Assembly (NCBI GenBank): GCA_900320095.1
Contig: ONQZ01000002.1
Location: forward strand, 8,165-72,164
Origin: an uncultured Lentisphaerota bacterium
GTDB lineage: Bacteria > Verrucomicrobiota > Lentisphaeria > Victivallales > UBA1829
DNA length: 64,000 nt
Reading direction: 5' to 3'
Part shown: one piece after another, positions 1 to 64,000 of the stretch
Layout of the letters: each line of letters opens with the position of its first letter
Numbering within the stretch: the stretch's first letter is position 1
Program-made: the position numbers and the translations under genes
Notes under the pieces: generated by a model
Database searches by the model: none
The model's input: the letters and a program-made list of their open reading frames with translations, nothing else
What the model was told of the DNA's origin: nothing

Positions 1-430
1 GGTAGTAGGAGCCGGCGACGGAGAGCAGCTTGAACGCGCCGATCTCATTGGTGTTGGAGACGTGCGGACCGCGGCAGAGGTCGGTGAAGTCGCCGCAGAT
101 GTAGAACGTGATCTCGCTGTCGTCCGGGATGTCGGCGAGGCGTTCGAGCTTGTAGTTCTGGCCGCGTCCGGCGAGGAACGCATGGGCGTCTTCGCGGGTC
201 ATGACCTTGCGTTCGAACGGGAGATGCGCCTTGGCGATCTCTTCCATCTTGGCTTCGATCTTCGCCAGATCGTCGACGGTGAGGCGGGTTTCCAGGTCGA
301 AATCGTAGTAGAAGCCGTCCTCGGTCGAGGGACCGATGTCGAATTTGGCGTTCGGGTAGAGTTCCTGCACCGCCGCAGCCATCACGTGCGCCGCGCTGTG
401 CCGAATGGTTTCCAACGGGTATTTTCCCAT
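1..430 (-). CDS. thrS: Threonine--tRNA ligase, N-terminal ~143 codons (gene runs off the left window edge)
   Basis: Minus-strand translation from the ATG at 430-428 reads MGKYPLETIRHSAAHVMAAAVQELYPNAKFDIGPSTEDGFYYDF. This carries the HxxxH editing-domain and GFYYDF motifs of ThrRS. A GAGGAA SD lies 7 nt upstream. The gene is not in the ORF track because it is open at the window edge. ORF 62..484(+) is its antisense shadow. Confidence 0.85.
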   Translation of the reverse strand, partial: MGKYPLETIRHSAAHVMAAAVQELYPNAKFDIGPSTEDGFYYDFDLETRLTVDDLAKIEAKMEEIAKAHLPFERKVMTREDAHAFLAGRGQNYKLERLADIPDDSEITFYICGDFTDLCRGPHVSNTNEIGAFKLLSVAGSYY

Positions 431-482
431 TTTGAGTTTCCTCGCGAGTATGTGATTGTGAATTATAGACAGATATTCAATT

Positions 483-511
483 AATATACACGTGTTTCAG
501 CGAAAATGCAA
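483..511 (-). promoter_or_regulatory. sigma70-like promoter of thrS
   Basis: Read on the minus strand: -35 TTGCAT (511-506), 17-nt spacer, -10 TATATT (488-483) preceded by GTG. It lies in an AT-rich island about 50 nt upstream of the thrS ATG. Confidence 0.55.
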
Positions 512-592
512 GCCGCCGCCCTGCCCCGCGGGAAGAAAAACCGCGTTTTTGCCTGAAATGACGCCGATTTCCGGATCCGGAGGACAGGCTCG

Positions 593-3500
593 TCAGGATT
601 TCCGGTTTGGAACGGCCGACAGCGGCACGGCGGACAGGGCGGCCTGAAGCATCGCGGGGGTCGCCTTCTGCACGGTGGGAAGTTCCGGGGTCCAGGCGGC
701 GATGCGCGCCTCCTGCAACAGCAGGAAGAAGTCGAAGAACGGACGGCATTTCTCGAGGCTGACTCCGGCGTCGTACAGCAGATGGAATTTGTCGATGAAC
801 GGCGCGACGGCTTCGCCCTTCGTGCGGTCGCGTCCGTAGGACTGGTCGGCGCGTTCAAGGCGCACCCGGAGCGCGCGCAGATAGCGCGAATAGCGCGCCA
901 GGGCTTCGGGCGTCCGCAGGAACCCCTTGCGGAACAGCACGGCGAGCTGGCGGTTCACGTCGAGGTCGGTGAAGCAATCCGCCGGGACGTCCCCGAGGCG
1001 GCGTTCGATCGGCTCGTAGGCGGAGAGGAGCTGAAGCAGCGCCGAAACGTCCTCGCACACGGCGTCCGCCAGACGATTCCGCAGGCGCATGCAGGCGTCG
1101 TCGAAAGCCTTCGCGTCGCGGATGTCCTCCGGCGGACACCCGACGGCACGGGCGACGGCGTTGTCGGTCAGGTCGCCGCGCCACTCCGGATCGTCCGGGA
1201 AGAACTCGTGTTCGAGCGTGCGGCCGAGCTTGGCATAGCTCCGCATGTGCGCAAACATCTCCGGGTAACGGATGCGGAAAAGCATCAGGACGGCGCGGCG
1301 GTGCGCGGCGCGCGCCTCGGCTTCGTCCAGGAAGAGTGCGCAGCCGATGCTTTCCCCGCCCTGCTCCCGGAAGAAGCCGGGGTAGACCTCGCGGCCTTTG
1401 CCGTGGTTCAGGCGGACCGAAACGGGAAGCTCTGGAAGGATGTCGGGCCAGGCAGTCTCGCCGTGGAGTTCCCACTTGCGGGCGGCGGCGTGGCGGCTGG
1501 ACACGGTCTCGGCGGAATCGTCCACCTCTGGCAGGTCGCGGACGACGCGCAGGAGCTTGCCGTGTTCGTTCAGGATCGCGAATTTGAGGATGAGGAACTC
1601 CGGCAGTTCGATGTCGTCGAACGCGGATTCGTCGAATTCACAGCCGCGGAAGGTCCGCAGGAACGCCGCCAGCACGCGCGGCAGGTTGCGCGCCGGGTAG
1701 ATCACACCGTGTTTGAGGCCGTCCAGAAACGCCTCCGTGCATTCGTCCAGCGGCAGGAGCTTCTTGCGCTCGGTCTTGGTCAGCGAACGGAACATGTAGT
1801 CAAGCTTCATGCGGAGGAATCCGGGCACAAGGTATTCGGCGGCGGCGCGCGGGAAGAGGTTCATGTGCGCCTCCGGCAGATACACCGTGATGCCGTCGTC
1901 CTCCTCGCCGGGGTCGTAGACGTATTCCAGGCGGTAGCTCTCGCCGTCCGTCTCGAGGCGGTCCGGGAAATCCGCGTCCGGCAGGGAGTCGGGCGGCACG
2001 AGCGCGATGTCCTCCGGCTTCGGGTCGTACGAACGATGCCGCCGGGTCCAGTCCTTTCGGATGTCGGACACGCTGCACATCCACGGCGGCAGGACGCGCA
2101 GAAAATGCCGTTCGAGCGCGTGGAGGTCGACCACGGAACCGGAACGCCGGAGTTTCGCCTCGAACGTGTGCAGACGGCGCACGAGCTCATTGCAGCGCAC
2201 CAGCCACGGCGCGGCGGGATCCCTGACGGCGCACGGCACCAGCGCATCCTTGATGAACACGGCGCGCGCGGCATCGCGGTCGACGCGTCCGTAGTGGCAG
2301 CGGCGGCCCGGATGGATCGGGAGCGCCCCGGCAAAGACGCGTTCGCGTGCGAACACGAACCCGCTGGCTTCGTCCCAGCTGATGCGGTCGTAGGCGCGGG
2401 AACACAGCTCCGGCGCAATCTCCTCCAGCCACGCGCCCTCGACCACGGCGCAGCAGCGCCCGAAGACGCGGCTGGTCTCCATGATCGTGAAGCACAGGAG
2501 CCATTCCGGCGCTTTCTTGAGCTTGGCGAGGGCGGAGCCGGGGAAGATGGAGAACATGCGGCCCGTGCGGTCGAAATACTGTTTTTTCTCGGGGTCCCAG
2601 CACGCCAGGCGGCGCGGCAGGCCGCCCATGAGGGACTTGTGGATCGGGTCGGACCGGTCCGCGCGGAGTTCGATTTTAAGTGCATTCAGCTCAATTTCCG
2701 GCTGGAGATATTCGAGCAGGTCGGCGCACAAATTGCGCCATTCCTGCATGCGGCGGAAATTCAGGTAATTCGCGCGGCAGAACTTGCGGAACTGCGACTT
2801 GGAGACGCGGAACGCCTCGTCCGCCGCCAGCCACAGCTTCACGATGCTCAGGAAATCCGATTCCGGCACGTCGAACTGCCGCTGCGCCGTATCCGCCTCC
2901 TTCGCCTTCTCGAAGGGGCGTTCGCGCGGGTCCTGGATCGACAGAAACGCCGCGATGAGCAGGATTTCCGGCAGGACGCCGCGGTCGACGCCGTCCAGCA
3001 GAATGCGCCCGAGACGCGGCCCGACGGGGAGTTCCGCGAGGCGGCGTCCCTCGTCCGTGAGCGCGCCGGCGGCGTCGATGGCGTGCAGGTCGGTCAGCGT
3101 GGTCAGACCCTCACGAATCAGCTGGGGCGACGGCGGGTCGACGAACGGGAACTGGATGATCGGAGGGAGTTTCAGCGCCGCCATCTGGAGGATGACGCCC
3201 GCCAGGGACGCGCGCTGGATCTCCGGCGGCGTGAACTCGGCCGCGTCGGCAAGCGTCTCCTCCGAACAGAGATGCACGCATACGCCGTCCTGTTCGCGTC
3301 CGCAGCGTCCGCGCCGCTGCATGGCGCTCGCGCGGGAGACACCCTCGATGCGGAGCTCCTGGATGCCGCTCTTCGGGTTGTAACGGGAGAGGCGGACCAG
3401 CCCGGAGTCGACCACGTAGCGGATGCCGGGGATCGTGATGGACGTCTCCGCCACGTTTGTCGCGAGCACGATCCGGCGGTTCGATGACTGCGGCGCGAAG

Positions 3501-4498
3501 ATGCGTTCCTGTTCGCCCGCGCTCATGCGCCCGAAGAGCGGCAGGATTTCGGTGTGGGGGTAGTCGCGTCCGGTCAGCATGTCGGCGCAGTCGCGGATTT
3601 CACGTTCGCCGGGCAGGAAAACGAGGATGCCGCCGCGTTCGCCGATGTCGAGCAGATACTCCACGCCGCGCGCGACGGATTCCGCCAGTTCCTCGTCCTG
3701 AAGCGGCTCCAGATAGACGTCCTCGACCGGGTAGACGCGTCCGCCGACCTCGATGACCGGGGCATCGCCGAAGAACGACGCGATGCGGGCGGCGTCGAGC
3801 GTGGCGGACGAGATGATGACGCGGAGTTCGGGGCGCCGCGCGAGCAGGAGCTTCATGTATCCGAGCAGGAAGTCGATGTTGAGGGAACGCTCATGCACCT
3901 CGTCCAGGATGATGCAGTCGTACTGGTACAGCTTCGGGTCGTTCTGCGTCTCGGCGAGCAGGATGCCGTCCGTCATGAACTTGACGACCGTGGAGTCGTC
4001 CGTGCGGTCGTCGAATCGCACCTGATAGCCGATCTCGTGTCCGCACGCGCATCCGGTCTCGTTCGAGAGACGGCGTGCGAGCGCGGAGGCAGCGATCCTG
4101 CGCGGCTGGGTGCAGCCGATGCGTCCGGCGCGTCCGAAGCCTTCCAGCAGCGCGGCCTTCGGGAGCTGGGTCGTCTTGCCGGAACCCGTTGTGCCGCAGA
4201 CGACGATGACCTGATGCGACTTCAGCGCGGCGCGGATTTCCGGGATCTTCTCGGTGATCGGGAGGTTGTCCGGGAACTCGCAGCGGATACGGGAGGCGAC
4301 GGGGACGAGCGAACGTTTCTGAGCGGTCGCGAGCAGATGGAAAAACTCCTCGCGTTTTGCTTCCGCGGCATCGGGATCGCCGTCCAGCAGATCAAGGAAC
4401 GCGCGGCGGCGTTTGCTCAGTCGGGCGCGGTCGGTCAGACGCAGGGCGGACCAGATGCGCGCGACTTCCCGCCGGACCTGGCGCGGGTCGCAGCTCAT
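593..4498 (-). CDS. hrpA: ATP-dependent RNA helicase HrpA (DEAH-box)
   Basis: 1301-aa ORF with Walker A GTTGSGKTTQLPK and DEVHERS (DEAH) motifs plus the long HrpA-type C-terminal extension. Its ATG overlaps the stop of the upstream gene (ATGA at 4495-4498). Confidence 0.9.
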   Translation of the reverse strand: MSCDPRQVRREVARIWSALRLTDRARLSKRRRAFLDLLDGDPDAAEAKREEFFHLLATAQKRSLVPVASRIRCEFPDNLPITEKIPEIRAALKSHQVIVVCGTTGSGKTTQLPKAALLEGFGRAGRIGCTQPRRIAASALARRLSNETGCACGHEIGYQVRFDDRTDDSTVVKFMTDGILLAETQNDPKLYQYDCIILDEVHERSLNIDFLLGYMKLLLARRPELRVIISSATLDAARIASFFGDAPVIEVGGRVYPVEDVYLEPLQDEELAESVARGVEYLLDIGERGGILVFLPGEREIRDCADMLTGRDYPHTEILPLFGRMSAGEQERIFAPQSSNRRIVLATNVAETSITIPGIRYVVDSGLVRLSRYNPKSGIQELRIEGVSRASAMQRRGRCGREQDGVCVHLCSEETLADAAEFTPPEIQRASLAGVILQMAALKLPPIIQFPFVDPPSPQLIREGLTTLTDLHAIDAAGALTDEGRRLAELPVGPRLGRILLDGVDRGVLPEILLIAAFLSIQDPRERPFEKAKEADTAQRQFDVPESDFLSIVKLWLAADEAFRVSKSQFRKFCRANYLNFRRMQEWRNLCADLLEYLQPEIELNALKIELRADRSDPIHKSLMGGLPRRLACWDPEKKQYFDRTGRMFSIFPGSALAKLKKAPEWLLCFTIMETSRVFGRCCAVVEGAWLEEIAPELCSRAYDRISWDEASGFVFARERVFAGALPIHPGRRCHYGRVDRDAARAVFIKDALVPCAVRDPAAPWLVRCNELVRRLHTFEAKLRRSGSVVDLHALERHFLRVLPPWMCSVSDIRKDWTRRHRSYDPKPEDIALVPPDSLPDADFPDRLETDGESYRLEYVYDPGEEDDGITVYLPEAHMNLFPRAAAEYLVPGFLRMKLDYMFRSLTKTERKKLLPLDECTEAFLDGLKHGVIYPARNLPRVLAAFLRTFRGCEFDESAFDDIELPEFLILKFAILNEHGKLLRVVRDLPEVDDSAETVSSRHAAARKWELHGETAWPDILPELPVSVRLNHGKGREVYPGFFREQGGESIGCALFLDEAEARAAHRRAVLMLFRIRYPEMFAHMRSYAKLGRTLEHEFFPDDPEWRGDLTDNAVARAVGCPPEDIRDAKAFDDACMRLRNRLADAVCEDVSALLQLLSAYEPIERRLGDVPADCFTDLDVNRQLAVLFRKGFLRTPEALARYSRYLRALRVRLERADQSYGRDRTKGEAVAPFIDKFHLLYDAGVSLEKCRPFFDFFLLLQEARIAAWTPELPTVQKATPAMLQAALSAVPLSAVPNRKS

Positions 4499-5601
4499 AG
4501 GTACTCTCCGGCGCCGGGCGACTGGATGAAGTTCACAAGCACGTCGGCACGCCGGTAGAAATCCGCCGGGCCGTGCGCGTACGTCAGGACCTGCTGCCGC
4601 CAGTAATACAGGCCGTCGTCGGAGATGCCGGCGAGGTAGTCCAGCTCGGCGGCAAGCGCGCCGGGATCGAACGGTTCGTTCAGGACGTGTCCGCCGGACG
4701 CCAGCACGATGTCATGAAATCCGCAGACCTCGGTGCAGACCACGGGCAGGCCGGACGCGATCGCCTCGATCAGAATGGAGCCGGCGGCCTCGCGCCGGGC
4801 GGGATGCACCAGATAATCGGCGGCGCAGAGGAGTTCCGGCAGGTCGGGGCGGCCCCCGTCGAAGATCACGCGGTCGGCGATGCCGAGCTCGGCGGCCTGC
4901 TTTTCGCACTGTTCGCGGCCGAGGAACCCGGTGACGAACAGGCGCAGACGGGCGCGGCGTTCGGGCGGAAGTTCGGCATAGGCGGTCAGGATGCGGTCGA
5001 CGCCTTTCAGAAGCATGTCATGCGCGGCCGAAATGGCGAGGCGTTCGTCGTCCTTCAGACCGAGTTCGGCGCGCTTGCGGATGCGGACAGCGTCGGGATC
5101 GGGCACACGGCCGCAGGCGGGATTCATGCCGGGCGGCAGACGCAGGAATCGCGCGGGCCGCGTGCCGTAGACGCCGAAGAAGGCGTTGATCTGCGGCGTG
5201 ACGAGGTAGAAAATATAGGTGGAGGATTCGGGCGAGAAAACGGCTTTTTCGCGCGCAAGCAGACGCGGATCGGCGTTTTCGGGATTGCTCCCGAGGCAGT
5301 CGAACCCCGCGAAATAGAAATCCACGCCGGGGATCAGCTCGAACGCCGCCGTCCGGTCGAACGTCTCGCGGTCCGTCAGCCCGTGGAACGCCGTTTCGAG
5401 CGCGTCGAGGTCATCGGCCTCGGATGTTCCGGGGAGCGGCGCGGTCAGGATTCTGAGGTTGTCCGGGCGGTCGCCCTCCCACGAGCCGACTAGACACGTC
5501 ACGTCGTGTCCGCGGTCCGCGGCGGCCTCGGCGGCGCGCAGAAAATCGGTCTGAAGACCGCTGTAGGGGAAATACCGGGCGATGAGGAAGAGTATCTTCA
5601 T
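4495..5601 (-). CDS. waaG: Family-4 glycosyltransferase, WaaG/RfaG-like LPS core glucosyltransferase I
   Basis: 368 aa. MKILFLIARYFPYSGLQTDFLR..RGHDV..SWEGDRP and HPARREAAGSILIEAIASGLPVV align by eye with enterobacterial WaaG (..KYFPFGGLQRDFMR..RGHHV..SWEGDCP..HPAYQEAAGIVLLEAITAGLPVL). It has ATGA overlaps at both ends. Confidence 0.7.
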   Translation of the reverse strand: MKILFLIARYFPYSGLQTDFLRAAEAAADRGHDVTCLVGSWEGDRPDNLRILTAPLPGTSEADDLDALETAFHGLTDRETFDRTAAFELIPGVDFYFAGFDCLGSNPENADPRLLAREKAVFSPESSTYIFYLVTPQINAFFGVYGTRPARFLRLPPGMNPACGRVPDPDAVRIRKRAELGLKDDERLAISAAHDMLLKGVDRILTAYAELPPERRARLRLFVTGFLGREQCEKQAAELGIADRVIFDGGRPDLPELLCAADYLVHPARREAAGSILIEAIASGLPVVCTEVCGFHDIVLASGGHVLNEPFDPGALAAELDYLAGISDDGLYYWRQQVLTYAHGPADFYRRADVLVNFIQSPGAGEYL

Positions 5602-6533
5602 GGTTCCTGCTCGTCATCAAGCGGGAAGTCGATCTCGGACAGAGAGTCCGCCTCGGCGAGAAGCATCACGAGGCGGTCGAACCCGAGCGCGGACCCGGCG
5701 GCGGGCGGCATCCCGCGGTCGATCGCGTCCAGGAACGCCGTCGGCTCGGGGTATTCGGTGAGGCCGAGGCGCCTGCGCGTGGCGCGGGCGGCGGCGAAAC
5801 GTTCCCTTTGGACGACCGGGTCGATCAGCTCGCCGTAGGTGTTCGCCAGCTCGACGCCCGCCACATAGACCTCCCAGCGTTCGGCGAGGGTCGGGTCGGA
5901 GGCTTTCGCGCGTGCGAACGCGCCGAAGCGGATCGGATAGTCGATGAGCACGCACGGACGGTCCTTCGGCAGGTTCGGCTCGACCTTCTCGACCAGGATC
6001 TCCTCGAACAGAGATTCCTGTTCCGCGACCTCGTCGGCGGAGACATTCGCGAACGTGCGGAACGCCTCGCGGACGGGGAGCAGGGTCCATTCGCCGCCGA
6101 GCTCGACCTCGCAGCCGCGCGCCTTGATCTTCGTGCCGCCGGTGCAGCTTATCGCGGCCTCGACGATGATCGCGCGGATGGTGTCCAGCAGTTCCAGGTA
6201 GTCGGCGTGCGCCATGTAGAATTCCAGCATATCGAACTCGGTCCGGTGCAGTCTGCCGCGTTCGCCCGCCCGGAAACACGGCCCGATCTGGTAGATGCGG
6301 TCCATGCCCGCGCAGAGCAGGCGCTTCATCTCGAGTTCGGGCGACGTGCGCAAAAAGAACGCGCCCGCCGGGGGAGCGTCGATATACTCCTCCGCCGCGG
6401 GCGCGGCGATGCGGACCGGGGTCGTGACCTCGGTGAATCCGCGTTTGTCAAACCCTGCCCGGACGGCGGCGAGGACGCGGGCGCGGAATTTCAGCGCCGC
6501 GACGGTCTGCTGGAGCCGGGTGAAGGGGTCCAC
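5598..6533 (-). CDS. epmA: EF-P--(R)-beta-lysine ligase EpmA (GenX/PoxA, LysRS catalytic-core paralogue)
   Basis: 311 aa. It has a class II aaRS core without an anticodon-binding domain (QIGPCFRAGERGRLHRTEFDMLEFY, AGSALGFDRLVMLL) and sits 3 nt downstream of efp. Confidence 0.85.
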   Translation of the reverse strand: MDPFTRLQQTVAALKFRARVLAAVRAGFDKRGFTEVTTPVRIAAPAAEEYIDAPPAGAFFLRTSPELEMKRLLCAGMDRIYQIGPCFRAGERGRLHRTEFDMLEFYMAHADYLELLDTIRAIIVEAAISCTGGTKIKARGCEVELGGEWTLLPVREAFRTFANVSADEVAEQESLFEEILVEKVEPNLPKDRPCVLIDYPIRFGAFARAKASDPTLAERWEVYVAGVELANTYGELIDPVVQRERFAAARATRRRLGLTEYPEPTAFLDAIDRGMPPAAGSALGFDRLVMLLAEADSLSEIDFPLDDEQEP

Positions 6534-6536
6534 GGT

Positions 6537-7112
6537 TCAGCCTTTGCTGACGCGCTCGGCGTATTCTCCGGTGCGGGTGTCGATGCGGATCGTGTCGCCG
6601 ACGTTGATGAAGAGCGGGACCATGACGTCGTAGCCGTTGTCGGTCTTGGCGGGTTTCATCACGTTGGAGCTGGCGGTGTCGCCGCGGACGCCGGGTTCGG
6701 TCTCGGCGACCACCTTCTCAATGAAGGTCGGGAGGGTGATGTCGATGAGCTTGCCGTTGAAGAAGAGTCCCTGGCAGAGGGCTTCCTCGATCAGGAAGTA
6801 GGTGCGCTTGCCGAGGGCTTCCTCGTTGATGGAGATCTCTTCGTAGGTCTCGGCGTCGCTGAAGACGTAGTTCTGGCCGTCGTGGTAGGAGTAGTACATG
6901 TCGCGTTCTTCAAGGTTCGGGATGCCGACCTTGTCGACGGGGCGGTAGGTGCGGTCCATCGTGCTGCCGTTGATCATGCTTTTCAGCTTGCAGCGGTAGA
7001 GCGCGGTGCCCTTTCCGGGCTTGCAGAATTCAAAATCGGTGATCACGTACGGCTGGCCGTCGATTTCAACTTTGAGACCTTTCTTCAGGTCTGCGGCATC
7101 ATACATTGCCAT
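6537..7112 (-). CDS. efp: Translation elongation factor P
   Basis: 191 aa. MAMYDAADLKKGLKVEIDGQPYVITDFEFCKPGKGTALYRCKLK has the canonical EF-P N-terminus, with the KPGKG loop placing Lys at position 34. Confidence 0.95.
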   Translation of the reverse strand: MAMYDAADLKKGLKVEIDGQPYVITDFEFCKPGKGTALYRCKLKSMINGSTMDRTYRPVDKVGIPNLEERDMYYSYHDGQNYVFSDAETYEEISINEEALGKRTYFLIEEALCQGLFFNGKLIDITLPTFIEKVVAETEPGVRGDTASSNVMKPAKTDNGYDVMVPLFINVGDTIRIDTRTGEYAERVSKG

Positions 7113-7161
7113 GGTATTTTCTCCGTTTGCTGATGGGGTTGCGGATTAAAGTCAAAACTAT

Positions 7162-7189
7162 AATATAGCATAAAATCCCGTTTTTGCAA
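7162..7189 (-). promoter_or_regulatory. sigma70-like promoter of the efp-epmA-waaG-hrpA run
   Basis: Minus strand: -35 TTGCAA (7189-7184), 16-nt spacer, TGc-TATATT (-10 at 7167-7162). It lies about 50 nt upstream of the efp ATG. Confidence 0.55.
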
Positions 7190-7267
7190 GATGTTGCGCC
7201 GGAAAAACGATGCCTTTCCGTGGAAAATGACGCGGTTTTATGCCGGATGCGGACAAAACGCGGCCGG

Positions 7268-8944
7268 TCAGAAAAGACCGTCCACCGTGCCGTCGTCCGC
7301 GATGTGGATGCGCTCGGCGGCGGGCGACGTCGGCAGGCCGGGCATCGTCATGATGTCGCCCGCAAGCGCCACGACGAATCCCGCGCCGGCGGAGATCTTC
7401 AGGTCGTGGATCAGGAGGTCGAAGCCCTCCGGAGCGCCGACGAGCGTCTGGTCGCCCGTGAAGCTGTACGGCGTCTTCGCGACGCAGACGGGCATGGAGT
7501 CGCCGCCGTACTTCGCGAGCAGTTCGAGCTGGCGTTCCGCCTCGTCCGTGAAGACTGCGCCGCGTCCGCGGTAGACGCGCCGGACGATCGTGTCGAGTTT
7601 CTCGCGCAGAGACATGCCCTCGAGCGGATAGGCGAAAACCGGTTCCCGATCGGCGTTCTTTTCGCAGAGTTCCGTCACAACGTCGGCAAGTTCCAGGCCG
7701 CCCTCGCCGCCCTTCGCCCAGACGTCGGACAGCACGGTGCGGACGCCCAGGGAGGCGCACGCCTTCATGACGAGGTCGAGTTCCGCCTGCGTGTCGGCGG
7801 GGAACTTATTGATCGCGACGACCGCGGGAAGATTGAAGACGTTCACGAGGTTGTCGAGGTGGCGCAGCAGGTTCGGCAGGCCGCGTTCGAGCGCGGCGAG
7901 GTCTTCGTGTTCGAGCTCGTTCTTCGCGAGGCCGCCGTGCATCTTCAGCGCGCGGATCGTGACGACGAGGACGGACGCGGCGGGTTTGAGGCCGCCGAGA
8001 CGGCATTTGATATCGATGAACTTCTCCGCGCCCAGGTCGGCGCCGAATCCCGCCTCCGTGACCGTGTAGGCGGCGAGCTTGAGGGCGAGCCGGGTCGCGA
8101 GCAGGGAGTTGCAGCCGTGCGCGATGTTCGCGAACGGGCCGCCGTGGATCAGGACGGGCGTCCCCTCGAGCGTCTGCACGAGGTTCGGCTTGATCGCCTC
8201 CTTCAGCAGGACGGCGGCGGCTTCGGCGGCGTGGAGATCGCCCACGGTGACGGGTTCGCCGTGGACGTTGTACGCCACGATCACGTCCGCGATGCGGCGT
8301 TTGAGGTCGGCGATGCCGGTCGCCAGGCAGAGCACCGCCATCAGTTCGGAGGCCGCCGTGATCTCGAATCCCGCCTGCCGGGTGTATCCGCCTTTGCCCT
8401 TCGTTTGCAGCTCGATGTGGCGCAGCGCGCGGTCGTTCATGTCGAGGCAGCGTTTCAGGACCACGCGGTCCGGGTCGATCTGAAGCGCGTTGCCGTGGAA
8501 GATGTGGTTGTCGGTCATGGCGACCAGCAGGTTGTTCGCCGCGCAGACCGCGTGGAAATCGCCCGTGAAATGCAGATTGATGTCCTCCATCGGGATGACC
8601 TGCGCCCAGCCGCCGCCCGCCGCGCCGCCCTTGCGCCCGAAAACGGGGCCGAGGGAGGGTTCGCGGATCGCCGCGACGGCTTTTTTCCCGCGTTTCCGGA
8701 GTGCATCGGTCAGGCCGATGGTCGTAGTGGTCTTGCCTTCGCCCGCCGGAGTCGGCGTGATGGCGGTCACGAGGACGAGGCGTCCGTCGGGTTTCCCGGC
8801 GAGACGGTCAAACACGCTCAGTTCGAGCTTGGCTTTGTTATGCCCGTAGGGGGCGTAGTCGTTTTCGGAAAGGCCGAGCGAGGCGGCAATCTGCGAGATC
8901 GGACGGCACGGGACGCCGGCCGCTATTTCGAGGTCAGATTTCAT
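7268..8944 (-). CDS. fhs: Formate--tetrahydrofolate ligase
   Basis: 558 aa. It starts [19 protein letters not shown] and carries the FTHFS P-loop [16 protein letters not shown]. Confidence 0.95.
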
Positions 8945-8980
8945 ATCGGATATCCTTGTATCAGTAAAAATTATTCCCGT

Positions 8981-9009
8981 AATATATCATCATTCAGGGA
9001 AAAATGCAA
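8981..9009 (-). promoter_or_regulatory. sigma70-like promoter of fhs
   Basis: Minus strand: -35 TTGCAT (9009-9004), 17-nt spacer, TGa-TATATT (-10 at 8986-8981). An AAGGAT SD lies before the ATG at 8944. Confidence 0.6.
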
Positions 9010-9011
9010 AT

Positions 9012-10109
9012 TCATGAAGCAAAAACGAGCGTTTCCGCGACGTCGTTCCAGAACGCCAGGCCGCGTTCCGTGGGCGCGACCGTGTCCGCCGCGAGCGTCA
9101 CGAGGCCGCGTTCCGCAAGCTCGTTCAGCTGCGCCGAAAAATCATCCCAGCCGCAGCCCGCCGCGGCCTCGAATTCCCAGCGCGTCCAGCCGCGCACGGT
9201 GCGGAGCCCCATCATCAGGATCTCGCCGAGGCGCGCCCGCCTCGGGATTCGGTCGGCTTCGGGCGGCGCGCCGTCCAGCCACGCGCGCAAACCGGCGGCC
9301 TGCGTCCAGCGGTCGGTCCCGTCGAACGAACACGCGGCGGGTCCGAGTCCGAGGTAGGTCTGGCCGTGCCAGACGTTGGAGTTGTGCCGCGACTCGAAGC
9401 CGGGACGCGCGTAGTTGCTGATCTCGTACCGGGGAAGCCCCGCCGCGCCGAGGACCACGCCCGCCTGCTCCCACATCGCCTCGGAAAGCGCATCATCCTC
9501 TCGCGTTCCGGCGACCCTTCGGGCGAACGGCGTGCCGGGTTCGGGCGTGACGGAGTACGCGGAGATGTGTTCCGGCTTGAGTTCAAGCGCACGTTCGAGG
9601 TCGCGCCGCCAGAGGTCAGGCGTTTCTCCGGGCAACGCATACATCAGGTCAAGCCCGAGGTTGCGAAGTCCGGCTTCGCGCAGATTCCGCACGGCCTCCT
9701 CCGGACCGGGGCCCGCATGGTCCCGGCGTCCGATCGCATTCAGAAGAGCAGGATCGAACGACTGGATCCCGAGCGTGACGCGGTTTGCGAACGAGGTCAG
9801 GACGGCGGCTTTTTCGGGCGTGACCGTAAACGGATTCGCCTCAATGGAGACCTCGATGGCGGACGGCACAGCCTCACGGACGGCGGCAAAGAGGCGTTTC
9901 AGGGCATCGTCCGGCAGCAGCGACGGCGTGCCGCCCCCGAAATACACGGTTTCGGCATGTTCGAGGCGGGGAGCGTTTTCCTCCAGCTGGAACAGGATGC
10001 GCTCAAGCCAGCGGCGGATCAGCGCCGCATCGGGCGCGGGTTCGGAGTAGAACGCGCAGTAGTCGCACTTCCCGGCGCAGAACGGCACGTGGATGTAGAG
10101 ATTGCGCAT
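9012..10109 (-). CDS. hemW: Radical SAM heme chaperone HemW (HemN-like, oxygen-independent coproporphyrinogen oxidase family)
   Basis: 365 aa. It has an N-terminal CxxxCxxC radical-SAM motif (HVPFCAGKCDYCAFY) and a HemN_C-like C-terminus. Confidence 0.85.
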   Translation of the reverse strand: MRNLYIHVPFCAGKCDYCAFYSEPAPDAALIRRWLERILFQLEENAPRLEHAETVYFGGGTPSLLPDDALKRLFAAVREAVPSAIEVSIEANPFTVTPEKAAVLTSFANRVTLGIQSFDPALLNAIGRRDHAGPGPEEAVRNLREAGLRNLGLDLMYALPGETPDLWRRDLERALELKPEHISAYSVTPEPGTPFARRVAGTREDDALSEAMWEQAGVVLGAAGLPRYEISNYARPGFESRHNSNVWHGQTYLGLGPAACSFDGTDRWTQAAGLRAWLDGAPPEADRIPRRARLGEILMMGLRTVRGWTRWEFEAAAGCGWDDFSAQLNELAERGLVTLAADTVAPTERGLAFWNDVAETLVFAS

Positions 10110-10117
10110 CAGGGGCT

Positions 10118-11200
10118 TCAGTAGAAATAATAGCGGACCACCGCGTCCCGCCGCATCTGTTCGAAGTATTCCTTGCGCTTCGCCTCGGCCTTCTCCTTGA
10201 ACAGGGCATCGCGCACATCGCGGTTGGCCTGGCTGAACGGGATGAGCTTGGCGGGCTTCGTCGCTACGACACGGAGGAAGAAATAAGCCTCGGGCGCTTC
10301 GATCGGCCCGACCACGTCGCCGATCTTTTTGCCCTTCAGGGGCTCAATGAATTCGGGACGCAGTTTGTCCATTTCGATGTCCTCCTTGGTGCCGCCCTCG
10401 GACGCGGTCGCGCCGTCGGACCGTTCCAGTACGAGACGCGTGAAATTCTTCTGGGAGGAATCCTTGTCCAGCTCCTTGCGGATGGCCTCGACGGCCGCCT
10501 TCGGGTCGCCGCCCGCGGACCCGGTGGTCACGTTGATCTGAAGCATCTGAAGCGAAATCTTCTCCGGGACGGTCCATTTTTCGGGGTGCGCCTTGTAGTC
10601 CTCGTAGACCTCCTTCGGCGTGATATACACATGATGATCGCAGTCGTGCATGAGGAGGACTTCGACGGCGATACGCTCCTTCGCCAGTTCACGGAGGCGT
10701 TCCGGCGTGATGCCGGCCGGAAGAAGGCTTTTTTCGAGGGCGGCACGGGATTCCGCGCCGCTGGTGCGCACGAACTCGTCCAGCAGGTTTTCGATCTCCT
10801 GACGCGGGATGTCGAACGGTTCCGTTTTGTACTTCTCGTAAACGAGCTTGTGGAACACGAGCTGATCGACCGTGTCCATGTGGAGTTTAAGCGTTTCGGA
10901 ACGGAGGCGTTCCCCGGAATAGATCCCGGCGAGCTCCTTTTCCCGGCTCCCCGTTTCAAGGATGACGTCCAGCATGGTGATCGGTTCGCCGTTCACGGTC
11001 GCCAGGACCGAGTCAATGCGCGTGCCGGCCGGCGGAACGGGCACGGACACGGTGTCGGAACGAATCGCGTTTTTATCCCGGGAGCGGACGGCGGACAGGA
11101 CATCCCGTCCGTCCGTATCCGGTTCGGCCGCGGTCGACGGCATGAACGAAACGGCACAGAGGGCGCAGGTCAGACTGAGCAGGATTTGTTTGATCGTCAT
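10118..11200 (-). CDS. Periplasmic peptidyl-prolyl isomerase, SurA/PrsA-like (SurA_N + parvulin domain)
   Basis: 360 aa. It has a signal peptide (MTIKQILLSLTCALCAVSFMPSTAA), a chaperone-like helical N-domain and a C-terminal rotamase-like segment (IGDVVGPIEAPEAYFFLRVV). Confidence 0.65.
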   Translation of the reverse strand: MTIKQILLSLTCALCAVSFMPSTAAEPDTDGRDVLSAVRSRDKNAIRSDTVSVPVPPAGTRIDSVLATVNGEPITMLDVILETGSREKELAGIYSGERLRSETLKLHMDTVDQLVFHKLVYEKYKTEPFDIPRQEIENLLDEFVRTSGAESRAALEKSLLPAGITPERLRELAKERIAVEVLLMHDCDHHVYITPKEVYEDYKAHPEKWTVPEKISLQMLQINVTTGSAGGDPKAAVEAIRKELDKDSSQKNFTRLVLERSDGATASEGGTKEDIEMDKLRPEFIEPLKGKKIGDVVGPIEAPEAYFFLRVVATKPAKLIPFSQANRDVRDALFKEKAEAKRKEYFEQMRRDAVVRYYFY

Positions 11201-11261
11201 GGTTTTCGCGTCCTCGTTTTCGCTTTGCCGGTTCGTTGGTGTTTGAAAAAAAGAATGGATT

Positions 11262-11289
11262 ACAATAGCATGAATTCGTGAAAATTCAA
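11262..11289 (-). promoter_or_regulatory. Candidate internal promoter for the SurA-like gene
   Basis: Minus strand: -35 TTGAAT (11289-11284, overlapping the upstream stop codon), 16-nt spacer, TGc-TATTGT (-10 at 11267-11262). Confidence 0.4.
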
Positions 11290-12584
11290 GGCTGCGCGGT
11301 CATCCGCGCCGTAACGGCGTCGGCGGCTTCGCGCAGAAGACCGAGCTCGTCCAGCACGTCCAGGACCGTATAACGGTTCCGGATCAGCTGCGCCGCCAGC
11401 ACGCCGTGTTCGAACTGGGCGGCGTCGAGGCCGATTTCAGCGGGCGCGACCGGGCAGGACGCGGCGCGGAACATGGTTTTCAGCGTGTCGAACGGGATCA
11501 GGCATTCGGCGGTGCGTTTCGCGAGGGCGTCCCAGTGGGCGAAAATGAGTTCGCGGCGCGCTGCCAGAGCTTCACCTGTCAGGAACTTGCCCATCGCGAT
11601 CTCCCCTGTCTTCGCGCCGTAGCATCCGCGGGCAAGCAGCGAATCGACCTCGGCGCGGCGTTCGGATTCCGTGCGCGGCGGCCGGGCATTGGCGCGCGCC
11701 CAGGCGGCATCGCGGCCCTCGAACAGCCATTCCATCAGGGCGGTCGAGGCGAGCGTGCCGATGCCGACCTTGAACCCGTGCGACACGGGGACGCCGTTGA
11801 ATGTGAGGTTTTCCATTTCCCACAGGTGGCTGATCATGTGCTCCGCGCCGCTGGCGGGACGGGATTCGCGGTACATCTGCATGGAGTAGCCCGTGGCGGC
11901 AAGCCCGAGGAAGATCGCGCCGATGTCGGCGGGGTCGGAGATCCACTTGCGCAGGTCCTTCTGCACCAGATCCCACACGTCGGCGCGGATCGGCTCGATC
12001 CCGAGCTCGTCGGCAATCACCCAGTCGGCGCCGCCCGCGACTTTCGCGGCGAGGTCGGCGTAGCCGGACGCTGCCATCGGCGCGGGCGCGGCTTTCAGGA
12101 CGTCGGTGTCGGCGGCGACCGCGAGCGGGGCGAGGCAGGGCAGCGTCTTCTTCAGGCCGTTGTCGGTCATGGCCGCGCCGTAGGAGGTGTAGCCGTCCAC
12201 GGAGCTGGCGGTCGGGACGCACAGGTAACGGTGCCGAGTGACCGCCGAAGCGCGCTTCACGAGGTCGTTGATCGTGCCGCCGCCGACCGAGACCGGCACG
12301 CAGTCGAACGGCATGTCGTCGGTCAGGCGCGGGGTCAGGGCGTTGTCCGCGTGGATCATCGGCACGGCCGGGAAGATGAACGGTTCGTGCGGAGCGAGTC
12401 CGGCGGATTTGAGGATATCGAACAGCGCGGCTCCGGCGGCTTTCCAAGTGTTTTCGTCGGCCACGATCCAGGGGCGGCGCGACTGGAAACAGCGGCGGAT
12501 CAGCTCCGGTACATCGCGCAGCGCGCCGGAATCCATCACGAATGCCTCGGTCTCCATTCCGGGGGGAATCGGCAGTAAGTTCAT
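11286..12584 (-). CDS. Iron-containing alcohol dehydrogenase family protein, sn-glycerol-1-phosphate dehydrogenase-like (AraM/EgsA type)
   Basis: The start is moved to the ATG at 12584 (MNLLPIPPGM), which has an AAGGAG SD 8 nt upstream. The track start at 12659 would overlap the upstream gene. Motifs seen: VGGGTINDLVK, CVPTASSVDGYTS, SGYADLAAKVAGGADW and ASGAEHMISHLWE. Confidence 0.65.
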   Translation of the reverse strand: MNLLPIPPGMETEAFVMDSGALRDVPELIRRCFQSRRPWIVADENTWKAAGAALFDILKSAGLAPHEPFIFPAVPMIHADNALTPRLTDDMPFDCVPVSVGGGTINDLVKRASAVTRHRYLCVPTASSVDGYTSYGAAMTDNGLKKTLPCLAPLAVAADTDVLKAAPAPMAASGYADLAAKVAGGADWVIADELGIEPIRADVWDLVQKDLRKWISDPADIGAIFLGLAATGYSMQMYRESRPASGAEHMISHLWEMENLTFNGVPVSHGFKVGIGTLASTALMEWLFEGRDAAWARANARPPRTESERRAEVDSLLARGCYGAKTGEIAMGKFLTGEALAARRELIFAHWDALAKRTAECLIPFDTLKTMFRAASCPVAPAEIGLDAAQFEHGVLAAQLIRNRYTVLDVLDELGLLREAADAVTARMTAQP

Positions 12585-12600
12585 GTCGAAGGCTCCTTGT

Positions 12601-13890
12601 TTACATTCCCTGGTAGGGGTATCCGCCGGACTGCGGCAGCGGATTGTTCTGAACGGCATTGGCGGAGCGGCGGGCTTTTTCGGCGTCCGCTTCGGCTTTC
12701 TTGCGTGCCTCCGTCTCGTCCGCGGCGCGTCTGTTCGCGGCGGCGAGCTCGTTGGAAAGGGTCTGATTCTTTTCGCGAAGGTCCGCGATCTTGCCGGAAA
12801 CGACGTTCAATTCTTCGTTGAGCTTGTCGACCTCTTTGCCGCGTTCGGTCTGGGCGGCGAGTTCCTCCCGGAGCTTACGAATCTCCTCGTCACGGGCCGG
12901 CTCGCTTTCGGCGGCCTGCTTCAGGCGTTCCTGAAGGGACTCGATCTGCTGAATGAGCTTGAGGCGTTCGGCGGCGAACTGTTCCTTTTCGAGGGCGATC
13001 CGCGCCTCGAACTGCGCCTGCTGCGCCTCCATCGCGGAGCCGTTGGCGCGTTTCATCTCCTCAATCGCAGCATCGAACGCCGCACGCTGGGCGGGGAGGT
13101 CGGCGCGGAGCTTCTGAAGCTCGTCGTTCATGCCGGACACGCTGCCCGCGAGATTTGTGACGCGCCCCTCCATGCCGGACACGCGCCCCTCCATGCCGGA
13201 CACGCTACCCGCGAGACCGGACACGCTGCCGGAAAGATTGCCGACGTCGGTGCGAAGGGCGTTTTCGCGCGTTTCCGAGCCCGCGGTGAGCGCGGCGATC
13301 GCGGACGCGGCGTCGCGGCTGGCGGCGGTGTTGTCGCGCTGGACGAGGAAGTTCACGTAGAAGAGCGCCAGCAAACCGGCCAGGACCACAATGATCATGA
13401 CCGCCACGGCGAGCATTACGCGCAGACGCCGCGCGGAGACGTCGGCTTTTTTGTTGACCGCGCTCATGGCATCGCAGAGGTCGGTGAACTTCGAGCCGAG
13501 CAGATCGTACAGCTCGTCGAAATTCTCCTGCTTCACCACGGGATAGTTCTGCTGGTCCGGGTTCGGGCTCGCGGCGTCCGGCCCGGCGCCGTTTTCGGCG
13601 GGATTCTGTTCGGTCCCGGAGGCATCCGGCGGCTCCACGGTCGGATGAACCGGGAAGGTGCGTTCGAGTTCGCCGTCGATGTCGCCGATGGAACGTCCGG
13701 CGGTACGGAGTTCGGCGACCTTGCAGAGGACGGAGAGGGTGCGGTCGGTGTAGAAACGGCGGCGACCCTGCGTCTGGAGCTCGATGAAACGGGAATACTT
13801 GCCGAGCCAGTCGGTGATGGTCGTGCGCGGCACGCCGACCTGATCGGCGAGGTCGCTGATCGAATAAAGGTTCTGATTTTCGGGATTCAT
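12601..13890 (-). CDS. MerR-type HTH protein with a single transmembrane helix and a long C-terminal coiled coil (function unknown)
   Basis: 429 aa. It has an N-terminal MerR-like HTH (YSISDLADQVGVPRTTITDWLGKY..GRRRFYTDRTLSVLCKVAELR) and a hydrophobic helix RRLRVMLAVAVMIIVVLAGLLALFYVNFLV. About 240 aa rich in E/K/Q/A/R follow, with 7-aa repeats (SGMEGRV x2 and similar). Its ATG overlaps the ribF stop (ATGA at 13887-13890). Confidence 0.6.
   Translation of the reverse strand: MNPENQNLYSISDLADQVGVPRTTITDWLGKYSRFIELQTQGRRRFYTDRTLSVLCKVAELRTAGRSIGDIDGELERTFPVHPTVEPPDASGTEQNPAENGAGPDAASPNPDQQNYPVVKQENFDELYDLLGSKFTDLCDAMSAVNKKADVSARRLRVMLAVAVMIIVVLAGLLALFYVNFLVQRDNTAASRDAASAIAALTAGSETRENALRTDVGNLSGSVSGLAGSVSGMEGRVSGMEGRVTNLAGSVSGMNDELQKLRADLPAQRAAFDAAIEEMKRANGSAMEAQQAQFEARIALEKEQFAAERLKLIQQIESLQERLKQAAESEPARDEEIRKLREELAAQTERGKEVDKLNEELNVVSGKIADLREKNQTLSNELAAANRRAADETEARKKAEADAEKARRSANAVQNNPLPQSGGYPYQGM
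13128..13232 (-). repeat. Five tandem 21-nt (7-codon) units inside the MerR/coiled-coil gene
   Basis: On the plus strand, catgccggacacgc recurs at 13128, 13170 and 13191, interleaved with gagatttgtgacgcgcccctc and gagaccggacacgctgccgga. The units encode GSVSGLA/GSVSGME/GRVSGME/GRVTNLA/GSVSGMN. Confidence 0.8.
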
Positions 13891-14891
13891 GCTATGATCT
13901 CCTCCTTTGCGGAAGATTGATTTTGTTCAGTCAAAGCGGCGCGGGCGAGCCGGATATCCTCCTGAATACGGGCGGCAAGCTCCTCCGGCGAGGCGAATTT
14001 GCGTTCGCCGCGGATGCGGGCGGCAAACCCGAGCGCCATTTCCTTTCCGTAGAGGTCGGGCGCGCCGTCCGTCAGCAGATGCGCCTCCACGCGGACCTGC
14101 CCGCCGTTGCCGTAGGAATCGAACGTCGGCGAGACGCCGATGTTCACCACGGCGGGGAAACGTTCGTTTCCGACGACCGCGAATGCCGCGTACACGCCGT
14201 TCGCCGGGAGCATGCCGCAACGCACGTCCAGGTTCGCCGTCGCGCAGTGCAGGGTGCTTCCCGCGACGCCGTAGCCGCTGACGACCACGCCCGAAACGGC
14301 GGGCCGCCGTCCGAGACAGTGCGCGGCAAACGCCACGTCGCCCGCGGCGAGCGCCTCGCGGATCTTCGTGCTGCTCACGATCCCGCGTTCGTCGCGGATC
14401 TCCGGGACCGCGCGGCAAATAAAACCGAACTCGTTTGCGCGCTGCTGCAGGAATGCGATGTCCCCTGCGCCGCGCGCGCCGAACCGCCAGCGGGAGCCGA
14501 CGCAGACGCCGCGGACGCGGACCGGGCCGGAGAGCAGGCAGCGCGACAGGAAATCCCCGGGCGAAAGCGAGGCGAACTCCCTCGTGAACGGCAGGGAGAC
14601 CACCGCGCGCACGCCGAGCGAGGCGAGGATGCTGAGCTTGCGTTCGCGGGACATCAGGAGCGGGGGCGGATTGTCCGGGTTGAGGACGGCGCGCGGATGC
14701 GGCTGGAAGGTCAGGACGGCGGGAGCTGCGTTCAGACGGCGGCTCTCCTCCAGCATGGCGCGGACGACCGCCACGTGCCCGCGGTGCAGGCCGTCGAACG
14801 TGCCGATCGCGAACACGGCGTCGCGGATGCCGTGTTCCGCCAGTCCGGCGGGCGCGTCGCAGCAGATAAGTTCAGAGGAATTCCAGTTCAT
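13887..14891 (-). CDS. ribF: Bifunctional riboflavin kinase / FMN adenylyltransferase
   Basis: 334 aa. The N-terminal FAD synthetase motif is FAIGTFDGLHRGHVAVV. A C-terminal riboflavin kinase domain is present (…GVSPTF…VEAHLL…). Confidence 0.9.
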   Translation of the reverse strand: MNWNSSELICCDAPAGLAEHGIRDAVFAIGTFDGLHRGHVAVVRAMLEESRRLNAAPAVLTFQPHPRAVLNPDNPPPLLMSRERKLSILASLGVRAVVSLPFTREFASLSPGDFLSRCLLSGPVRVRGVCVGSRWRFGARGAGDIAFLQQRANEFGFICRAVPEIRDERGIVSSTKIREALAAGDVAFAAHCLGRRPAVSGVVVSGYGVAGSTLHCATANLDVRCGMLPANGVYAAFAVVGNERFPAVVNIGVSPTFDSYGNGGQVRVEAHLLTDGAPDLYGKEMALGFAARIRGERKFASPEELAARIQEDIRLARAALTEQNQSSAKEEIIA

Positions 14892-14901
14892 ACACGCACC
14901 G

Positions 14902-16524
14902 TCACGGCTTCTTCCTCATGGAACCGTCCGTCTTTCCGGTTTCGTTCTTTTCCTGGCCGGGACTGACGAAAAAAACCTTGTCCGGACTTTCCAGCCGCAG
15001 GGAAAGACCTGTGTTTTTGCAGATGAGCTGAAGCATTTCGTAGAGAGAAACATTCTCGGAAACAAGCGTAATGGGCATTTCAGGATACTTTTGGGGGAGG
15101 CTGATCCGAATGCCTTTGCCGCCGGGATCCAGCTCTTTGCTTTTTGTTGAGATAATACGGACCGCCTGGGCGATAGAAACATCTTCGAGATCAATGGTTT
15201 TGAATTTTGTTCCCTGGAGACGTTTCAACAACGCGCTGTCCGCGGATTCGCGGGACTCCGCGCTGCCCGACGCACTGCCCTGCGCACTGTCCGGGGCCGT
15301 CTTCTTCTTTTCCGGCTGAGCCGACTGACGCACGCCGGGCAGGTAGGAGTTCATCAGTTTCACGATCTCGGAATTGATGCCTGACGCCGTACCGGCGCGG
15401 GCGGCATCCTGCGTGACTTTCGCACCCGCTTCGAGGAGCGCCTTCACCTGTTCCGGATCGTTGTTCGCGATCGCGAGCATTAGGGCGCTCATCTTTTTGT
15501 CATTGGCGACGTTCGGATCGGCCTTGTTCCGCATCAGGAGCTTGAACAGCCGGCTGTTCTTCGTTTCGAGCGCGAGGATCAGCGGATTGACCTTGCGTCC
15601 GGCGACTTCGACCGGATCGCCGATCCCGCGCGGCGGCTGGGCTTCCGCGTCCGGTTCCGCTCCGTCTTCCGCCTCGTCTCCGCGTTCCGTTACGGCCCAC
15701 ACGCCGGAATATTCGCGTTCCAGCCGCACGGCAAGCGCGTACGGCACGTATATTTTGAGCTTGGAAAGGTCGTCCGCGAGGAGGGTCTGCATGTAGCCGC
15801 GTTCGACCGCCTTGACCGACTCCAGGATATCGACGATCAGGTCGAATTTCTTCTGCACGTCCGGGCTGTTCTCCTTCACGAACGCTGTGGCGGCGGGCCC
15901 CTTCGCGACCATGTAGGCAAACGTCATCGCCATATCCATCTCGGTCGCATACATCCCGGTGCGGCTCACGAAATACTTGTCCCACTCGGCCAGGACTGCG
16001 TCAAGCTTCTTCTGCGCGCTGTTCGACAGGCTCCCCCGTGTGTTTTCATACTTGAACCCATCGGGATTGAGCTTGTTCCAGCGTTCGAGGTACGTCCGCG
16101 GCATCACGCTCAGCTGAAGGTAGAACATGTTCACATAAAACTGCTGGGCATCCAGGTCGGCGTCCAGGTACAGGTCGCTGCCGATCCTGCGCTGCTGGTG
16201 CGTGCCGCCGTCGCGGTCATAGACGGTGTCCTTGAAGACGACGCTTCTGATCTGAAAACGTTTCAGAAAAGCGGGATCCAGCGGGTAAAGACGGTCGTAG
16301 AAGTCCCGGACGGCATCCTTCAGCTGCGCCTCGGAAACGGGCGTGCCGTCGGGATCGCGTTTGAGCGGGCGCGACTGGTCCGGACGGATATGGTACAGCG
16401 CGATCTCCCGTTTGTATTCCTTCTCCAGGTCCAGGTCGGCGGCATGAAGAATCCCCAGAGCAGCCATCGTCACGACAAAAACAAACAACGTTCTGATCTT
16501 CATAAGGTTCCTCTGCCGGTTCAT
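14902..16524 (-). CDS. Secreted ankyrin-repeat protein with C-terminal secretin-N0/STN-like domain (function unknown)
   Basis: 540 aa. It has a signal peptide (MKIRTLFVFVVTMAALGILHA) and a ~300-aa N-domain I could not assign. Ankyrin repeats follow (NPLILALETKNSRLFKLLMRNKADPNVANDKKMSALMLAIANNDPEQVKALLEAGAKV), then a Ser-rich linker. The C-terminal ~90 aa (FKTIDLEDVSIAQAVRIIS..ITLVSENVSLYEMLQLICKNTGLSLRL) resemble an N0/STN fold. The gene is visibly less GC-rich than its neighbours. Confidence 0.55.
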   Translation of the reverse strand: MNRQRNLMKIRTLFVFVVTMAALGILHAADLDLEKEYKREIALYHIRPDQSRPLKRDPDGTPVSEAQLKDAVRDFYDRLYPLDPAFLKRFQIRSVVFKDTVYDRDGGTHQQRRIGSDLYLDADLDAQQFYVNMFYLQLSVMPRTYLERWNKLNPDGFKYENTRGSLSNSAQKKLDAVLAEWDKYFVSRTGMYATEMDMAMTFAYMVAKGPAATAFVKENSPDVQKKFDLIVDILESVKAVERGYMQTLLADDLSKLKIYVPYALAVRLEREYSGVWAVTERGDEAEDGAEPDAEAQPPRGIGDPVEVAGRKVNPLILALETKNSRLFKLLMRNKADPNVANDKKMSALMLAIANNDPEQVKALLEAGAKVTQDAARAGTASGINSEIVKLMNSYLPGVRQSAQPEKKKTAPDSAQGSASGSAESRESADSALLKRLQGTKFKTIDLEDVSIAQAVRIISTKSKELDPGGKGIRISLPQKYPEMPITLVSENVSLYEMLQLICKNTGLSLRLESPDKVFFVSPGQEKNETGKTDGSMRKKP

Positions 16525-16579
16525 TCTTCCTGATGCAAAAAACGGTCCCGGTCCGTGTGCCGGAAAACGCGCATATCTT

Positions 16580-16607
16580 AATATACAACGAAACCGGCGG
16601 ATTTAAA
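16580..16607 (-). promoter_or_regulatory. Candidate promoter of the ank-ribF-merR-like operon
   Basis: Minus strand: -35 TTTAAA (16607-16602), 16-nt spacer, -10 TATATT (16585-16580). It lies about 55 nt upstream of the start at 16524. Confidence 0.45.
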
Positions 16608-16634
16608 GCGGAAAACGGGAGAAACCGCGCGGAA

Positions 16635-16660
16635 AAGAGACGAAAGAAAAACCGTCTCTT
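16635..16660. promoter_or_regulatory. Inverted repeat AAGAGACG-N10-CGTCTCTT abutting the pyrH -35
   Basis: Perfect 8-bp arms at 16635-16642 and 16653-16660. The repeat ends 3 nt before the pyrH -35 hexamer, in a divergent promoter region. Confidence 0.4.
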
Positions 16661-16663
16661 CAC

Positions 16664-16692
16664 TTGACGAACGCGAAAAAACGTGGTATACT
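16664..16692 (+). promoter_or_regulatory. sigma70-like promoter of pyrH
   Basis: -35 TTGACG (16664-16669), 17-nt spacer, TGg-TATACT (-10 at 16687-16692). A GGGAG SD lies 5 nt before the ATG at 16734. Confidence 0.65.
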
Positions 16693-16733
16693 TATTTCAT
16701 CAGTTTTTTCACCACGACCAACCGGGAGCAGTC

Positions 16734-17447
16734 ATGTCCACTCAACTTCGTTATCAGCGCGTCCTCCTCAAAATCAGCGGCGAAGCCCTCAAGGGCGACC
16801 GTGAATTCGGCTACGATCCGGCCGCCGTGGAAGCAACCGTCGCACGCATCGCCGAAGCCCGCGAGCTCGGCGTCCAGATCGCGCTCGTCGTCGGCGCCGG
16901 AAACATCTGGCGCGGCGGATCCGCCGTGGGCATGGACCGCGTGACCGCCGACCACATGGGCATGCTCGGCACCGTCATGAACGCCCTCCGCCTGAAAGAC
17001 GCGTTTCAGAAGGCAAACATCCCGGTCAACATCCACGCATCCGCCGACCTGCGCCCCTTCGCGCCGAGGTTCGACCGCGACGCCGCGCTGGACCAGCTCT
17101 CCCGCGGCGAGATCGTGATCTACGCGGGCGGCACTGGCTGCCCGTTCTTCACCACCGACACCACGGCGGCGCTCCGCGCGCTGGAATCGAACTGCCAGGC
17201 GCTCGTGAAGGCGACCAAAGTCAACGGCATCTACACCGCAGACCCGATGAAGGACCCGGCCGCAAAGAAGTTCGACGAACTCACCTTCAAGCAGGCGATC
17301 GAGGGACATTACAAGATCATGGACGCCGCGGCGTTCTCGCTCTGCGCGGACAACAACCTCGCGATCGTGGTCTGCAAGTTCGAGGAACCCGGTGCGCTCG
17401 GACGCGTCCTGACCGGCGACTTCTCCGCCGGCACGATCGTCTCGTAA
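16734..17447 (+). CDS. pyrH: UMP kinase
   Basis: The start is moved to the ATG at 16734 (MSTQLRYQRVLLKISGEAL), because the track start at 16683 lies inside the -10 box. It has the typical PyrH N-terminus KISGEAL and the VVGAGNIWRG motif. Confidence 0.95.
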   Translation: MSTQLRYQRVLLKISGEALKGDREFGYDPAAVEATVARIAEARELGVQIALVVGAGNIWRGGSAVGMDRVTADHMGMLGTVMNALRLKDAFQKANIPVNIHASADLRPFAPRFDRDAALDQLSRGEIVIYAGGTGCPFFTTDTTAALRALESNCQALVKATKVNGIYTADPMKDPAAKKFDELTFKQAIEGHYKIMDAAAFSLCADNNLAIVVCKFEEPGALGRVLTGDFSAGTIVS

Positions 17448-17477
17448 TTTGCGTTGCCTCGATTCCATGCGTAAAAC

Positions 17478-17514
17478 AACCGGGAATCCTGCTCAAACGG
17501 GCGGATTTCCCGGT
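17478..17514 (-). terminator. Hairpin between convergent pyrH and GH115 genes
   Basis: 9-bp stem AACCGGGAA (17478-17486) / TTCCCGGTT (17507-17515 region). On the minus strand it is followed by GTTTTAC. There is no U-tract on the plus strand. Confidence 0.45.
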
Positions 17515-17537
17515 TCTGATCCGTCTTGAGACAAAGG

Positions 17538-19982
17538 TTATTTGCCTGACGGCTGCGTGATCTCGATGGTGTCGAGGAGGACTTCCTCGTCAACGGGCCT
17601 GATGGAAAGGGTGTGCTCTCCGGCGGCGAGGCAGTCGGCAGTATACAGCGCTGCGGTCTGGTTGCGGATCACGTTGTCCGACCATTCGTCGCTGAAGTCC
17701 TTCGCGTGGATATTCGGCGCGGCGACGGCTTTCCCGTCGAGGATGATTTCGTAGCGGAGCTTGTCGTTGGTCACGGGGTGCGTCGGGATCATGTTCACGC
17801 GGAACGCAGTCTTTCCGGCGTCTTCGAGCGTGAATTTGTAGTTGACGGTCTGCCCGCCGGGGATGATCGCGGCGCGGCTGCGGCAGCCCATGCCGAACGC
17901 CGACGCGAGCTTGGCGTCCTCGGCGTCGAGGCCGTCGATATAGGCGACGAGGTCCTTCAAGCGGTCGGCGGCAAAGACCTGCGAACGCGGCGACGGGCTC
18001 CACGGCTCCTTTATGTCGTCGAAGACCTTCTGTCCGCACGGCAAGGCGTACATCATGCGCCGCCACTTGCCGTCCTCGATGTCGTCGAACCGCGCGGTCA
18101 GCGCCTGGACCAGCTGGTGCTGTTCATGGACGTCCGCCCAGGGACGCAGGCCGGATTTCGCGAACATGCCGTACAGGTGCTTGCGGGCAAGCCCGGCGGA
18201 ACCGCGCACCTGGTACTCGACGATCTCGAACCAGGCGGATTTGCGGCCGGCGGGAATCCTCTTTCCAAGTTCGACCGTGCGTTTTTCGAGCGCGTCGTAG
18301 TCCGCGATCATCTCCAGCACCTCGCGTTCGGAGAAATCCGGGCCGGACGTCAGGTTTTCCATCATGACGGTCGGCTCCGCGTGGCCCGGTCCGGGATCGT
18401 CAGACTTCCTGCACATGAATTCCGCCTTGCGAATCCAGGAGATGCGGTAAAGCTCGGTCAGGATGGACGCGGCTTCCTTCGCGGCATCCGCTCCGAACGT
18501 GCGCGCGCACCACGCTTCGAGGTAGTCCTGCACGCCCGTCTTCTCGACCTTGGCGATGTCCCACGCCATGTCCAGGAACAGCTCCATGTGCATTTCCTGC
18601 GGCTTGATGTCGCCGACGTTCAGAATCCAGATCTTCTTCGCGCCGCAGTCGTACGAACGTTTCATCTCGCGGTAGAGCAACCCGGGGTGGTTGGTCGCCA
18701 GCCACAGATAGTTCTGCGGTACGCCCCAGTAGGACACATGGTAGTACACGCCCGCTCCGCCGGACCGTTTAAGTTCTTCCTCGTCGGAGAGATGCAGCAG
18801 GTAGCCGCGGTTGTCGTCGCACCACATCAGCGTCACGTCTTCCGGGACCTTCAGGCCGGTACGGTAGACGTCCAGCACTTCCTTGTACGGGACAAAGATC
18901 TGCGGGACCTGATCCGCCTTTTTGCCGGATTTCTTCTCGATGATGGCGCGCTGGTCGGCGATGACTTTCGGGAGCGCTTCGCGCTGTTCGTCGAGCGTTT
19001 TCGCGCCGTTCATGCGGCCGTCGTGGACGCCGCGCATGCCGATGGTGTAGATGTTCTCGTAACGCCCGATCTCCGCGAGACGGTCCTCGAAGAATTTCAG
19101 CACGTTGTCCCTGTTCGAGATGTAGTTGTATTCGCCCTGTCCGCGCACGCGCCATTCGCCGTTCACGTTGCAGTTCATCGGCTCGCAGTGGGACGTGCCG
19201 ATGACGATGCCGTACTTGTCGGCGACTTCGGCGTTGCCCTTCACCATGTAGAACGGGGTGGTGCAGCCGTGCATGGCGGGCCAGAACGTGTTCGCTTTCA
19301 GGCGAAGCAGCAGCTCGAAGACCTTCGCGTGTGTCTTCGGGCCGACCGCCAGCATCTGCGGCGTCTTCTTCGCGATCTCCGGATCGACCAGGTCCGCCGC
19401 CTCCGGTTCAAACGTGCGCGCCGCCCACGGCGTGAATCCCCAGTCCTCGTCGTTGATGAAGATGCCGCGGTACTCGACCGAGGGCGCCTGCGAGGTGGAG
19501 AACGTCTCCGGCAGCGTGAAGGAATCGCGTTTTTCGGGCGTCACGTCCGCCCACCATTCGTACGGGGAGACGCCGAGCATCCGGGTCAGCTCCACGATGC
19601 CGTACGCCGCGCCGCGTTTGTCCGAGCCCGCGATGAGGAGCCGGGCGCGTCCGGATTCGTTCACGACGGCGAGCTGGAACGCCTCTTTGCGGCCGTCCTT
19701 TTTGAGCTTGCCGCTGTCGAAATACGGCTTGAGCAGGGCGGACCCGGCGGTGCCGACCACGATGTCCGCGTCGCCGTCCTGCACGACTTCGAGCTCCGCA
19801 TCCAGCACGTTCGCCGTGTCGCGTTTCAGCAGGTCGAGCGCGATCCGCACGGTCTCGGCTTCTTCGTTCGATGCGGCGGCGCGGATGGTCTGGCCTTTTG
19901 TGAGTATGAAATCAGCGGCGGAAAGCGCGGCGGCGGTCATAAGCAGGACTCCTGTCAGTTGTTTGTTTCTGTCGACCCCCAC
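17538..19982 (-). CDS. Glycoside hydrolase family 115 (alpha-glucuronidase-like)
   Basis: 814 aa. It has a signal peptide (..LTGVLLMTAAALSA). The GH115-type core includes YRGIFINDEDWGFTPWA and ..GTSHCEPM.., followed by a C-terminal beta-sandwich region. Confidence 0.8.
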   Translation of the reverse strand: MGVDRNKQLTGVLLMTAAALSAADFILTKGQTIRAAASNEEAETVRIALDLLKRDTANVLDAELEVVQDGDADIVVGTAGSALLKPYFDSGKLKKDGRKEAFQLAVVNESGRARLLIAGSDKRGAAYGIVELTRMLGVSPYEWWADVTPEKRDSFTLPETFSTSQAPSVEYRGIFINDEDWGFTPWAARTFEPEAADLVDPEIAKKTPQMLAVGPKTHAKVFELLLRLKANTFWPAMHGCTTPFYMVKGNAEVADKYGIVIGTSHCEPMNCNVNGEWRVRGQGEYNYISNRDNVLKFFEDRLAEIGRYENIYTIGMRGVHDGRMNGAKTLDEQREALPKVIADQRAIIEKKSGKKADQVPQIFVPYKEVLDVYRTGLKVPEDVTLMWCDDNRGYLLHLSDEEELKRSGGAGVYYHVSYWGVPQNYLWLATNHPGLLYREMKRSYDCGAKKIWILNVGDIKPQEMHMELFLDMAWDIAKVEKTGVQDYLEAWCARTFGADAAKEAASILTELYRISWIRKAEFMCRKSDDPGPGHAEPTVMMENLTSGPDFSEREVLEMIADYDALEKRTVELGKRIPAGRKSAWFEIVEYQVRGSAGLARKHLYGMFAKSGLRPWADVHEQHQLVQALTARFDDIEDGKWRRMMYALPCGQKVFDDIKEPWSPSPRSQVFAADRLKDLVAYIDGLDAEDAKLASAFGMGCRSRAAIIPGGQTVNYKFTLEDAGKTAFRVNMIPTHPVTNDKLRYEIILDGKAVAAPNIHAKDFSDEWSDNVIRNQTAALYTADCLAAGEHTLSIRPVDEEVLLDTIEITQPSGK

Positions 19983-21187
19983 GAATCCGCGTCGGGGATG
20001 ACCTGTTCGAGGCGTTCCAGCAGGTCCATGCCGACGCTGTCCGGCCAGTCGCAGTTATTGCGCAGGATGAGGATGGCGACGCGGGTGTCGAGGTCAATGC
20101 CGAAGAAGGACGCCACGCCGAAGGTCATGCCGTAGCGGATGAGGCAGCGGTGTCCCGCGGGCGAGTCGACGAGGTAGTAGTTGTAATGCACCTCGTCCTC
20201 CCCTCTCGGGGCATCGAAAGGATGCTCGCGGTCCATGGCGAGGAAGCGTTCGCGGTATTTGCGGAGGCAGAGCATTTGGTCGGACGCGCTGGACCACACG
20301 CCGCCGGCGGTGCGGAGTCCTTCGCCGAGGTAGTGCGAACGCACATGGCGTCCGCGGAACCAGAAGAACGGGATGTCGCCGGAATGCGTCCCGGAGACGC
20401 GATCCTCCTTGCCTTCGGGCGGGCCGAACGAGGTGTCCTGCAAACCCCACGGGCGGATGATGGTGCGTTCCATGAGGTCGGGGACGGTCTCGCCGGTGAG
20501 GGATTCCAGCGCGAGTCCGAGCAGGCCGTATCCGAGGTTGCTGTAACGGCTTCGCGGATGCGAGACGGCGGAGCGGCATTCGGAGTTGGAGAGCGTCTCG
20601 AGGAGACCTTCGCGCGTGCAGAAATTCTCGTACACGTTCGAGTCCCAGATCTCGGCGGAAATGACCGGCCAGATGTTGATGAGCGTGTAGCTTTCGCGCG
20701 GCAGGCCGGACCGGTGCAGGAGCAGGTCGCGGACCGTGATCGGATCGTACTCCGGCGGCAAATCCAGTCCGGGGCAGTCCTTCAGCGGCGTGTCGAGGTC
20801 GACCTGCCCGGTGCGCTCCAGCTCCGCCACCATTTCGAAGACCATGTTCTTCGTGAGGGAGCCGATCGGGAAGATGGTGTCGGGCGTAAGTTTTTTCTCC
20901 GGGTCGAGCACGTCGGACCGTCCGGAGACCGCCGTGAGCGCGGTGTCATCCGGCAGGATCACGCCGGCGACGATCCCCACGCTGCGCGTGTCGCGGATAT
21001 AGTCGTCGGCGAAGTCCTGAAGAAGCTGCCGGACTCCGGCGTCCGTCCGGGGGTATTCCCGGGGCGTGGAGCACGCGCCCGCGAACAGCGCGCAGAGAAG
21101 CGCCGCCGTCAGGGCGAGGGCGTGCGCGGTCCGACGCCGGAAGCGGAAGCCGGAGTTCATTGAGGTCAACAGACCGGAACCGTTCAT
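19955..21187 (-). CDS. Serine hydrolase, class C beta-lactamase/esterase family lipoprotein
   Basis: The ATG at 21187 overlaps the argB stop (ATGA); an alternative ATG lies at 21160. It has a lipoprotein-type signal (ALALTAALLCALFAGAC) and an SxxK motif (PIGSLTKNMVFE). The Arg-rich track extension to 21484 overlaps argB and is rejected. The 3' end overlaps the GH115 start by 28 nt. Confidence 0.75.
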   Translation of the reverse strand: MNGSGLLTSMNSGFRFRRRTAHALALTAALLCALFAGACSTPREYPRTDAGVRQLLQDFADDYIRDTRSVGIVAGVILPDDTALTAVSGRSDVLDPEKKLTPDTIFPIGSLTKNMVFEMVAELERTGQVDLDTPLKDCPGLDLPPEYDPITVRDLLLHRSGLPRESYTLINIWPVISAEIWDSNVYENFCTREGLLETLSNSECRSAVSHPRSRYSNLGYGLLGLALESLTGETVPDLMERTIIRPWGLQDTSFGPPEGKEDRVSGTHSGDIPFFWFRGRHVRSHYLGEGLRTAGGVWSSASDQMLCLRKYRERFLAMDREHPFDAPRGEDEVHYNYYLVDSPAGHRCLIRYGMTFGVASFFGIDLDTRVAILILRNNCDWPDSVGMDLLERLEQVIPDADSWGSTETNN

Positions 21188-22074
21188 CCCTTGATGATCT
21201 GGGTGCCGACGCCGGTGTTCGTGAAGATCTCGAGCAGGAGCGAGTGTGGCAGGCGTCCGTCCGCCATGTGGACCTGCGTGACGCCGTTTTCGATGGCGTT
21301 GACGCAGCTGCGGATCTTCGGGAGCATGCCTCCGGAGAGGACGCCGGATTCGATCAGGCCGGGGACCGCGGAGGTGCGTATCTCGGAGATGAGCGTGGAT
21401 TCGTCCTTCGGGTCGCGGAGCACGCCGGGGACGTCGCTGATGAAAACGAGCTTGCGGGCGTGGAGCGCCATGGCGATCTCGCATGCAGCGAGGTCGGCGT
21501 TGATGTTGTACGGCTGCCCGTGGAAGTCCATGGCGAGCGGGGTGATGACCGGGATGATGCGGAAGTTGAGGGAGTCGAGGATGGGACGCGCGTCGACGCC
21601 GATCACGCGGCCGACGAACCCGACGTCCGACTCTTCGCCGGAGATCGGGTCGCGGGAGAGCATCTTCTCGCAGCGGAGGATCCGTTTGCCGGAGATCTGG
21701 GCGCCGATGCCGCCGGTCTTCAGGATGGCGTCCACAAGGGCGCGGTTGACCTGGTTGTGCAGCACGTCGTCGACGACTCCGATGGTCGCGGCGTCGGTGA
21801 AGCGGAGGCCGTTCACGAACTTCGTCTCGATGTTGAGCTCTTTGAGGCGGGCGGTGATCGCCTTGCCGCCGCCGTGCACGACGACGACCTTCATGCCGAT
21901 GGCTTCGAGCAGGACGATGTCGCGCATGGTGCGCGCGGTGAGGTCGGGGTCCTCCATGGCGCTGCCGCCGAACTTGATGACGGCGATGGAGTCGCGGAAC
22001 TGCTGGATGTAGGGGAGCGCCTCCATGAGGACGTCCGCCTTGTGGATGAGATTTTCCTTATGGTTCTGATCCAT
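21184..22074 (-). CDS. argB: Acetylglutamate kinase
   Basis: 296 aa. It reads EALPYIQQFRDSIAVIKFGGSAM.. with VVVHGGG and the rest of the amino-acid kinase fold typical of ArgB. Confidence 0.95.
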   Translation of the reverse strand: MDQNHKENLIHKADVLMEALPYIQQFRDSIAVIKFGGSAMEDPDLTARTMRDIVLLEAIGMKVVVVHGGGKAITARLKELNIETKFVNGLRFTDAATIGVVDDVLHNQVNRALVDAILKTGGIGAQISGKRILRCEKMLSRDPISGEESDVGFVGRVIGVDARPILDSLNFRIIPVITPLAMDFHGQPYNINADLAACEIAMALHARKLVFISDVPGVLRDPKDESTLISEIRTSAVPGLIESGVLSGGMLPKIRSCVNAIENGVTQVHMADGRLPHSLLLEIFTNTGVGTQIIKG

Positions 22075-22104
22075 GATGGGTTTCCTTGGTATGTTCTGGC
22101 GGAA

Positions 22105-23352
22105 TCAGGTGTGGTAGTCCGCGTTGATCTTGACGTAGTCGTAGGTGATGTCGCTCGTCCACATGATATCGGACGCGACGCCCTCGCCGAGGTCGATGTG
22201 AACCGTGAAGCTGCCGGTCTTCATGAGTTCGGACAGCTCAGCTTCCGGGGTCCCGGCGTCCATGCCGCCGCGCACGACCGGCTTGTTGTTGTAGTCGAGC
22301 GAGACGTTTTCCGGGCTGAACTGCGCGCCGGAATACCCGGCGGCGGCGAGGATGCGTCCCCAGTTCGGATCGCAGCCGAACCAGGCGGTCTTGCAGAGCA
22401 TGGAGTCGGCGATGGCTTTCGCGCAGATGTGCGCCTGGGCGGCGTCCTTCGCGCCGGTCACGAGGACCTCGACGAACTTCGAGGAGCCTTCTCCGTCCAT
22501 GACCATGCCCTTGGCGAGCGTCTGCACCACGTGGCGGAGCGCGTCGGCGAAGAGCTGCGCCGCCTCGGAGCCGTCGTACGCGATCTTCGCGCCGGATTCG
22601 CCGTTCGCGAACAGCATGCACGTGTCGTTCGTGCTCATGTCGTTGTCGACCGTGATGCGATTGAACGAGACTTCGACGGCGTCGGCGAGGAAGTGCGTGA
22701 GGCTGACGTTGTCCGCGGCGGCGTCGGTCGTGAGGAAGCAGAGCATGGTGGCGTGGGGCACGGCGGGGTACATGTGCGGCGCGATCATGCCGGCGCCTTT
22801 GGTCATGCCGCCGACCGTGACTTTCTTTCCATCGAGGAAGAAGCTCACGGCGCACTCTTTCGGGCGGGTGTCGGTGGTCATAATGGCGAGCGCGGCCTCG
22901 TGGCCTCCGTCCGGCTTCTTCGCGGCGGCGGTGGCCTTGATCCCGGCGGCGAGCTTGTCCATCGGGAGCTGGACGCCGATCCTGCCGGTGGAGCAGGACA
23001 GCGCCTGGTTCTCGTCGATGCCGAGCGCTTCGGCGGCGAGCTTCGCGACCGCGCGCGCATTTTCCATGCCGAGTTCGCCCGTGCAGGCGTTCGCCACGCC
23101 GCTGTTCACGACCACGGCGCGGATCCCGGCGGGCCCGGCGACGCGTTCCTTGCAGAGCACGACCGGGGCGGCGGGGAAGAGGTTGGAGGTGAAGGTGCCG
23201 GCGCTGTTGCAGCCGGTCCTGGAGTAAAGGAGGGCGAGGTCGGCCTTGCCGCTCCGTTTGAGTCCGCAGGTGACGCCGGCGGCTTCGAATCCGGACGCGG
23301 AAGTCACGCCGCCACCTTCGATCACCTCAAAAGACGGGATGTTCTGGTTCAA
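22105..23352 (-). CDS. argJ: Bifunctional glutamate N-acetyltransferase / amino-acid acetyltransferase ArgJ
   Basis: 415 aa with a TTG start after an AGGAGA SD. It has the ArgJ autoprocessing region ..GMIAPHMYPAVPHATML.. and the family signature TTDT. Confidence 0.93.
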   Translation of the reverse strand: MNQNIPSFEVIEGGGVTSASGFEAAGVTCGLKRSGKADLALLYSRTGCNSAGTFTSNLFPAAPVVLCKERVAGPAGIRAVVVNSGVANACTGELGMENARAVAKLAAEALGIDENQALSCSTGRIGVQLPMDKLAAGIKATAAAKKPDGGHEAALAIMTTDTRPKECAVSFFLDGKKVTVGGMTKGAGMIAPHMYPAVPHATMLCFLTTDAAADNVSLTHFLADAVEVSFNRITVDNDMSTNDTCMLFANGESGAKIAYDGSEAAQLFADALRHVVQTLAKGMVMDGEGSSKFVEVLVTGAKDAAQAHICAKAIADSMLCKTAWFGCDPNWGRILAAAGYSGAQFSPENVSLDYNNKPVVRGGMDAGTPEAELSELMKTGSFTVHIDLGEGVASDIMWTSDITYDYVKINADYHT

Positions 23353-23408
23353 TTCTGGTATCTCCTAAATAAGGTTTGGTATAAAGTCGGTTGTACTGTT
23401 GTGCCGGA

Positions 23409-23864
23409 TCAGGAGGGCTTCTTGCCCTCGGTCGCGGTGATGGTCAGGGCGATGCCGCCGCGCGGACGGAACTCGCCGTTGACCTCCATCCATCGCGGTT
23501 TGCACGCCTTCGCGAGGTCGGTGAGGATGCGGTTCACCGCCTCCTCGTGGAACGTGTGGTGGTTGCGGAAGGAATAGAGGTAGAGCTTGAGGGACTTGCT
23601 TTCGATGCAGAGCTTGTCCGCGACATATCGGACGCGGATGTGCCCGAAGTCGGGCTGGCCGGTCACGGGGCACAGGCTGGTGAACTCGGGGCAGTCGAAC
23701 AGGATCTCGTAGTCGCGCTGGGGGTAGGCATTCACGAAGGTCTCAAGTTTCGCCTTGTCCGGGGAGTCGGGATACTCGGTATGGCTGCGGGAAAGAAGAG
23801 TCAGGGTCGGATGCGGGATGGCGCCGGTCTGACTTTTTTTCGACTTTTTTTCGTTTTTGGGCAT
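23409..23864 (-). CDS. queF: NADPH-dependent 7-cyano-7-deazaguanine reductase (unimodular type)
   Basis: 151 aa. The catalytic Cys context is EFTSLCPVTGQPDF, and the QueF motif IESKSLKLYLYSFRNH is present. Confidence 0.9.
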   Translation of the reverse strand: MPKNEKKSKKSQTGAIPHPTLTLLSRSHTEYPDSPDKAKLETFVNAYPQRDYEILFDCPEFTSLCPVTGQPDFGHIRVRYVADKLCIESKSLKLYLYSFRNHHTFHEEAVNRILTDLAKACKPRWMEVNGEFRPRGGIALTITATEGKKPS

Positions 23865-23944
23865 TATTTAGGGCCTTTCAGACGTTATTTGCAGATGAAA
23901 TCGGTTTTTTTCGAAAAAAAATCAAAAAAAATCGCGAATTCAAC

Positions 23945-23973
23945 TTGATTGATGAAGGATATAAGAATATATT
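23945..23973 (+). promoter_or_regulatory. sigma70-like promoter upstream of the 24065 gene
   Basis: -35 TTGATT (23945-23950), 17-nt spacer, -10 TATATT (23968-23973). This leaves a ~85-nt leader ending in an AAGGAG SD. Confidence 0.5.
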
Positions 23974-24064
23974 AAACGCGTTTTCCGATTTTTCCAGTGA
24001 AAACATCAAAAAAAACGATACTTTTTCTTAAAACATACTCAGACAACCCTTCAAGGAGTACCAA

Positions 24065-24532
24065 ATGAAACAGTGGAAAAAAATCGTCCTGAGCATCGTC
24101 TTCTTCGCCATGATCGGCGGAATGACCCAGGCTCTCGCCATCGACAACCTGAACCTGTCTCCCGAGAACCCGCCCGGATACGAGAACCTCTGGAACCGTA
24201 TCACGCGCAAGCTCGGCCGCGGTATCTGCGACGTTGCGTTCGGCGTGCTGGAGATCCCGACCTTCATGTCCCACGTCCAGTTTGAAGACGGCAACCTCGC
24301 CGGTGCCACCTACGGCGTCATCGGCGGCGTCGGCTACTTCCTGGTCCGCGAAGGCGTCGGCATCCTTGAGCTCCTCACCTTCCCCTTCCCGCTCCCGAGC
24401 AGCCCGAACGATCCGATGGATCCGAACCGCTCCCAGTGGGGCTACGGCCCGATCCTGACTCCGGAATGGATCATCTCGCCCGCCCACAACTACCAGAATT
24501 TCTTCTATCCGCAGACTGGCGTCGTCAAGTAA
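24065..24532 (+). CDS. Small secreted protein resembling the exosortase-system-associated TIGR04073 family
   Basis: 155 aa. It has a signal peptide (MKQWKKIVLSIVFFAMIGGMTQALA). The core RKLGRGICDVAFGVLEIPTFM...GVIGGVGYFLVREGVGILELLTFPFP matches my recollection of that family's KLxRGxxN..G..EIP and G..E..TFP pattern. Confidence 0.5.
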   Translation: MKQWKKIVLSIVFFAMIGGMTQALAIDNLNLSPENPPGYENLWNRITRKLGRGICDVAFGVLEIPTFMSHVQFEDGNLAGATYGVIGGVGYFLVREGVGILELLTFPFPLPSSPNDPMDPNRSQWGYGPILTPEWIISPAHNYQNFFYPQTGVVK

Positions 24533-24554
24533 GGCGTAAGGCGGATGAATTCCC

Positions 24555-24592
24555 TGCCGGGGGGCGCGTCTCCCCGGCATAACACCATTTTT
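24555..24592 (+). terminator. Weak hairpin downstream of the 24065 gene
   Basis: TGCCGGGG (24555-24562) pairs with CCCCGGCA (24572-24579). The T-run appears only about 9 nt later (24588-24592). Confidence 0.3.
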
Positions 24593-24599
24593 CAGATAT

Positions 24600-26855
24600 A
24601 TGCCAGACGGAGACGCACAATCTCTTCCGGCAGTGGAGGTTCTTGTCAACTTATCGCTTGACAGAACCTTCGATTATTTAATCCCGCCGCACCTCATCGG
24701 GCGCATTCAGCCCGGCATGAAGGTCAACGTGCCGTTCGGCAAGGGCCGCAAGCCGCGCCCGGCGACCGTAACGCGCCTCATCCCCCGTCCCGACCGCGGC
24801 GACCTGAAGGAGATCATCGACATCTGCGGAGACGTGCCGCAGATACCGGATTCCCTCGCGAAACTCGGCGCATGGATCGCCGATTATTACTGCTGCACCC
24901 GCGAACAGGCCCTGCGCGCGCTGCTGCCGTCGGCGGTCCGCAGCGGCAAGATCAAGCCCAAAAAGGTCCGCCGGTGCTATCTGGCGTCCCCGGAAAAAGC
25001 CGCCGCCTACCTGGAAAAAGTTGGCGCGCGCGCCAAAGTCCGGGCGCAGGCCATCCAGTTCATCACGCTTCATCCCGGCGCCACGCCCGACTCGATCCAG
25101 GCGATGACCGGGGCGAAGATACCTCAGCTCCGCGCACTTGCAAAGGACGGCATCCTGAACATCGAGGAGGTCCGGCTCGACCGCGACCCGCTCCGCAACA
25201 TCAAAATCGTCCCGACGACTCCGCTCAAGCTCACGGGCGAACAGGGCGCGGCGCTGGACAAGATCTTCTCCATGCTCGCGCCGGACCGCCCGCCCGCCTC
25301 GCCGCACGTGCTCCTGCTGCACGGCGTGACCTGCAGCGGCAAGACCGAAGTGTATCTTCAGGCGATCGCGCGCGTGCTGGAACAGGGCGGCAACGCGATC
25401 GTGCTGGTGCCGGAAATCTCCCTCACGCCCCAGACCGTGACGCGGTTCCGCGCGCGGTTCGGCGAACGCGTCAGCGTGCTCCACAGCGGGCTCACGCAGG
25501 GCGAACGCTACGACGAATGGATGAAGGTGTACCGCGGCGAGGTCGACATCGCGGTCGGCGCACGGTCCGCCCTCTTCGCGCCGTTCCGCAACCTCAAACT
25601 CATCATCGTCGACGAGGAGCACGATTCCTCCTACAAGCAGTCCGAAGCGCCGCGCTACAATGCCCGCGACGTGGCGGTGGTCCGCGGCCGCATGGAGGGC
25701 GCGCTCGTGATCCTCGGGTCCGCCACGCCTTCGCTGGAATCCTGGCAGAACGCCGTCACGGGGAAATACGCGCTGGCGTCCATGCCGAACCGCTGGGACC
25801 CGTCGATCGTGCTGCCGGCGGTCGAGATCGTCGACATGCGCCTCGAAAAGGACGACGAGGACCGCATCCCGATGTTCTCGAAGCGCCTCATCAATGCCGT
25901 GCGCAGCCGGATCCACGCGGGAGAGCAAAGCATCCTTTTCCTGAACAAACGCGGCTACTCGCGCCAGCTCCAGTGCGCCTGCGGATACGTCCCGACCTGC
26001 CCGGACTGCTCCGTCGCCTACACCTACCACAAGAAAAATGCCTCGCTGATCTGCCATTTCTGCGGCCGGATCGTCCCCGCGATCACGGCGTGCCCGGTCT
26101 GCGGCCAGTCGGAATTCCACTACGTCGGCACCGGCACCGAACGGATCGAAAGCCTCGCGGCGGCGCTGTTCCAGGGCGCGCGCATCGCGCGCATGGACTC
26201 GGACACCATGACGAATCCGCAGAAATACGAGGAGGTGCTGTCGAAGTTCCGGGGCGGCGACCTCGACATCCTCATCGGCACACAGATGATCGCCAAGGGG
26301 CTGGACTTCCCGAACGTCACGCTCGTGGGCGTGCTGAACGCCGACATGGGGCTGTATCTGCCGGATTTCCGCGCGCTCGAACGCACCTTCCAGCTGCTGG
26401 CGCAGGTCGCCGGACGCGCAGGCCGCGGCGAGGTCCACGGACAGGTGCTCATCCAGACGTTCTCGCCGGAGAACCCCGCGATCCTGTGTGCGGCGGAGCA
26501 CTCCTGCAAGGACTTTTTCGAGGAAGAGCTTCCGGTCCGCAAAGAACTCCTGTTCCCGCCGTTCTGCCACCTCACGGTCCTGCATTTCGACGGCGAGGAT
26601 CCGGTTCAGATCGAAGCGAAGGCCGCCGAACTCGTTAAACGCATCGCGGAACGGTTCCCCGCGCCGCTGGAGATCAGCGACGCGACGCCCGCGCCGATCG
26701 AACGCATCAAGGGACGCTACCGGTATCTCGCCACGGTCCGTACGCCGCCGAACGCCGCGTTCCGTGCGTTTCTGAGGGCGGAGGTCATGAACTGGCGGCG
26801 GACGGTCAAGGACGTGGATCTGTACGTTGACGTCGACGCTCTTTCATTGCTCTAA
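24600..26855 (+). CDS. priA: Primosomal replication restart helicase PriA
   Basis: 751 aa. It has Walker A HGVTCSGKTEVY, DEEHDSSYKQ (DEAH-like) and the PriA Cys-rich zinc insert CACGYVPTCPDCSVAYTYHKKNASLICHFCG..CPVCG. Confidence 0.92.
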   Translation: MPDGDAQSLPAVEVLVNLSLDRTFDYLIPPHLIGRIQPGMKVNVPFGKGRKPRPATVTRLIPRPDRGDLKEIIDICGDVPQIPDSLAKLGAWIADYYCCTREQALRALLPSAVRSGKIKPKKVRRCYLASPEKAAAYLEKVGARAKVRAQAIQFITLHPGATPDSIQAMTGAKIPQLRALAKDGILNIEEVRLDRDPLRNIKIVPTTPLKLTGEQGAALDKIFSMLAPDRPPASPHVLLLHGVTCSGKTEVYLQAIARVLEQGGNAIVLVPEISLTPQTVTRFRARFGERVSVLHSGLTQGERYDEWMKVYRGEVDIAVGARSALFAPFRNLKLIIVDEEHDSSYKQSEAPRYNARDVAVVRGRMEGALVILGSATPSLESWQNAVTGKYALASMPNRWDPSIVLPAVEIVDMRLEKDDEDRIPMFSKRLINAVRSRIHAGEQSILFLNKRGYSRQLQCACGYVPTCPDCSVAYTYHKKNASLICHFCGRIVPAITACPVCGQSEFHYVGTGTERIESLAAALFQGARIARMDSDTMTNPQKYEEVLSKFRGGDLDILIGTQMIAKGLDFPNVTLVGVLNADMGLYLPDFRALERTFQLLAQVAGRAGRGEVHGQVLIQTFSPENPAILCAAEHSCKDFFEEELPVRKELLFPPFCHLTVLHFDGEDPVQIEAKAAELVKRIAERFPAPLEISDATPAPIERIKGRYRYLATVRTPPNAAFRAFLRAEVMNWRRTVKDVDLYVDVDALSLL

Positions 26856-26900
26856 ACGCTTTTTTCTTCCAAATTAATCAGAAAAAGTTTCAATCCTGAT

Positions 26901-26929
26901 TTGATTTTTCCGTATTTTAGGTTTATAGT
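26901..26929 (+). promoter_or_regulatory. sigma70-like promoter of the Ser-rich thioredoxin-fold gene
   Basis: -35 TTGATT (26901-26906), 17-nt spacer, -10 TATAGT (26924-26929). Confidence 0.55.
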
Positions 26930-26995
26930 ATAGCAGATACAGCGACTTTTGAGACGAAATCCGGCATGACCCCCGGTTCAAATGGAGCATTTACC

Positions 26996-28135
26996 ATGAA
27001 ATACATCCTGTTTACAGTTACATTCGCGGCATCCGTCTGCGCCGTGCCGGCACTGTTCGCCGGGTCCGGCATGATGGACGACCTCATCAAGCCTTACGAC
27101 GACACGCTCATCGAGCTCCCGGGCGAAAGCACCCGCAAGCCGTCCGTGTCCCGTTCCGCCCAGCTCGTCGACGACAGCGCGACCGACACCTGGGGCGCCC
27201 GCGACGACGGTTCCTCCCCGTCCACGAAAACTTCTTCTTCTTCGTCTTCGTCCTCCTCTGCGAAATCCGCAAGTTCCTCGTCTTCCTCCTACTCCTCGTC
27301 TTCCTCGTCTTCCTCCTCGTCCTCGACGAGATCAAAGAGTTTCACGGACGACGGGGTCTATATCCCGTATTCGGAACGCTATCCCGAGGAGAAGAAGGAA
27401 ACGTCGGAATCCGGCTTCGAGCGGAACACCTTCGATCCCGATTTCAGACCGTTCCAGAACAACTACCAGTACAAAGACACCAACTACCAGCCCAACAGGA
27501 CCCGTCCGGAATTCGAGGAAACCCGCCGGAAGATCAAGGACATCCTGGGCGAGGGCGTGCCGAAGGTGATGGTAGATTCGAAGGTGGACGAGCTGATCCA
27601 CAACGCCGCGCGCACCGCCACACTGGAGGCCCCCGAGACGCCGACCCGCTGGACGCGCGCGCCGAACGGCTGGTTCTGCGACTACGACGACGTGATGGAA
27701 AAGGCGCAGCAGACCGGAAAGGCGGTCGCGGTGTTCTTCCATTCGTCCGACAAGGACAATTCGCGCAAGTTCAAGACCGAGCGCATGGAAAACAACAAGT
27801 TCAAGAACAAAATGCGCGACCGTCTGCTCGTGCTCTACATGGATTATCCGGACAACGCCGACACCAGCAAGGACAAGCGTTACCGCGAGCAGGTGCAGCA
27901 CAACACGCGGATCGCCGAGAAGTTCCATGTCTCGAACTATCCCACGGTCATCATCCTGGACTCCACGGGCAAGGAGATCGGCCGCCTCGACAGCAATACG
28001 AACTCGGTCACGACGTTCGTGGAAAAGGCCGACAGGCTCGTCCCTCAGCGCGAGGCGAAAGAGAAAAAGCAGACCGGATTCAAGGTCGGCGGCGGCATAT
28101 CGGACGAATTCGGCGTCCGGAAGTCTTCGGACTGA
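26996..28135 (+). CDS. Secreted protein with poly-Ser tract and C-terminal thioredoxin-fold domain lacking CxxC
   Basis: The start is moved to the ATG at 26996 (MKYILFTVTFAASVCAVPALFA signal peptide, GGAG SD 9 nt upstream). The C-terminus (KAVAVFFHSSDKDNSRKF...FHVSNYPTVIILDSTGKEIGRL) has thioredoxin-like topology, but the redox CxxC is replaced by SDKD. Confidence 0.55.
   Translation: MKYILFTVTFAASVCAVPALFAGSGMMDDLIKPYDDTLIELPGESTRKPSVSRSAQLVDDSATDTWGARDDGSSPSTKTSSSSSSSSSAKSASSSSSSYSSSSSSSSSSSTRSKSFTDDGVYIPYSERYPEEKKETSESGFERNTFDPDFRPFQNNYQYKDTNYQPNRTRPEFEETRRKIKDILGEGVPKVMVDSKVDELIHNAARTATLEAPETPTRWTRAPNGWFCDYDDVMEKAQQTGKAVAVFFHSSDKDNSRKFKTERMENNKFKNKMRDRLLVLYMDYPDNADTSKDKRYREQVQHNTRIAEKFHVSNYPTVIILDSTGKEIGRLDSNTNSVTTFVEKADRLVPQREAKEKKQTGFKVGGGISDEFGVRKSSD
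27211..27330 (+). repeat. Ser-codon (TCN/AGY) low-complexity tract
   Basis: It encodes SSPSTKTSSSSSSSSSAKSASSSSSSYSSSSSSSSSSS. At DNA level it consists of imperfect tct/tcg/tcc triplet runs. Confidence 0.85.
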
Positions 28136-28157
28136 GCCCGACGAAGCATTCCCCCCG

Positions 28158-28841
28158 ATGCTGAACTCCATCGCCGTCAACCGCGAACCCGTCCTCCTAG
28201 GAGACGTCCCGGCTCTCGCGGACGCTTCGGACCGGACCGTCCTCGTGGTGCGGCATTCCATCCGCGAATCGCTCCGGGCGGGCTCGGTCGACCCCGATTT
28301 GACTCCGGAAGGCGCGGAGCTGGCACAGCGTTGCGGACGTCTGCTTTCCGGCCTGGGACAGGACGTTTTCTTCGCCGCGTCGCCCCGGACGCGCACGCGC
28401 CGGACGGCGGAGTGCATGATGGAGGGCGGCGGATTCCCGCGGCAGGACGTCCGCGACTGCCCCGAGCTCGGCGACCTGACCATTTTCGCGCGGCCGGTGG
28501 ACTTCGAGGCCATGCTCCGGACACGCAACACGGAAAACGTGATGCGCGAGTATTTTTCCACGGGTCATGCGGAGGGACTGAAGGACATGAAGCCCTTCGC
28601 CGAAGAGCTGCTGTCGTTCCTCACCGGAACGCCGTTTCCCGCCTCACGCGCGGTCATCGTATCCCACGACGTGCTGGCGATGTCGATCCTGAGCGCGCTG
28701 GGCGTCCGCGTGTTCCGGATCGAAGACTGGTGCGGCTATCTGCACGGCGTGCTGCTGACGCGCGGCCGGGACGGGATCTGGACGGCGTCGTACGCGGTCC
28801 CGGACTACGACGCGGGGAAAAAACACCGTCTTTTCGTCTGA
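28158..28841 (+). CDS. Histidine phosphatase (phosphoglycerate-mutase-like) family protein
   Basis: This is the first ATG after the upstream stop; the track start at 27927 overlaps the previous gene. It has an RHG-type motif (VLVVRHSIRES) and a distal VSHDVL histidine. Confidence 0.6.
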   Translation: MLNSIAVNREPVLLGDVPALADASDRTVLVVRHSIRESLRAGSVDPDLTPEGAELAQRCGRLLSGLGQDVFFAASPRTRTRRTAECMMEGGGFPRQDVRDCPELGDLTIFARPVDFEAMLRTRNTENVMREYFSTGHAEGLKDMKPFAEELLSFLTGTPFPASRAVIVSHDVLAMSILSALGVRVFRIEDWCGYLHGVLLTRGRDGIWTASYAVPDYDAGKKHRLFV

Positions 28842-28911
28842 TCGCCGGGGCCGACTTTCGCGCGTACGGGAAAAATCCGGAATAAAAAGTCTTTAAAAAG
28901 TTAAATATCGC

Positions 28912-28939
28912 TTGAAATCGCGAAAAAACGTGATACTTT
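28912..28939 (+). promoter_or_regulatory. sigma70-like promoter of the tandem-SBP gene
   Basis: -35 TTGAAA (28912-28917), 16-nt spacer, TGa-TACTTT (-10 at 28934-28939). The spacer contains the 14-mer CGCGAAAAAACGTG, which is also present in the pyrH promoter. Confidence 0.55.
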
Positions 28940-29009
28940 ATGGAGAAAATATCCATTTCGACTGCGTTGAACTAAAAACATCTTCATCCTCCATGGAGAA
29001 AGGTTTGTC

Positions 29010-30488
29010 ATGAATAAAATCTTCCGTCTCTTCGCCGCCCTGCTTCTTGGCGTCGCCATGCTGCCGGCCTGCTCCAAGTCCGAAAACAAGGGGAAACCGC
29101 TGGTCGTGGCCTGCGAAGCGTCCACGTCCCCCTACTGCTATTACACCGGAAACGAGGCCAGCCCGGTCGCCGGCATCGACGTCGACCTCGTCGAACTGAT
29201 CGGAAAGGAGCTCGGACGTCCGGTCCAGTACAAGATCGTGCCGTTCCAGCAGATTTTCACGCTCGTCTCCATGGGCAAGGCCGACATCGGCATGGCCGGC
29301 ATCACCATTACGCCCCAGCGCGCCGAACGCGTCCTTTTCTCCACCGTCTACGACGTTTCCTCGCAGGTGATCGTCGTACCGAAAAACTCCTCGCTCACCG
29401 ATGAATTCTCCCTGAAGACTGCCCGCGTGGCGGCCCAGGAAGGCACCAGCGACCTCATGCTCCTGCGCGAACGCATCAAACCGAGAATCGTCCTGCCGTT
29501 CCTCACGCAGGAGGAAGTGAACGCCTCGCTCGTCGACCGCCGCGCCGACGCCGCCGTGATGGACCGCATGCAGGCGGAGCTCCTGGTCAGAGCGACCGGA
29601 GACACGTTCAAAATCCTCGAAAAGCCGCTGACCAAGGACCAGTACGGGCTTCTCTTCAACAAAAAGGACACCAAGCTCGCGGAAGCCTCCAACGCGGTCA
29701 TTGACAAATTCAAACGTGTCGGCACGCTCCAGAACAGTCGCACCAAGCACATCAACGTGCTCGGCGCGCTTCCCACTGGGGCGAAGGTGCAGGAAGAAGT
29801 CAAACCGTTCGTCGTCTGCCTCGAGACCTCGTTCGCGCCGTTCGTCTTCGTGGACAACAACCGTCTGGTCGGCGTGGACGTCGAACTTGCCGAGGCCATC
29901 GCGAAGGAACTCAAGCGCCCGCTTGAGCTCAAAGTCGTCCCGTTCACCGAGGTGATCCCGCTCGTCATGACCGGAGCTGCCGATATGGGCGCGTCCGGCG
30001 TCTCCATCACGCCGGAACGTTCCGCCATGGTGCTCTTCTCCAATTCGTACGAAAGCGGCGTGCGCAGGATTCTCGTGAACGACGGCGCGTCGTTTGAAAA
30101 GCTCGATGACCTGCATGGCAAAGTCATCGGCGCCAAGAAAGGCACCACGAACGAGGATTTCGTCGTCAACCAGCTCCACGCGAGGGAATTCTACCACTAC
30201 GACAACGCCACGCAGGCCATCATCGGGCTCATCAGCCACGAGATCGACGCCTACGTCGACGACGAGAACGAAGCCGATCTTGCCGCCGGCAAATACATCG
30301 GCAAGGTCAAAATGCTGAACATCGCCATCCCCGCCGAAGAATACGGATTCCCGTTCCGGAACGGCAACGAAGAGCTGAAAGCCGTCGCGGACAAGATCAT
30401 CGAGGAAAAGCGCGCCAACGGCGAACTCCAGGCGCTCTTCCGCCGTTACAACACCCGCTACAAAGCGATCGAATCGAACGGAATCTGA
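29010..30488 (+). CDS. Lipoprotein with two tandem family-3 (amino-acid/polar) solute-binding domains
   Basis: 492 aa with a lipobox (LLLGVAMLPAC). There are two ~230-aa halves with parallel motifs: (V/F)VACEASTSPYCYY..GIDVDLVELIGKELGRPVQYKIVPF..MGKADIGMAGITITPQRAE, and FVVCLETSFAPFVFV..GVDVELAEAIAKELKRPLELKVVPF..GAADMGASGVSITPERSA. Confidence 0.75.
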   Translation: MNKIFRLFAALLLGVAMLPACSKSENKGKPLVVACEASTSPYCYYTGNEASPVAGIDVDLVELIGKELGRPVQYKIVPFQQIFTLVSMGKADIGMAGITITPQRAERVLFSTVYDVSSQVIVVPKNSSLTDEFSLKTARVAAQEGTSDLMLLRERIKPRIVLPFLTQEEVNASLVDRRADAAVMDRMQAELLVRATGDTFKILEKPLTKDQYGLLFNKKDTKLAEASNAVIDKFKRVGTLQNSRTKHINVLGALPTGAKVQEEVKPFVVCLETSFAPFVFVDNNRLVGVDVELAEAIAKELKRPLELKVVPFTEVIPLVMTGAADMGASGVSITPERSAMVLFSNSYESGVRRILVNDGASFEKLDDLHGKVIGAKKGTTNEDFVVNQLHAREFYHYDNATQAIIGLISHEIDAYVDDENEADLAAGKYIGKVKMLNIAIPAEEYGFPFRNGNEELKAVADKIIEEKRANGELQALFRRYNTRYKAIESNGI

Positions 30489-30508
30489 TCCCGTCCGAAC
30501 GGATTCCG

Positions 30509-30550
30509 GGGCGGAGCGCGCCGCAGTCGGCATACGCTCCGCCCGATTTG
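30509..30550 (+). terminator. Hairpin terminator after the SBP gene
   Basis: Perfect 10-bp stem GGGCGGAGCG (30509-30518) / CGCTCCGCCC (30535-30544), followed by GATTTG (a weak U-tract). Confidence 0.5.
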
Positions 30551-30614
30551 TCCCGAGATACGGGATGACATGCGTTCGCAACAGGCGCCACCAGTAAAAA
30601 CGGAACTCTTTACC

Positions 30615-31370
30615 ATGGATGCAGGCAGAATACTTGACGATTTCCGCAGCGGAGCCATCACCCGCGAAGAGGCGCTCGCGCGCCTGAACAAACTCCCGTA
30701 CGAGGACATCGGCTTCGCCAAGCTCGACCACCACAGGCAGATCCGGCGCGGCGGCATCGAAACCGTGTTCTGCGCGGGCAAGACCGCCGAACAGGTCCGC
30801 GCCATCTTCGAGCGCTTCATCGCCGCGGGCGGAAACGCCCTCGGGACGCGCGCCACGCCCGAACAGGCGGAATACGTCCGCGCCGCCCTGCCCGGCGTGC
30901 AGTACGACCCCGTGTCGCGCATGCTGTACATCATGGGCAATCCGAAGCCGCGGACCGGGTGCGTGGCGGTCTGTACGGGCGGCACGTCCGACCAGCCGGT
31001 CGCCGAGGAGGCCGCGAAGACCGCCGAGTTCTTCGGCGCCGAGGTGAAACGCTTCTACGACGTCGGCGTCGCCGGCATCCACCGTCTGTTCGCCTGCCTC
31101 GACGAGATCCGCACCGCGAACGCCGTGGTGGCAGTCGCCGGGATGGAGGGCGCGCTCGGCGGCGTGATCGCCGGGCTTGTCTCCGTGCCGGTCGTGGCGG
31201 TGCCGACGTCCGTGGGGTACGGCGCGTCCTTCGCCGGGATCGCCCCGCTCCTGACCATGCTCAATTCCTGTGCCGAAGGCATGTCCGTCGTAAACATCGA
31301 CAACGGATTCGGCGCGGGCTACCTCGCCGCACGCATCAATTCGCTCGTCACACAGGGGAACCAGCCATGA
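30615..31370 (+). CDS. larB: Nickel-pincer cofactor biosynthesis protein LarB (NaAD carboxylase/hydrolase, AIR-carboxylase fold)
   Basis: The start is moved to the ATG at 30615 (MDAGRILDDFRSGAITREEALARLNKLPYEDIGFAKLDHHRQIRRGGIETVFCAGKT), which matches the LarB N-terminal pattern. The PurE-like C-half reads VAVCTGGTSDQPVAEEA..AVAGMEGAL. Confidence 0.85.
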   Translation: MDAGRILDDFRSGAITREEALARLNKLPYEDIGFAKLDHHRQIRRGGIETVFCAGKTAEQVRAIFERFIAAGGNALGTRATPEQAEYVRAALPGVQYDPVSRMLYIMGNPKPRTGCVAVCTGGTSDQPVAEEAAKTAEFFGAEVKRFYDVGVAGIHRLFACLDEIRTANAVVAVAGMEGALGGVIAGLVSVPVVAVPTSVGYGASFAGIAPLLTMLNSCAEGMSVVNIDNGFGAGYLAARINSLVTQGNQP

Positions 31371-32704
31371 GCAAAACCATCCTTTACCTCGAATGCGCCA
31401 CCGGGATCAGCGGCGACATGACCGTGGCCGCGCTGCTCGACCTCGGCGCTTCCAAAATCAAACTGCTCGCCGCCCTCGACAGCCTGAACGTGGAGGGATA
31501 TTCCGTCACGGTCCGACGCGCCAACTCGCACGGCGTGGACGCCTGTTCGTTCGACGTCGAGCTGGAGCATGAACACGAACACGGGCACGAACACGGGCAC
31601 CATCACGTGCACGACCACGAAGCGCTCGAACACGAACACGCACACGAAGCCCACGAGCACCATCACGACCACGGGCATGAACATCACCACGAGCACGACC
31701 ACGGGCACGAGCACCATCATCCGCATGTGCACCGGAATCTGGCGGACGTGACCGCCATCCTGAACAGCGGCGACCTGACGCCGCACGCCCGCGAACTCGC
31801 GCTGAAGATATTCGGCATCGTAGCCAAAGCAGAATCCAAAGCGCACGGCAAGCCGATTGACGAAGTACACTTCCACGAGGTCGGCGCGATCGACTCCATC
31901 GTGGACATCGCCGCCGCCGCGGTCTGCCTCGACGACCTCGGGATCGACGACGTCGTCGTGACGGGCCTGAGCGAGGGGACCGGATTCGTGGAGTGCCAGC
32001 ACGGCCTGCTCCCGATCCCCGTGCCCGCCGTGGCGAACATCGCCTCCGCAAGCGGGCTCCCGCTCCGCATCCTCCCCGTGGAGGGCGAGATGGTCACTCC
32101 GACCGGCGCGGCCATCGCCGCCGCCGTCCGGACGCGTTCCGCCCTGCCCGAATCCTTCACGATCAGGAAGATCGGCCTTGGCGCGGGCAAACGCGAGTTC
32201 GGGATGCCGAACGTGCTCCGCGCGATGCTGATCGAGGAGACCGCCGCCGCGGACGCGCCGCCCGCGGAGATCATGATCCTGGAGACCAACATCGACGATT
32301 CCTCGGGCGAAACGCTCGGCCTGGCGATGGATTCCCTGCTCGCCGCCGGGGCGCTTGACGTGCATTACGTCCCCGTCTTCATGAAGAAAAACCGTCCGGC
32401 GTGGCTCCTGCGCGTGATCTGCCGCGAGGCGGACGTGTCGGCGATGGAACGCGTCATCTTCACGGAGACCAGCTCCATCGGCCTGCGCAAGCTCCCGGCA
32501 GGGCGCACCTGCCTCGCGCGCACGGTCGTGGACGTGATGCTCCCCGCCGGGTCCGCGAAGGTCAAGAAATGCAGCTTCGACGGACAGACGTTCTACTACC
32601 CCGAATACGAAAGCATCAAGGCGCTGGCGGCCGCTTCCGGCGTGCCGTTCGCCGATCTCTTCCGCGACGCCGCGGAGACTGCGAGGGCAAACGATGAAAG
32701 ATAA
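31367..32704 (+). CDS. larC: Nickel insertion protein LarC (pyridinium-3,5-bisthiocarboxylate mononucleotide nickel chelatase), single uninterrupted ORF
   Basis: The ATG at 31367 overlaps the larB stop (ATGA). The N-terminus MSKTILYLECATGISGDM is the LarC/DUF111 signature. A His-rich insert and the C-terminal LarC2-like domain are present. The track's earlier start at 30959 is an Arg-rich shadow. Confidence 0.85.
   Translation: MSKTILYLECATGISGDMTVAALLDLGASKIKLLAALDSLNVEGYSVTVRRANSHGVDACSFDVELEHEHEHGHEHGHHHVHDHEALEHEHAHEAHEHHHDHGHEHHHEHDHGHEHHHPHVHRNLADVTAILNSGDLTPHARELALKIFGIVAKAESKAHGKPIDEVHFHEVGAIDSIVDIAAAAVCLDDLGIDDVVVTGLSEGTGFVECQHGLLPIPVPAVANIASASGLPLRILPVEGEMVTPTGAAIAAAVRTRSALPESFTIRKIGLGAGKREFGMPNVLRAMLIEETAAADAPPAEIMILETNIDDSSGETLGLAMDSLLAAGALDVHYVPVFMKKNRPAWLLRVICREADVSAMERVIFTETSSIGLRKLPAGRTCLARTVVDVMLPAGSAKVKKCSFDGQTFYYPEYESIKALAAASGVPFADLFRDAAETARANDER
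31568..31732 (+). repeat. His-codon-rich tract inside larC
   Basis: It encodes HEHEHGHEHGHHHVHDHEALEHEHAHEAHEHHHDHGHEHHHEHDHGHEHHHPHVH. By my count that is about 30 His in 55 residues. Confidence 0.85.
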
Positions 32705-33515
32705 GTTGAACGAACTCCGGCGGATGCTGGAAGGACTGAGCGCGGACGGCGTCTGCGCGGCATTTTCCGGCGGCGTCGACAGCTCCCTGCTCCTGACCGT
32801 CCTGTCCGAAATCTACGCGCGGAAACCGTTCCCCCTGCTCGCCGTCGTGTTCGCCACGGCGTTCCACACCGCCGAGGAGACCGCGTCCGCGATGAAGCAG
32901 GCGGAGGAACTGGGCGTGCCGGCGGAACTCGTCGAACGCGACGTGCTGTCCGATCCGGTGCTGCGCGGGAATCCGAAGGACCGCTGCTACCACTGCAAAC
33001 GCGCGCTTTTCTCCGAGATGAAACGCATCGCCGAAGCGCACGGCATCAGAAACCTCGTGGACGGCACCAACGCCGACGACACGCAGGTGTACCGTCCCGG
33101 ACGCAAGGCGCTGGAGGAGCTCGGCGTACTGAGTCCGCTGGCGCTCTGCGGATTTACGAAGGACGAGATCCGCGCCGCCGCCCGCGGGCTCCTGATCCCC
33201 GTCGCGGACAAACCGTCCACGCCGTGCCTCGCGACGCGCTTCCCCTACGGCACGGCCATGACGGACGAGGCATTGCGCCGGGTGGAACGCGGCGAGGCGG
33301 TGCTGCGCGAATTCGGGCTGAAGGTGGTGCGGCTGCGCGTCCACAGCGACGTCGCGCGCATTGAGACCGATCCCGACGGATTCGAACTGGCCGCCGCCAG
33401 ACGATTCGAGATCGCGTTCGCGCTCCGCAAAGAGGGATTCCCGTACGTCACGCTCGACCTGGAGGGATTCCGTTCCGGCAGCATGGACGAGCCGCTTCTC
33501 ACAAAACAATCATAA
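32694..33515 (+). CDS. larE: LarE, ATP-dependent sulfur transferase of nickel-pincer cofactor synthesis (PP-loop ATPase)
   Basis: 273 aa. It has a PP-loop (AFSGGVDSSLL) and the LarE-type Cys in STPCLATRFPYG (Cys178), plus CYHC (Cys98, Cys101). It overlaps larC by 11 nt. Confidence 0.85.
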   Translation: MKDKLNELRRMLEGLSADGVCAAFSGGVDSSLLLTVLSEIYARKPFPLLAVVFATAFHTAEETASAMKQAEELGVPAELVERDVLSDPVLRGNPKDRCYHCKRALFSEMKRIAEAHGIRNLVDGTNADDTQVYRPGRKALEELGVLSPLALCGFTKDEIRAAARGLLIPVADKPSTPCLATRFPYGTAMTDEALRRVERGEAVLREFGLKVVRLRVHSDVARIETDPDGFELAAARRFEIAFALRKEGFPYVTLDLEGFRSGSMDEPLLTKQS

Positions 33516-33532
33516 AACGAGCGGGTAGATAG

Positions 33533-33575
33533 AAAAACCGGATACGGCTCACAGAAGGCTGTATCCGGTATTTTT
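33533..33575. terminator. Bidirectional rho-independent terminator between convergent larE and hppA
   Basis: Stem ACCGGATAC (33537-33545) / GTATCCGGT (33561-33569), extended by GGC/GCT pairs. It is flanked by AAAAA on the left and TTTTT on the right. Confidence 0.75.
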
Positions 33576-33597
33576 ATGCGGAAAAAAGCGGTCGGCG

Positions 33598-35943
33598 TTA
33601 CTTCTGAATGAGGCCGAGCCATTCCTGAACGAGAGGCGCGACCTTGATGAAGAGCGGCGTGAAGACGACCGCGACCATGCTCATGAGCTTCACGAGGATG
33701 TTCAGGGCCGGGCCGCTGGTGTCCTTGCAGGGGTCGCCAACAGTGTCGCCGATGACAGCCGCGCCGTGGACGGGGTTCTTGGTGCCGTCCGGGAGCTTCT
33801 TGCCGCCGAAATTGCCCTTTTCAATGTGCTTCTTGGCGTTGTCCCACGCGCCGCCGGCGTTGTTCAGCATGCAGGCGAGGGAGAAGCCGCAGGTGAGGCC
33901 GCCGATGAGCAGCCCCATGATGCCGGGGACGCCGAGGATCAGGCCGGTGGCGACCGGGATGATGATGGCGAGGAGGGCGGGGAGCATCATCTCGTGCTGC
34001 GCGCCTTTGGTGGAGATCGCCACGCAGCGGGCGTAATCGGGCTTGCCGGTACCGTCCATGATGCCGGGGATGGTGCGGAACTGACGGCGGACCTCCTCGA
34101 CCATGCGTCCGGCGGCGCGTCCGACCGCCTTCATGGTGAGCGCGCAGAAGACGAACGCCATCATGGCGCCGAGGAAGCATCCGCAGAGGAAGAGCGGGTT
34201 CATGACGTTGATCTTGAAGAAATCGACGAGGATGGCGAAGTGGTCGGAATCCAGCAGGAGTTTCGCCTTCACCTCCATCGGGAACGCGTTGAACTTGCCG
34301 CCCCAGATCTCGATCTCCTGGATCTCGGCGGCGAGCAGCGCCATGGCGGTGAGCGCGGCGGACCCGATGGCGAATCCTTTGCCCGTGGCGGCCGTGGTGT
34401 TGCCAAGCATGTCGAGGGCGTCGGTGCGTTCGCGGACGTGCGGCGGGAGCGCGGACATCTCGGCGTTGCCGCCGGCGTTGTCGGCGATCGGCCCGTAGGC
34501 ATCCGTGGCGAGCGTGATGCCGAGCGTGGCGAGCATGCCGACGGCGGCGAACCCGATGCCGTAGAGGCCGAAGATCGTGCCCTGCGTGAAGCCGCCCGCG
34601 AAGGCGAACGAGCTGATGATCGCGGCGACGGTCGCGACGACCGGGATCGCGGCGGAGAGCATGCCGAGCGAGAGGCCGTAGATGATGGTCGGAGCGGGGC
34701 CCATCTGCGCCTGCGCGGCGAGTTCCTTCGTCGGGCCGTATTCGTCGGAGGTGTAATACTCGGTGCTGTAGCCGATCACCACGCCGGCGATCAGGCCGGA
34801 GACGATCGCGCCGAACACGCCCCAGGTGAGGATGCCGCATCCGGCGAGGATCGCGCATGCGACGACGATCAGGACGGAACTGCCCCAGGTGCCGAGACGC
34901 AATGCGCGGAGCAGCGTGCCCATGCTCGCACCTTCCTTGCAGCGCACCGCGAAGATGCCGATCAGCGACAGCACCACGCCGATGCCCGCGACGATCATCG
35001 GGGCGTTCACGTAGGCGACCGTGGTCTTCATCGCGGCGGGGATGGCCGCGCCGAGGTCGGCGGTGGAGAGGATGGAGCCGCAGGTGGTCTTCATCGCGGC
35101 GGGGATGGCAGCGCCGAGGGCGGCGGTGGAAAGGATGGAGCCGCAGTAGGATTCGTAGAGGTCCGCGCCCATGCCCGCGACGTCGCCGACGTTGTCGCCG
35201 ACGTTGTCCGCGATGGTGGCGGGGTTGCGCGGGTCGTCCTCGGGGATGCCCGCCTCGACCTTGCCGACGAGGTCCGCGCCGACGTCAGCGGCCTTCGTGT
35301 AGATGCCGCCGCCGACACGGGCGAAGAGCGCCTGCGTGGACGCGCCCATGCCGAAGGTCAGCATGGTGGTCGTGATCTCGACGAACTTGTGCGAGACATC
35401 GAATCCGGGCGTGACGAGCTGGAGTCCGAGGAACGACAGGCCGTGCGCCATGTGGTCGGGCGTGTAGACCAGGCGGTCCAGGATGAAATACCACGCGGTG
35501 ATGTCGAAAAGGCCGAACCCGACCACGGCGAGGCCCATGACCGCGCCGGACCGGAACGCCACCTGAAGGCCGCGGTTCAGGCTTTCGCTCGCGCCCTGCG
35601 CCGTGCGGCTGGACGCGCTCGTGGCGGTCTTCATGCCCACGAATCCGCAGAGGCCGGAGAAGAAGCCGCCGGTCAGAAACGCGACCGGGACGAAGGGGTT
35701 CTGGAGCTTCAGGACCGCCAGGATCGCGAAGATCACGAAGAGGACGGCGAAGACGATGCCGACGCGCGAATACTGCTGTTTCAGGTACGCCATCGCGCCG
35801 TCGCGCACGTATCCGGCGATCTCCTCCATGTGTTCGTTGCCGGTGCCGGCGCGTTTCATCAGGATGTAGCACAGAGCGGCTGAGAGAAGGGCGACGATGG
35901 AGCAGACGGGAGCGATCCACCAGATGGACGTAGATCCGAACAT
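33598..35943 (-). CDS. hppA: Membrane-bound ion-translocating pyrophosphatase (V-type H+/Na+-PPase)
   Basis: About 781 aa. I prefer the ATG at 35943 (GGAGGT SD 7 nt upstream) over the track GTG at 35949. Signature motifs are [30 protein letters not shown] and [16 protein letters not shown]. Confidence 0.92.
35024..35149 (-). repeat. In-frame 63-bp tandem duplication inside hppA
   Basis: Unit 1 spans 35024-35086 and unit 2 spans 35087-35149. They are identical at 58 of 63 positions by my alignment. They encode [21 protein letters not shown] followed by [21 protein letters not shown]. Confidence 0.9.
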
Positions 35944-36011
35944 AAACACAACCTCCGGATGTTGATAGAAAAACAGAAAGGTTCAATAAAAGGCAAAAAA
36001 CTATGCTATTT

Positions 36012-36040
36012 AAAATACACCGTATGAGGGCATTTTTCAA
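36012..36040 (-). promoter_or_regulatory. sigma70-like promoter of hppA
   Basis: Minus strand: -35 TTGAAA (36040-36035), 17-nt spacer, GTG-TATTTT (-10 at 36017-36012). Confidence 0.5.
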
Positions 36041-36091
36041 ATAGAAACACGTTTTTCCCGGCAACGATTCACAAGAATCGCAAGGCGGGAT

Positions 36092-37009
36092 TCAGGATTT
36101 CGGGACAAGCGGGACCGGGGAGTCCTTCTTGTGGAAGAAATCCTGTTGGAATGCGTACTTTTCGCCGCGGTAACAGCTCATGCGCTGGGTCCAGCGGTAG
36201 CGGAGCCCTTTGAAGAGATAGCCGAGCTCGCGATGACGGCAGAGGTAGAGGAAGTCGCGGGCGGATTCGGCGGCGAACGAGAGCAGGACGCGGCAGAAAC
36301 ACGGTTTCGCGCCGTAGAGCATGCCGTTCGCGATGCCCTCGTTGTAGAACCGTTTCCGCAGGATCTCCGGCGTATAATTGTGCGAATGCACCACGGCGGC
36401 GTCCTTCTCGTAGACGACCTTCAGACCGGACTCGCGGATGCGGAGCGCCCAGTCGATGTCCTCCGAATACTGGAACGCCGGATTGAACCGGATCCGGCGC
36501 GCGACGTCCGTGCGGACCGCGGAGAAGACCAGCGAAAACATGAATCCCCAGCCTGCCGCGACCGTGCCGTCGCCGAACGCGCGTTCGTAGTCCTTCCGCA
36601 CGAGAGGCAGGGCGTCCGCGCGCGGAAGCTGGTTGCCGTAGACAGCGCCGACGACGGGATCCTGAAGGCGGGCGACGATGCGTTCCACCGCGTCGCGGCT
36701 GCACGGGACGGCATCGGAATTGTTGAAGACGATGTATTTGCCGTGCGCGGCGTCGACCGCGCGGTTCAGCACGCGGGGCGGATTGTACGGCAGACCGTCC
36801 CACGGGACGATGGTGACGGACGGAAACGACATGGCGGCCTCCAGGGTGCCGTCATCGGAATTGTCGTCGAAGAGCAGGATCTCCATGCGGTCCGCGACGG
36901 TCTGGTCGCAGAGCATGGAGAGCGTGTCGCGGATGAGGTCGCGGTCATTGTGGGAACGCACCACGACGGTGATCTCGGGCGGACAACTGGATTGTGTTTC
37001 CGCGGGCAT
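36092..37009 (-). CDS. Family-2 glycosyltransferase
   Basis: 305 aa. It has the GT-A N-terminus ITVVVRSHNDRDLIRDTL..EILLFDDNSDDGT and a DxD-like NSDA. Confidence 0.75.
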   Translation of the reverse strand: MPAETQSSCPPEITVVVRSHNDRDLIRDTLSMLCDQTVADRMEILLFDDNSDDGTLEAAMSFPSVTIVPWDGLPYNPPRVLNRAVDAAHGKYIVFNNSDAVPCSRDAVERIVARLQDPVVGAVYGNQLPRADALPLVRKDYERAFGDGTVAAGWGFMFSLVFSAVRTDVARRIRFNPAFQYSEDIDWALRIRESGLKVVYEKDAAVVHSHNYTPEILRKRFYNEGIANGMLYGAKPCFCRVLLSFAAESARDFLYLCRHRELGYLFKGLRYRWTQRMSCYRGEKYAFQQDFFHKKDSPVPLVPKS

Positions 37010-37015
37010 GGGAGA

Positions 37016-38182
37016 TCACGCTCCGGTGGTCTTCAGCTCGAACGCGCCCTGTTTCATCAGGCGGAAGAAATCGGCGATCTCGCGCGGGTGCTCCGCGAGC
37101 TCGTTCACGGAGAGGATGCAGGCGGTGGAATCGCGGTCGTCGGGCGAGAATCCGTGCATGCCGGGGATGGGCTTCGCGCCCATGTCGCTCGGGACCAGCT
37201 GGATGCCGGGGTCGAGCAGAAAGATCTCGTCGCCGTAGCTGGCGTCGGCGAAATCGACGTGGAGCGCGGTCTTTTCCTCCGGGGTGAGCCAGTGACCGGG
37301 CGCGCCGTTCACGGCGTCCATGACCGGCTTGCGCGCGTCCTGATTCAGGAACCACACGCGGAGCATGGTGGAATCGTACGCGGCGATGTAGTCCTTTCCG
37401 AACTTGAGCGGGAGCGCATCAAGCATCGCCTTGATATTCGTCTCGCCTTTCAGCGGGGTCATGCCGTGGTCGGAGAAGATGCAGAAATCGACGTGCCTGA
37501 AATGCGCCCGCGCGGTCTCAAGCAGGCCGCGCACCTTGACGGAAAACTCCTCCAGGTGCTTCGCGACAACCTCGGGCTCATGCACGTGAAAATGCAGCAT
37601 GCTGTCCAGTCCGGCGGTGTAGACGAAGAAGAACTCCGTCTTTTCCTCCTCCAGCAGCTTCTTCGCGGCGGCGATGTTCTGGTCGTCGTTCAGATGCCAG
37701 TTCGAGATATGGAACGGCACACCGGACTCGGTCAGGACGTCCCGCAGGTTCTTCACGGGGGCCAGGCCGTGCGGCGCGAAAATATCCTGTTTCTCGCAGT
37801 AGTCGAAGAACGGCAGCCGGGCGTACGGCACGCGGTAGAGGTTGAAGTAGCCCGTGTAGTTCAGATGACGTCCCAGCCACATGCTCACGCGGTGGCGGAT
37901 GCGGTGGTTGTCGAAGACGACCGAGGGATGCAGGAAAGGATGCAGGAAGCGGAAAAAGGAGAACGGGGATTTCGCGTCCTTCGGACGGTAGAAGAAGCTG
38001 AAATGGCCGTGTTTCGTGGGCGGCTCGCCGGTCAGGATCGTCGGGACGCACGTCGAGGAATAGCCGAACTGCGTGCGGACGGGCAGACGGACGGGAAACT
38101 CGTCCGTCATAAAGCGGTAGCGCTGGACAATTTCGTACCCGAGCGCATCGCTGAACATGTATATTTTGACACGGTCCTTCAA
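37016..38182 (-). CDS. Alkaline-phosphatase-superfamily enzyme, type I phosphodiesterase / nucleotide pyrophosphatase (NPP)-like
   Basis: 388 aa with a TTG start after a CAGGAGAA SD. The nucleophile region GYSSTCVPTILTGEPPTKHG resembles the NPP 'T..P..TG..P..HG' motif. A distal metal site reads IFSDHGM. Confidence 0.6.
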   Translation of the reverse strand: MKDRVKIYMFSDALGYEIVQRYRFMTDEFPVRLPVRTQFGYSSTCVPTILTGEPPTKHGHFSFFYRPKDAKSPFSFFRFLHPFLHPSVVFDNHRIRHRVSMWLGRHLNYTGYFNLYRVPYARLPFFDYCEKQDIFAPHGLAPVKNLRDVLTESGVPFHISNWHLNDDQNIAAAKKLLEEEKTEFFFVYTAGLDSMLHFHVHEPEVVAKHLEEFSVKVRGLLETARAHFRHVDFCIFSDHGMTPLKGETNIKAMLDALPLKFGKDYIAAYDSTMLRVWFLNQDARKPVMDAVNGAPGHWLTPEEKTALHVDFADASYGDEIFLLDPGIQLVPSDMGAKPIPGMHGFSPDDRDSTACILSVNELAEHPREIADFFRLMKQGAFELKTTGA

Positions 38183-38222
38183 AGCAGATTCTCCTGAAAA
38201 AACAAAAACAGATTTTTATTAT

Positions 38223-38250
38223 ACTTTAGCACGGAAAGATAAAATTTCAA
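38223..38250 (-). promoter_or_regulatory. Candidate internal promoter upstream of the NPP-like gene
   Basis: Minus strand: -35 TTGAAA (38250-38245), 16-nt spacer, GTGc-TAAAGT (-10 at 38228-38223). A perfect TATAAT also lies at 38223-38218. Confidence 0.45.
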
Positions 38251-38263
38251 GGACAATTTGCGA

Positions 38264-39271
38264 CTAATTATAGCGTTTCCACAGACGGATGAATGTGTCG
38301 GTCTCGTGCCTGGGATCCGCCAGGCAGGTCGTCAGCAGGCGCAGGAGCTTCACGCGCGGATGCACGGCCAGTGGAGAGAGGAGTTCCGGCAGGACCGGCG
38401 CGCTGAGAATCGAGAGGATCGCGGACTTCAGCGAACGCGGCCCGGCGTCGGCGATTCGGCAGGCGGAGAAATGCGCGTCGGCGGAGGCGATATGCCGGGT
38501 GATCTCCGTCGCGGCGAGCGTCATGGTGCGTTCCCAGCAGTCCAGATGATGCGCGTAGTCCGGTTCTTTTCCCGTGCCCGGCGCATATTTGAACGCCAGC
38601 GCGGCCTCGTATACCGGGATCAGCCAGGACGCCTCGTAATACTTGCGGAGCGCTTCGAGGCGTTCCGTCCCGGTCGTGCGGTAGTCGTGGTGGACGATCA
38701 GGATGGCGTCGCCGCAGCCCAGCGCCGCCTTGTGGAGGTTGCGCCGGACGAAATCCGCCTCGTTCGGGTCGGATGCGCGCATCCGGGCGAAGAGCAGCCC
38801 GGCACCGCGGTTGAGGAGGAGACGGGCGGCCTCGGTCCAGTGGAGCTCGGAGAACGGACGGCGCGGCGCGGCGTCGAAGATGTGTTCGTCGCCGAAGACG
38901 ATGCGCTTTCCGGCGAACAGCTCCTGGATCATCAGCGTATGCGCGTCCTTGTACAGCGCCTTCAGGGATTTGACGCAGCAGAAATCAATGTCGATGGCGA
39001 GCTTGCCGCGCCATTCGGAAGAGATGGAGTCCAGCAGGCCGCGAAGTCCCGGAGACGGGTTCTGCCCGTTCAGGATCACGAAGAAATCCATGTCGTTGTA
39101 CGGCATGCCGTCGGGCGTGGCGCCGCCCTCGCCACGTCCGTAGCCGCCGCCGAGCGCAACGGCGCGGATCGCGGAGGATTCCGGCGAGGCGGCAAAAGCG
39201 GCGCGGATGCCGTCGAGGGCATCCTGAATATGGCGTTCAACACGGGGATCGGCGGATTTGGAGTAGGACAT
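38264..39271 (-). CDS. Predicted Pol-beta-superfamily nucleotidyltransferase with helical C-terminal domain (function unknown)
   Basis: 335 aa. The NTase pattern is ALGGGYGRGEG..(10 aa)..NDMDFFVIL followed by a third acidic strand, AIDIDFC. The remainder is helical and I could not assign it. Confidence 0.45.
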   Translation of the reverse strand: MSYSKSADPRVERHIQDALDGIRAAFAASPESSAIRAVALGGGYGRGEGGATPDGMPYNDMDFFVILNGQNPSPGLRGLLDSISSEWRGKLAIDIDFCCVKSLKALYKDAHTLMIQELFAGKRIVFGDEHIFDAAPRRPFSELHWTEAARLLLNRGAGLLFARMRASDPNEADFVRRNLHKAALGCGDAILIVHHDYRTTGTERLEALRKYYEASWLIPVYEAALAFKYAPGTGKEPDYAHHLDCWERTMTLAATEITRHIASADAHFSACRIADAGPRSLKSAILSILSAPVLPELLSPLAVHPRVKLLRLLTTCLADPRHETDTFIRLWKRYN

Positions 39272-39296
39272 GGTCGGGGGGGATGGGGTTTTGAGA

Positions 39297-40109
39297 TCAG
39301 TTGCGGGAACATTCGGATGGAAGATCGGGTTCGCGGCCGAATTCCTTGCGGTAAAGCCGGACCGCGGTCCGGAGGACGTCCGGCCAGATCTTCGCGTCCA
39401 GAGCGCCCGCGCGGGGCGTGTAGGCGGCGATGAACCGGAGGGCGTCGCGCCGGGAAAGCCCGAGGTCCATGGAGGAGAAGAATATCCCCGCCAGGTCCTT
39501 GACGCGGTAACGGCGGCGGATGCGCGAACGCAGCTGCGCCCGGTGGAGGTCGATCACGTGCAGTCTGATGCGTTTCTCCTGAAGCGAGGCGGGGTCCAGC
39601 AGGAAATGGCAGAGATAGCAGTCGCGGTGGTTCAGGCCGCTGCCGTGCATCCGGGCGACGGTCACCGCGAGGGCGCGGATGAGCCGGTTTTTGAGCGCGG
39701 CGGGCGGCGGGTTCGTCTTCCAGTCACGGCAGAAATCCTCCAGCGAGACCATGCCGACGAGGTCCTCGGTCACCAGGAACGATTCCATGGCCGCGGGGTT
39801 GACGCCGCGGATGCCGAACGCGCAGGCGGTCATGGTGGGCACGCCGAGCTTGTTCAGCAGGGAGATCGCGAGGTATTCGTTGGCGGACCCGATCACAGGG
39901 AGCTTGAACTGGAGCAGGTTTTTCCAGATCTCGCGCCAGCCGACCGGGCCGTGGAGCTTGATGAAGTAGGACTTGCCGTCCATGCGGAAGCGCATGGTCC
40001 TGCGGTTCTTGACGTCGCGGAAGACTTCCCCGGTCACGGCGAACGCGCTGGCGAACGGGTCCCTGCCCCAGGCTTTCCGAAACGTGTCGTTGAAGTAGAG
40101 TTTTTCCAC
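39297..40109 (-). CDS. waaP: Lipopolysaccharide core heptose(I) kinase WaaP/RfaP
   Basis: 270 aa. GEVFRDVKNRRTMRFRMDGKSYFIKLH..EIWKNLLQFKLPVIGSANEY, INHRDCYLCHFLL and VIDLHRAQLRSRIRRRYRVKDLAGIFFSSM align closely by eye with E. coli WaaP. Confidence 0.85.
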   Translation of the reverse strand: MEKLYFNDTFRKAWGRDPFASAFAVTGEVFRDVKNRRTMRFRMDGKSYFIKLHGPVGWREIWKNLLQFKLPVIGSANEYLAISLLNKLGVPTMTACAFGIRGVNPAAMESFLVTEDLVGMVSLEDFCRDWKTNPPPAALKNRLIRALAVTVARMHGSGLNHRDCYLCHFLLDPASLQEKRIRLHVIDLHRAQLRSRIRRRYRVKDLAGIFFSSMDLGLSRRDALRFIAAYTPRAGALDAKIWPDVLRTAVRLYRKEFGREPDLPSECSRN

Positions 40110-40125
40110 GGGAGCCTCGCACGGC

Positions 40126-40656
40126 TTACAGTTTGTCGGGCCGGACGGTCACGTTGCCCTTGGAGTCCGTCATGTAGACGGGCTCGTCATCCGGCATTTC
40201 GGCGGGATCGGACGCGGCCTCCTCCGGGGTGCCGGTCGCCCGGATCATGATCTCGAACACCTTTTCCGGGGCTTTCTTTTCCCAGCTGGTCTTGTATTCC
40301 ATCGCGATGCCGCAGACGCCCGGGCCGATGACCCGGTAGGCGAAATAATGCGTACCTTCGCGTCCCTCGACGGGCCGGAACCGCCGTGTGCCGTCTGGGT
40401 CGGGATCGGATTCGTAGCGTTCGCCCTTCTCGGCGAGGATGCGCACGCTGCCCGCGCCGTGCCGGGAGAACCAGTCGTATCCCGGCTTGCCCTCGGCGGT
40501 CAGCGCGACCAGGATCGTGTCGCCGACGCACAGGTCGAGCGTCCTGCCGGAATCCGAGTTCGTCAGCAGGATCCGCTGCGGAGAACGGCAGGAGACCGTG
40601 AGGCAGGCGGCGAGGAGCGCCAGGAAAAGACTGAATATGAACCGGAAAGACGTCAT
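40126..40656 (-). CDS. Lipoprotein of the chagasin/ICP (peptidase inhibitor I42) family
   Basis: I take only the last 177 codons of track ORF 40126..41466, because the longer form overlaps hcp. The start is MTSFRFIFSLFLALLAACLTVSC (lipobox). GKPGYDWF and GTHYFAYRVIGPGVCGIAMEYKTSWEKK resemble the I42 'NPTTGY.W' and '..F.F.A...G...l.f.Y.RPWE' motifs. Confidence 0.55.
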   Translation of the reverse strand: MTSFRFIFSLFLALLAACLTVSCRSPQRILLTNSDSGRTLDLCVGDTILVALTAEGKPGYDWFSRHGAGSVRILAEKGERYESDPDPDGTRRFRPVEGREGTHYFAYRVIGPGVCGIAMEYKTSWEKKAPEKVFEIMIRATGTPEEAASDPAEMPDDEPVYMTDSKGNVTVRPDKL

Positions 40657-40679
40657 GGACTGCAAAGGAAAGGTCAGGC

Positions 40680-42251
40680 TCAGTTGCCCGCCATCATGTC
40701 GGCGGCGTCGGCTTCGGCGGTGGTGATCGGCTTCACGCCGTAGTCGTTCGTCAGGACGTCGATGATGCCGGGCGAGAAGAACGCGGGGAACGTCGGGCCG
40801 AGGCGGACGTTCTTGAAGCCGAGCGTGAGCAGCGCGAGGAAGACCGCGATCGTCTTCTGTTCGTACCAGGAGAGGACGAAGGAGACAGGGAGCTTGTCGA
40901 GCGTGCGGATGCCGAGGGCGTTCTGGAGCTCGAGCGCGATGCGGACGATGGAGTAGGCGTCGTTGATCTGCCCGATGTCCATGATGCGCGGGATGCCGGT
41001 GATCTTGCCGAGGTCGAGGTTCAGGAAACGGTACTTGACGCCGCCCGCGGTCAGGATCACGGTATCGGGCGGGAGCGCCCTGGCAAGCTCGGTGTAATAC
41101 TCGCGGCGTTCGTCGCGTCCGTCCTCGCCGGCGATCACGATGAAGCGGCGGATGGTGCCGTTTTCGATATAGTGCGCGATCTGGGAAATCACAGAGCAGA
41201 CCTGATGGTGTCCGAAGCCGCCTGTGAGCACGACGGAGTCGGTGTCGAGCGGCGTGGGGGCGGGGAGCGTCTTGGCGAGTTTGATGACCTCGGAGAAGTC
41301 TTTCTGCATGCCGATGTGGCGGTGCGTGATGTGCGGCGTGCCCTTGCAGCCGACCATGCCGGTCGTGAAGATGCGCCCGCGGTAGGCGTCCTGCACCGGC
41401 GTGATGCAGTTCGAGTTGACGACGATGGGACCGTTGAACGAGGCGAAATCCTGCGTCTGGGTCCACCAGGAGCCGCCGTAGTTGCCCTTCAGGTGCGGGA
41501 ACCTGCGGAAAGCGGGATAGGTGTTGGCGGGGAGCATGTCGCCGTGCGTGTAGACGTCGATATCGGTGTGCTCGGTCTGGATCAGGAGCTCTTCGAGGTC
41601 CTTCAGGTCCTGCCCGGACATCAGGATGCCGGGGTTCCGGCCGGCTTTCCAGGAGACGTGGCAGATGGTCGGGGATCCGTAGGTCTCGGTGTTGGCTTCG
41701 TCAAGGAGCGCCATGGCGACGCCGGCGATGCGGCCGCACTCGACGATCAGCAGGGCGAGGCGTTCGTGCGTGGTGTCGGGCTTGGCGGTGGCGGACAGCA
41801 CCTTGATGATGAAATTGTAGATGGCGTTGTCCTCGTAGCCGAGGGCGAGCGCGTGGAAGGCGAAGGCGCAGACGCCTTTCAGGCCGCACATGAGCAGGTC
41901 GCGGTAGGCGCGCTCCTCCGGGTCTTCGACGGAGAGGATGGAAGGATCCACCTGAATGTCGGAATCGAGCGTGCGGAGGGCGCGTTTCGCCTCGTCGATG
42001 AGGGCGTAGATGCGGTCCGAATTGAAATTGGTATCGGTGAGCGTGGCGGACATGGCACGGACGATGAACCGGCTGAACTCACGCGTGACGTTGGTGCGGC
42101 CTTCCAGGGTCAGGGCGACGGCTTTCAGCTCGGCGACGAGGCGGTCCTGAAGATTGGCCGTCTCGGACGTCTCGCCGCAGCGGCCGCCCGTCGTGCAGCC
42201 TTTGTTGCCGAAAGCCTCCTGGCACTGGTAGCAGAACATGGATCCTTCCAT
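40680..42251 (-). CDS. hcp: Hydroxylamine reductase / hybrid-cluster protein
   Basis: 523 aa. The N-terminal Cys cluster is MFCYQCQEA..GCT..GRCG, and Hcp-family length and motifs hold throughout. An AAGGAG SD lies 8 nt upstream of the ATG at 42251. Confidence 0.92.
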   Translation of the reverse strand: MEGSMFCYQCQEAFGNKGCTTGGRCGETSETANLQDRLVAELKAVALTLEGRTNVTREFSRFIVRAMSATLTDTNFNSDRIYALIDEAKRALRTLDSDIQVDPSILSVEDPEERAYRDLLMCGLKGVCAFAFHALALGYEDNAIYNFIIKVLSATAKPDTTHERLALLIVECGRIAGVAMALLDEANTETYGSPTICHVSWKAGRNPGILMSGQDLKDLEELLIQTEHTDIDVYTHGDMLPANTYPAFRRFPHLKGNYGGSWWTQTQDFASFNGPIVVNSNCITPVQDAYRGRIFTTGMVGCKGTPHITHRHIGMQKDFSEVIKLAKTLPAPTPLDTDSVVLTGGFGHHQVCSVISQIAHYIENGTIRRFIVIAGEDGRDERREYYTELARALPPDTVILTAGGVKYRFLNLDLGKITGIPRIMDIGQINDAYSIVRIALELQNALGIRTLDKLPVSFVLSWYEQKTIAVFLALLTLGFKNVRLGPTFPAFFSPGIIDVLTNDYGVKPITTAEADAADMMAGN

Positions 42252-42310
42252 CTGGTTTTCTCCTTTATAAAATTGATGTTGCGTTTCGGAAAATAGGAAA
42301 TCCCGGATGT

Positions 42311-42339
42311 ATTTTACACGCTGGAACGCATTTTGTCAA
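42311..42339 (-). promoter_or_regulatory. sigma70-like promoter of hcp
   Basis: Minus strand: -35 TTGACA (42339-42334), 17-nt spacer, GTG-TAAAAT (-10 at 42316-42311). Confidence 0.6.
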
Positions 42340-42343
42340 ATCG

Positions 42344-42355
42344 TTTCCGCGGAAA
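42344..42355. promoter_or_regulatory. Perfect 12-bp palindrome TTTCCGCGGAAA just upstream of the hcp -35
   Basis: The palindrome at 42344-42355 ends 4 nt from the -35 hexamer. That position suits an activator or repressor of hcp. Confidence 0.4.
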
Positions 42356-42392
42356 ACACGCAGTATTTGTGAAAAATAGCTTTTGCCGCATG

Positions 42393-42427
42393 CGGAAAAG
42401 AAGCCGTCCGGAAAAAGGAAGACGGCT
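42393..42427 (-). terminator. Rho-independent terminator of glnS
   Basis: On the minus strand, AGCCGTC (42427-42421) pairs with GACGGCT (42408-42402) around a 12-nt loop, followed by TCTTTTCC. It lies about 55 nt after the glnS stop. Confidence 0.65.
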
Positions 42428-42481
42428 CCGGCGCCAGAAGCACGGAACCGCCATGCAGACCGTTTTCGGGAGAAAGCGCAG

Positions 42482-44170
42482 TCAGGCTTTCTTGACGATC
42501 TTGGACCAGGAATCCTTCAGGGCGACCGTGCGATTGAACACGGGGTGCTCCTTGGAGTGGTCCTTCGGATCGGAGAAGAAATAGCCGATGCGCTCGAACT
42601 GGACGTGGGTGCCGGGCGGAAGCTCGGCGAGGCCGGGTTCGATGCGGCATTTCGCGACCTTCAGGGATTCCGGGTTCAGGTAGCTCTTCCAGTCGGCGTC
42701 CTCCGGGATGGCGGAGAGATCGGGGACGGTGAAGAGCTTGTCGTACAGCCGGACCTCGGCTTCGAGGGACTGGTCGGCGGAAACCCAGTGGATGGTACCC
42801 TTGACCTTGCGGCCGTCGGAGGCGTTGCCGCCCTTCGTGGCGGGGTCGTACGTGGCGTGCAGCTCCACGATCTCGCCGTTTTCGTCCTTCACGAACGAGG
42901 TGCAGGTCACGAAATAGGCGCTGCGGAGGCGGACTTCCTTGCCGACCGCGAGGCGGTGGAACTGCTTCACGGGGTTCTCCATGAAGTCGTCGCGCTCGAT
43001 GTAGAGCGTCTTGGAGAACGGGACCTTGCGTGTGCCGGCGGCGGGGTCTTCCGGATTGTTCACGGTCTCGACCTCCTCGACCTGGCCTTCGGGATAGTTG
43101 TCGATCACGAGCTTGAGCGGATTCATGACCGCCATGGCGCGGCGCGCGGACTTGTTCAGGTCGTCGCGGACGCAGTGGTCGAGGAGTTCGATCTCGGTGA
43201 GGCTGTTGAACTTGGTGACGCCGATGGTCTCGCAGAAATCGCGGATGGCGGAGGCGGGGATGCCGCGGCGGCGCATTCCGCAGATGGTGGGCATGCGGGG
43301 GTCGTCCCAGCCGTTCACGAGGCCGGTCTTCACGAGTTCGAGGAGTTTGCGCTTGCTCATGACCGTGTAGGTCAGGTTGAGGCGCGCGAACTCGATCTGC
43401 TGGGGCTTGCACGGGGTGTCGAGCGTGTTCAGGATCCAGTCGTACAGCGGACGGTGGATTTCGAACTCGAGCGTGCAGATGGAGTGCGTGATGCCCTCGA
43501 TGGCGTCCTCTAGGCAGTGCGCGAAGTCGTAGAGCGGATAGATGCACCACTTCGAGCCGGTGTTGTGGTGGTCGGCATGGCGGATGCGGTAGATCGCCGG
43601 GTCGCGCATGTGGATGTTCGGCGACGCCATGTCGATGCGTGCGCGGAGCACCTTGCTGCCGTCCGGGAACTCGCCTGCCTTCATGCGCTCGAAGAGGTCG
43701 AGGTTCTCCTCGATCGTGCGTTTACGTCCGGGCGGCTCTTTGCCGGGCTCGGTCAGCGTGCCGCGGTATTCCTTGAATTCCTCCTCGGACAGCTCGCAGA
43801 CGTACGCCTTGCCCATCTTGATGAGCTGAACGGCGTACTCGTACATCTGGTCGAAGTAGTCGGACGCATGGAAGAAACGGTCCTCCCAGTCGGCGCCGAG
43901 CCACTTCACGTCCTCGAGGATGGATTCGACGTACTCGGTGTCCTCCTTCACGGGGTTCGTGTCGTCGAGGCGGAGATTGAACTTGCCGCCGAACTTCTGC
44001 GCGGTGCCGAAGTTCAGGCAGATGCTCTTCGCGTGGCCGATGTGGAGGTAGCCGTTCGGCTCCGGCGGGAAACGCGTCTTGACCGCGCCGCCGTTCTTTC
44101 CGGCTTCGAGGTCCTTGCGGATGATCTCGTGGATGAAGTTGTCGGGGAGATTGATCTCGGTTTCGCTCAT
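42482..44170 (-). CDS. glnS: Glutamine--tRNA ligase
   Basis: 562 aa. It has the class I HIGH motif in [18 protein letters not shown] and a KMSKS-type VMSKR, with GlnRS length and architecture. Confidence 0.95.
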
Positions 44171-44216
44171 TTTAGTCGCTCCGTATGGGATTCAGTCGAA
44201 AACAGAATAATCTATT

Positions 44217-44245
44217 AGTATAGCATGGTTTAATCCGGCTTTCAA
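44217..44245 (-). promoter_or_regulatory. sigma70-like promoter of glnS
   Basis: Minus strand: -35 TTGAAA (44245-44240), 17-nt spacer, TGc-TATACT (-10 at 44222-44217). The -35 sits in the loop of the upstream hairpin. Confidence 0.6.
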
Positions 44246-44251
44246 GCCGGA
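44234..44251 (-). terminator. Short hairpin after the metallophosphoesterase gene
   Basis: TCCGGCT / AGCCGGA form a 7-bp stem with a 4-nt loop. The following U-tract is weak (TTAAACC). Confidence 0.35.
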
Positions 44252-44261
44252 ATCCGAAAGT

Positions 44262-45176
44262 TCAGCAAAAGTTGACGAAGAGGACCTCCGGCGGACAGCA
44301 GATGCGTGCGTGAAACCAGGTCGCGCCGATCCCGGCGGACACGTACATCGTCGCTCCGGTCGAGCTGTGCCGGTACGCGCCGTATTCCAGGCGCTTGCCG
44401 AAACGCGAGGACGTAAGCACCGCGCCGAATCCGGGGATCCGGAACTGGCCGCCGTGCGTGTGGCCGCAGAGGATCAGCGGCGCGCCCTTCAGCTTGTCCG
44501 TGAGGAGCATGGCCGCCGCGACGTCGGGATTGTGCGACAGCACGCAGACGTTTTCGGAACGCGGGATCGCCGCCTCGCCGGAAAGCCCGTCGCCTTCCTT
44601 GGCGTCGTCCAGCCCGTGGAACTGGATCTCGTGCGCTTCGGCGGTCTCGTTCATCAGCAGCCGGAATCCGGCGCTTGCGAAAAGCTCGCGCCAGCGTTCC
44701 GCGGGAAGCCACCGGCGGCGGAGTTCCCAGTTGCCGCAGACCGCGAACTTCTCCGGGCCGGACGGGATGGTGCGCAGAAAATCAAGCGACGGACCGATCC
44801 AGGCGGCATCCCCGGAAAGATCCCCGCCGAACGCAATGCAGTCCGGCATCGGGATCGCCTCGAAAAGCTCGCGGAACGCCGTTGTAAGCCATTCCGTGCC
44901 GCCGCGCTGCCGCACGCCGGGGAAAAAACCGCGCACGCCGGCGGTCCGGATGTGAGTGTCGGAAAAAAACAGCAGAGTGCGCCCGGCAAGTTTCTGCTTC
45001 GAAACGCGCAGGAACCGGACATGCAGGCCGGAGGGAAGCACGCGCGTCTCCCTGACGAGCGACGGGGCGGGCTGCCAGAGCAGAGCGCCCGCGCGCTGCT
45101 CCGCCGTCAGCTTCGTTTTCCGCTTCCGGACGTAAATCCGGGATTTGAATTGTGAAACGTCCGACATGGCCTGCAC
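44262..45176 (-). CDS. Calcineurin-like metallophosphoesterase (YaeI-type)
   Basis: 304 aa. Motifs seen: FFSDTHIRT, GGDL, CGNWE, LSHNPD and CGHTHGGQ. Confidence 0.8.
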   Translation of the reverse strand: MQAMSDVSQFKSRIYVRKRKTKLTAEQRAGALLWQPAPSLVRETRVLPSGLHVRFLRVSKQKLAGRTLLFFSDTHIRTAGVRGFFPGVRQRGGTEWLTTAFRELFEAIPMPDCIAFGGDLSGDAAWIGPSLDFLRTIPSGPEKFAVCGNWELRRRWLPAERWRELFASAGFRLLMNETAEAHEIQFHGLDDAKEGDGLSGEAAIPRSENVCVLSHNPDVAAAMLLTDKLKGAPLILCGHTHGGQFRIPGFGAVLTSSRFGKRLEYGAYRHSSTGATMYVSAGIGATWFHARICCPPEVLFVNFC

Positions 45177-45189
45177 GCGGGCGGCGAAA

Positions 45190-47373
45190 TCACTCGCCGG
45201 AAAGCTCTTTGATCATGTCGGCGGGAAGCGGTTCGACCTTCGTGATCACGCATTCGCCGAGTTCGGGCAGCTTGACCTTTTCGCCGACCTTGTGTTCGAC
45301 GAGCGCCTGTCCGAGCGGGGCCTTGTAGGCGATGCGGCCGCGGTCGACGTCGCCGTCCCAGGCGCCGAGGATGTAATAGGAGACTTCCTTGCCGGCGGCG
45401 TCCTTCAGGAAGACGCGGCAGCCGGGCACGACGACATCGGTGAGCTTGACGTCGCTGAAATCCGTGACGTCCATGAAGCCGAGCGATTTTTCGAGCTCAG
45501 AACGGCGTCTCTGGAGGAAGCGGCGCTGTTCCTTGGCGGCGTCGTATTCGGCGTTTTCGCGGAGGTCGCCGAAGCTTCTCGCATACGCCACGGCCTCTGC
45601 GTTCTGCGGGATGAGAACCTCGACGAGGTGCTTGAGTTCCGCCTGCATGCGCTTCTGCGAGGCGAGGGATGCGACCGGGGGCTGTTCCGTCGTGCTGCCG
45701 GCGGCGTGGATGCCGAGGAGCTTGCTGCCTTCGCCGCTTTCGATGTATTCCATGAACTCGGGGGAAATGCGGCCCATCTTGACCATCACGCTCTGGAGCT
45801 CGCTTGCCTGCGTGCGGAATTTCTGAAGGCTGCCGACGATGGACGGGATGTCGCCGTCGGCGTTCTCGATGAGGTATTTGCGGAAATCGGCCTTTTCGCC
45901 GAGGAGAATGCGTTTGAGTTCGCGCTGCGCCGCGCCCCATTCCTTCGGGAGGTCCGAACGATTCAGGGCGGCGACGACGGTCTCCATGTCGACCAGCGAG
46001 GTGATGATCTTGGATTTGATGCGCGCCTTGTTCTTCCAGATCCAGAGGCAGACGTCGGCGGACAGGGTGTCCATCGCGGCGATCTTGGTGATGATGTTCT
46101 GGACGAGGGCGGCGTCCTCGGCCTCGCGTGCGGCGGCTTCCTCTTTGGACTCGACCGCGGCTTTCTTCCGCGGCTCGAAGAAGACGGTCATGCAGCGGAG
46201 CGGGAGCATCAGGCCGAGGGAGACGAATTCGTCCTGCGTGTAGATGGCGCGCGTGGCGGCGAGAAGACCGTCGAGGTCCTTCACGGAGACCTTCGCCCAG
46301 ATCGCGAGGTTCGCGAGCTTGACGTCGGCGGGGATCGAGGCGGGCCAGAACGGGACCTGGCCGCGAAGCGGAGTGAACATCGAGGCGAGGAGCTCCGGCG
46401 CGGCGCCGAGGGAAAGCCAGGAGATGGATTCGGCGAGCATCTGGACGTCCTTCGGGAGGAGCCTGGAGCTCACGCGGACGAACAGCTTGCCGAGCTTTCC
46501 GGCGGCGGTCTCGTCGACGGTCACGGCGCCGCCTGCATCCACGACGCCCTTCAGGAGCGTGTACAGCTCAAGGACGCTGCGGGAATCGCTGAAATGGCGT
46601 TTTCCGCCGGCCGCGGCGGCCGCGGGCGCGGCATCCCACCAGGACGCGAAACTCGCCGCGGTGAAGACCTGCGGGACCAGGAGACGCTGCACGAATTCCT
46701 GGATCTTCTGCTCCGGCACTTCAACCAGCGCCAGACGGTTCAGGATGCGGCGGTATTCGGACGAGGGACGGACCGAGGAGCCGAGCGGGGAGATCAGGTC
46801 CATGAGTTCGGGCGTGGTCTCGAAGAAATAGGCGGAAACGACGGCCGAGGCGATCGGGATGGAGGAGGAGCTGGACCCGTCGATCGGGGTGACGGCGATG
46901 GTTCCGGTCACGCGGTCGATGCCGGTGATGCGGCCGCACAGCCCGGTCTCAGCCTGGTACATGATCGCGGTGGAACGCAGCCGCTGGAGTTTTTTGAGGC
47001 GGAGCGCGACTTCACGGACGCCAACGCCAGCGTCTTTCGCGCCGAGCGCCTTCACGACCGCGCCGCTGACCAGGTAGGGCGGAAGGAGCTTGCGGACCGC
47101 GTAGTTCAGCGAACTGCGGAACGCCGCGGAATCCAGGAGAGAGAGCTCGGCGATCCGGACGCAGAATTTCGCCTTGTCGACGGAGGCGGAGATCTGGTCG
47201 TCCCAGGCCTCGAACAAAGCCTCGAACTGAGGCGCCGCCGCGCGGAGTTCCTGAATGCCGTCCGCGGTTCCCAGACGGTTGACGCGGTCAAGCAGGACGT
47301 TGACAGCGTTGTCGTTCTTTTCCAGTTGGGCGTACAGGATCAGGTCCGGCAGAGAAAAGTCATTGATGCTCAT
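45190..47373 (-). CDS. greA: GreA/GreB-family transcript cleavage factor with ~580-aa N-terminal extension
   Basis: The start is moved to the ATG at 47373 (AAGGAGA SD 9 nt upstream), because the track TTG at 47463 is the -35 box. The last ~150 aa are GreA-like (ARSFGDLRENAEYDAAKEQRRFLQRRRSELE...VVPGCRVFLKD..YYILGAWDGD..ISYKAPLGQALVEHKVGEKV). I could not assign the N-terminal region. Confidence 0.7.
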   Translation of the reverse strand: MSINDFSLPDLILYAQLEKNDNAVNVLLDRVNRLGTADGIQELRAAAPQFEALFEAWDDQISASVDKAKFCVRIAELSLLDSAAFRSSLNYAVRKLLPPYLVSGAVVKALGAKDAGVGVREVALRLKKLQRLRSTAIMYQAETGLCGRITGIDRVTGTIAVTPIDGSSSSSIPIASAVVSAYFFETTPELMDLISPLGSSVRPSSEYRRILNRLALVEVPEQKIQEFVQRLLVPQVFTAASFASWWDAAPAAAAAGGKRHFSDSRSVLELYTLLKGVVDAGGAVTVDETAAGKLGKLFVRVSSRLLPKDVQMLAESISWLSLGAAPELLASMFTPLRGQVPFWPASIPADVKLANLAIWAKVSVKDLDGLLAATRAIYTQDEFVSLGLMLPLRCMTVFFEPRKKAAVESKEEAAAREAEDAALVQNIITKIAAMDTLSADVCLWIWKNKARIKSKIITSLVDMETVVAALNRSDLPKEWGAAQRELKRILLGEKADFRKYLIENADGDIPSIVGSLQKFRTQASELQSVMVKMGRISPEFMEYIESGEGSKLLGIHAAGSTTEQPPVASLASQKRMQAELKHLVEVLIPQNAEAVAYARSFGDLRENAEYDAAKEQRRFLQRRRSELEKSLGFMDVTDFSDVKLTDVVVPGCRVFLKDAAGKEVSYYILGAWDGDVDRGRIAYKAPLGQALVEHKVGEKVKLPELGECVITKVEPLPADMIKELSGE

Positions 47374-47434
47374 AGTGAGTCGTCTCCTTCGACGTCGGTT
47401 AGTCAAATAACATTTTTGATTTATATAACTAATT

Positions 47435-47463
47435 AATGTACACCGGAATCGGCGATTTTTCAA
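47435..47463 (-). promoter_or_regulatory. sigma70-like promoter of the greA-like gene
   Basis: Minus strand: -35 TTGAAA (47463-47458), 17-nt spacer, GTG-TACATT (-10 at 47440-47435). Confidence 0.55.
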
Positions 47464-47590
47464 GTATTTTTTCGGGACAGGGCCCCATTTTTTCCGCTTT
47501 TTGATTTGATTTTTTCCCGGATGGGACTATGTTTTTATTTTATCCCGCGTTTTCAACCCCCTTTTTCAGCACACCCCGGAGCCCCGCGCC

Positions 47591-48832
47591 ATGGAATCAT
47601 TCGACGTCATCATCTGCGGAAGCGGTCCCGCCGGACTCGCCGCCGGACTTGCCGCCGCCTCGCACGGCGCATCGACGGTCATCCTGGACCCGAACTACGT
47701 CATCGGGCGCAAACTGTGCGCCACGGGAAACGGCCGCTGCAACTTCTCCAACACGCTGCCGCCGCTCAAGTTCATGGCGGAATTCGGTCGTCACGGACGG
47801 TTCATGACGGACGCCCTGCGCGCCGCGCCGCGCGAATTCTTTCTGGAACTGCTTCAGAAAGAGGGCATTCGGCCGGCGGTCGAAAACGAGATCCACTATT
47901 TCCCGATGAACGGCAGAGCGTCCGACGTCCGCGACGCGTTTCTGCGTGCGGCGAAGCGTGCCGGAGCGGAAACACGTCTGTCCGTGTCCGCGCGGCGCAT
48001 CCTCGTGGAAGATGGAAAATGCGTCGGGGTCGAAACGGACGGAGGCGAGGTCATTCAGGCAAAGCACGTGATCCTGGCATGCGGCGGCACGGCGGCGCCC
48101 TCGCTCGGCGGCACGGCGTCCGGGCTGAAACTCGCGAAAGAGCTCGGCCACGGCGTCCGCGAACCCGTCGCGACCCTCGCCCCAGTCCATGTCGACGATC
48201 CTTGGATCTCCGAACTCGCCGGGCTGACCGTGCCCGACGCCGAACTCGGCGTCATGGTCGGGACCCGTCACGTTTCCATGCGCGGCAGCCTGCTCTTCAC
48301 GCACACCGGGTTTTCCGGCCCCGCGGCGCTGAATCTCTCCGGCACGGTGAACCGCGTTCTTTTAGAGGGAGAGCCCGCTCAGATCTTCCTGCGCGTCCTG
48401 CCGGACAAAAAGGAACAGAACCTGTACGATTATCTGATCGACGAACGGGAAAAGGTGCCGGACCACCTGCTGAAAAACTCCCTCGCGCGCATCATGCCGC
48501 GTTCGCTGGCGTCGCTCGTCTGCGAACGTCTTTTCGGCGAGGATTTCCACTCGAAACGCCTCACGAACGCCGGAGCGCACGAGCTCGCGCATCTGCTGGA
48601 CCGGATGCCGTTCACAGTGTCGAAACCCGCCGCCATGGACGAAGCAATGGCGATGGACGGCGGCGTGCTGCTGAAGGAGGTCGACCCGCGCACGATGGAA
48701 AGCCGCCTCGTCAAGGGCGTGCATTTCGCCGGGGAGATCCTCGACCTGACCGGGCCGACAGGCGGTTTCAACATCCAGTTCGCGCTGTCCAGCGGACGCC
48801 TCGCGGGCCTCGCCGCGGCAGGCGCGCTGTAA
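47591..48832 (+). CDS. NAD(P)/FAD-dependent oxidoreductase, HI0933/YhiN (BaiN-like) family
   Basis: 413 aa. It has the N-terminal dinucleotide fold FDVIICGSGPAGLAAG, GRKLCATGNGRCNFSN and the C-terminal FAGEILDLTGPTGGFNIQFALSSG. Confidence 0.8.
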   Translation: MESFDVIICGSGPAGLAAGLAAASHGASTVILDPNYVIGRKLCATGNGRCNFSNTLPPLKFMAEFGRHGRFMTDALRAAPREFFLELLQKEGIRPAVENEIHYFPMNGRASDVRDAFLRAAKRAGAETRLSVSARRILVEDGKCVGVETDGGEVIQAKHVILACGGTAAPSLGGTASGLKLAKELGHGVREPVATLAPVHVDDPWISELAGLTVPDAELGVMVGTRHVSMRGSLLFTHTGFSGPAALNLSGTVNRVLLEGEPAQIFLRVLPDKKEQNLYDYLIDEREKVPDHLLKNSLARIMPRSLASLVCERLFGEDFHSKRLTNAGAHELAHLLDRMPFTVSKPAAMDEAMAMDGGVLLKEVDPRTMESRLVKGVHFAGEILDLTGPTGGFNIQFALSSGRLAGLAAAGAL

Positions 48833-48854
48833 TCAAATCCGCCTCGAATCCAGT

Positions 48855-50030
48855 TCAACGGGGAAACAACGATTCAGGCGGCGGCGGATTCGGCTGCTTC
48901 CGCCTGACGAGCGTATCTTCCAGCCACACGCGGAAGGAAACGCCGCGCAAACGGCATTCGTCCGCGCAGATCGCGAGCATGGCAAACGGATCGGCGACAG
49001 GGGTTTCCGGGTTCGCGCGGAAGAGCTCCAGCCTCGGATCGTACAGGAATTCCGAAAGCGTCTTTTCGTGTTCGACGGCATGCCGGAGCGCCTCGCCGAG
49101 CGGCGAATGCGGATTCTGAGCGGGAAGCATCTCCCGGCAGCGTTCAAAGAACCTCGCCGTGATGCGTGCCGATTCGAGCCGGACGGCGCGGCGTTCGCGG
49201 TACAGGTCCTCCGGCGCACCGCCGAGACGTTCCGCGCGGATCCGGGCATGGTCCTCCAGTTCGCTCAGCGCGTGGATTCCCTTCAGAAACTCATCGGCGA
49301 GCCAGTCGCCGCCGGCTTTCGCATGTTCGAACATGCGGCGGAGATTCGACCAGTCGGGAAGCGTACGCACGACCAGCGCGGCGCAGACCGGAGCGACCGT
49401 TTCCGCCGCGGCCAGGACCAGTTCGCGCAAGGCGGTTTCGGAGATCGCGATGCCGGATTCCAGCTTCAGGCGTTCGGAGATCGTGCGGAAGCTCATGCCC
49501 GCCAGATGGAAATCGGTCACGTAAGCGACGAACGAGGCATCGAACATCTGCCCGCCGCCGGACGGATCGGGAAAGAGAGCGGGAACGGGCGCCGCGGAAG
49601 CCATGCCCGAACCGTCGCCGGAAGCGTACATGGCGCGGCGGATCGTCCGCCGGACGACCGGAGAACGCACCGCGACCGCCTCCGCCGTCTCGTATGCGAT
49701 CACCGACATCCCGGCGGATTTGGAGGGCGGAAGCTCGAGTTTCACCTCGTCCGAGGGGAGATCGGACGGAACGGACACCGGTTCGGAGACGCGGTAGGAC
49801 GCGGCGGATTCGCGCAGCGCACCGACTTTCGTTTCCGAAACACGGTCAGTCCGTTCGGCGCCGGCATCCGGCGGGACATCCTCTCTCTCAGCCGGGATCG
49901 CATACAGTCCGGGCATGACGCGTCCGTAGACCTGACGCGAAAGGAGATCTATCGTCTTTTTCAGGTCGGCGTTCTCGTGCCGACTGGCGTCAAGATCGCG
50001 TTCGAGCTGTGATTTCCGGTCGGACGGCAT
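48855..50030 (-). CDS. IS66-family-transposase-like protein lacking a recognisable DDE catalytic core (relic or domesticated)
   Basis: 391 aa. It has an N-terminal leucine-zipper-like segment (LERDLDASRHENADLKKTIDLLSRQVYGR). The helper-region pattern is FVAYVTDFHLAGMSFRTISERLKLESGIAISETALRELV. The C-terminal pattern is PLGEALRHAVEHEKTLSEFLYDPRLEL...VSFRVWLEDTLVRR...ESLFP. All three follow my memory of IS66 TnpC architecture. The ~170-aa DDE segment, the zinc-finger Cys residues and the tnpA/tnpB partners are absent, and I saw no terminal IRs. Confidence 0.4.
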   Translation of the reverse strand: MPSDRKSQLERDLDASRHENADLKKTIDLLSRQVYGRVMPGLYAIPAEREDVPPDAGAERTDRVSETKVGALRESAASYRVSEPVSVPSDLPSDEVKLELPPSKSAGMSVIAYETAEAVAVRSPVVRRTIRRAMYASGDGSGMASAAPVPALFPDPSGGGQMFDASFVAYVTDFHLAGMSFRTISERLKLESGIAISETALRELVLAAAETVAPVCAALVVRTLPDWSNLRRMFEHAKAGGDWLADEFLKGIHALSELEDHARIRAERLGGAPEDLYRERRAVRLESARITARFFERCREMLPAQNPHSPLGEALRHAVEHEKTLSEFLYDPRLELFRANPETPVADPFAMLAICADECRLRGVSFRVWLEDTLVRRKQPNPPPPESLFPR

Positions 50031-50067
50031 AAGGATCGGGGGGATGAAAGTCTGCCGGAAACGTGGA

Positions 50068-51444
50068 TCACAGGCCGAAGAACGCCAGCGGTCCGTCGTA
50101 GCACATGGTCTTCGCGAGCTTCATGGCGACGGGTTCCGGCATCTGGCCTGCCTCGACCATGCCGCCGAGCGTGGAGGAAAGGATCCGGCGGAACATCTCG
50201 AAGCGGGACCCGTAGCTCAGGAGCTTGCGGGAATCCGAGACCATGCCGGCGAACGCACTCAGCAGGTCGACGCTGCCGATGTATTCCAGCTGGCGTTTCA
50301 TGCCGATGGGCGTGTCGCAGAGCCACCAGGCGGACCCGAGGCGGACCGTGCTGCCGAACGCGCGGGAAAGCGCGGCGAGCGTCGCCTGATGCGCCTGGTC
50401 CAGGCAGTAGAGCACGATCTTCAGACGGCCGTCGAACCGGTTCAGGAAGCGGATGAGCTTCGCCTCGTGCGACTGGAAAAGATCGCTCACGTCGCCGCCG
50501 GAGTCCGGGCCGATCGTGCGGAACAGGAAATCGCGGACATCGCGGACCGCGCCCATGTGGAGCTGCATCACCCAGCCGCTCCGGCTGTTCATCTCGCCAC
50601 ATTCGCCGAGCAGATAGTCCGCGTAGTTCGCGGTTTCTTCGGGGCTGACGGATTCGCCCGCGAGGGCTTTCCTGAACGTCTCCGCGGCGGCCGCGGCGTC
50701 GCCGGTCCCGCTGGACGCGAGTTCAAGTCCGTGGTCGCTGGCGCGGCAGCCGTTTTCGGCGAAGAAATCGTGGGATTTCTGAAGGACGTTCAGCAGTTCG
50801 TCGAGCGTGGTGATCGTGACGCCCCAGCGTTTGCCGAGGCGTTCGATGTACGCGGGGAATCCCGGCTTTCCGGCCTTCATCGCCGCGTCCGGACGCCAGG
50901 TCGGACGCACGATCGTCCGTCCCAGGCTTTCGTTCACGATCTTGTGATATTCGAGCGTGTCGGCGGGATCGTCGGTCGAGCACATCACGCCCACATTCAT
51001 GCGTTTCAGGAGCGCCTGCGGGCGGCTTTCCTCCTTCGCGAGGATCTCGTTGACCTTCTTCCAGATCAGCTCGCCCGTCTCCGCGCTCAGCAGCTCCGTG
51101 ACGCCGAGGAACCGGAGGTCGAGGTGAATCCATTCGTAGACGGGATTCCCGGCGATCCGGTCGAAGACCTCCGCCAGCGCAATGAACTTGTCGTGCGGAG
51201 ACGCATTCCCGGTGATCTTCTCCTCCGGCACGCCCGCCTTCCGCAGGACTTCCCACACATAATGGTCCGTGGCGGCGAAGAGCTCCCACGCGTCCTTGAA
51301 ATTCTCGTTGCGCGCGATGGCGGTGACGTCGGCGTGGTTGTGCGGATCGAGGATGGGAAGGTCTTTGACCGAGGCGAAAATGCGTTTTCCGGTTTCGTTG
51401 CCGATAAGGTAGTCCTGACCGAGGAACATGGCGAATCCTTTCAT
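50068..51444 (-). CDS. uxaC: Glucuronate isomerase
   Basis: 458 aa. It has the N-terminal IFASVKDLPILDPHNHAD (UxaC 'P.DYH.H' site) and amidohydrolase-fold length. Confidence 0.9.
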   Translation of the reverse strand: MKGFAMFLGQDYLIGNETGKRIFASVKDLPILDPHNHADVTAIARNENFKDAWELFAATDHYVWEVLRKAGVPEEKITGNASPHDKFIALAEVFDRIAGNPVYEWIHLDLRFLGVTELLSAETGELIWKKVNEILAKEESRPQALLKRMNVGVMCSTDDPADTLEYHKIVNESLGRTIVRPTWRPDAAMKAGKPGFPAYIERLGKRWGVTITTLDELLNVLQKSHDFFAENGCRASDHGLELASSGTGDAAAAAETFRKALAGESVSPEETANYADYLLGECGEMNSRSGWVMQLHMGAVRDVRDFLFRTIGPDSGGDVSDLFQSHEAKLIRFLNRFDGRLKIVLYCLDQAHQATLAALSRAFGSTVRLGSAWWLCDTPIGMKRQLEYIGSVDLLSAFAGMVSDSRKLLSYGSRFEMFRRILSSTLGGMVEAGQMPEPVAMKLAKTMCYDGPLAFFGL

Positions 51445-51462
51445 CTTATAATTGTTACGCGG

Positions 51463-51489
51463 ATTTCAGGAAAATAATATACCTGAAAT
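51463..51489. promoter_or_regulatory. Inverted repeat ATTTCAGG-N11-CCTGAAAT bracketing the uxaC -10 box (candidate operator)
   Basis: Perfect 8-bp arms at 51463-51470 and 51482-51489. The -10 hexamer lies in the spacer. Confidence 0.5.
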
Positions 51490-51504
51490 CAACGGAAAAT
51501 GCAA
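51476..51504 (-). promoter_or_regulatory. sigma70-like promoter of uxaC
   Basis: Minus strand: -35 TTGCAT (51504-51499), 17-nt spacer, -10 TATATT (51481-51476). Confidence 0.55.
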
Positions 51505-51561
51505 GCGGAAACGCATGATTCCCCGGCGTATTCCATACCGTCCCGGGAAAATAGCCGGTCT

Positions 51562-52260
51562 TCAGAAGACCTGCACCGCCTCGCGGACCGGCACGATCCA
51601 GCAGACGACGTTGTGGAAATCGGCCCGCGGGATGCAGCGTTCCTCGGCATCGCTCTGAAGCGGCTTCAGCACGACATCCTCGCCCTTGCGAGTATAAACG
51701 GCGAAGAGGTATTCCTTTTTGTTCCGGAGCTTCACGAGCACCGTGTCGCCGTCGCCGGGCGCATCCAGTCCGCGGAGCAGCAGACGCGTCCCGGCGGGGA
51801 AGAACCCGCTGCGCTTTTTGTCGACCTCGACCGCGAAGAAACCGTCCTGGACCGGCGAGGTGAAGGAGACGACGCGTTTGGATTGTTTCCGGACGATCTC
51901 CTCGATCGAATCGATCTGCGGATCGAAGTCCTTCAGGTCGTCGAGCTTGAGCAGCGGCGCCGACATGCTCTGCACCGCGCCGTATCGTCCGGCGTACTTT
52001 TCGCGCAGGACAAACGCCGGACTTCCGGCCGTCTTCGGTTCGGAGGGGTAGGCGGATTCGCCGGCTTCCTGCTCCAGATACTCCCGGATCAGGGGGTGCA
52101 GATTGTCCCACACGGTGGAATTGATCTTGCGCGTGCGTCCGTTGAGCCAGAAGGCGACGGTCGTGTGCGAGACCCCGACCGAACGGGAAAAACTGAGCAG
52201 GCTTCCGCATTTGGCGATCGCGGACTGAATGGCTTTTTGAATGGATTCGGTGATGACCAC
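51562..52260 (-). CDS. XRE-type HTH / S24 (LexA-like) peptidase-domain repressor
   Basis: I prefer the GTG at 52260 (GGGAG SD 6 nt upstream), because the track start at 52341 overlaps the -10 box. The N-terminal HTH is SLLSFSRSVGVSHTTVAFWLNG. The C-terminal beta-barrel-like segment (GDGDTVLVKLRNKKEYLFAVYTRKGEDVVLKPL) resembles the LexA/CI C-domain. Confidence 0.6.
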   Translation of the reverse strand: MVITESIQKAIQSAIAKCGSLLSFSRSVGVSHTTVAFWLNGRTRKINSTVWDNLHPLIREYLEQEAGESAYPSEPKTAGSPAFVLREKYAGRYGAVQSMSAPLLKLDDLKDFDPQIDSIEEIVRKQSKRVVSFTSPVQDGFFAVEVDKKRSGFFPAGTRLLLRGLDAPGDGDTVLVKLRNKKEYLFAVYTRKGEDVVLKPLQSDAEERCIPRADFHNVVCWIVPVREAVQVF

Positions 52261-52278
52261 GGTTAGCTCCCGATTGGC

Positions 52279-52302
52279 GTTCCTTCTGAAAAGGAAAGGA
52301 AC
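52279..52302 (-). promoter_or_regulatory. 5'-leader hairpin of the repressor gene
   Basis: GTTCCTT (52279-52285) pairs with AAGGAAC (52296-52302) around a 10-nt loop. It lies between the predicted TSS and the SD. Confidence 0.35.
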
Positions 52303-52332
52303 TGTGTTGACAAAGAAAACAGCCGATATATC

Positions 52333-52360
52333 ACTATACACCGTTTGAAAAAAGTTTCAA
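52333..52360 (-). promoter_or_regulatory. sigma70-like promoter of the LexA-like repressor
   Basis: Minus strand: -35 TTGAAA (52360-52355), 16-nt spacer, GTG-TATAGT (-10 at 52338-52333). The -35 is part of the palindrome TTGAAAaaagTTTCAA (52345-52360). Confidence 0.6.
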
Positions 52361-52458
52361 GTATCTTTCAAAAAAGAAATCAAAAACTTTCAATTCAAGC
52401 TCAAAAAAGACAATGCCGGTCAAGCCGCTTTTTTTATGAAGAGATTATGAAGAATCCG

Positions 52459-52487
52459 GGAACTTTTTCGGAAACGCGGTGTCTATA
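52459..52487 (+). promoter_or_regulatory. ECF-sigma-like promoter candidate upstream of the MoxR operon
   Basis: GGAACTT (52459-52465), 16-nt spacer, TCTATA (52482-52487). This resembles the sigmaE-type GGAACTT-N16-TCTnA pattern. I found no good TTGAMA/TATAAT pair in this direction. Confidence 0.3.
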
Positions 52488-52594
52488 TGCGATGTCGAAG
52501 AGTATTCCGCAGGCCCGCGAACCGGACCGGCGGACCTCCCGCCGATCCCGATACAGAGTTTCAACACCGACCCATTTTGAGGAGATAATCAGGC

Positions 52595-53617
52595 ATGAGA
52601 CAGGAAGAACTTCAGGAACTGCAAAGCAAAATCTCGGACGCGTCCGCGTTCATCCGCCCGCTTCGCACGGAAATCGGCCGCATCGTGGCGGGCCAGGAAC
52701 AGCTGGTCGACCGCGTGCTGCTGTCGCTGATCGCGAACGGGCATCTGCTGCTGGAAGGCGTCCCCGGCCTCGCGAAGACGCTGCTGGTGAAGACCGTGGC
52801 GCAGGCGATGGACGGCGCGTTCTCGCGCATCCAGTTCACGCCGGACCTGCTGCCCTCGGACGTGGTCGGCACCACGATCTACAACCAGAACGACCACACG
52901 TTCTCGGTCAAGAAGGGCCCGGTCTTCGCGAACCTGGTGCTCGCCGACGAGATCAACCGCGCGCCCTCGAAAGTGCAGAGCGCGCTGCTGGAGTGCATGC
53001 AGGAACGCCAGGCGACCATCTCCGGGGAGACCATCCCCATGCCGTCGCCCTTCCTGGTCCTCGCCACGCAGAACCCGATCGAGCAGGAAGGCACCTATCC
53101 GCTGCCGGAAGCCCAGGTCGACCGCTTCATGTTCAAGCTGAAAGTGGACTATCCGACGCGCGAGGCGGAACGCTCCGTGATCGACCGCATGGCGCACCCG
53201 GAGACGAGTTTGCGCGCGATGGCGGTGGCGAAGCTCTCCGACATCGAAAACGCCCGCGAATGGGTCGACAAGGTCTACATGGACGAGAAGATCCTCGAAT
53301 ACATCCTCGACATCGTGATCGCGACGCGTCCGAAGCACCACGCCGAGCTTTCCAGCCGCCAGAACGGCGTGAAGCTGGGCGACCTCGCCGAGCTGGTGCA
53401 GTTCGGCGCATCCCCGCGCGCAGGCATCGCGCTCGCCCTCGCGGCGAAGGGGGCGGCATTCCTGGAAGGACGCGCCTACGTGATCCCGCAGGACGTGAAG
53501 GCGCTCGCGCCGGACGTGCTGCGCCACCGTCTGATCCTCAGCTACGAGGCGGAGGCGGAAGGGCTCGATGCCGACAGCATCATCGAACGCATCCTGAACG
53601 AACTCCGCACGCCGTAG
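52595..53617 (+). CDS. MoxR-family AAA+ ATPase
   Basis: 340 aa. It has Walker A (LLLEGVPGLAKT), Walker B (LADEINRA) and the typical MoxR length. A GAGGAG SD is present. Confidence 0.9.
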   Translation: MRQEELQELQSKISDASAFIRPLRTEIGRIVAGQEQLVDRVLLSLIANGHLLLEGVPGLAKTLLVKTVAQAMDGAFSRIQFTPDLLPSDVVGTTIYNQNDHTFSVKKGPVFANLVLADEINRAPSKVQSALLECMQERQATISGETIPMPSPFLVLATQNPIEQEGTYPLPEAQVDRFMFKLKVDYPTREAERSVIDRMAHPETSLRAMAVAKLSDIENAREWVDKVYMDEKILEYILDIVIATRPKHHAELSSRQNGVKLGDLAELVQFGASPRAGIALALAAKGAAFLEGRAYVIPQDVKALAPDVLRHRLILSYEAEAEGLDADSIIERILNELRTP

Positions 53618-53681
53618 TCCGCGCCTGCACGAAGTACGTTTTCCCGTCGCAGATTCACAGCAATTCAGCGAGGTTCACCCC

Positions 53682-54566
53682 ATGTTGACCAGAGACCTGC
53701 TCGCCAGGATCCGGAAAATCGAGATCAAAACGCGCAAAGTCGTCGAGGAGATGACCGGCGGCGCGTACCGCAGCGTGTACCGCGGACGCGGCATCGAGTT
53801 CAGCGAGGTCCGCACGTACACCGAGGGCGACGATGTCCGCGACATCGACTGGAACGTCACCGCCCGCACGGGCGTCGCGCACATCAAAAAATACGTCGAG
53901 GAACGCGAGCTGACCGTGATCATCGCGGTCGACATCTCGTCCTCCACGCTCTTCGGGTCCGCCGAGGACGACAAGCGCGACAAGATGGCGGAGACCGCCG
54001 CGCTCCTCGCGTTCAGCGCCATCCGCAACAACGACAAGGTCGGGCTGCTGCTCTTCTCCGACCGCGTGGAATCCTACATCCCGCCGCGTTCGGGACGCGC
54101 CCACGTGATGCGCGTGATCCGCGACCTGGTGGCGACGCATCCGCGCGGACGCGGCACGAACATCGCCGCCGCGCTGGAATCGCTCAGCCGCACGCTGAAA
54201 AAGAAGACCGTGATCTTCCTCATCAGCGACTTCATGGACGAGGGGGATTTCTGGAAGCCGCTGCGGATATTGAACCGCAGGCACGACCTCGCGGCGATCC
54301 GCGTGGTGGACTCGCTGGAGACCGCATTGCCGACGGCCGCCGCGCTCGAACTCGAGGACGCCGAAACCGGCGTCACCTTCGCGTTTCCCGGCAGCAGAAT
54401 GGCCGCCGCGCGCTACGCCGCCGCGCAGGAGCTCTTCGCCCGCCAGCTGGAGGAGAACTGCCGCCAGGCGAAAGTCGACCTGATCGAACTGCCGTGCACG
54501 GGCGACATCGTAAAGCCGCTGATGGGATTCTTCCAGAAGCGCGGCAAACGCAAATCCAGAGGCTGA
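53682..54566 (+). CDS. DUF58 (vWA-like) protein, MoxR partner
   Basis: 294 aa. It reads GAYRSVYRGRGIEFSEVRTYTEGDDVRDIDWNVTAR, followed by IIAVDISSS (MIDAS-like). Confidence 0.85.
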   Translation: MLTRDLLARIRKIEIKTRKVVEEMTGGAYRSVYRGRGIEFSEVRTYTEGDDVRDIDWNVTARTGVAHIKKYVEERELTVIIAVDISSSTLFGSAEDDKRDKMAETAALLAFSAIRNNDKVGLLLFSDRVESYIPPRSGRAHVMRVIRDLVATHPRGRGTNIAAALESLSRTLKKKTVIFLISDFMDEGDFWKPLRILNRRHDLAAIRVVDSLETALPTAAALELEDAETGVTFAFPGSRMAAARYAAAQELFARQLEENCRQAKVDLIELPCTGDIVKPLMGFFQKRGKRKSRG

Positions 54567-54575
54567 TACCCGATT

Positions 54576-55592
54576 ATGAAGTCAAGATTGATTGAAAAGA
54601 CGTGGTTCCGGATGCTCCCCGCCATCCTCGGCGGCGTCCTGCTGGTCCTGATCGCCGCCGGCGCGGCGGTCGCGGTCCGCTGGCACATGTCCGCGAAGGA
54701 GGCCGCCGATCCGGTCCTGCTCGGCGAACCGGTCTACGAGTTCGAGGGCAGGGACCCCGCCATCGGGATGCGCTTCAACGCGGTCCTGAAATACCGCCTG
54801 CCGTGGTCCGACTCGTTCAAGCTCGCCGCCGCCGAACCCGGCAAAAACCTCCAGCTCACCTCGGATCCGGCGTTTCACCGGTCGCGCATCCGCTGGGGAT
54901 ACTCCGACTGGACGCTCGTGATCCCGCTTCAGGCGTACCGAGGCGGGGAATCCGGCGGCGGCTCGATTTTGGCGGAGTTTTTCGCCGGAAAGAGCATCGA
55001 AACGCCCCTGCCCGAACTGAAGGTCGCCGACCTTGCGCTGCCGCTGGACGACAACGGCACGGAGCTTTCGCTCGCGCCGCGCATCGACGTGCGCGACAGA
55101 CGGATGTCGTGGCTGACCGCGGGCATCGTCGCGGCTGCCGTCATCCTCGTTTCGCTGGGTGTCTGGGCGCTTCTGGCGCACAGGAAACGCGAGGCCGCGA
55201 AACACATCAGGACCGCCTGGGAGCTCGCGCTGGACGCCATTCAGGCGCTCCGCGATCAGGTCCGGGGCGGCGCTTCCTCGCCCGAATCCGCCATCGCCGG
55301 ACTCACCGACGTCGTCCGGCATTATCTTGAGGCGCGGTTCCGTCTGCGCGCCGAACGCCAGACCACGGCGGAATTCCTGGCGGACCTGGAGCATAATGAC
55401 CGCCTGCTGGAGGACAAGGACCGCAAGTTCCTGCGTTCGTTCCTGGCGTCCGCCGACATGGTGAAGTTCGCGCGCATGCCCGCCGATCCGCACCTCTTCG
55501 AACAGGCGTCCGAAAAGGCGGAGGAACTCGTCTCCGGCACGATCCCGCGCGAGGATGACCTGACGGACAATCCGAAGGGAGGACGCAAATGA
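54576..55592 (+). CDS. Two-TM membrane protein: BatD-like N-terminal domain fused to DUF4381-like C-terminal domain
   Basis: 338 aa. TM1 is LPAILGGVLLVLIAAGAAVAV. A ~150-aa probable extracytoplasmic domain follows, then TM2 (LTAGIVAAAVILVSLGVWALLA). The C-terminal segment (..HYLEARFRLRAERQTTAEFLADLE...FLASADMVKFARMPAD) matches my recollection of DUF4381. Confidence 0.5.
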   Translation: MKSRLIEKTWFRMLPAILGGVLLVLIAAGAAVAVRWHMSAKEAADPVLLGEPVYEFEGRDPAIGMRFNAVLKYRLPWSDSFKLAAAEPGKNLQLTSDPAFHRSRIRWGYSDWTLVIPLQAYRGGESGGGSILAEFFAGKSIETPLPELKVADLALPLDDNGTELSLAPRIDVRDRRMSWLTAGIVAAAVILVSLGVWALLAHRKREAAKHIRTAWELALDAIQALRDQVRGGASSPESAIAGLTDVVRHYLEARFRLRAERQTTAEFLADLEHNDRLLEDKDRKFLRSFLASADMVKFARMPADPHLFEQASEKAEELVSGTIPREDDLTDNPKGGRK

Positions 55593-56629
55593 AACTCGAA
55601 TATCCCTGGCTGCTTCTGCTCTTCATCCCGTACGCCGCGGTGCTGTGGTTCGCCTGGACTCTTCACGCGCCGTCGATCCGCGTCCCCGGCCTGGCGCCCT
55701 TCCGGCGCGCCACGGGCAGAAAAGGCCGCCGCGTGAACTGGCGCAAGCTGATCCCGTTCGTGCTTTTCGCGCTCGGCGGCGCAGCCATGATCGTGGCGCT
55801 GGCGCAGCCCCGCGAGGGCATCGAGGAAATCCGCTCGAAAGCGGACGGCATCGACATCATGATCGCGTTCGACCTGTCGCCCAGCATGGAGGCATACGAC
55901 CCGCCCGCGGACCATCTCACCGACACCCAGGTCATCAACCTGATCCAGCGCGGTACGCTCAAGAACCGCGTCGAGACCGCCAAGGAGGAGATCGCCCGGT
56001 TCATCGAGGAACGCCCGAACGACCGCATCGGCCTCATCGTGTTCGCCAGCATGCCCTACGTGGTGTGTCCGCCCACGCTCGACCACGCGTTCCTGCTCGC
56101 CAACCTGGAACGCCTTTCCTCGCGGCAGATCGGCGACGGGACCGGGATCGCGGGTCCAATCGCCAGCGCCGTGAAACGCCTGAAGAACTCCGACGCGAAA
56201 AGCCGCATCCTGGTGCTCTTCACCGACGGCTCGAACACGGTCAACGGGCAGATTTCGCCGCGCGACGCCGGCAAGCTCGCCGACACGTTCGATATCACGA
56301 TCTACACGGTCGGCATCGGGTCCCGCCGCGCACGTATCCCCATGCAGAGCCTGCTCGGCGGCGTCATCCTCCAGAACTACCCGGACGAATTCGACGAGCC
56401 GCTTCTGCGCGAACTCGCGGACATGACCGGGGGGCGTTATTACCGCGCCGCCGACGCGAAGGGCATGGCACAGGCGATGGACGAGATCAACAAGCTCGAA
56501 AAAACGAGCGTGGAGCAGCCCGTCGTGGTGAACTGGCGCGAACTCTACCCGTATTTCTGCTGGTTCGGGCTCGGCACGCTTCTGCTCGGATTCTGCCTCC
56601 GCCAGACCGTCTGCCTGCGCCTGCCCTGA
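55589..56629 (+). CDS. batA: vWA-domain membrane protein BatA
   Basis: 346 aa. The N-terminus is MKLEYPWLLLLFIPYAAVLWF. The vWA MIDAS is DIMIAFDLSPSM, and there is a C-terminal TM helix. The ATG overlaps the upstream stop (ATGA at 55589-55592). Confidence 0.8.
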   Translation: MKLEYPWLLLLFIPYAAVLWFAWTLHAPSIRVPGLAPFRRATGRKGRRVNWRKLIPFVLFALGGAAMIVALAQPREGIEEIRSKADGIDIMIAFDLSPSMEAYDPPADHLTDTQVINLIQRGTLKNRVETAKEEIARFIEERPNDRIGLIVFASMPYVVCPPTLDHAFLLANLERLSSRQIGDGTGIAGPIASAVKRLKNSDAKSRILVLFTDGSNTVNGQISPRDAGKLADTFDITIYTVGIGSRRARIPMQSLLGGVILQNYPDEFDEPLLRELADMTGGRYYRAADAKGMAQAMDEINKLEKTSVEQPVVVNWRELYPYFCWFGLGTLLLGFCLRQTVCLRLP

Positions 56630-56682
56630 GGAGGCAGAGCCTCCACTGCGGCAGTGCGCGGCTTACGCTCGCGCACAATGTT

Positions 56683-56720
56683 GCTCCGAGTCCTTTTTCG
56701 GTCCGGAGCTTTTCTTTTTT
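56683..56720 (+). terminator. Rho-independent terminator 1 after batA
   Basis: GCTCCG (56683-56688) pairs with CGGAGC (56704-56709), followed by TTTTCTTTTTT. Confidence 0.6.
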
Positions 56721-56728
56721 CCAGACTG

Positions 56729-56754
56729 CGGAGCTTTAGCTCCGTGCATTTTTT
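56729..56754 (+). terminator. Rho-independent terminator 2 (tandem)
   Basis: CGGAGCT (56729-56735) pairs with AGCTCCG (56738-56744). TGCATTTTTT follows. Confidence 0.45.
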
Positions 56755-56790
56755 CCGCGATAAAAGCGGATGTTCTTTCTTATTTTAAAC

Positions 56791-56819
56791 TTGACATTCG
56801 CGGGGACTGTCGCTATATT
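56791..56819 (+). promoter_or_regulatory. sigma70-like promoter of topA
   Basis: -35 TTGACA (56791-56796), 17-nt spacer, -10 TATATT (56814-56819). This leaves a ~80-nt leader. Confidence 0.65.
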
Positions 56820-56906
56820 AATAGAATAAGCGAAAACAACCCTGCCGGACCCGGAGCGGAAAGTGGAAAACCGCGCGGATCCCCGGCGTTTCCCGGAGTA
56901 TACAGC

Positions 56907-59456
56907 ATGAGCAAACAACTGGTTATCGTGGAGTCCCCCGCGAAAGCGCGTACGATCGGGCGCATCCTGCCGTCCGAATACATCATCAAGGCATCAATGG
57001 GCCATATCCGCGACCTGCCCGAGAACTCGTTCGGCGTGGACATCGAACACAATTTCGCGCCGCAGTACGAGGAGAGCAAGGCGCGCGGCCACAACCTCGG
57101 CGAACTCAAGACCGCCGCGAAGAACGCGGTCGACATCTATCTGGCGTCGGACCCTGACCGCGAAGGGGAAGCCATCGCGTGGCACCTGCAGGAGGTCCTG
57201 CGGAAGATCAACAAGAAGGCGCACTTCCACCGCGTCTCCTTCCACGAGATCACGCGCAGCGCCATCAACCGCGCGTTCCAGTCGCCCGGCGAGATCGACA
57301 TGAACCGCGTGGACGCCCAGCAGGCGCGCCGCGTGCTCGACCGCATCGTCGGCTACCAGATCAGCCCGCTGCTGTGGTCGCGCATCGAACGCGGCATCAG
57401 CGCCGGACGCGTGCAGTCCGTGGCGCTCCGTCTGGTCTGCGAACGCGAACGCGAGATCCTGGCGTTCATCCCGAAGGAATACTGGATCTTCGAGGCGCTG
57501 TTCCATCCGGAAAGCGCCCCCGGCCGCTCCTTCCGCGCGAAACTCGCGAAGGTCGACGGCAAGAACGCCGACGTGCCGAACAAGGAACAGGCGGAAGCCC
57601 TGCGCAAGCTCATCGACGACGCGTCCGCGTGGCATATCGCCGACCTGGAGACCTCGCCCCGCCGCAAGTTCGCTCCGCCGCCGTTCATCACCAGCACGCT
57701 CCAGCAGGCCGCCAGCTCCGCCATGGGGTTCACCGCGAACCAGACCATGCAGACCGCGCAGCAACTTTATGAAGGCATCACGCTCGACAACGGCCCCGTC
57801 GGCCTCATCACCTACATGAGAACCGACGCCGTGAACATCGCGATCGAGGCGCAAGCGGCATGCCGCGCGTACATCGAAGCGACCTTCGGCGCGGACTACG
57901 TCCCGCAGAAGCCCAACATCTACAAATCCAAGGCGAACGCGCAGGCCGCGCACGAGGCAATCCGCCCGACCGACGTCAACCTGACCCCGGACAAGCTCCG
58001 CCCGTTCCTGAATCCCGCCCAGCTCAAGCTCTACACGCTGATCTGGCGGCGTTTCGTGGCGTGCCAGATGAATCCGGCGCTGCTCGAAACGACCACCGTC
58101 ACGGTCGAAAACGCCGCGTCCGCGCCGCACGTCTTCTCGTTCCGCTCCTCCGCGACCGTGACCAAGTTCCCCGGATTCCTCGCCGTCTACAACATCAAGG
58201 ACGAAACGCACACGGCGGAAGACGACCAGGACGAGTCCGCGCCCGATCCCGAACTCCTCGGCATGCTCCGCACCGGCACGAGATGCGACCTCGCCGGATG
58301 CAAGCCCGAACAGAAATTCACCGAGCCGGCTCCGCGCTACTCCGAAGCCACGCTCATCAAGGAACTCGAATCCAACGGCATCGGCCGTCCGTCCACGTAC
58401 GCCACGATCGTGAACACGATCCAGGTCCGCAAGTACGTGAACCGCGAAAAAGGCAAGCTCATCCCGACCGAACTCGGATTCCGCGTGAACGACTACCTCG
58501 TGAAGTCGCTGCCCGAGCTCTTCCAGGTCGGATTCACCGCCGACATGGAAAAGAAGCTCGACAACGTCGAGGACGGCGAGGTCGAATGGACCGCCATGCT
58601 CCGCGACTTCTACTGCGTGTTCTCCGAATGGCTCAAGGACGCGAAGTTCGCCGACGCTCCGGACGACGGCAAGGCCGCCGCGCTCATCGGCATCCTCGCA
58701 GGATTCCAGGGCTGGGAAAAGCCGGTCGCGCAGCCCGGCGCGAAACGTCCGTTCAACGAGAAGACCTTCTTCAACTCGGTCGTCTCCAAGAAGCAGTCCG
58801 GCGTCCCGGTCACGGTCAAGCAGTGGAACGCCCTCCTTTCCATCGCGGCGAAGTACCGCGACAAACTCCCCGGCCTGGAAGAGGCCGCCGCGAAGTACGG
58901 CTTCACCGGCGAACTCGACGACGCGCAGGCAAAACTGAACGCCCATCTGCAGGCGATCCGGGAACGCCAGGCGGTCCAGGTCGAAACGCCGAAGTTCGAA
59001 GCCGATCCGCGTCTGGAAGCCGTTTTCCAGGCGGCGGAAAAGGTCAAATGGAACAAGGCGGAACGCATCCGCGGCCGCGTGTACGACGATGCCGCGTTCG
59101 TGGAATCCCTCCGCAAGCAGTACAAGGCGGGCAAGACGCTCAGCGCCAAGCAGATCGCCGCGCTCACACGCGTCATCCGCAAATACCCCGGACAGTTCCC
59201 CGAAGGCGACCTCGCCGCCGCGGCGCCCGCTCCGGAACAGAATCCCGTCGCGAAGGCGCAGATCGACGCTCTCCTGAACGCGTTCAAGTCGTTCGAGAGC
59301 TGGAACGAGCCCACGGTCCGCCGCGGACGCACGTTCAGCGACCGCGACTTCATCGCCTCGCTCGCCAAACAGCACGCTTCCGGCAAGGTCCTCAGTGAGA
59401 AGCAGGTCGCCGCACTGGAACGCATGGCCGCCAAGTACAACCTGAAACCGGTATGA
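56907..59456 (+). CDS. topA: DNA topoisomerase I (type IA) with non-zinc C-terminal repeat region
   Basis: 849 aa. It has Toprim (LVIVESPAKARTIGR, DPDREGEAI) and the active-site region ITYMRTDAV, plus EPAPRYSEATLIKELE..GIGRPSTYA. The C-terminal ~260 aa contain no Cys4 motifs but three related ~35-aa segments. Confidence 0.95.
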   Translation: MSKQLVIVESPAKARTIGRILPSEYIIKASMGHIRDLPENSFGVDIEHNFAPQYEESKARGHNLGELKTAAKNAVDIYLASDPDREGEAIAWHLQEVLRKINKKAHFHRVSFHEITRSAINRAFQSPGEIDMNRVDAQQARRVLDRIVGYQISPLLWSRIERGISAGRVQSVALRLVCEREREILAFIPKEYWIFEALFHPESAPGRSFRAKLAKVDGKNADVPNKEQAEALRKLIDDASAWHIADLETSPRRKFAPPPFITSTLQQAASSAMGFTANQTMQTAQQLYEGITLDNGPVGLITYMRTDAVNIAIEAQAACRAYIEATFGADYVPQKPNIYKSKANAQAAHEAIRPTDVNLTPDKLRPFLNPAQLKLYTLIWRRFVACQMNPALLETTTVTVENAASAPHVFSFRSSATVTKFPGFLAVYNIKDETHTAEDDQDESAPDPELLGMLRTGTRCDLAGCKPEQKFTEPAPRYSEATLIKELESNGIGRPSTYATIVNTIQVRKYVNREKGKLIPTELGFRVNDYLVKSLPELFQVGFTADMEKKLDNVEDGEVEWTAMLRDFYCVFSEWLKDAKFADAPDDGKAAALIGILAGFQGWEKPVAQPGAKRPFNEKTFFNSVVSKKQSGVPVTVKQWNALLSIAAKYRDKLPGLEEAAAKYGFTGELDDAQAKLNAHLQAIRERQAVQVETPKFEADPRLEAVFQAAEKVKWNKAERIRGRVYDDAAFVESLRKQYKAGKTLSAKQIAALTRVIRKYPGQFPEGDLAAAAPAPEQNPVAKAQIDALLNAFKSFESWNEPTVRRGRTFSDRDFIASLAKQHASGKVLSEKQVAALERMAAKYNLKPV

Positions 59457-60112
59457 GCCGTGCTTGCCGCATCAGCCGCATCAGGAGAGTCGTTCTCTTC
59501 TGGGCGGCGGCGGCCCTGATCGCCGCGCTGGAGGCCGTCCTGACCGCGAACTGGCTGGTCGGGAAAACTTCGGCGCGCATTTTTTCATCTGCAAACGACA
59601 TCCCGGCACGCGAGGTCGGGATGGTCCTTGGAAACTCGGAATACTCCAACGGGCGTAAAAATCCCGTGCTCGCGGGACGGCTTCAGGCCGCTGCGGAACT
59701 CTACCGCGCGGGCAAGGTGAAGACGCTGGTCGTGTCCGGCATGAGCCATCCGGAAGAGTTTTACGATGAGATATCCGCCATGACGCGGGGTCTGGTCGCA
59801 CTGGGCGTCCCGGAAGACGCCATCATCGGCGACGGGAAAGGAGTCCGCACGCTCGATTCTATCCTTCGTATGAGGGACATTTTCGAATACGACGGTTTCA
59901 TCATGATCTCCCAGAGAGAACATCTTGAACGCGCCCTGTATCTGGCCGACCATCACAGCATTTCGACCATCGGGTTCGAGGCGGGAATCCAGCCGCCGGG
60001 ACTGTATCCGAACGAATGGCTCGGATCCGCAATCCGTGTGCCTCTGTCCAACGTGAAAGCCATCCTGGACATCGCAATCGGCCGCCGCGCGAAATACCCG
60101 ACCGAACGGTAA
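59453..60112 (+). CDS. sanA: SanA/YdcF (DUF218) family envelope protein
   Basis: 219 aa. It has an N-terminal TM helix. LVVSGMSHPEEFYDEISAMTRGLVALGVPEDAI..GVRTLDSILRMRDIF..FIMISQREHLERALYLA parallels E. coli SanA by eye. The ATG overlaps the topA stop (ATGA). Confidence 0.75.
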   Translation: MSRACRISRIRRVVLFWAAAALIAALEAVLTANWLVGKTSARIFSSANDIPAREVGMVLGNSEYSNGRKNPVLAGRLQAAAELYRAGKVKTLVVSGMSHPEEFYDEISAMTRGLVALGVPEDAIIGDGKGVRTLDSILRMRDIFEYDGFIMISQREHLERALYLADHHSISTIGFEAGIQPPGLYPNEWLGSAIRVPLSNVKAILDIAIGRRAKYPTER

Positions 60113-60141
60113 ACCATTGAACGGACAAGGAGCGAAGAATA

Positions 60142-60867
60142 ATGAACGCAGTTTCAGACACCGTCTTTGTGATGGCCGCGGGCGGAGCCTCCACCCGGTT
60201 CGGCGGCGGCTCCAAGCTCTTCGCGGAACTCGACGGCATCCCGGTCTTTCTCCACGCCGTCCGCACGGCCGCGTCCGTGCTTGCGCCCGGTTCGATCATC
60301 CTGTCCGTCCCCGCGGCAGCCGAAGCGGATTTCCGCGCCGCGGCGGAAACATATTTCCCTGACATTCAACTTCATTTCACGCACGGCGGCGCGACCCGTA
60401 CGCTGTCCGTCCTGAACGCCCTCGAAGCCGCCGCGAAACTCGGTGAAACGCGGTTTCAGCTCGCCGCCGTCCACGACGCCGGACGCCCCATGCTCACGCC
60501 GGAACTCCTGCTCGCATGCCTGGATGCCGCCCGGACGCACGGCGGCGCGATGGCGTGCCGCAAAGTCGCTGAAACGGTGAAACGCATCACCCCGGACGGA
60601 TTCCTCGGCGAGACCGTCCCGCGCGACGAGCTCCGCACCGCCGAAACGCCGCAGGTCTTCCGGTTCGATGCGCTCCTGGACGCCTGCCGCCGCGCAGCCG
60701 CGTCCGGCGAAGTCTTCACCGACGACGCGCAGGTCATGGAACGGTTCGCCCCGGTCCGCGTGTTCCCGGTCGAACACGAATTCCCGAATCCGAAGATCAC
60801 GTACCGTCCCGATCTGGAGCTCTGCCGCACGCTGCTGCGTCTCCGCCGCGAGGAAACCGGCGCATGA
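60142..60867 (+). CDS. ispD: 2-C-methyl-D-erythritol 4-phosphate cytidylyltransferase (IspD family)
   Basis: 241 aa. Motifs seen: VMAAGGASTRFGGGSKLF, VHDAGRPMLTPELL and ETPQVFRF. It is monofunctional, with no IspF fusion. Confidence 0.8.
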   Translation: MNAVSDTVFVMAAGGASTRFGGGSKLFAELDGIPVFLHAVRTAASVLAPGSIILSVPAAAEADFRAAAETYFPDIQLHFTHGGATRTLSVLNALEAAAKLGETRFQLAAVHDAGRPMLTPELLLACLDAARTHGGAMACRKVAETVKRITPDGFLGETVPRDELRTAETPQVFRFDALLDACRRAAASGEVFTDDAQVMERFAPVRVFPVEHEFPNPKITYRPDLELCRTLLRLRREETGA

Positions 60868-62795
60868 AACCGAAGGCAAAAGCCGCCGCCGTTCCCTCAT
60901 CCGGCAAAGCCTCCGCGCGCCGCCGGCCCCCCCTGTATTTCCCGGTCATTCTCGCAATTCTCGCCCTGACCGCCGTCGTGCTCCGCATCGTCATGACTGT
61001 GGAGGTCGTAAATACGGACCCCTTCGCGTATAATCCGCCGGATGTCACGGACATGGCGACGTACCATGCGCTCTCCCGCGGCATCCTGCACGGCGTTTTC
61101 CCGGCGGAGTTCGTCTACCAGCCGTTTTATTACACGGTTTTTCTCCCGGCGGTGAAATTCCTACTCCGCTCCGAATACCTGAGCGTGGGCATCGCGCAGT
61201 CGGTCTGCGTCGGCGTCATCGTGTGGTTCGCGGGGCTGACCGGCGCGATGCTGAGGTCGCGCATGACCGGACTTGTGGCGGCGGCCCTGTGCGCGGTCTC
61301 CACGATGCTGTTTTTCTACGTGCCGTACGCGCTGATCGAGATCCAGCAGGCGATGTGGTTCACTCTGCTGCTGTATTTCACGCTGCGGGCGATGAAGACC
61401 GGACGCGCCGGATTCTTCGCGGCGGCGGGCCTGATGCTGTCGTTCGCGATCCTGTCGCGCGGCAACGCCTGGTGTTTCCTGCCCGCGCTGGGATTCGCGT
61501 ACTGGACGGCTCTGCGCCGGAAACGCTTTTCCACGCGCCGCAAGGCCGTTCTGGCGGCGGTTCTCTGCATGGGCGCAATCTTGTTACCCCAGCTGCCTTT
61601 CGCCGTCAGAAACACCCTTGCGACGCATTCCCTGTCCGGCCCTTCGACCGCGGGGCCCGCGGTCCTCACGCTCGGCAACAATCCGGAATCCCCTCCCGGC
61701 GGCCTTCCGATCCCGTATCCGCCGACCTATGACGAATGGATGGACCACGAATCCGAATATTCCATCCCGCGCCGTATTTTCGACTGGTTCCGCGCGGAGC
61801 CGATGGCATTCCTTCAGCTCCAGGCGGAGAAGTTTATCCTGTTCTTCGATTCGCACGAGATCCCGAACAACATCCAGCTGGGCGTGAACGCGACAGGAAG
61901 CAAAATTTTCCGGGTGTGCGGCAACCGCAGCACGGGAGCCCTCATCGCCTTTGCGCTTGCCGGGTTCTTCCTGTTTTTCCGCCGCCTGAAAAATCATCCC
62001 GGACGCCTTCTGCTGTATCTGTTCATCTTTCTGTACGCGCTTGCCACCGTGGCGTTTTACATGCTGGCGCGGTTCCGCGTCCCCGCCATCCCGTTCTTCG
62101 CGATCGGCGCGGCGCTGTTCGTCACGGACTTCCTCGGGATGAGATGGCTCGTCGGGCTCGTCTTCTATCCCCGGACCAAGAATCTCCTATGGTTCCCGCT
62201 GAAATACTGTCTGGCGTGGCTCGCGGGCGTGTATTTCGTGTGGGGCATCTATCCGTCGTACCGAAAAGCGTACGAAGCCGGCCTGACGAAGCTGACGCGC
62301 CCGGACGGCGTGCGGCTGAAGACGGCGTCGATGTTGCTGGCGCACGACAACGGCCCGAACTATCTGGACGGCTGGATGGCGGCGAATCTCGACGGCGGCG
62401 TAACGTTCTCCAAGACGTTCTCCGCACATGGCATGGACCTGAGCAAGTATTCGAACGCCTATGTGACGGTTACGCTATACACATTGGAATCCCGTGCGAT
62501 CGAGGTCGTCTGCAACGGCAAACGGCAGGTCGTCACGCTCGCGCCGCACGATCTCTACCGTCTGCCGCTCATCCCGGTCCGGCTCGGACCGTTCCCCGTG
62601 CCGGAAGACCTGACGTTCACGTTCTCGTTCCCCGGGCTTGCGCCGGACCAGGTCGGACTGGCGGTCGATTTCCACCGCGACTACGGACGCACGACGTACC
62701 GGGGGGAAGTCTTCCCCGCGGAAGCGGTCGTGCGCCTCGAACTTGTTGAAACGGACGCGCCGCCGGAAACAGACTCCGGCGACGCTCCCTTATAA
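60864..62795 (+). CDS. Polytopic membrane glycosyltransferase, family 39/83-like (ArnT/PMT_2 type) with soluble C-terminal domain
   Basis: 643 aa. There are at least 10 hydrophobic segments. The first-loop acidic motif (NTDPFAYNPPDVTDMATYH) is as in GT-C enzymes. The C-terminal ~180 aa are non-hydrophobic. The ATG overlaps the ispD stop (ATGA at 60864-60867). Confidence 0.6.
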   Translation: MKPKAKAAAVPSSGKASARRRPPLYFPVILAILALTAVVLRIVMTVEVVNTDPFAYNPPDVTDMATYHALSRGILHGVFPAEFVYQPFYYTVFLPAVKFLLRSEYLSVGIAQSVCVGVIVWFAGLTGAMLRSRMTGLVAAALCAVSTMLFFYVPYALIEIQQAMWFTLLLYFTLRAMKTGRAGFFAAAGLMLSFAILSRGNAWCFLPALGFAYWTALRRKRFSTRRKAVLAAVLCMGAILLPQLPFAVRNTLATHSLSGPSTAGPAVLTLGNNPESPPGGLPIPYPPTYDEWMDHESEYSIPRRIFDWFRAEPMAFLQLQAEKFILFFDSHEIPNNIQLGVNATGSKIFRVCGNRSTGALIAFALAGFFLFFRRLKNHPGRLLLYLFIFLYALATVAFYMLARFRVPAIPFFAIGAALFVTDFLGMRWLVGLVFYPRTKNLLWFPLKYCLAWLAGVYFVWGIYPSYRKAYEAGLTKLTRPDGVRLKTASMLLAHDNGPNYLDGWMAANLDGGVTFSKTFSAHGMDLSKYSNAYVTVTLYTLESRAIEVVCNGKRQVVTLAPHDLYRLPLIPVRLGPFPVPEDLTFTFSFPGLAPDQVGLAVDFHRDYGRTTYRGEVFPAEAVVRLELVETDAPPETDSGDAPL

Positions 62796-62803
62796 TCGCG
62801 AGT

Positions 62804-64000
62804 TTATCCTTTCTCCTTCACGCACATCACGTGGTACACGCCGCCGACGCTTTCGGCGCCCTCGGTGACGTGTTCGAATCCGGGGAACTCGGCGTCCCAC
62901 GTTTCGAGCTGGCGCAGGTACTGGATCTGCGGGCAGTTTCCGTCGCCGAAGACCTCGCCGGACATCAGCATCGGGATCCCCGGCGGATACGGGATCACGG
63001 CGTTCGCCGCGACACGGCCCGCGAGGCTGTGCGACGAGACCATCTCCACGTTTCCGGTCACGATGTGCCGGTAGGCTTCGCGCGGCGTGAGCTTCTGGCG
63101 CGGGAGCTCGTTAAACGCGCGATCGAGCATGGCTTCCGGCGTCTTCTCGCGGATGTAGCGGAACATGCGTTCGGAAAGCGTGCGGACACCGTCTTTGCCG
63201 TAATGTTCGGGATGTGCGGCGGCGAGCTCGGGGAAGACCTCGGCGACGGGCGCGTTCGCCTCGTACAGCCGTTTGAAGTTCAGGAGCGAGTTCAGAAGCG
63301 TGCCCCATTTACCCTTCGTGATGCCCATGGAGAAGAGGAACATGATCTGGAAGTCCGTGGTGCGCGTGGGCACGATGCCCTCGCGGTATAGGTAGTACGA
63401 CACGAGCGCCGCCGGGACGCCGTTCGGCTGGACCGCGCCGTCGTCGCCCATGCCGGGCGTGAGGATGCTGACCTTGACCGGGTCGAGCATGACCCAGTTT
63501 TCCTCCAGGCCGGAGAACCCGTGCCACGCCGCGCCCTCCTCGATGCGCCAGCAGCGCTGGTCGGTCGTGAGGAGCGAACGCGGCGCGTCGGCAAAGGCGT
63601 ACGCGCGCCCGGTCTTCGGCTCCGAGACCGTGTCGGCGTTCCACGGCTTGAAGAACCAGCTCCCGTCCTTTTCCGCCTGGCGGCAAATGCGCGCGAGCGC
63701 CTGCCGGAAGTCGACCGCCTCCTCGATGACCTCTTGCGTGAGCGAGCGTCCGCAGCGCGCCATCATGGCGGCGGAGATGTCGTTCGAAGCACAGATGGCG
63801 TAGAGCGGCGAGGTGGTGGCGTGGAGCATGTACGCCTGGTTGAAGCGTTCGAAGGGGACGGGGCGGCGTCCCTCGCGGACGTGGATGTAGGACGCCTGCG
63901 AGAGAGCGTTCAGGAGCTTGTGCGTGGAGTGCGTGGCAAACACGGTCGCGCCCTTGTGCCCGGCGGGATCGCCGCGCATGGCGAAGTGGTCCGCGTACAT
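62804..64000 (-). CDS. Orn/Lys/Arg decarboxylase (fold-I PLP, biodegradative type), C-terminal 398 codons; 5' end beyond the right edge
   Basis: The PLP-lysine context is ATHSTHKLLNALSQASYIHVR. The C-terminal domain (..PYPPGIPMLMSGE..) is typical of the AdiA/CadA/SpeF family. Confidence 0.85.
   Translation of the reverse strand: MYADHFAMRGDPAGHKGATVFATHSTHKLLNALSQASYIHVREGRRPVPFERFNQAYMLHATTSPLYAICASNDISAAMMARCGRSLTQEVIEEAVDFRQALARICRQAEKDGSWFFKPWNADTVSEPKTGRAYAFADAPRSLLTTDQRCWRIEEGAAWHGFSGLEENWVMLDPVKVSILTPGMGDDGAVQPNGVPAALVSYYLYREGIVPTRTTDFQIMFLFSMGITKGKWGTLLNSLLNFKRLYEANAPVAEVFPELAAAHPEHYGKDGVRTLSERMFRYIREKTPEAMLDRAFNELPRQKLTPREAYRHIVTGNVEMVSSHSLAGRVAANAVIPYPPGIPMLMSGEVFGDGNCPQIQYLRQLETWDAEFPGFEHVTEGAESVGGVYHVMCVKEKG

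Follow-up and report, generated by a model that had tools for sequence, protein, structure and literature searches.

A predicted membrane-integral protein with a MerR-type winged helix is encoded with ribF across the Lentisphaerota

Introduction

Few kinds of membrane-bound DNA-binding protein are known: ToxR and CadC carry OmpR-type domains, and RacA, RocS, RicO, and Noc attach to the membrane peripherally. In ToxR, CadC, and TcpP, a cytoplasmic winged-helix DNA-binding domain is followed by one transmembrane (TM) helix and a periplasmic C-terminal domain, and ToxR binds direct repeats close to −35. Helix-turn-helix (HTH) proteins can also be wired to a cofactor or metabolic enzyme, as in BirA, NadR, and the glutamine synthetase-GlnR pair (GlnR is encoded in the glnRA operon), or bind a protein, as the HTH of RodZ binds MreB. 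A precedent for the coupling of enzyme and HTH is RbkR, in which an HTH is joined to a riboflavin kinase in one protein (PMC5397151). RacA, RocS, and RicO are Firmicute proteins with a MerR-type winged HTH and a coiled coil that attach DNA to the membrane (RicO preprint).

Here we describe a protein, called X below, encoded in a 64,000-nt stretch of DNA from an uncultured Lentisphaerota bacterium (the window, that is, the whole stretch analysed). From its sequence and predicted structure, X is best explained as a bitopic inner-membrane DNA-binding protein with a predicted cytoplasmic N terminus and its C terminus outside. The features discussed are collected in Table 1.

Architecture of X

Homologs found by sequence search at 54%–100% identity align with X over its full length, and the start methionine is kept in every aligned homolog. 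There is strong support for the N-terminal 80 residues being a MerR-type winged HTH with the recognition-helix and wing residues of that family. Pfam MerR_1 (PF13411) matches residues 9–75 at E = 9.5e-10, scoring 38.9 bits where the gathering score is 21.6, and is also above threshold in all eight distant family members tested. The AF2 model of residues 1–92 (pLDDT 82) has the element order a1-a2-b1-b2-a3-a4. Since PDB sequence searches with the HTH gave only weak matches (phage protein 2ao9, E = 7.6e-4; MerR, GlnR, and RacA, E = 0.1–0.9; profile of the HTH against PDB RacA, E = 0.49), the family was settled by fold comparison. The best Foldseek matches in the PDB come exclusively from DNA-binding domains of the MerR family (CarH, the RacA-DNA complex 5i44, GlnR, HiNmlR, and CadR), with 5i44 aligning to the X model at an rmsd of 1.8–2.1 Å and a TM-score on target of 0.77–0.80. 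GlnR, being among these closest folds, was counted as a precedent for a regulatory role.

The HTH is also the best-conserved region of X, with a mean pairwise identity of 48% phylum-wide compared with 9%–25% elsewhere. Residues R22, T23, T24, D27, and W28 at the start of the recognition helix and G42, R44, and Y47 in the wing are invariant or nearly so, and MerR-family proteins use these positions on DNA. X as a protein of a phage or defense system was considered and rejected: PHROGs and PADLOC gave weak HTH or coiled-coil matches only, and a scan of viral contigs returned only 28-residue HTH fragments.

The linker (residues 81–118) is rich in Pro, Asp, Glu, Gln, and Asn, has an AF2 pLDDT <50 (residues 82–120), and across the family varies from 23 to 77 aa at 16% identity. 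AF2 predicts a continuous helix over residues 122–221; its juxtamembrane part has a heptad contrast of 0.60–0.65 and is conserved in the close clade. The sole hydrophobic helix of X (around residues 156–183; Kyte-Doolittle 3.1 over 19 residues) is flanked by five K+R in the 15 residues before it and one in the 15 after. Exactly one TM helix is present in all 122 family members that are 250 aa or longer and exceed the hydropathy threshold; K+R are commoner on its N-side flank in 87 of these 122, and 110–270 aa rich in A, E, K, Q, and L follow it in the scored members. In one subclade RibF, an ATP-dependent cytoplasmic enzyme, is fused directly to the N terminus of the HTH, an arrangement that puts the HTH on the cytoplasmic side of the membrane and the tail on the other. 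The positive-inside bias and the fusion together support a predicted N-in/C-out topology.

There is strong evidence that the remainder of X, past the TM helix, lies outside the cytoplasm as a helical domain of heptad periodicity in which one core is conserved. Over residues 185–415 the heptad a/d contrast is 0.58, compared with 0.23 ± 0.03 in shuffles. AF2 places helices at 246–281, 286–329, and 331–414, the last with a pLDDT of 75–89 and a heptad contrast of up to 0.82; across the family the distal helix and tail range from 10 to 103 aa. The GxVSG(L/M)x heptads at residues 211–254 show a perfect a/d pattern at a pLDDT <50, which leaves their structure uncertain. The underlying DNA includes a tandem repeat of period 21 (TRF; 3.2–4.5 copies at 13133–13227) coding for these Gly/Ser-rich heptads, and among close homologs the block ranges from absent to many heptads. 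The core, residues 255–320, is the second-best conserved region (25% pairwise identity). No domain family matched the periplasmic part, whose helices are predictions: the C-terminal half gave only sub-threshold coiled-coil matches (Lpp, SMC, Rad50, JetC, and sigma-1) in the PDB, Pfam, NCBIfam, PHROGs, and PADLOC, and we treat these as compositional.

An earlier note on this DNA, made from the sequence alone, had described a clear MerR-like winged HTH at the N terminus, a Pro/Gln/Asn-rich linker after it, one strongly hydrophobic helix with the HTH cytoplasmic by the positive-inside rule, and an extracytoplasmic coiled coil of ~240 aa. Pfam, AF2, and Foldseek agree on the HTH, composition and pLDDT on the linker, and the family K+R bias and the RibF-X fusion bear out the topology. 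All the features described are thus present, the last with a qualification: the ~245 aa of heptad-periodic helical sequence are predicted to form several helices and no single rod of 240 aa.

At 50% identity the family of X comprises at least 170 clusters, and its top matches are all from Lentisphaerota. The proposed architecture of MerR HTH, TM helix, and periplasmic helical tail is present in every full-length member of this phylum-wide family, whose members currently carry no annotation beyond "MerR family transcriptional regulator" or "hypothetical protein." Literature searches on membrane-bound, membrane-anchored, or transmembrane MerR proteins and on Lentisphaerae with MerR returned nothing relevant. 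Together with the failure of the C-terminal half to reach any curated cut-off in Pfam, NCBIfam, PHROGs, and PADLOC, they support the view that no described family has this layout. The suggestion that the architecture is new therefore stands for the layout as a whole, but RacA, RocS, and RicO are comparable for the cytoplasmic half.

Table 1. Coordinates in the window of X, its parts, and associated features
Feature	Position	Strand	Basis and remarks
X CDS	12601..13890	−	ORF listing; ATG start, 429 aa, stop codon 12601–12603
MerR-type winged HTH of X	13657..13866	−	Pfam MerR_1, AF2, Foldseek PDB; recognition helix aa 22–31 (RTTITDWLGK), wing aa 38–47
FPVHPTVEPP motif, then acidic Pro-rich disordered linker, aa 79–118	13537..13656	−	AF2 pLDDT, family alignment
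Cytoplasmic juxtamembrane helix with heptad pattern, aa 119–155, ending KKADVSARRLR	13426..13536	−	AF2, heptad contrast
Single TM helix, aa 156–183	13342..13425	−	Kyte-Doolittle, K+R flank counts
Gly/Ser-rich heptad repeats GxVSG(L/M)x, aa 211–254	13129..13260	−	21-bp tandem repeat (TRF)
Conserved periplasmic helical core, aa 255–320	12931..13128	−	Motifs LxxxLxxQxxxFxxxL and FAxExLxxLxxxE; alignment of 44 phylum-wide members
Distal heptad-rich helix, aa 321–414, and Q/N/P/Y-rich tail, aa 415–429	12604..12930	−	AF2, heptad contrast
ribF (bifunctional riboflavin kinase/FAD synthetase)	13887..14891	−	Pfam, TIGR00083; upstream partner of X
ATGA overlap of ribF stop and X start	13887..13890	−	ORF coordinates
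Candidate promoter of ankyrin-ribF-X operon (window's clade)	16580..16607	−	TTTAAA, 16-nt spacer, TG-extended TATATT; inferred
Conserved upstream block GTTCGTCAAGTGAAGAGACGGTTTTTCTTTCGTCTC	16637..16672	−	Contains inverted repeat GAGACG-N10-CGTCTC; pyrH/ankyrin intergenic alignment

Linkage of X to ribF

The RibF of the window matches Pfam FAD_syn (1e-40) and Flavokinase (5e-30) and scores 204.6 bits against TIGR00083 (cut-off 184). Among 80 Lentisphaerota genomes, ribF lies immediately upstream of X in 77, and the pairing is kept where RibF is only 35%–50% and X only 24%–30% identical to the window's proteins. The two genes overlap by 4 nt in 24 of the 77 loci, and most of the others lie between −23 and +11 nt. 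The ATGA overlap and translational coupling with ribF that had been pointed out in the window are thus real and are the most conserved property of the X locus. These data strongly support cotranscription of X with ribF, usually with translational coupling, throughout the Lentisphaerota.

In one subclade the two proteins are fused (P0159, P0228, and P0197), with FAD_syn, Flavokinase, and MerR_1 in one chain. One of the fusions was recovered on a contig, and their mutual identities of 49%–71% indicate that the fusion has lasted through divergence.

For genomes other than that of the window, loci of ~16 kb were covered. No other neighbor of X is conserved; the next real gene cluster is found in 16 of 68 loci. 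The links to ankyrin, G1P-dehydrogenase-like, and SurA-like genes drawn in the earlier note are confined to the window's close clade and gone in all more distant genomes. We therefore rejected a functional unit of these three, a HemN-like protein, and X. An Rfam scan of the window found neither an FMN riboswitch nor any other RNA family.

Promoters and a TGACGG element upstream of ribF

Sixteen related loci share the candidate promoter block of the window's clade (TTTAAA-16-TATATT). Upstream of ribF, at least 20 distinct genomes have aaaTGACGg-N5-TGACG(c/g)-TTGaaa, with a TATAnT −10 box ~17 nt downstream. This element of one large clade consists of TGACGG direct repeats at 11-bp spacing that abut the −35 of the ribF-X promoter; the promoters have the form TTGaaa, ~16–17 nt, TATAnT, and the repeats are mainly direct, upstream of and abutting −35. 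Across 1.15 Mb of loci there are 26 instances of TGACG-N6-TGACG, compared with 0–9 for other spacings, and 20 of the 26 are at ribF. In a metagenome-wide scan, all matches with the full promoter context lie upstream of ribF-X. There are also extra 11-bp-phased TGACG arrays away from ribF (for example, in locus L053 at ~9159), one of them between convergent genes. The window itself shows no enrichment of TGACG-N6-TGACG (four matches vs. 8.3 expected at one mismatch).

Only a single clade has the element; it is absent from the window and from the Victivallis and Lentisphaera types, although the HTH is nearly invariant. A search for a shared inverted-repeat operator across all ribF upstream regions found none, and only the clade-specific element emerged. 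In all 22 element-positive loci, residue 26 in the recognition helix is Asn, whereas the element-negative clades have Thr; phylogeny confounds this correlation, and the element is missing from some Asn26 loci.

Two other explanations of the element were discarded. Inverted copies could have formed an RNA hairpin acting as a terminator or start-codon sequestor, but in type-B loci the inverted copy is missing while the −35 and the direct repeats are retained, which indicates that the conserved core lies at the DNA level. The TGACG half-site is common to the ram motif of RacA (TGACGCCGGCGTCA), but the same read-out of TG was rejected because RacA reads TG with Arg19, where X has Asp.

Discussion

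We tentatively favor the possibility, at somewhat less than even confidence, that X is a membrane-tethered regulator of its own ribF-X operon, with the topology of ToxR and the fold of MerR, partnered with RibF. The flexible linker and the heptad-patterned helix lead into the single TM helix; X would form parallel oligomers through its juxtamembrane, TM, and periplasmic helices, and the HTH domains tethered in this way would bind DNA at the membrane. As a transcription factor held at the membrane, X would combine the topology of ToxR/CadC with a fold of MerR/GlnR type and control the operon. By association, the candidate operator in one large clade is the pair of TGACGG direct repeats, 11 bp apart and abutting −35. 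RibF may serve as the cytoplasmic partner, following the logic of BirA, NadR, archaeal RbkR, and glutamine synthetase-GlnR, and the periplasmic helical domain may fix the oligomeric state or contact a partner in the envelope, and in this way gate the binding of DNA.

Several observations count against such regulation, and no dedicated transcriptional control of ribF is known to us in bacteria. The element is linked to X by association only and is limited to one clade, and X is without the classical MerR hallmarks of an antiparallel dimerization helix, an effector domain, and a 19–20-bp spacer. The periplasmic part has no recognizable globular sensor, is poorly conserved outside its core, and varies in length; it looks more like a spacer or oligomerizer than a ligand sensor. 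The TGACG arrays away from ribF would be more in keeping with a DNA anchor that has many sites than with a regulator of a single operon.

The main alternative, which we consider somewhat less likely, is that X anchors the chromosome to the membrane in the manner of RacA, RocS, and RicO. The winged HTH would pin chromosomal sites, both specific and nonspecific, to the inner membrane; the integral TM helix would stand in for the Firmicute amphipathic helix or DivIVA adaptor, and the periplasmic coiled coil would oligomerize the anchor or attach it to the envelope. In its cytoplasmic half, X has the RocS/RicO order of MerR winged HTH, disordered linker, coiled-coil helix, and membrane attachment, and the DNA-binding domain of RacA is among the best structural matches (0.77–0.80 on target). 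However, the NCBIfam RacA model (NF009647) scores only 23.5 bits against a cut-off of 165, which gives no sequence-level membership, and the base-reading Arg19 of RacA corresponds to the nearly invariant Asp27 of X. A phylum-wide family with the HTH by far its best-conserved part and no recognizable sensor domain would fit a housekeeping structural role, and ZapT is a Gram-negative case of a MerR-family chromosome-positioning protein. The 11-bp-phased arrays in nonpromoter intergenic DNA, such as that in L053, also favor anchoring. The amphipathic helix of RocS can be replaced by unrelated TM domains, and RicO too has one binding site upstream of its own operon (RicO preprint). Nevertheless, a simple anchor has no need of a periplasmic domain of 110–270 aa. 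Under anchoring, the linkage to ribF would only ensure constitutive low-level coexpression, which leaves unexplained why ribF-X is the sole phylum-wide gene pair and why it is fused in one subclade.

A bolder and unlikely combination is that X links specific chromosomal DNA to the periplasm or outer envelope, carrying RibF and reporting flavin status, and so serves the Lentisphaerota as both DNA anchor and regulator of FAD synthesis. If this were true, the connection would lead from a MerR HTH by way of a TM helix to a periplasmic coiled coil of tunable length; it would be a bacterial counterpart, in logic only, of the chromatin tethers of the inner nuclear membrane, and X would be the first membrane-integral MerR-type DNA binder.

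It is quite improbable, in our view, that the HTH has been exapted as a protein-docking module, in the way that the RodZ HTH binds MreB, to hold RibF or another cytoplasmic partner at the membrane. FMN/FAD synthesis might then be placed beside membrane or exported flavoproteins, for example, with the periplasmic domain positioning the complex. Rosetta-stone logic speaks for docking, RibF being fused directly to the HTH in one subclade and the genes being translationally coupled elsewhere, as does the RodZ-like layout of HTH, juxtamembrane segment, one TM helix, and extended periplasmic part. However, the HTH is of MerR type and not of the XRE type of RodZ, Pfam finds no DUF4115, and the invariant or near-invariant HTH positions are those with which MerR-family proteins contact DNA. 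A disordered linker of up to 77 residues likewise suits reaching DNA more than rigid docking.

That X is mainly an envelope structural protein, a periplasmic strut like TolA or Lpp with the HTH as a relic of little present function, would accord with its A/E/K/R-rich C-terminal helices, their weak sub-threshold matches to the Lpp leucine zipper and other coiled coils, and a variable heptad-repeat copy number suggestive of a length-tunable spacer, but it is highly improbable given that the HTH is the best-conserved part and no decaying relic, that Pfam finds neither a Tol/Pal nor a peptidoglycan-binding domain in X, and that coupling to the gene of a low-abundance enzyme probably speaks against an abundant structural protein.

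The tie to ribF is tight, with codons that overlap in most genomes, a fusion that has persisted in one subclade, and a promoter element private to one clade. It points either to an unrecognized control of FMN/FAD synthesis or to an unrecognized reason for RibF to be at the membrane beside DNA. X adds a new solution to the small set of membrane-bound DNA binders, in which a MerR-type winged helix precedes an integral TM helix and then a long coiled coil in the periplasm. This layout has been kept throughout a little-studied phylum whose members come from gut, rumen, and marine habitats.

Comparison with known systems

X has the same DNA-binding fold as MerR, CueR, SoxR, BmrR, and GlnR/TnrA. In classical MerR proteins a4 is directly followed by the antiparallel coiled coil of a5, which is absent in X, where a4 (residues 68–78) gives way to FPVHPTVEPP and the linker. 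No effector domain was found in X in any profile library searched. The classical operator dyad lies inside a 19–20-bp spacer, whereas the spacers of ribF-X promoters are ~16–17 bp (TTTAAA-16-TATATT in the window). Like X, GlnR is without an effector domain and is cotranscribed with a metabolic enzyme; unlike GlnR/TnrA and the classical MerR regulators, X is predicted to be membrane-integral.

RbkR, BirA, and NadR join a cofactor enzyme to an HTH, and the RibF-X fusions repeat the pairing of riboflavin kinase and HTH. In RibF-X, however, the RibF part is bacterial and bifunctional, and the HTH is of MerR type and is followed by a TM helix and a periplasmic domain. RbkR, by contrast, is soluble and has its HTH N-terminal to a CTP-dependent archaeal kinase (PMC5397151).

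Like X, RodZ is bitopic and N-in: its HTH lies in the cytoplasm, a basic juxtamembrane segment precedes the single TM helix, and its periplasmic part is extended; neither its XRE-type, MreB-binding HTH nor its C-terminal DUF4115 beta domain is found in X by Pfam. RacA, RocS, and RicO share with X an N-terminal MerR-type winged HTH, a disordered linker, a coiled-coil helix, and membrane attachment. They attach by a C-terminal amphipathic helix or DivIVA, whereas X would do so by an internal TM helix with 110–270 extracytoplasmic residues beyond it. In contrast to these Firmicute proteins, the top matches of X are all in the Gram-negative Lentisphaerota and show near-constant ribF linkage (77 of 80).

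In ToxR, CadC, and TcpP, as in the predicted topology of X, an N-in DNA-binding domain, a single TM helix, and a periplasmic C-terminal part follow one another, and the candidate ribF-X element, like ToxR sites, is a direct-repeat pair near −35 (11-bp spacing, abutting). The DNA-binding domain of ToxR and CadC is of OmpR/PhoB type, whereas that of X is of MerR type by sequence and fold. The periplasmic part of X differs from theirs in being elongated, heptad-rich, and helical, without a recognizable globular sensor. Unlike all three, the X family is phylum-wide and tied to the gene of a housekeeping enzyme.

A MerR-type domain tethered to the inner membrane

Protein X, encoded directly downstream of the riboflavin kinase/FAD synthetase gene ribF, contains all the features listed in an earlier note made from the sequence alone: a MerR-type HTH, a linker, a TM helix, and a heptad-rich C-terminal part. 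The MerR-type N terminus is upheld by a Pfam MerR_1 match to residues 9–75 above the gathering score (E = 9.5e-10; 38.9 bits, gathering score 21.6) and by Foldseek fold matches in the PDB. An AlphaFold2 model of residues 1–92, for which the alignment input was 31 family sequences, has a pLDDT of 82 and the element order a1-a2-b1-b2-a3-a4. Its best PDB matches are all MerR-family DNA-binding domains (CarH, RacA-DNA 5i44, GlnR, HiNmlR, CadR, SoxR, CueR, and BmrR), with an rmsd of 1.8–2.1 Å and a TM-score on target of 0.77–0.80 for 5i44.

Helix a4 is followed by a conserved FPVHPTVEPP, an acidic proline-rich stretch (pLDDT <50), and a heptad-spaced helix (residues 119–155) ending in KKADVSARRLR. 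Residues 156–183 form the sole strongly hydrophobic segment (Kyte-Doolittle 3.1), with five K/R before it and one after. Helices are predicted at 246–281, 286–329, and 331–414 in the last 245 residues, where the heptad a/d contrast is 0.58 (0.23 ± 0.03 in shuffles). Residues 211–254 consist of unusual Gly/Ser-rich heptads, modeled with low confidence. This repeat block differs widely in length among relatives 70%–100% identical to X: One (P0111) lacks most of it, and another (P0040, 485 aa) contains many additional heptads, so that the length of the periplasmic stalk looks hypervariable.

Coordinates of features in the window and of the direct-repeat element in ribF-X loci fetched from other genomes
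Feature	Position	Strand	Description
Fe-ADH_2 enzyme	11286-12659	-	Nearest archaeal NAD(P)-dependent glycerol-1-phosphate dehydrogenase
X CDS	12601-13890	-	ORF listing; 429 aa
21-bp tandem repeat	13133-13227	-	Encodes GxVSG(L/M)x heptads, residues 211-254 of X
Ankyrin-repeat protein	14902-16524	-	Signal-like hydrophobic N-terminal segment
Candidate promoter TTTAAA-16-TG-TATATT	16580-16607	-	pyrH/ankyrin intergenic region
Conserved upstream block GTTCGTCAAGTGAAGAGACGGTTTTTCTTTCGTCTC	16637-16672	-	Kept in 16 related genomes
Type A element	L045, 6942-6990		Also L022, L024, L026, L027, L029, L033, L034, L038, L048, L050, L060, L075
Type B element			L042, L053, L055, L064, L070, L072

Extent and conservation of the family

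A word-indexed search with X returned 137 proteins; among the 120 matches listed, identity to X is 54%–100%, nearly all are full-length, and the few with a name are labeled "MerR family transcriptional regulator" or "hypothetical protein." An exhaustive phmmer search of 1.84 billion cluster representatives with residues 1–190 yielded 224 proteins at E ≤ 1e-3 (171 at E ≤ 1e-10), mostly of 310–460 aa and aligned from the HTH to the TM helix. The 122 members that reach 250 aa and pass the hydropathy threshold each have exactly one TM helix, at about residues 135–200; the 110–270 residues after it have a high content of A, E, K, Q, and L. In 87 of these members the N-terminal flank of the helix carries more K+R than the C-terminal flank, in 17 it carries fewer, and in 18 the two flanks are equal. 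When one genome of each GTDB species was scanned, 107 loci matched, and on the best 80 of these the family is confined to Lentisphaerota: All are MAGs of that phylum (Victivallales, Victivallis vadensis, Lentisphaera, and one bin labeled Verrucomicrobia). The viral contigs scanned held no member, and searches of PHROGs and PADLOC gave no meaningful membership.

In 44 members drawn from the whole phylum, conservation is by far the highest in the HTH (48% mean pairwise identity), followed by a periplasmic core at residues 255–320 (25%; motifs LxxxLxxQxxxFxxxL and FAxExLxxLxxxE). The linker, TM helix, and distal helices vary in length and reach 13%–20%. The invariant residues (R22, T24, W28, G42, R44, R62, I71, and L75) map to the recognition helix, the wing, and the a3-a4 pair, which by comparison with RacA contacts are MerR-family DNA-contacting positions.

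Coupling to ribF

The ATGA overlap of the ribF stop with the X start, read earlier from the sequence, is confirmed by the ORF coordinates. Among the best 80 of 107 loci, 77 have ribF as the immediate upstream gene of X in the same orientation, even where RibF is 35%–50% and X 24%–30% identical to the window's proteins. The stop-to-start distance is −4 (ATGA) in 24 loci and −23 to +11 in most others. Clustering all flanking ORFs gave no other conserved neighbor of X; a prepilin-like family, which forms the next real cluster, is present at 16 of 68 loci. One MAG, RGIG5364, contains two different ribF-X pairs (L019 and L046), which means that the module has been duplicated or that the bin is mixed.

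In three proteins, P0159 (717 aa), P0228 (725 aa), and P0197 (503 aa), RibF and X are fused (FAD_syn + Flavokinase + MerR_1 in each); one fusion was recovered on its contig. From their mutual identity of 49%–71% we infer that the fusion arose once and was kept through substantial divergence. The fusions also give independent evidence of topology, since RibF is an ATP-dependent cytoplasmic enzyme: The HTH would be cytoplasmic and the C-terminal domain outside. There is strong support for X as a DNA-binding domain of the MerR fold that is anchored in the inner membrane with its N terminus inside, for its extracytoplasmic heptad-rich helical domain, and for a partnership with RibF that is phylum-wide, operon-tight, and occasionally covalent.

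The co-directional run described in the earlier note is syntenic in the window's clade, where it comprises ankyrin protein, ribF, X, Fe-ADH_2 or G1PDH-like enzyme, SurA-like PPIase, and HemN-like protein; beyond this clade, the ankyrin, G1PDH-like, and SurA-like genes are not kept, and of the run ribF alone remains beside X. The Fe-ADH_2 enzyme scores 125 bits against the glycerol-1-phosphate dehydrogenase equivalog model, far under the 413 cut-off. Since relatives' gene calls are 432 aa, its true start is probably Met26 (12584) and its 59-nt overlap with X probably an artefact of the ORF listing. The ankyrin protein (413–636 aa in close relatives) weakly matches the Amuc_1098 type IV pilus outer-membrane protein family at residues 405–512 (E = 3e-8, far below cut-off), and distant genomes lack its gene beside ribF.

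Candidate promoter sequences

The window's operon begins at the ankyrin gene, after a conserved promoter-like sequence; this and the upstream block, which contains the inverted repeat GAGACG-N10-CGTCTC, lie between the ankyrin gene and divergent pyrH. Rfam searches over all 64 kb found no family at gathering score, hence neither an FMN riboswitch nor a tRNA or any other known RNA. The window's cumulative GC skew rises to ∼48–52 kb and then falls.

In at least 20 distinct Victivallales-type genomes, ribF is preceded by aaaTGACGg-N5-TGACG(c/g)-TTGaaa, with a TATAnT −10 ∼17 nt downstream; the TGACGG direct repeats are thus spaced by 11 bp and adjoin the −35. Type A loci add an inverted CCGTCA copy within the promoter spacer, and some loci have an extra TGACG pair across the ribF start codon. 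The window lacks this element. The 1.15 Mb of fetched loci contain 26 copies of TGACG-N6-TGACG, 20 of them at ribF, compared with 0–9 copies for other spacings. Scanning a metagenome collection for AAATGACGGNNNNNTGACGSTTG gave 62 matches, with ∼60 estimated by chance; ∼13 have the full promoter context, all just upstream of ribF-X, and the rest look like chance. Arrays of three TGACG-like repeats in 11-bp phase lie away from ribF in two loci, L053 (∼9159, minus strand), between convergent genes, and L061 (∼4445, plus strand), before an unrelated gene's TTGACA −35, ∼0.7 kb downstream of X; these could be further sites for the putative protein that binds the ribF element.

Recognition-helix residue 26 of X (13813-13815) is dimorphic: Asn (PRTTINDW) in all 22 element-positive loci and Thr (PRTTITDW) in the element-negative window clade, Victivallis, and Lentisphaera, a correlation confounded by phylogeny, with some Asn26 loci lacking the element. 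A third group has ARTTVNDW, the wing VGRRRVY, and a different promoter. The RacA ram site TGACGCCGGCGTCA also has a TGACG half-site; we do not use this resemblance as evidence because RacA reads the half-site with Arg19, where X has Asp27.

Possible functions of X

We rank first, tentatively, the reading that X may be a transcription factor, tethered to the membrane, that controls the ribF-X operon in which it is encoded. Such a protein would combine ToxR/CadC topology with a MerR/GlnR fold, and RibF would be its cytoplasmic partner, as in the enzyme-HTH pairs BirA, NadR, and glutamine synthetase-GlnR. Archaeal RbkR is a further such analog (PMC5397151). Three things favor regulation: the linkage to ribF, the RibF-X fusion, and the direct repeats, private to the operon, that abut the −35; against it we count the lack of a recognizable sensor domain, the limitation of the element to one clade, and the indirect case for X binding there.

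The second-ranked reading, somewhat less likely than the first, is that X anchors DNA to the membrane in the manner of RacA, RocS, and RicO, which share its cytoplasmic order of parts. A TM domain can stand in for the amphipathic helix of RocS (bioRxiv 10.64898/2026.03.06.710092), Gram-negative MerR-family chromosome positioners such as ZapT are known (PMC7188993), and the conservation pattern of X and the non-promoter TGACG arrays agree with anchoring; however, it leaves the ribF linkage unexplained. Regulation and anchoring are compatible; for RicO, too, one site lies ahead of the operon that encodes it (bioRxiv 10.64898/2026.03.06.710092). The third-ranked reading, that the HTH has been exapted as in RodZ to hold RibF or a different protein at the membrane, is doubtful, and a purely structural periplasmic strut is very improbable because the HTH is the best-conserved part.

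Comparison with known systems

To a specialist, the architecture of X and its coupling to RibF would come as a surprise, and both can be tested directly. Our literature search turned up no account of a MerR-type protein that is integral to the membrane, in agreement with the earlier suggestion of an undescribed architecture. Its domain places X in the MerR superfamily, but it lacks the a5 dimerization helix, effector domain, and 19–20-bp spacer operator of classical MerR activators. It has neither sequence homology to RacA, RocS, and RicO nor their peripheral anchor, differs from ToxR-like regulators in DNA-binding fold, and fails the defining features of RodZ. X would work like a hybrid of the MerR, RacA/RocS/RicO, ToxR, and RodZ types.

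Follow-up and report, generated by a model that had tools for sequence, protein, structure and literature searches.

The window, i.e., the whole 64,000-nt stretch of DNA that was analysed, carries on its minus strand an hppA gene encoding a membrane pyrophosphatase (mPPase; 33598..35943). The ORF comprises 2346 nt, from an ATG at 35943 to a stop codon at 33598-33600, and encodes 781 residues; an in-frame GTG at 35949 provides an alternative start, from which a 783-residue protein is possible. The 781-aa product is identical to the database protein P0001 and matches the Pfam family PF03030 (H_PPase) over the complete profile (positions 1-645 of 645, E = 7.6e-248, 824.8 bits for a cut-off of 29.7), as well as the NCBIfam model NF001954, "sodium-translocating pyrophosphatase" (962 bits for a cut-off of 894). 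Its best phmmer match in the PDB is TmPPase (4av3, E = 4.9e-139), the K+-dependent Na+-PPase of Thermotoga maritima (PDB 4av3, 5lzq, 6qxa). Close relatives of the protein are labelled "Lentisphaeria bacterium" in their source records.

The catalytic and coupling motifs of TM5, TM6, TM15 and TM16 are each present once, at residues 246, 254, 732 (with DTVGDP at 733) and 740. A GNTTAA motif is found at residue 514, where it aligns with the GNTTAA of TmPPase and places an Ala at position 12.46; GNTTKA was looked for in the window protein and not found. An Ala at 12.46 (GNTTAA, not GNTTKA) is the signature of K+ dependence among mPPases, and by this signature the protein would belong to the K+-dependent subfamily. 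The 13-residue core motif of TM6 (35146..35184, minus strand) holds the gate residues D6.50 (D261), E6.53 (E264) and S6.54 (S265), whose roles have been described (PMC5150537). GADLYES in the window protein aligns to GADLLES in TmPPase, which puts the gate glutamate at 6.53, and both the gate residues and the GNTTAA signature are thus common to the two proteins. E6.53 is semi-conserved and is found in Na+-PPases, Na+/H+-PPases and K+-independent H+-PPases (PMC5150537). On the basis of these motifs and of the NF001954 match, the hppA product is predicted to be a K+-dependent mPPase of the Na+-translocating (or Na+/H+) type.

Directly after the TM6 core motif, hppA contains a 63-bp tandem repeat whose two copies both lie within the minus-strand ORF and keep its frame; the gate motif is upstream of the repeat and is not altered by it. 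TRF places the repeat at 35021-35146, with a period of 63, 2.0 copies, 95% matches, no indels and a score of 231, which makes it by far the strongest tandem repeat of the 64-kb window, and an identity of 95% over a 63-bp tandem repeat is far above chance. The original prediction that the 21 residues directly following the 13-residue motif are duplicated, in frame and with some divergence, is thereby confirmed. It had placed the repeat at 35024-35149 with 58 of 63 positions identical, a correct count for that register, whereas sliding the register shows that the best start lies 3 nt away, at 35021, with 60 of 63 positions identical. In codon register, the gene-proximal copy 1 occupies 35083..35145 on the minus strand (residues 267-287 of 781) and copy 2 occupies 35020..35082 on the same strand (residues 288-308). 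The true differences between the copies are three: two synonymous ones, CTT/CTC and GCT/GCG, and an A to D change (GCC to GAC) that yields D296 (35056..35058, minus strand). These three were among the five differences first counted, while the remaining two, adjacent changes in the residues flanking the copies, are a product of the 3-nt register offset. The GAC codon is private to copy 2 and is absent from every single-copy allele compared.

At nucleotide resolution, the duplicated unit begins with the final C of TAC (Y266) and ends with the AC of ACG (T), and the ACC/ACG difference at the ends of the copies is the breakpoint itself and not a substitution. The duplication junction, ...AAG ACC AC|C TGC GGC... 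(35083..35084, minus strand), is identical in every duplicated allele, and the sequence that spans it is ATGAAGACCACCTGCGGCTCCAT. The base preceding the unit differs from the unit's last base and the base following it differs from the unit's first base; because of these mismatches, the breakpoint is uniquely defined and free of microhomology. Between the end and the start of the unit, the longest common substring measures 7 nt. A search around the unit for microhomology or flanking direct repeats that would favour recurrent duplication found none giving a 63-nt unit. CCTAC, which occurs on both sides, was considered as a driver and rejected, as it would yield a unit of 72 nt instead of the 63 nt observed.

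The duplication is present in one of the 120 best-scoring cluster representatives, P0001 alone, and is lineage-specific, a possibility that had been raised at the outset; the next relatives of P0001 are 760 residues long, i.e., 781 minus 21. The 90%-identity cluster of P0001 comprises five distinct 781-aa proteins (P0001, P0125, P0131, P0132 and P0133), each encoded on two to six contig records, together with many 760-aa proteins. The DNA of 20 loci was compared for alleles. The same ACC|TGC junction is present in L001-3, L007-9 and L021-23 in addition to the window. The samples are metagenomes of cattle and other rumens (STEW18/19, PRJEB21624, LIUQ22 and the RUG genomes), and the 781-aa alleles come from different rumen samples, both as MEGAHIT k141 contigs and as scaffold assemblies. 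A scan for the junction 23-mer across one genome per GTDB species retrieved three species representatives, RUG11954, RUG12414 and RUG14783, identical to lineages L007, L008 and L009, respectively. In JGI metagenome contigs, the junction 23-mer had no match and a protein-guided scan returned non-duplicated relatives only, the best at 95% identity; the duplication is known so far from ENA/NCBI rumen assemblies only.

The duplication is real, and the earlier argument that it is not an assembly stutter is upheld by the finding of one and the same junction in independent rumen assemblies, across five allele lineages that have diverged from one another. Every sequence does derive from short-read metagenome assembly, and diverged alleles of co-occurring strains are present in these samples, but an assembly stutter, or a tandem joining of the alleles of two strains, is barely credible given that at least five allele lineages, several samples and two kinds of assembler all yield the same in-frame junction, that the copies differ in lineage-specific ways, that k141 contigs span the whole 126 bp, that copy 2 is not the allele of a co-assembled strain because its GAC codon is missing from single-copy alleles, and that a de Bruijn assembler could not have invented the junction because the end and the start of the unit share at most 7 nt, which leaves no k-mer path without reads containing the junction.

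With identical breakpoints, and with presence or absence varying among near-identical alleles, the duplication is a segregating in-frame polymorphism. It arose once, because all carriers share a single breakpoint without microhomology. Once both copies are removed, the hppA alleles can be compared over a core of 2220 nt; there, the distance between duplicated alleles reaches 157 nt (7.1%), and duplicated and non-duplicated alleles are interleaved, both in the core comparison and in the gene tree. For the window lineage, to which L001 and L002 belong, the non-duplicated sister is L004-6, at 1.7% core divergence, and L003 has non-duplicated sisters of its own (L010-12) at 1.5%. As for the flanking DNA, that of the window is 98.6% identical to that of L004 and 90-93% identical to that of the other duplicated lineages, and upstream gene order varies among carriers.

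Two sets of alleles bear the trace of recombination. L003 and L012 differ at 32 sites, of which 22 lie in the stretch immediately 5' of the duplication, nt 480-840 (binomial P = 5e-11); in this patch L003 is nearest to L007, while the remainder of its backbone is L010/L012-like. In the window lineage, core nt 674-1058 show a single difference from L007 where 18.4 would be expected, and none across the 126 nt of the duplication, as against 12 differences from the sister L004 where 5.4 would be expected. The corresponding tract, of approximately 510 nt (34760..35269, minus strand), carries the duplication and has the sequence of the lineage C allele (RUG11954, L007/L021); outside it, the window hppA differs from that allele by about 4%. 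The simplest reading of both patterns is that an L007-like donor supplied the duplication to a backbone that lacked it; homologous recombination has carried the duplication into non-duplicated backbones on at least two occasions. The single copy of L004-6, with CTT as in copy 1 and GCG as in copy 2, was also considered as the footprint of a loss by crossover between copy 1 and copy 2. This reading is unnecessary, as the tract analysis shows the duplication to have entered the window lineage on an L007-like tract.

The interleaving of duplicated and non-duplicated alleles on the gene tree could also be the product of several independent duplications at a hotspot, instead of a single origin followed by recombination, and it fits with this that the two identical copies of L003 match the single copy of its non-duplicated sisters. 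Such recurrence is nonetheless very improbable: all carriers agree on the breakpoint to the nucleotide, no microhomology is present that could direct repeated events to it, the divergent imported patch of L003 ends at the duplication, and the window and L007 have in common the identical tract of about 510 nt described above.

Under a single origin, the copies themselves give an indication of age. Copy-to-copy dS is 0.13 in the window and 0.21 in L009, values that rest on 16.7 synonymous sites alone, and dS between lineages ranges from 0.15 to 0.27; because these figures are similar, the duplication is fairly old, roughly of the age of the split of the carrier lineages. The two copies also change in concert: those of L008 both carry an ATT codon that is found in no single-copy allele, and those of L003 are identical at 63 of 63 positions and lack the D.

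The duplication had been expected to add about one helix to the 16-TM topology, and thereby to perturb the topology or the ion gate. Neither expectation is supported. The unit is weakly hydrophobic, with Kyte-Doolittle means of 1.04 for copy 1 and 0.79 for copy 2 (with its D), compared with 2.25 for TM7, and all helices are kept in an AF2 model of the 781-aa protein (pLDDT 85.4, pTM 0.86), the net effect in that model being a longer periplasmic loop 6-7, which is naturally variable in length. TM6 spans residues 243-284 and TM7 residues 303-332 of this model, with low confidence over 283-304. In the control, the 760-aa sister P0128 modelled with the same alignment partners (pLDDT 87.1, pTM 0.90), TM6 spans residues 243-279 and is joined by a four-residue turn, IPAA, to TM7 at 284-311; the TM7 starts correspond, M284 of the control plus 21 giving 305, near residue 303 of the duplicated model. 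Residues 283-304 of the latter have a pLDDT below 50, a value that is uninformative there, given that the insert is covered by the query row of the alignment alone, and its reading as a sign of disorder was rejected on the same ground.

According to the AF2 model, TM6 would end, on the periplasmic side, with the head of copy 1 (C267 to about A279/M284) and TM7 would start with the tail of copy 2 (AAMKTT), while the head of copy 2 and the tail of copy 1 would form an additional periplasmic loop with D296 in its middle. Foldseek gives target-normalised TM-scores of 0.88-0.90 to TmPPase and VrPPase, and of 0.88-0.92 when PaPPase is included. The 16-TM mPPase fold is thus predicted to be kept with and without the duplication, which is what AF2 would be expected to return for any insertion in a family that it knows well.

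The behaviour of this segment across the family points in the same direction. In about 200 relatives, the distance from D6.50 to the "AP" of TM7 ranges from 30 to 47 residues, and all of this length variation is located after LGAA(I/L/V). A hand count on the phmmer alignment puts the stretch between E6.53 and the proline that opens TM7 at 45 residues in TmPPase, 31 in the non-duplicated alleles and 52 in the window protein. In TmPPase, loop 6-7 contains the beta1-2 strands and lies beside the exit channel, and the loop is highly variable among mPPases and missing in parasite enzymes (PMC6530997). Loop 6-7 is therefore a site that accepts changes in length, because both TmPPase and the relatives vary there. 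The original prediction had envisaged that orthologues might share a comparable insertion in a known variable loop; the loop is variable indeed, but none of the relatives is as long, the duplicated segment, at 54 residues, exceeding all of the approximately 200 examined and lying outside the sampled natural range. Taken together, the AF2 models, the hydrophobicity of the unit and the variation within the family suggest that the extra residues sit in periplasmic loop 6-7.

The hppA gene is under strong purifying selection and is not drifting. ORFs are intact in all alleles, including all five duplicated lineages, and assemblies of the window lineage differ from one another by 3-6 nt, all synonymous, so that P0001 is encoded throughout. 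Over the core, Nei-Gojobori estimates of mean dN/dS are 0.059 between duplicated alleles (range 0.038-0.076), 0.074 between non-duplicated alleles and 0.069 for mixed pairs; being pairwise, these values average over a history that was possibly spent in part, owing to recombination, in non-duplicated backgrounds, and they set a bound on relaxed constraint with which a mild relaxation may be compatible. Of the two outcomes put forward at the outset, an enzyme that tolerates the duplication or a gene that drifts, the data thus favour the former, a dN/dS of about 0.06 speaking against the latter.

These same data bear on the possibility that the duplication inactivates or cripples the pump, either through an extra membrane-inserted half-hairpin or through a misplaced TM6 gate, and that the gene is decaying. 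The insertion does begin just three residues past E6.53, the unit includes a run of small and hydrophobic residues, and none of the relatives examined has a segment as long as the one that results. A crippled pump is nevertheless improbable: the ORF is intact in five duplicated lineages that diverge by up to 7% in nucleotide sequence, dN/dS among them is not above that of non-duplicated alleles, window-lineage assemblies differ from one another at synonymous sites only, the unit is not hydrophobic enough to make a TM segment by itself and the fold is kept in the AF2 model.

The duplication is most probably a tolerated extension of the periplasmic TM6-TM7 loop that leaves the ion gate and the topology intact. 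A single, fairly old 63-bp in-frame tandem duplication arose in hppA within a group of Lentisphaeria from the rumen. Since a tandem duplication can be read from either end, both native helix ends would have been kept: the head of copy 1 would extend TM6 in register with the gate residues D6.50, E6.53 and S6.54, the tail of copy 2 would begin TM7, and the 21 surplus residues would bulge into the periplasm beside the exit channel. The TM6-TM7 turn would thereby grow from 4 residues to a loop of about 25, with an insertion that falls in the naturally length-variable loop of the family. The A to D change, in the middle of the surplus, lowers its hydrophobicity, as would fit a solvent-exposed position. 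The 781-aa enzyme, which is under strong purifying selection, would have retained its activity and would stay functional. The allele segregates as a structural polymorphism across several species-level lineages, shuttled between them by homologous recombination.

Tolerance does not make loop 6-7 functionally irrelevant. In TmPPase, this loop contributes two thirds of an allosteric inhibitor site; when that site is occupied, the exit channel is locked in its closed state (PMC6530997). It is conceivable in this respect, although unlikely, that the longer loop is adaptive, by altering the opening of the exit channel, the asymmetry between subunits or contacts with a periplasmic or membrane partner, and that it spread between species because it was favoured. 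Several observations would accord with such an advantage, in addition to the position of the loop beside the exit channel and its role in TmPPase. Both polarised recombination events look like gains (in lineage A and in L003, with L007-like donors), no clear loss has been seen even though a 63-bp direct repeat should delete easily, the duplication has lasted long enough for its copies to reach a dS of 0.13-0.21, and A to D, the single amino-acid change between the copies, is common to four of the five duplicated protein alleles, P0133 being without the D. However, the sample is small, with five duplicated lineages and two polarised events, non-duplicated alleles are still common and equally constrained, L003 does without the D, its copies being identical, and the same pattern is accounted for by neutral hitch-hiking in a population with much recombination. 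A more specific version, in which the duplicated segment would be a functional new periplasmic element next to the exit channel, acting on the opening of that channel or on the half-of-sites asymmetry of the dimer, and that was selected and introgressed across rumen Lentisphaeria species by homologous recombination, is likewise doubtful; its analogue for modulation would be the ATC inhibitor, which acts through loop 6-7 of TmPPase (PMC6530997).

Compared with known systems, the tolerated extension of loop 6-7 has partial counterparts. TmPPase belongs to the same family and has the same fold (target-normalised TM-score 0.90), and its loop 6-7, next to the exit channel, is long as well (PMC6530997). 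In contrast to the window extension, the long loop of TmPPase is a beta-hairpin of unrelated sequence that does not repeat TM6, whereas that of the window protein is a recent copy of the end of TM6 and of the turn. Within the clade, other mPPases have 47 (L033) or 41 (L050) residues from D6.50 to TM7, their insertions, too, follow LGAA(I/L/V) and add as many as 14 residues, from which it is evident that the site accepts extra length. These insertions are polar, non-repetitive and shorter than that of the window protein, and none duplicates the neighbouring helix. Other tandem repeats of at least four residues were sought in the same segment of 134 database relatives and none was found. By eye, a three-residue AAL repeat can be seen in P0094.

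The closest comparison is provided by the non-duplicated sister alleles (P0128, P0126-P0130, P0121 and P0002), which are 760 residues long, lack the 21 residues and are otherwise 97-99% identical to the duplicated proteins outside the duplication. They are under the same level of purifying selection and at most loci have the same neighbourhood, with larE-larC-larB downstream. Matched natural alleles with and without the 21 residues are thus available, with as few as seven other differences between them (P0001 versus P0128), and they amount to a natural experiment on the capacity of the mPPase TM6-TM7 turn, which adjoins the exit channel and an allosteric site explored for drug design, to accommodate extra sequence. 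The understanding of the mPPase family is unchanged by the duplication, which offers an example of an in-frame tandem duplication that seemingly lies inside a helix and would be resolved by the protein as a loop insertion, as well as of a structural variant that persists across species boundaries through homologous recombination.

Apart from the in-frame 63-bp duplication, hppA carries a second cluster of sequence differences, which is found when the duplicated locus L003 is compared with its non-duplicated sisters L010 and L012. Eight differences are grouped at core positions 1493-1577 (coding nucleotides numbered with both copies of the duplication removed), and the pair is near-identical elsewhere. 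This clustering suggests another short recombination patch in hppA, unrelated to the duplication.

Other small repeats lie in the TM6 segment of the gene. A perfect 12-bp tandem of 2.2 copies (GTCGCCGACGTT, window 35182-35208) is no recent duplication; the sequence just codes for the DNVGDNVGD motif on TM6 that is found family-wide. In addition, a database relative of the HppA protein with 80% identity (P0094, a partial sequence of 723 aa) has 18 residues where its relatives have 15, with the three residues AAL repeated in tandem within the end of TM6. This repeat would amount to another in-frame duplication, smaller than the 63-bp one, that affects this segment in a different lineage.

Beyond its 3' end, hppA faces a convergent cluster on the opposite (+) strand (window 30570-33515), made of larB (AIRC, 30570-31370), larC (about 31370-32704), and a larE-like gene (32694-33515). 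These genes form a cluster for synthesis of the lactate-racemase nickel-pincer cofactor, kept next to hppA in most related loci. The upstream side is rearranged by lineage: some lineages have GT2 and phosphodiesterase-family genes there, others have a Na+/H+ exchanger and EF-G, and the duplicated lineage L009 has LacI/MarR with ValRS.

The larC-like gene adjoining hppA itself contains an imperfect 18-bp repeat (31565-31714; 8.3 copies, 62% matches), encoding a His-rich stretch, EHEHEHGHEHGHHH…HEHHHPHVH, of this LarC-like nickel-insertion protein (PF01969). The protein ranges from 430 to 454 aa across related loci, and these length differences are possibly due to the repeat. Two further short in-ORF tandem repeats are present in the window. 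One, of 21 bp and 3.2 copies (13160-13226), lies in an open frame of 1689 nt and codes for repeated (D/H)APLHAG; the other, of 27 bp and 1.9 copies (27274-27325), has a Ser-rich or Leu-rich frame.
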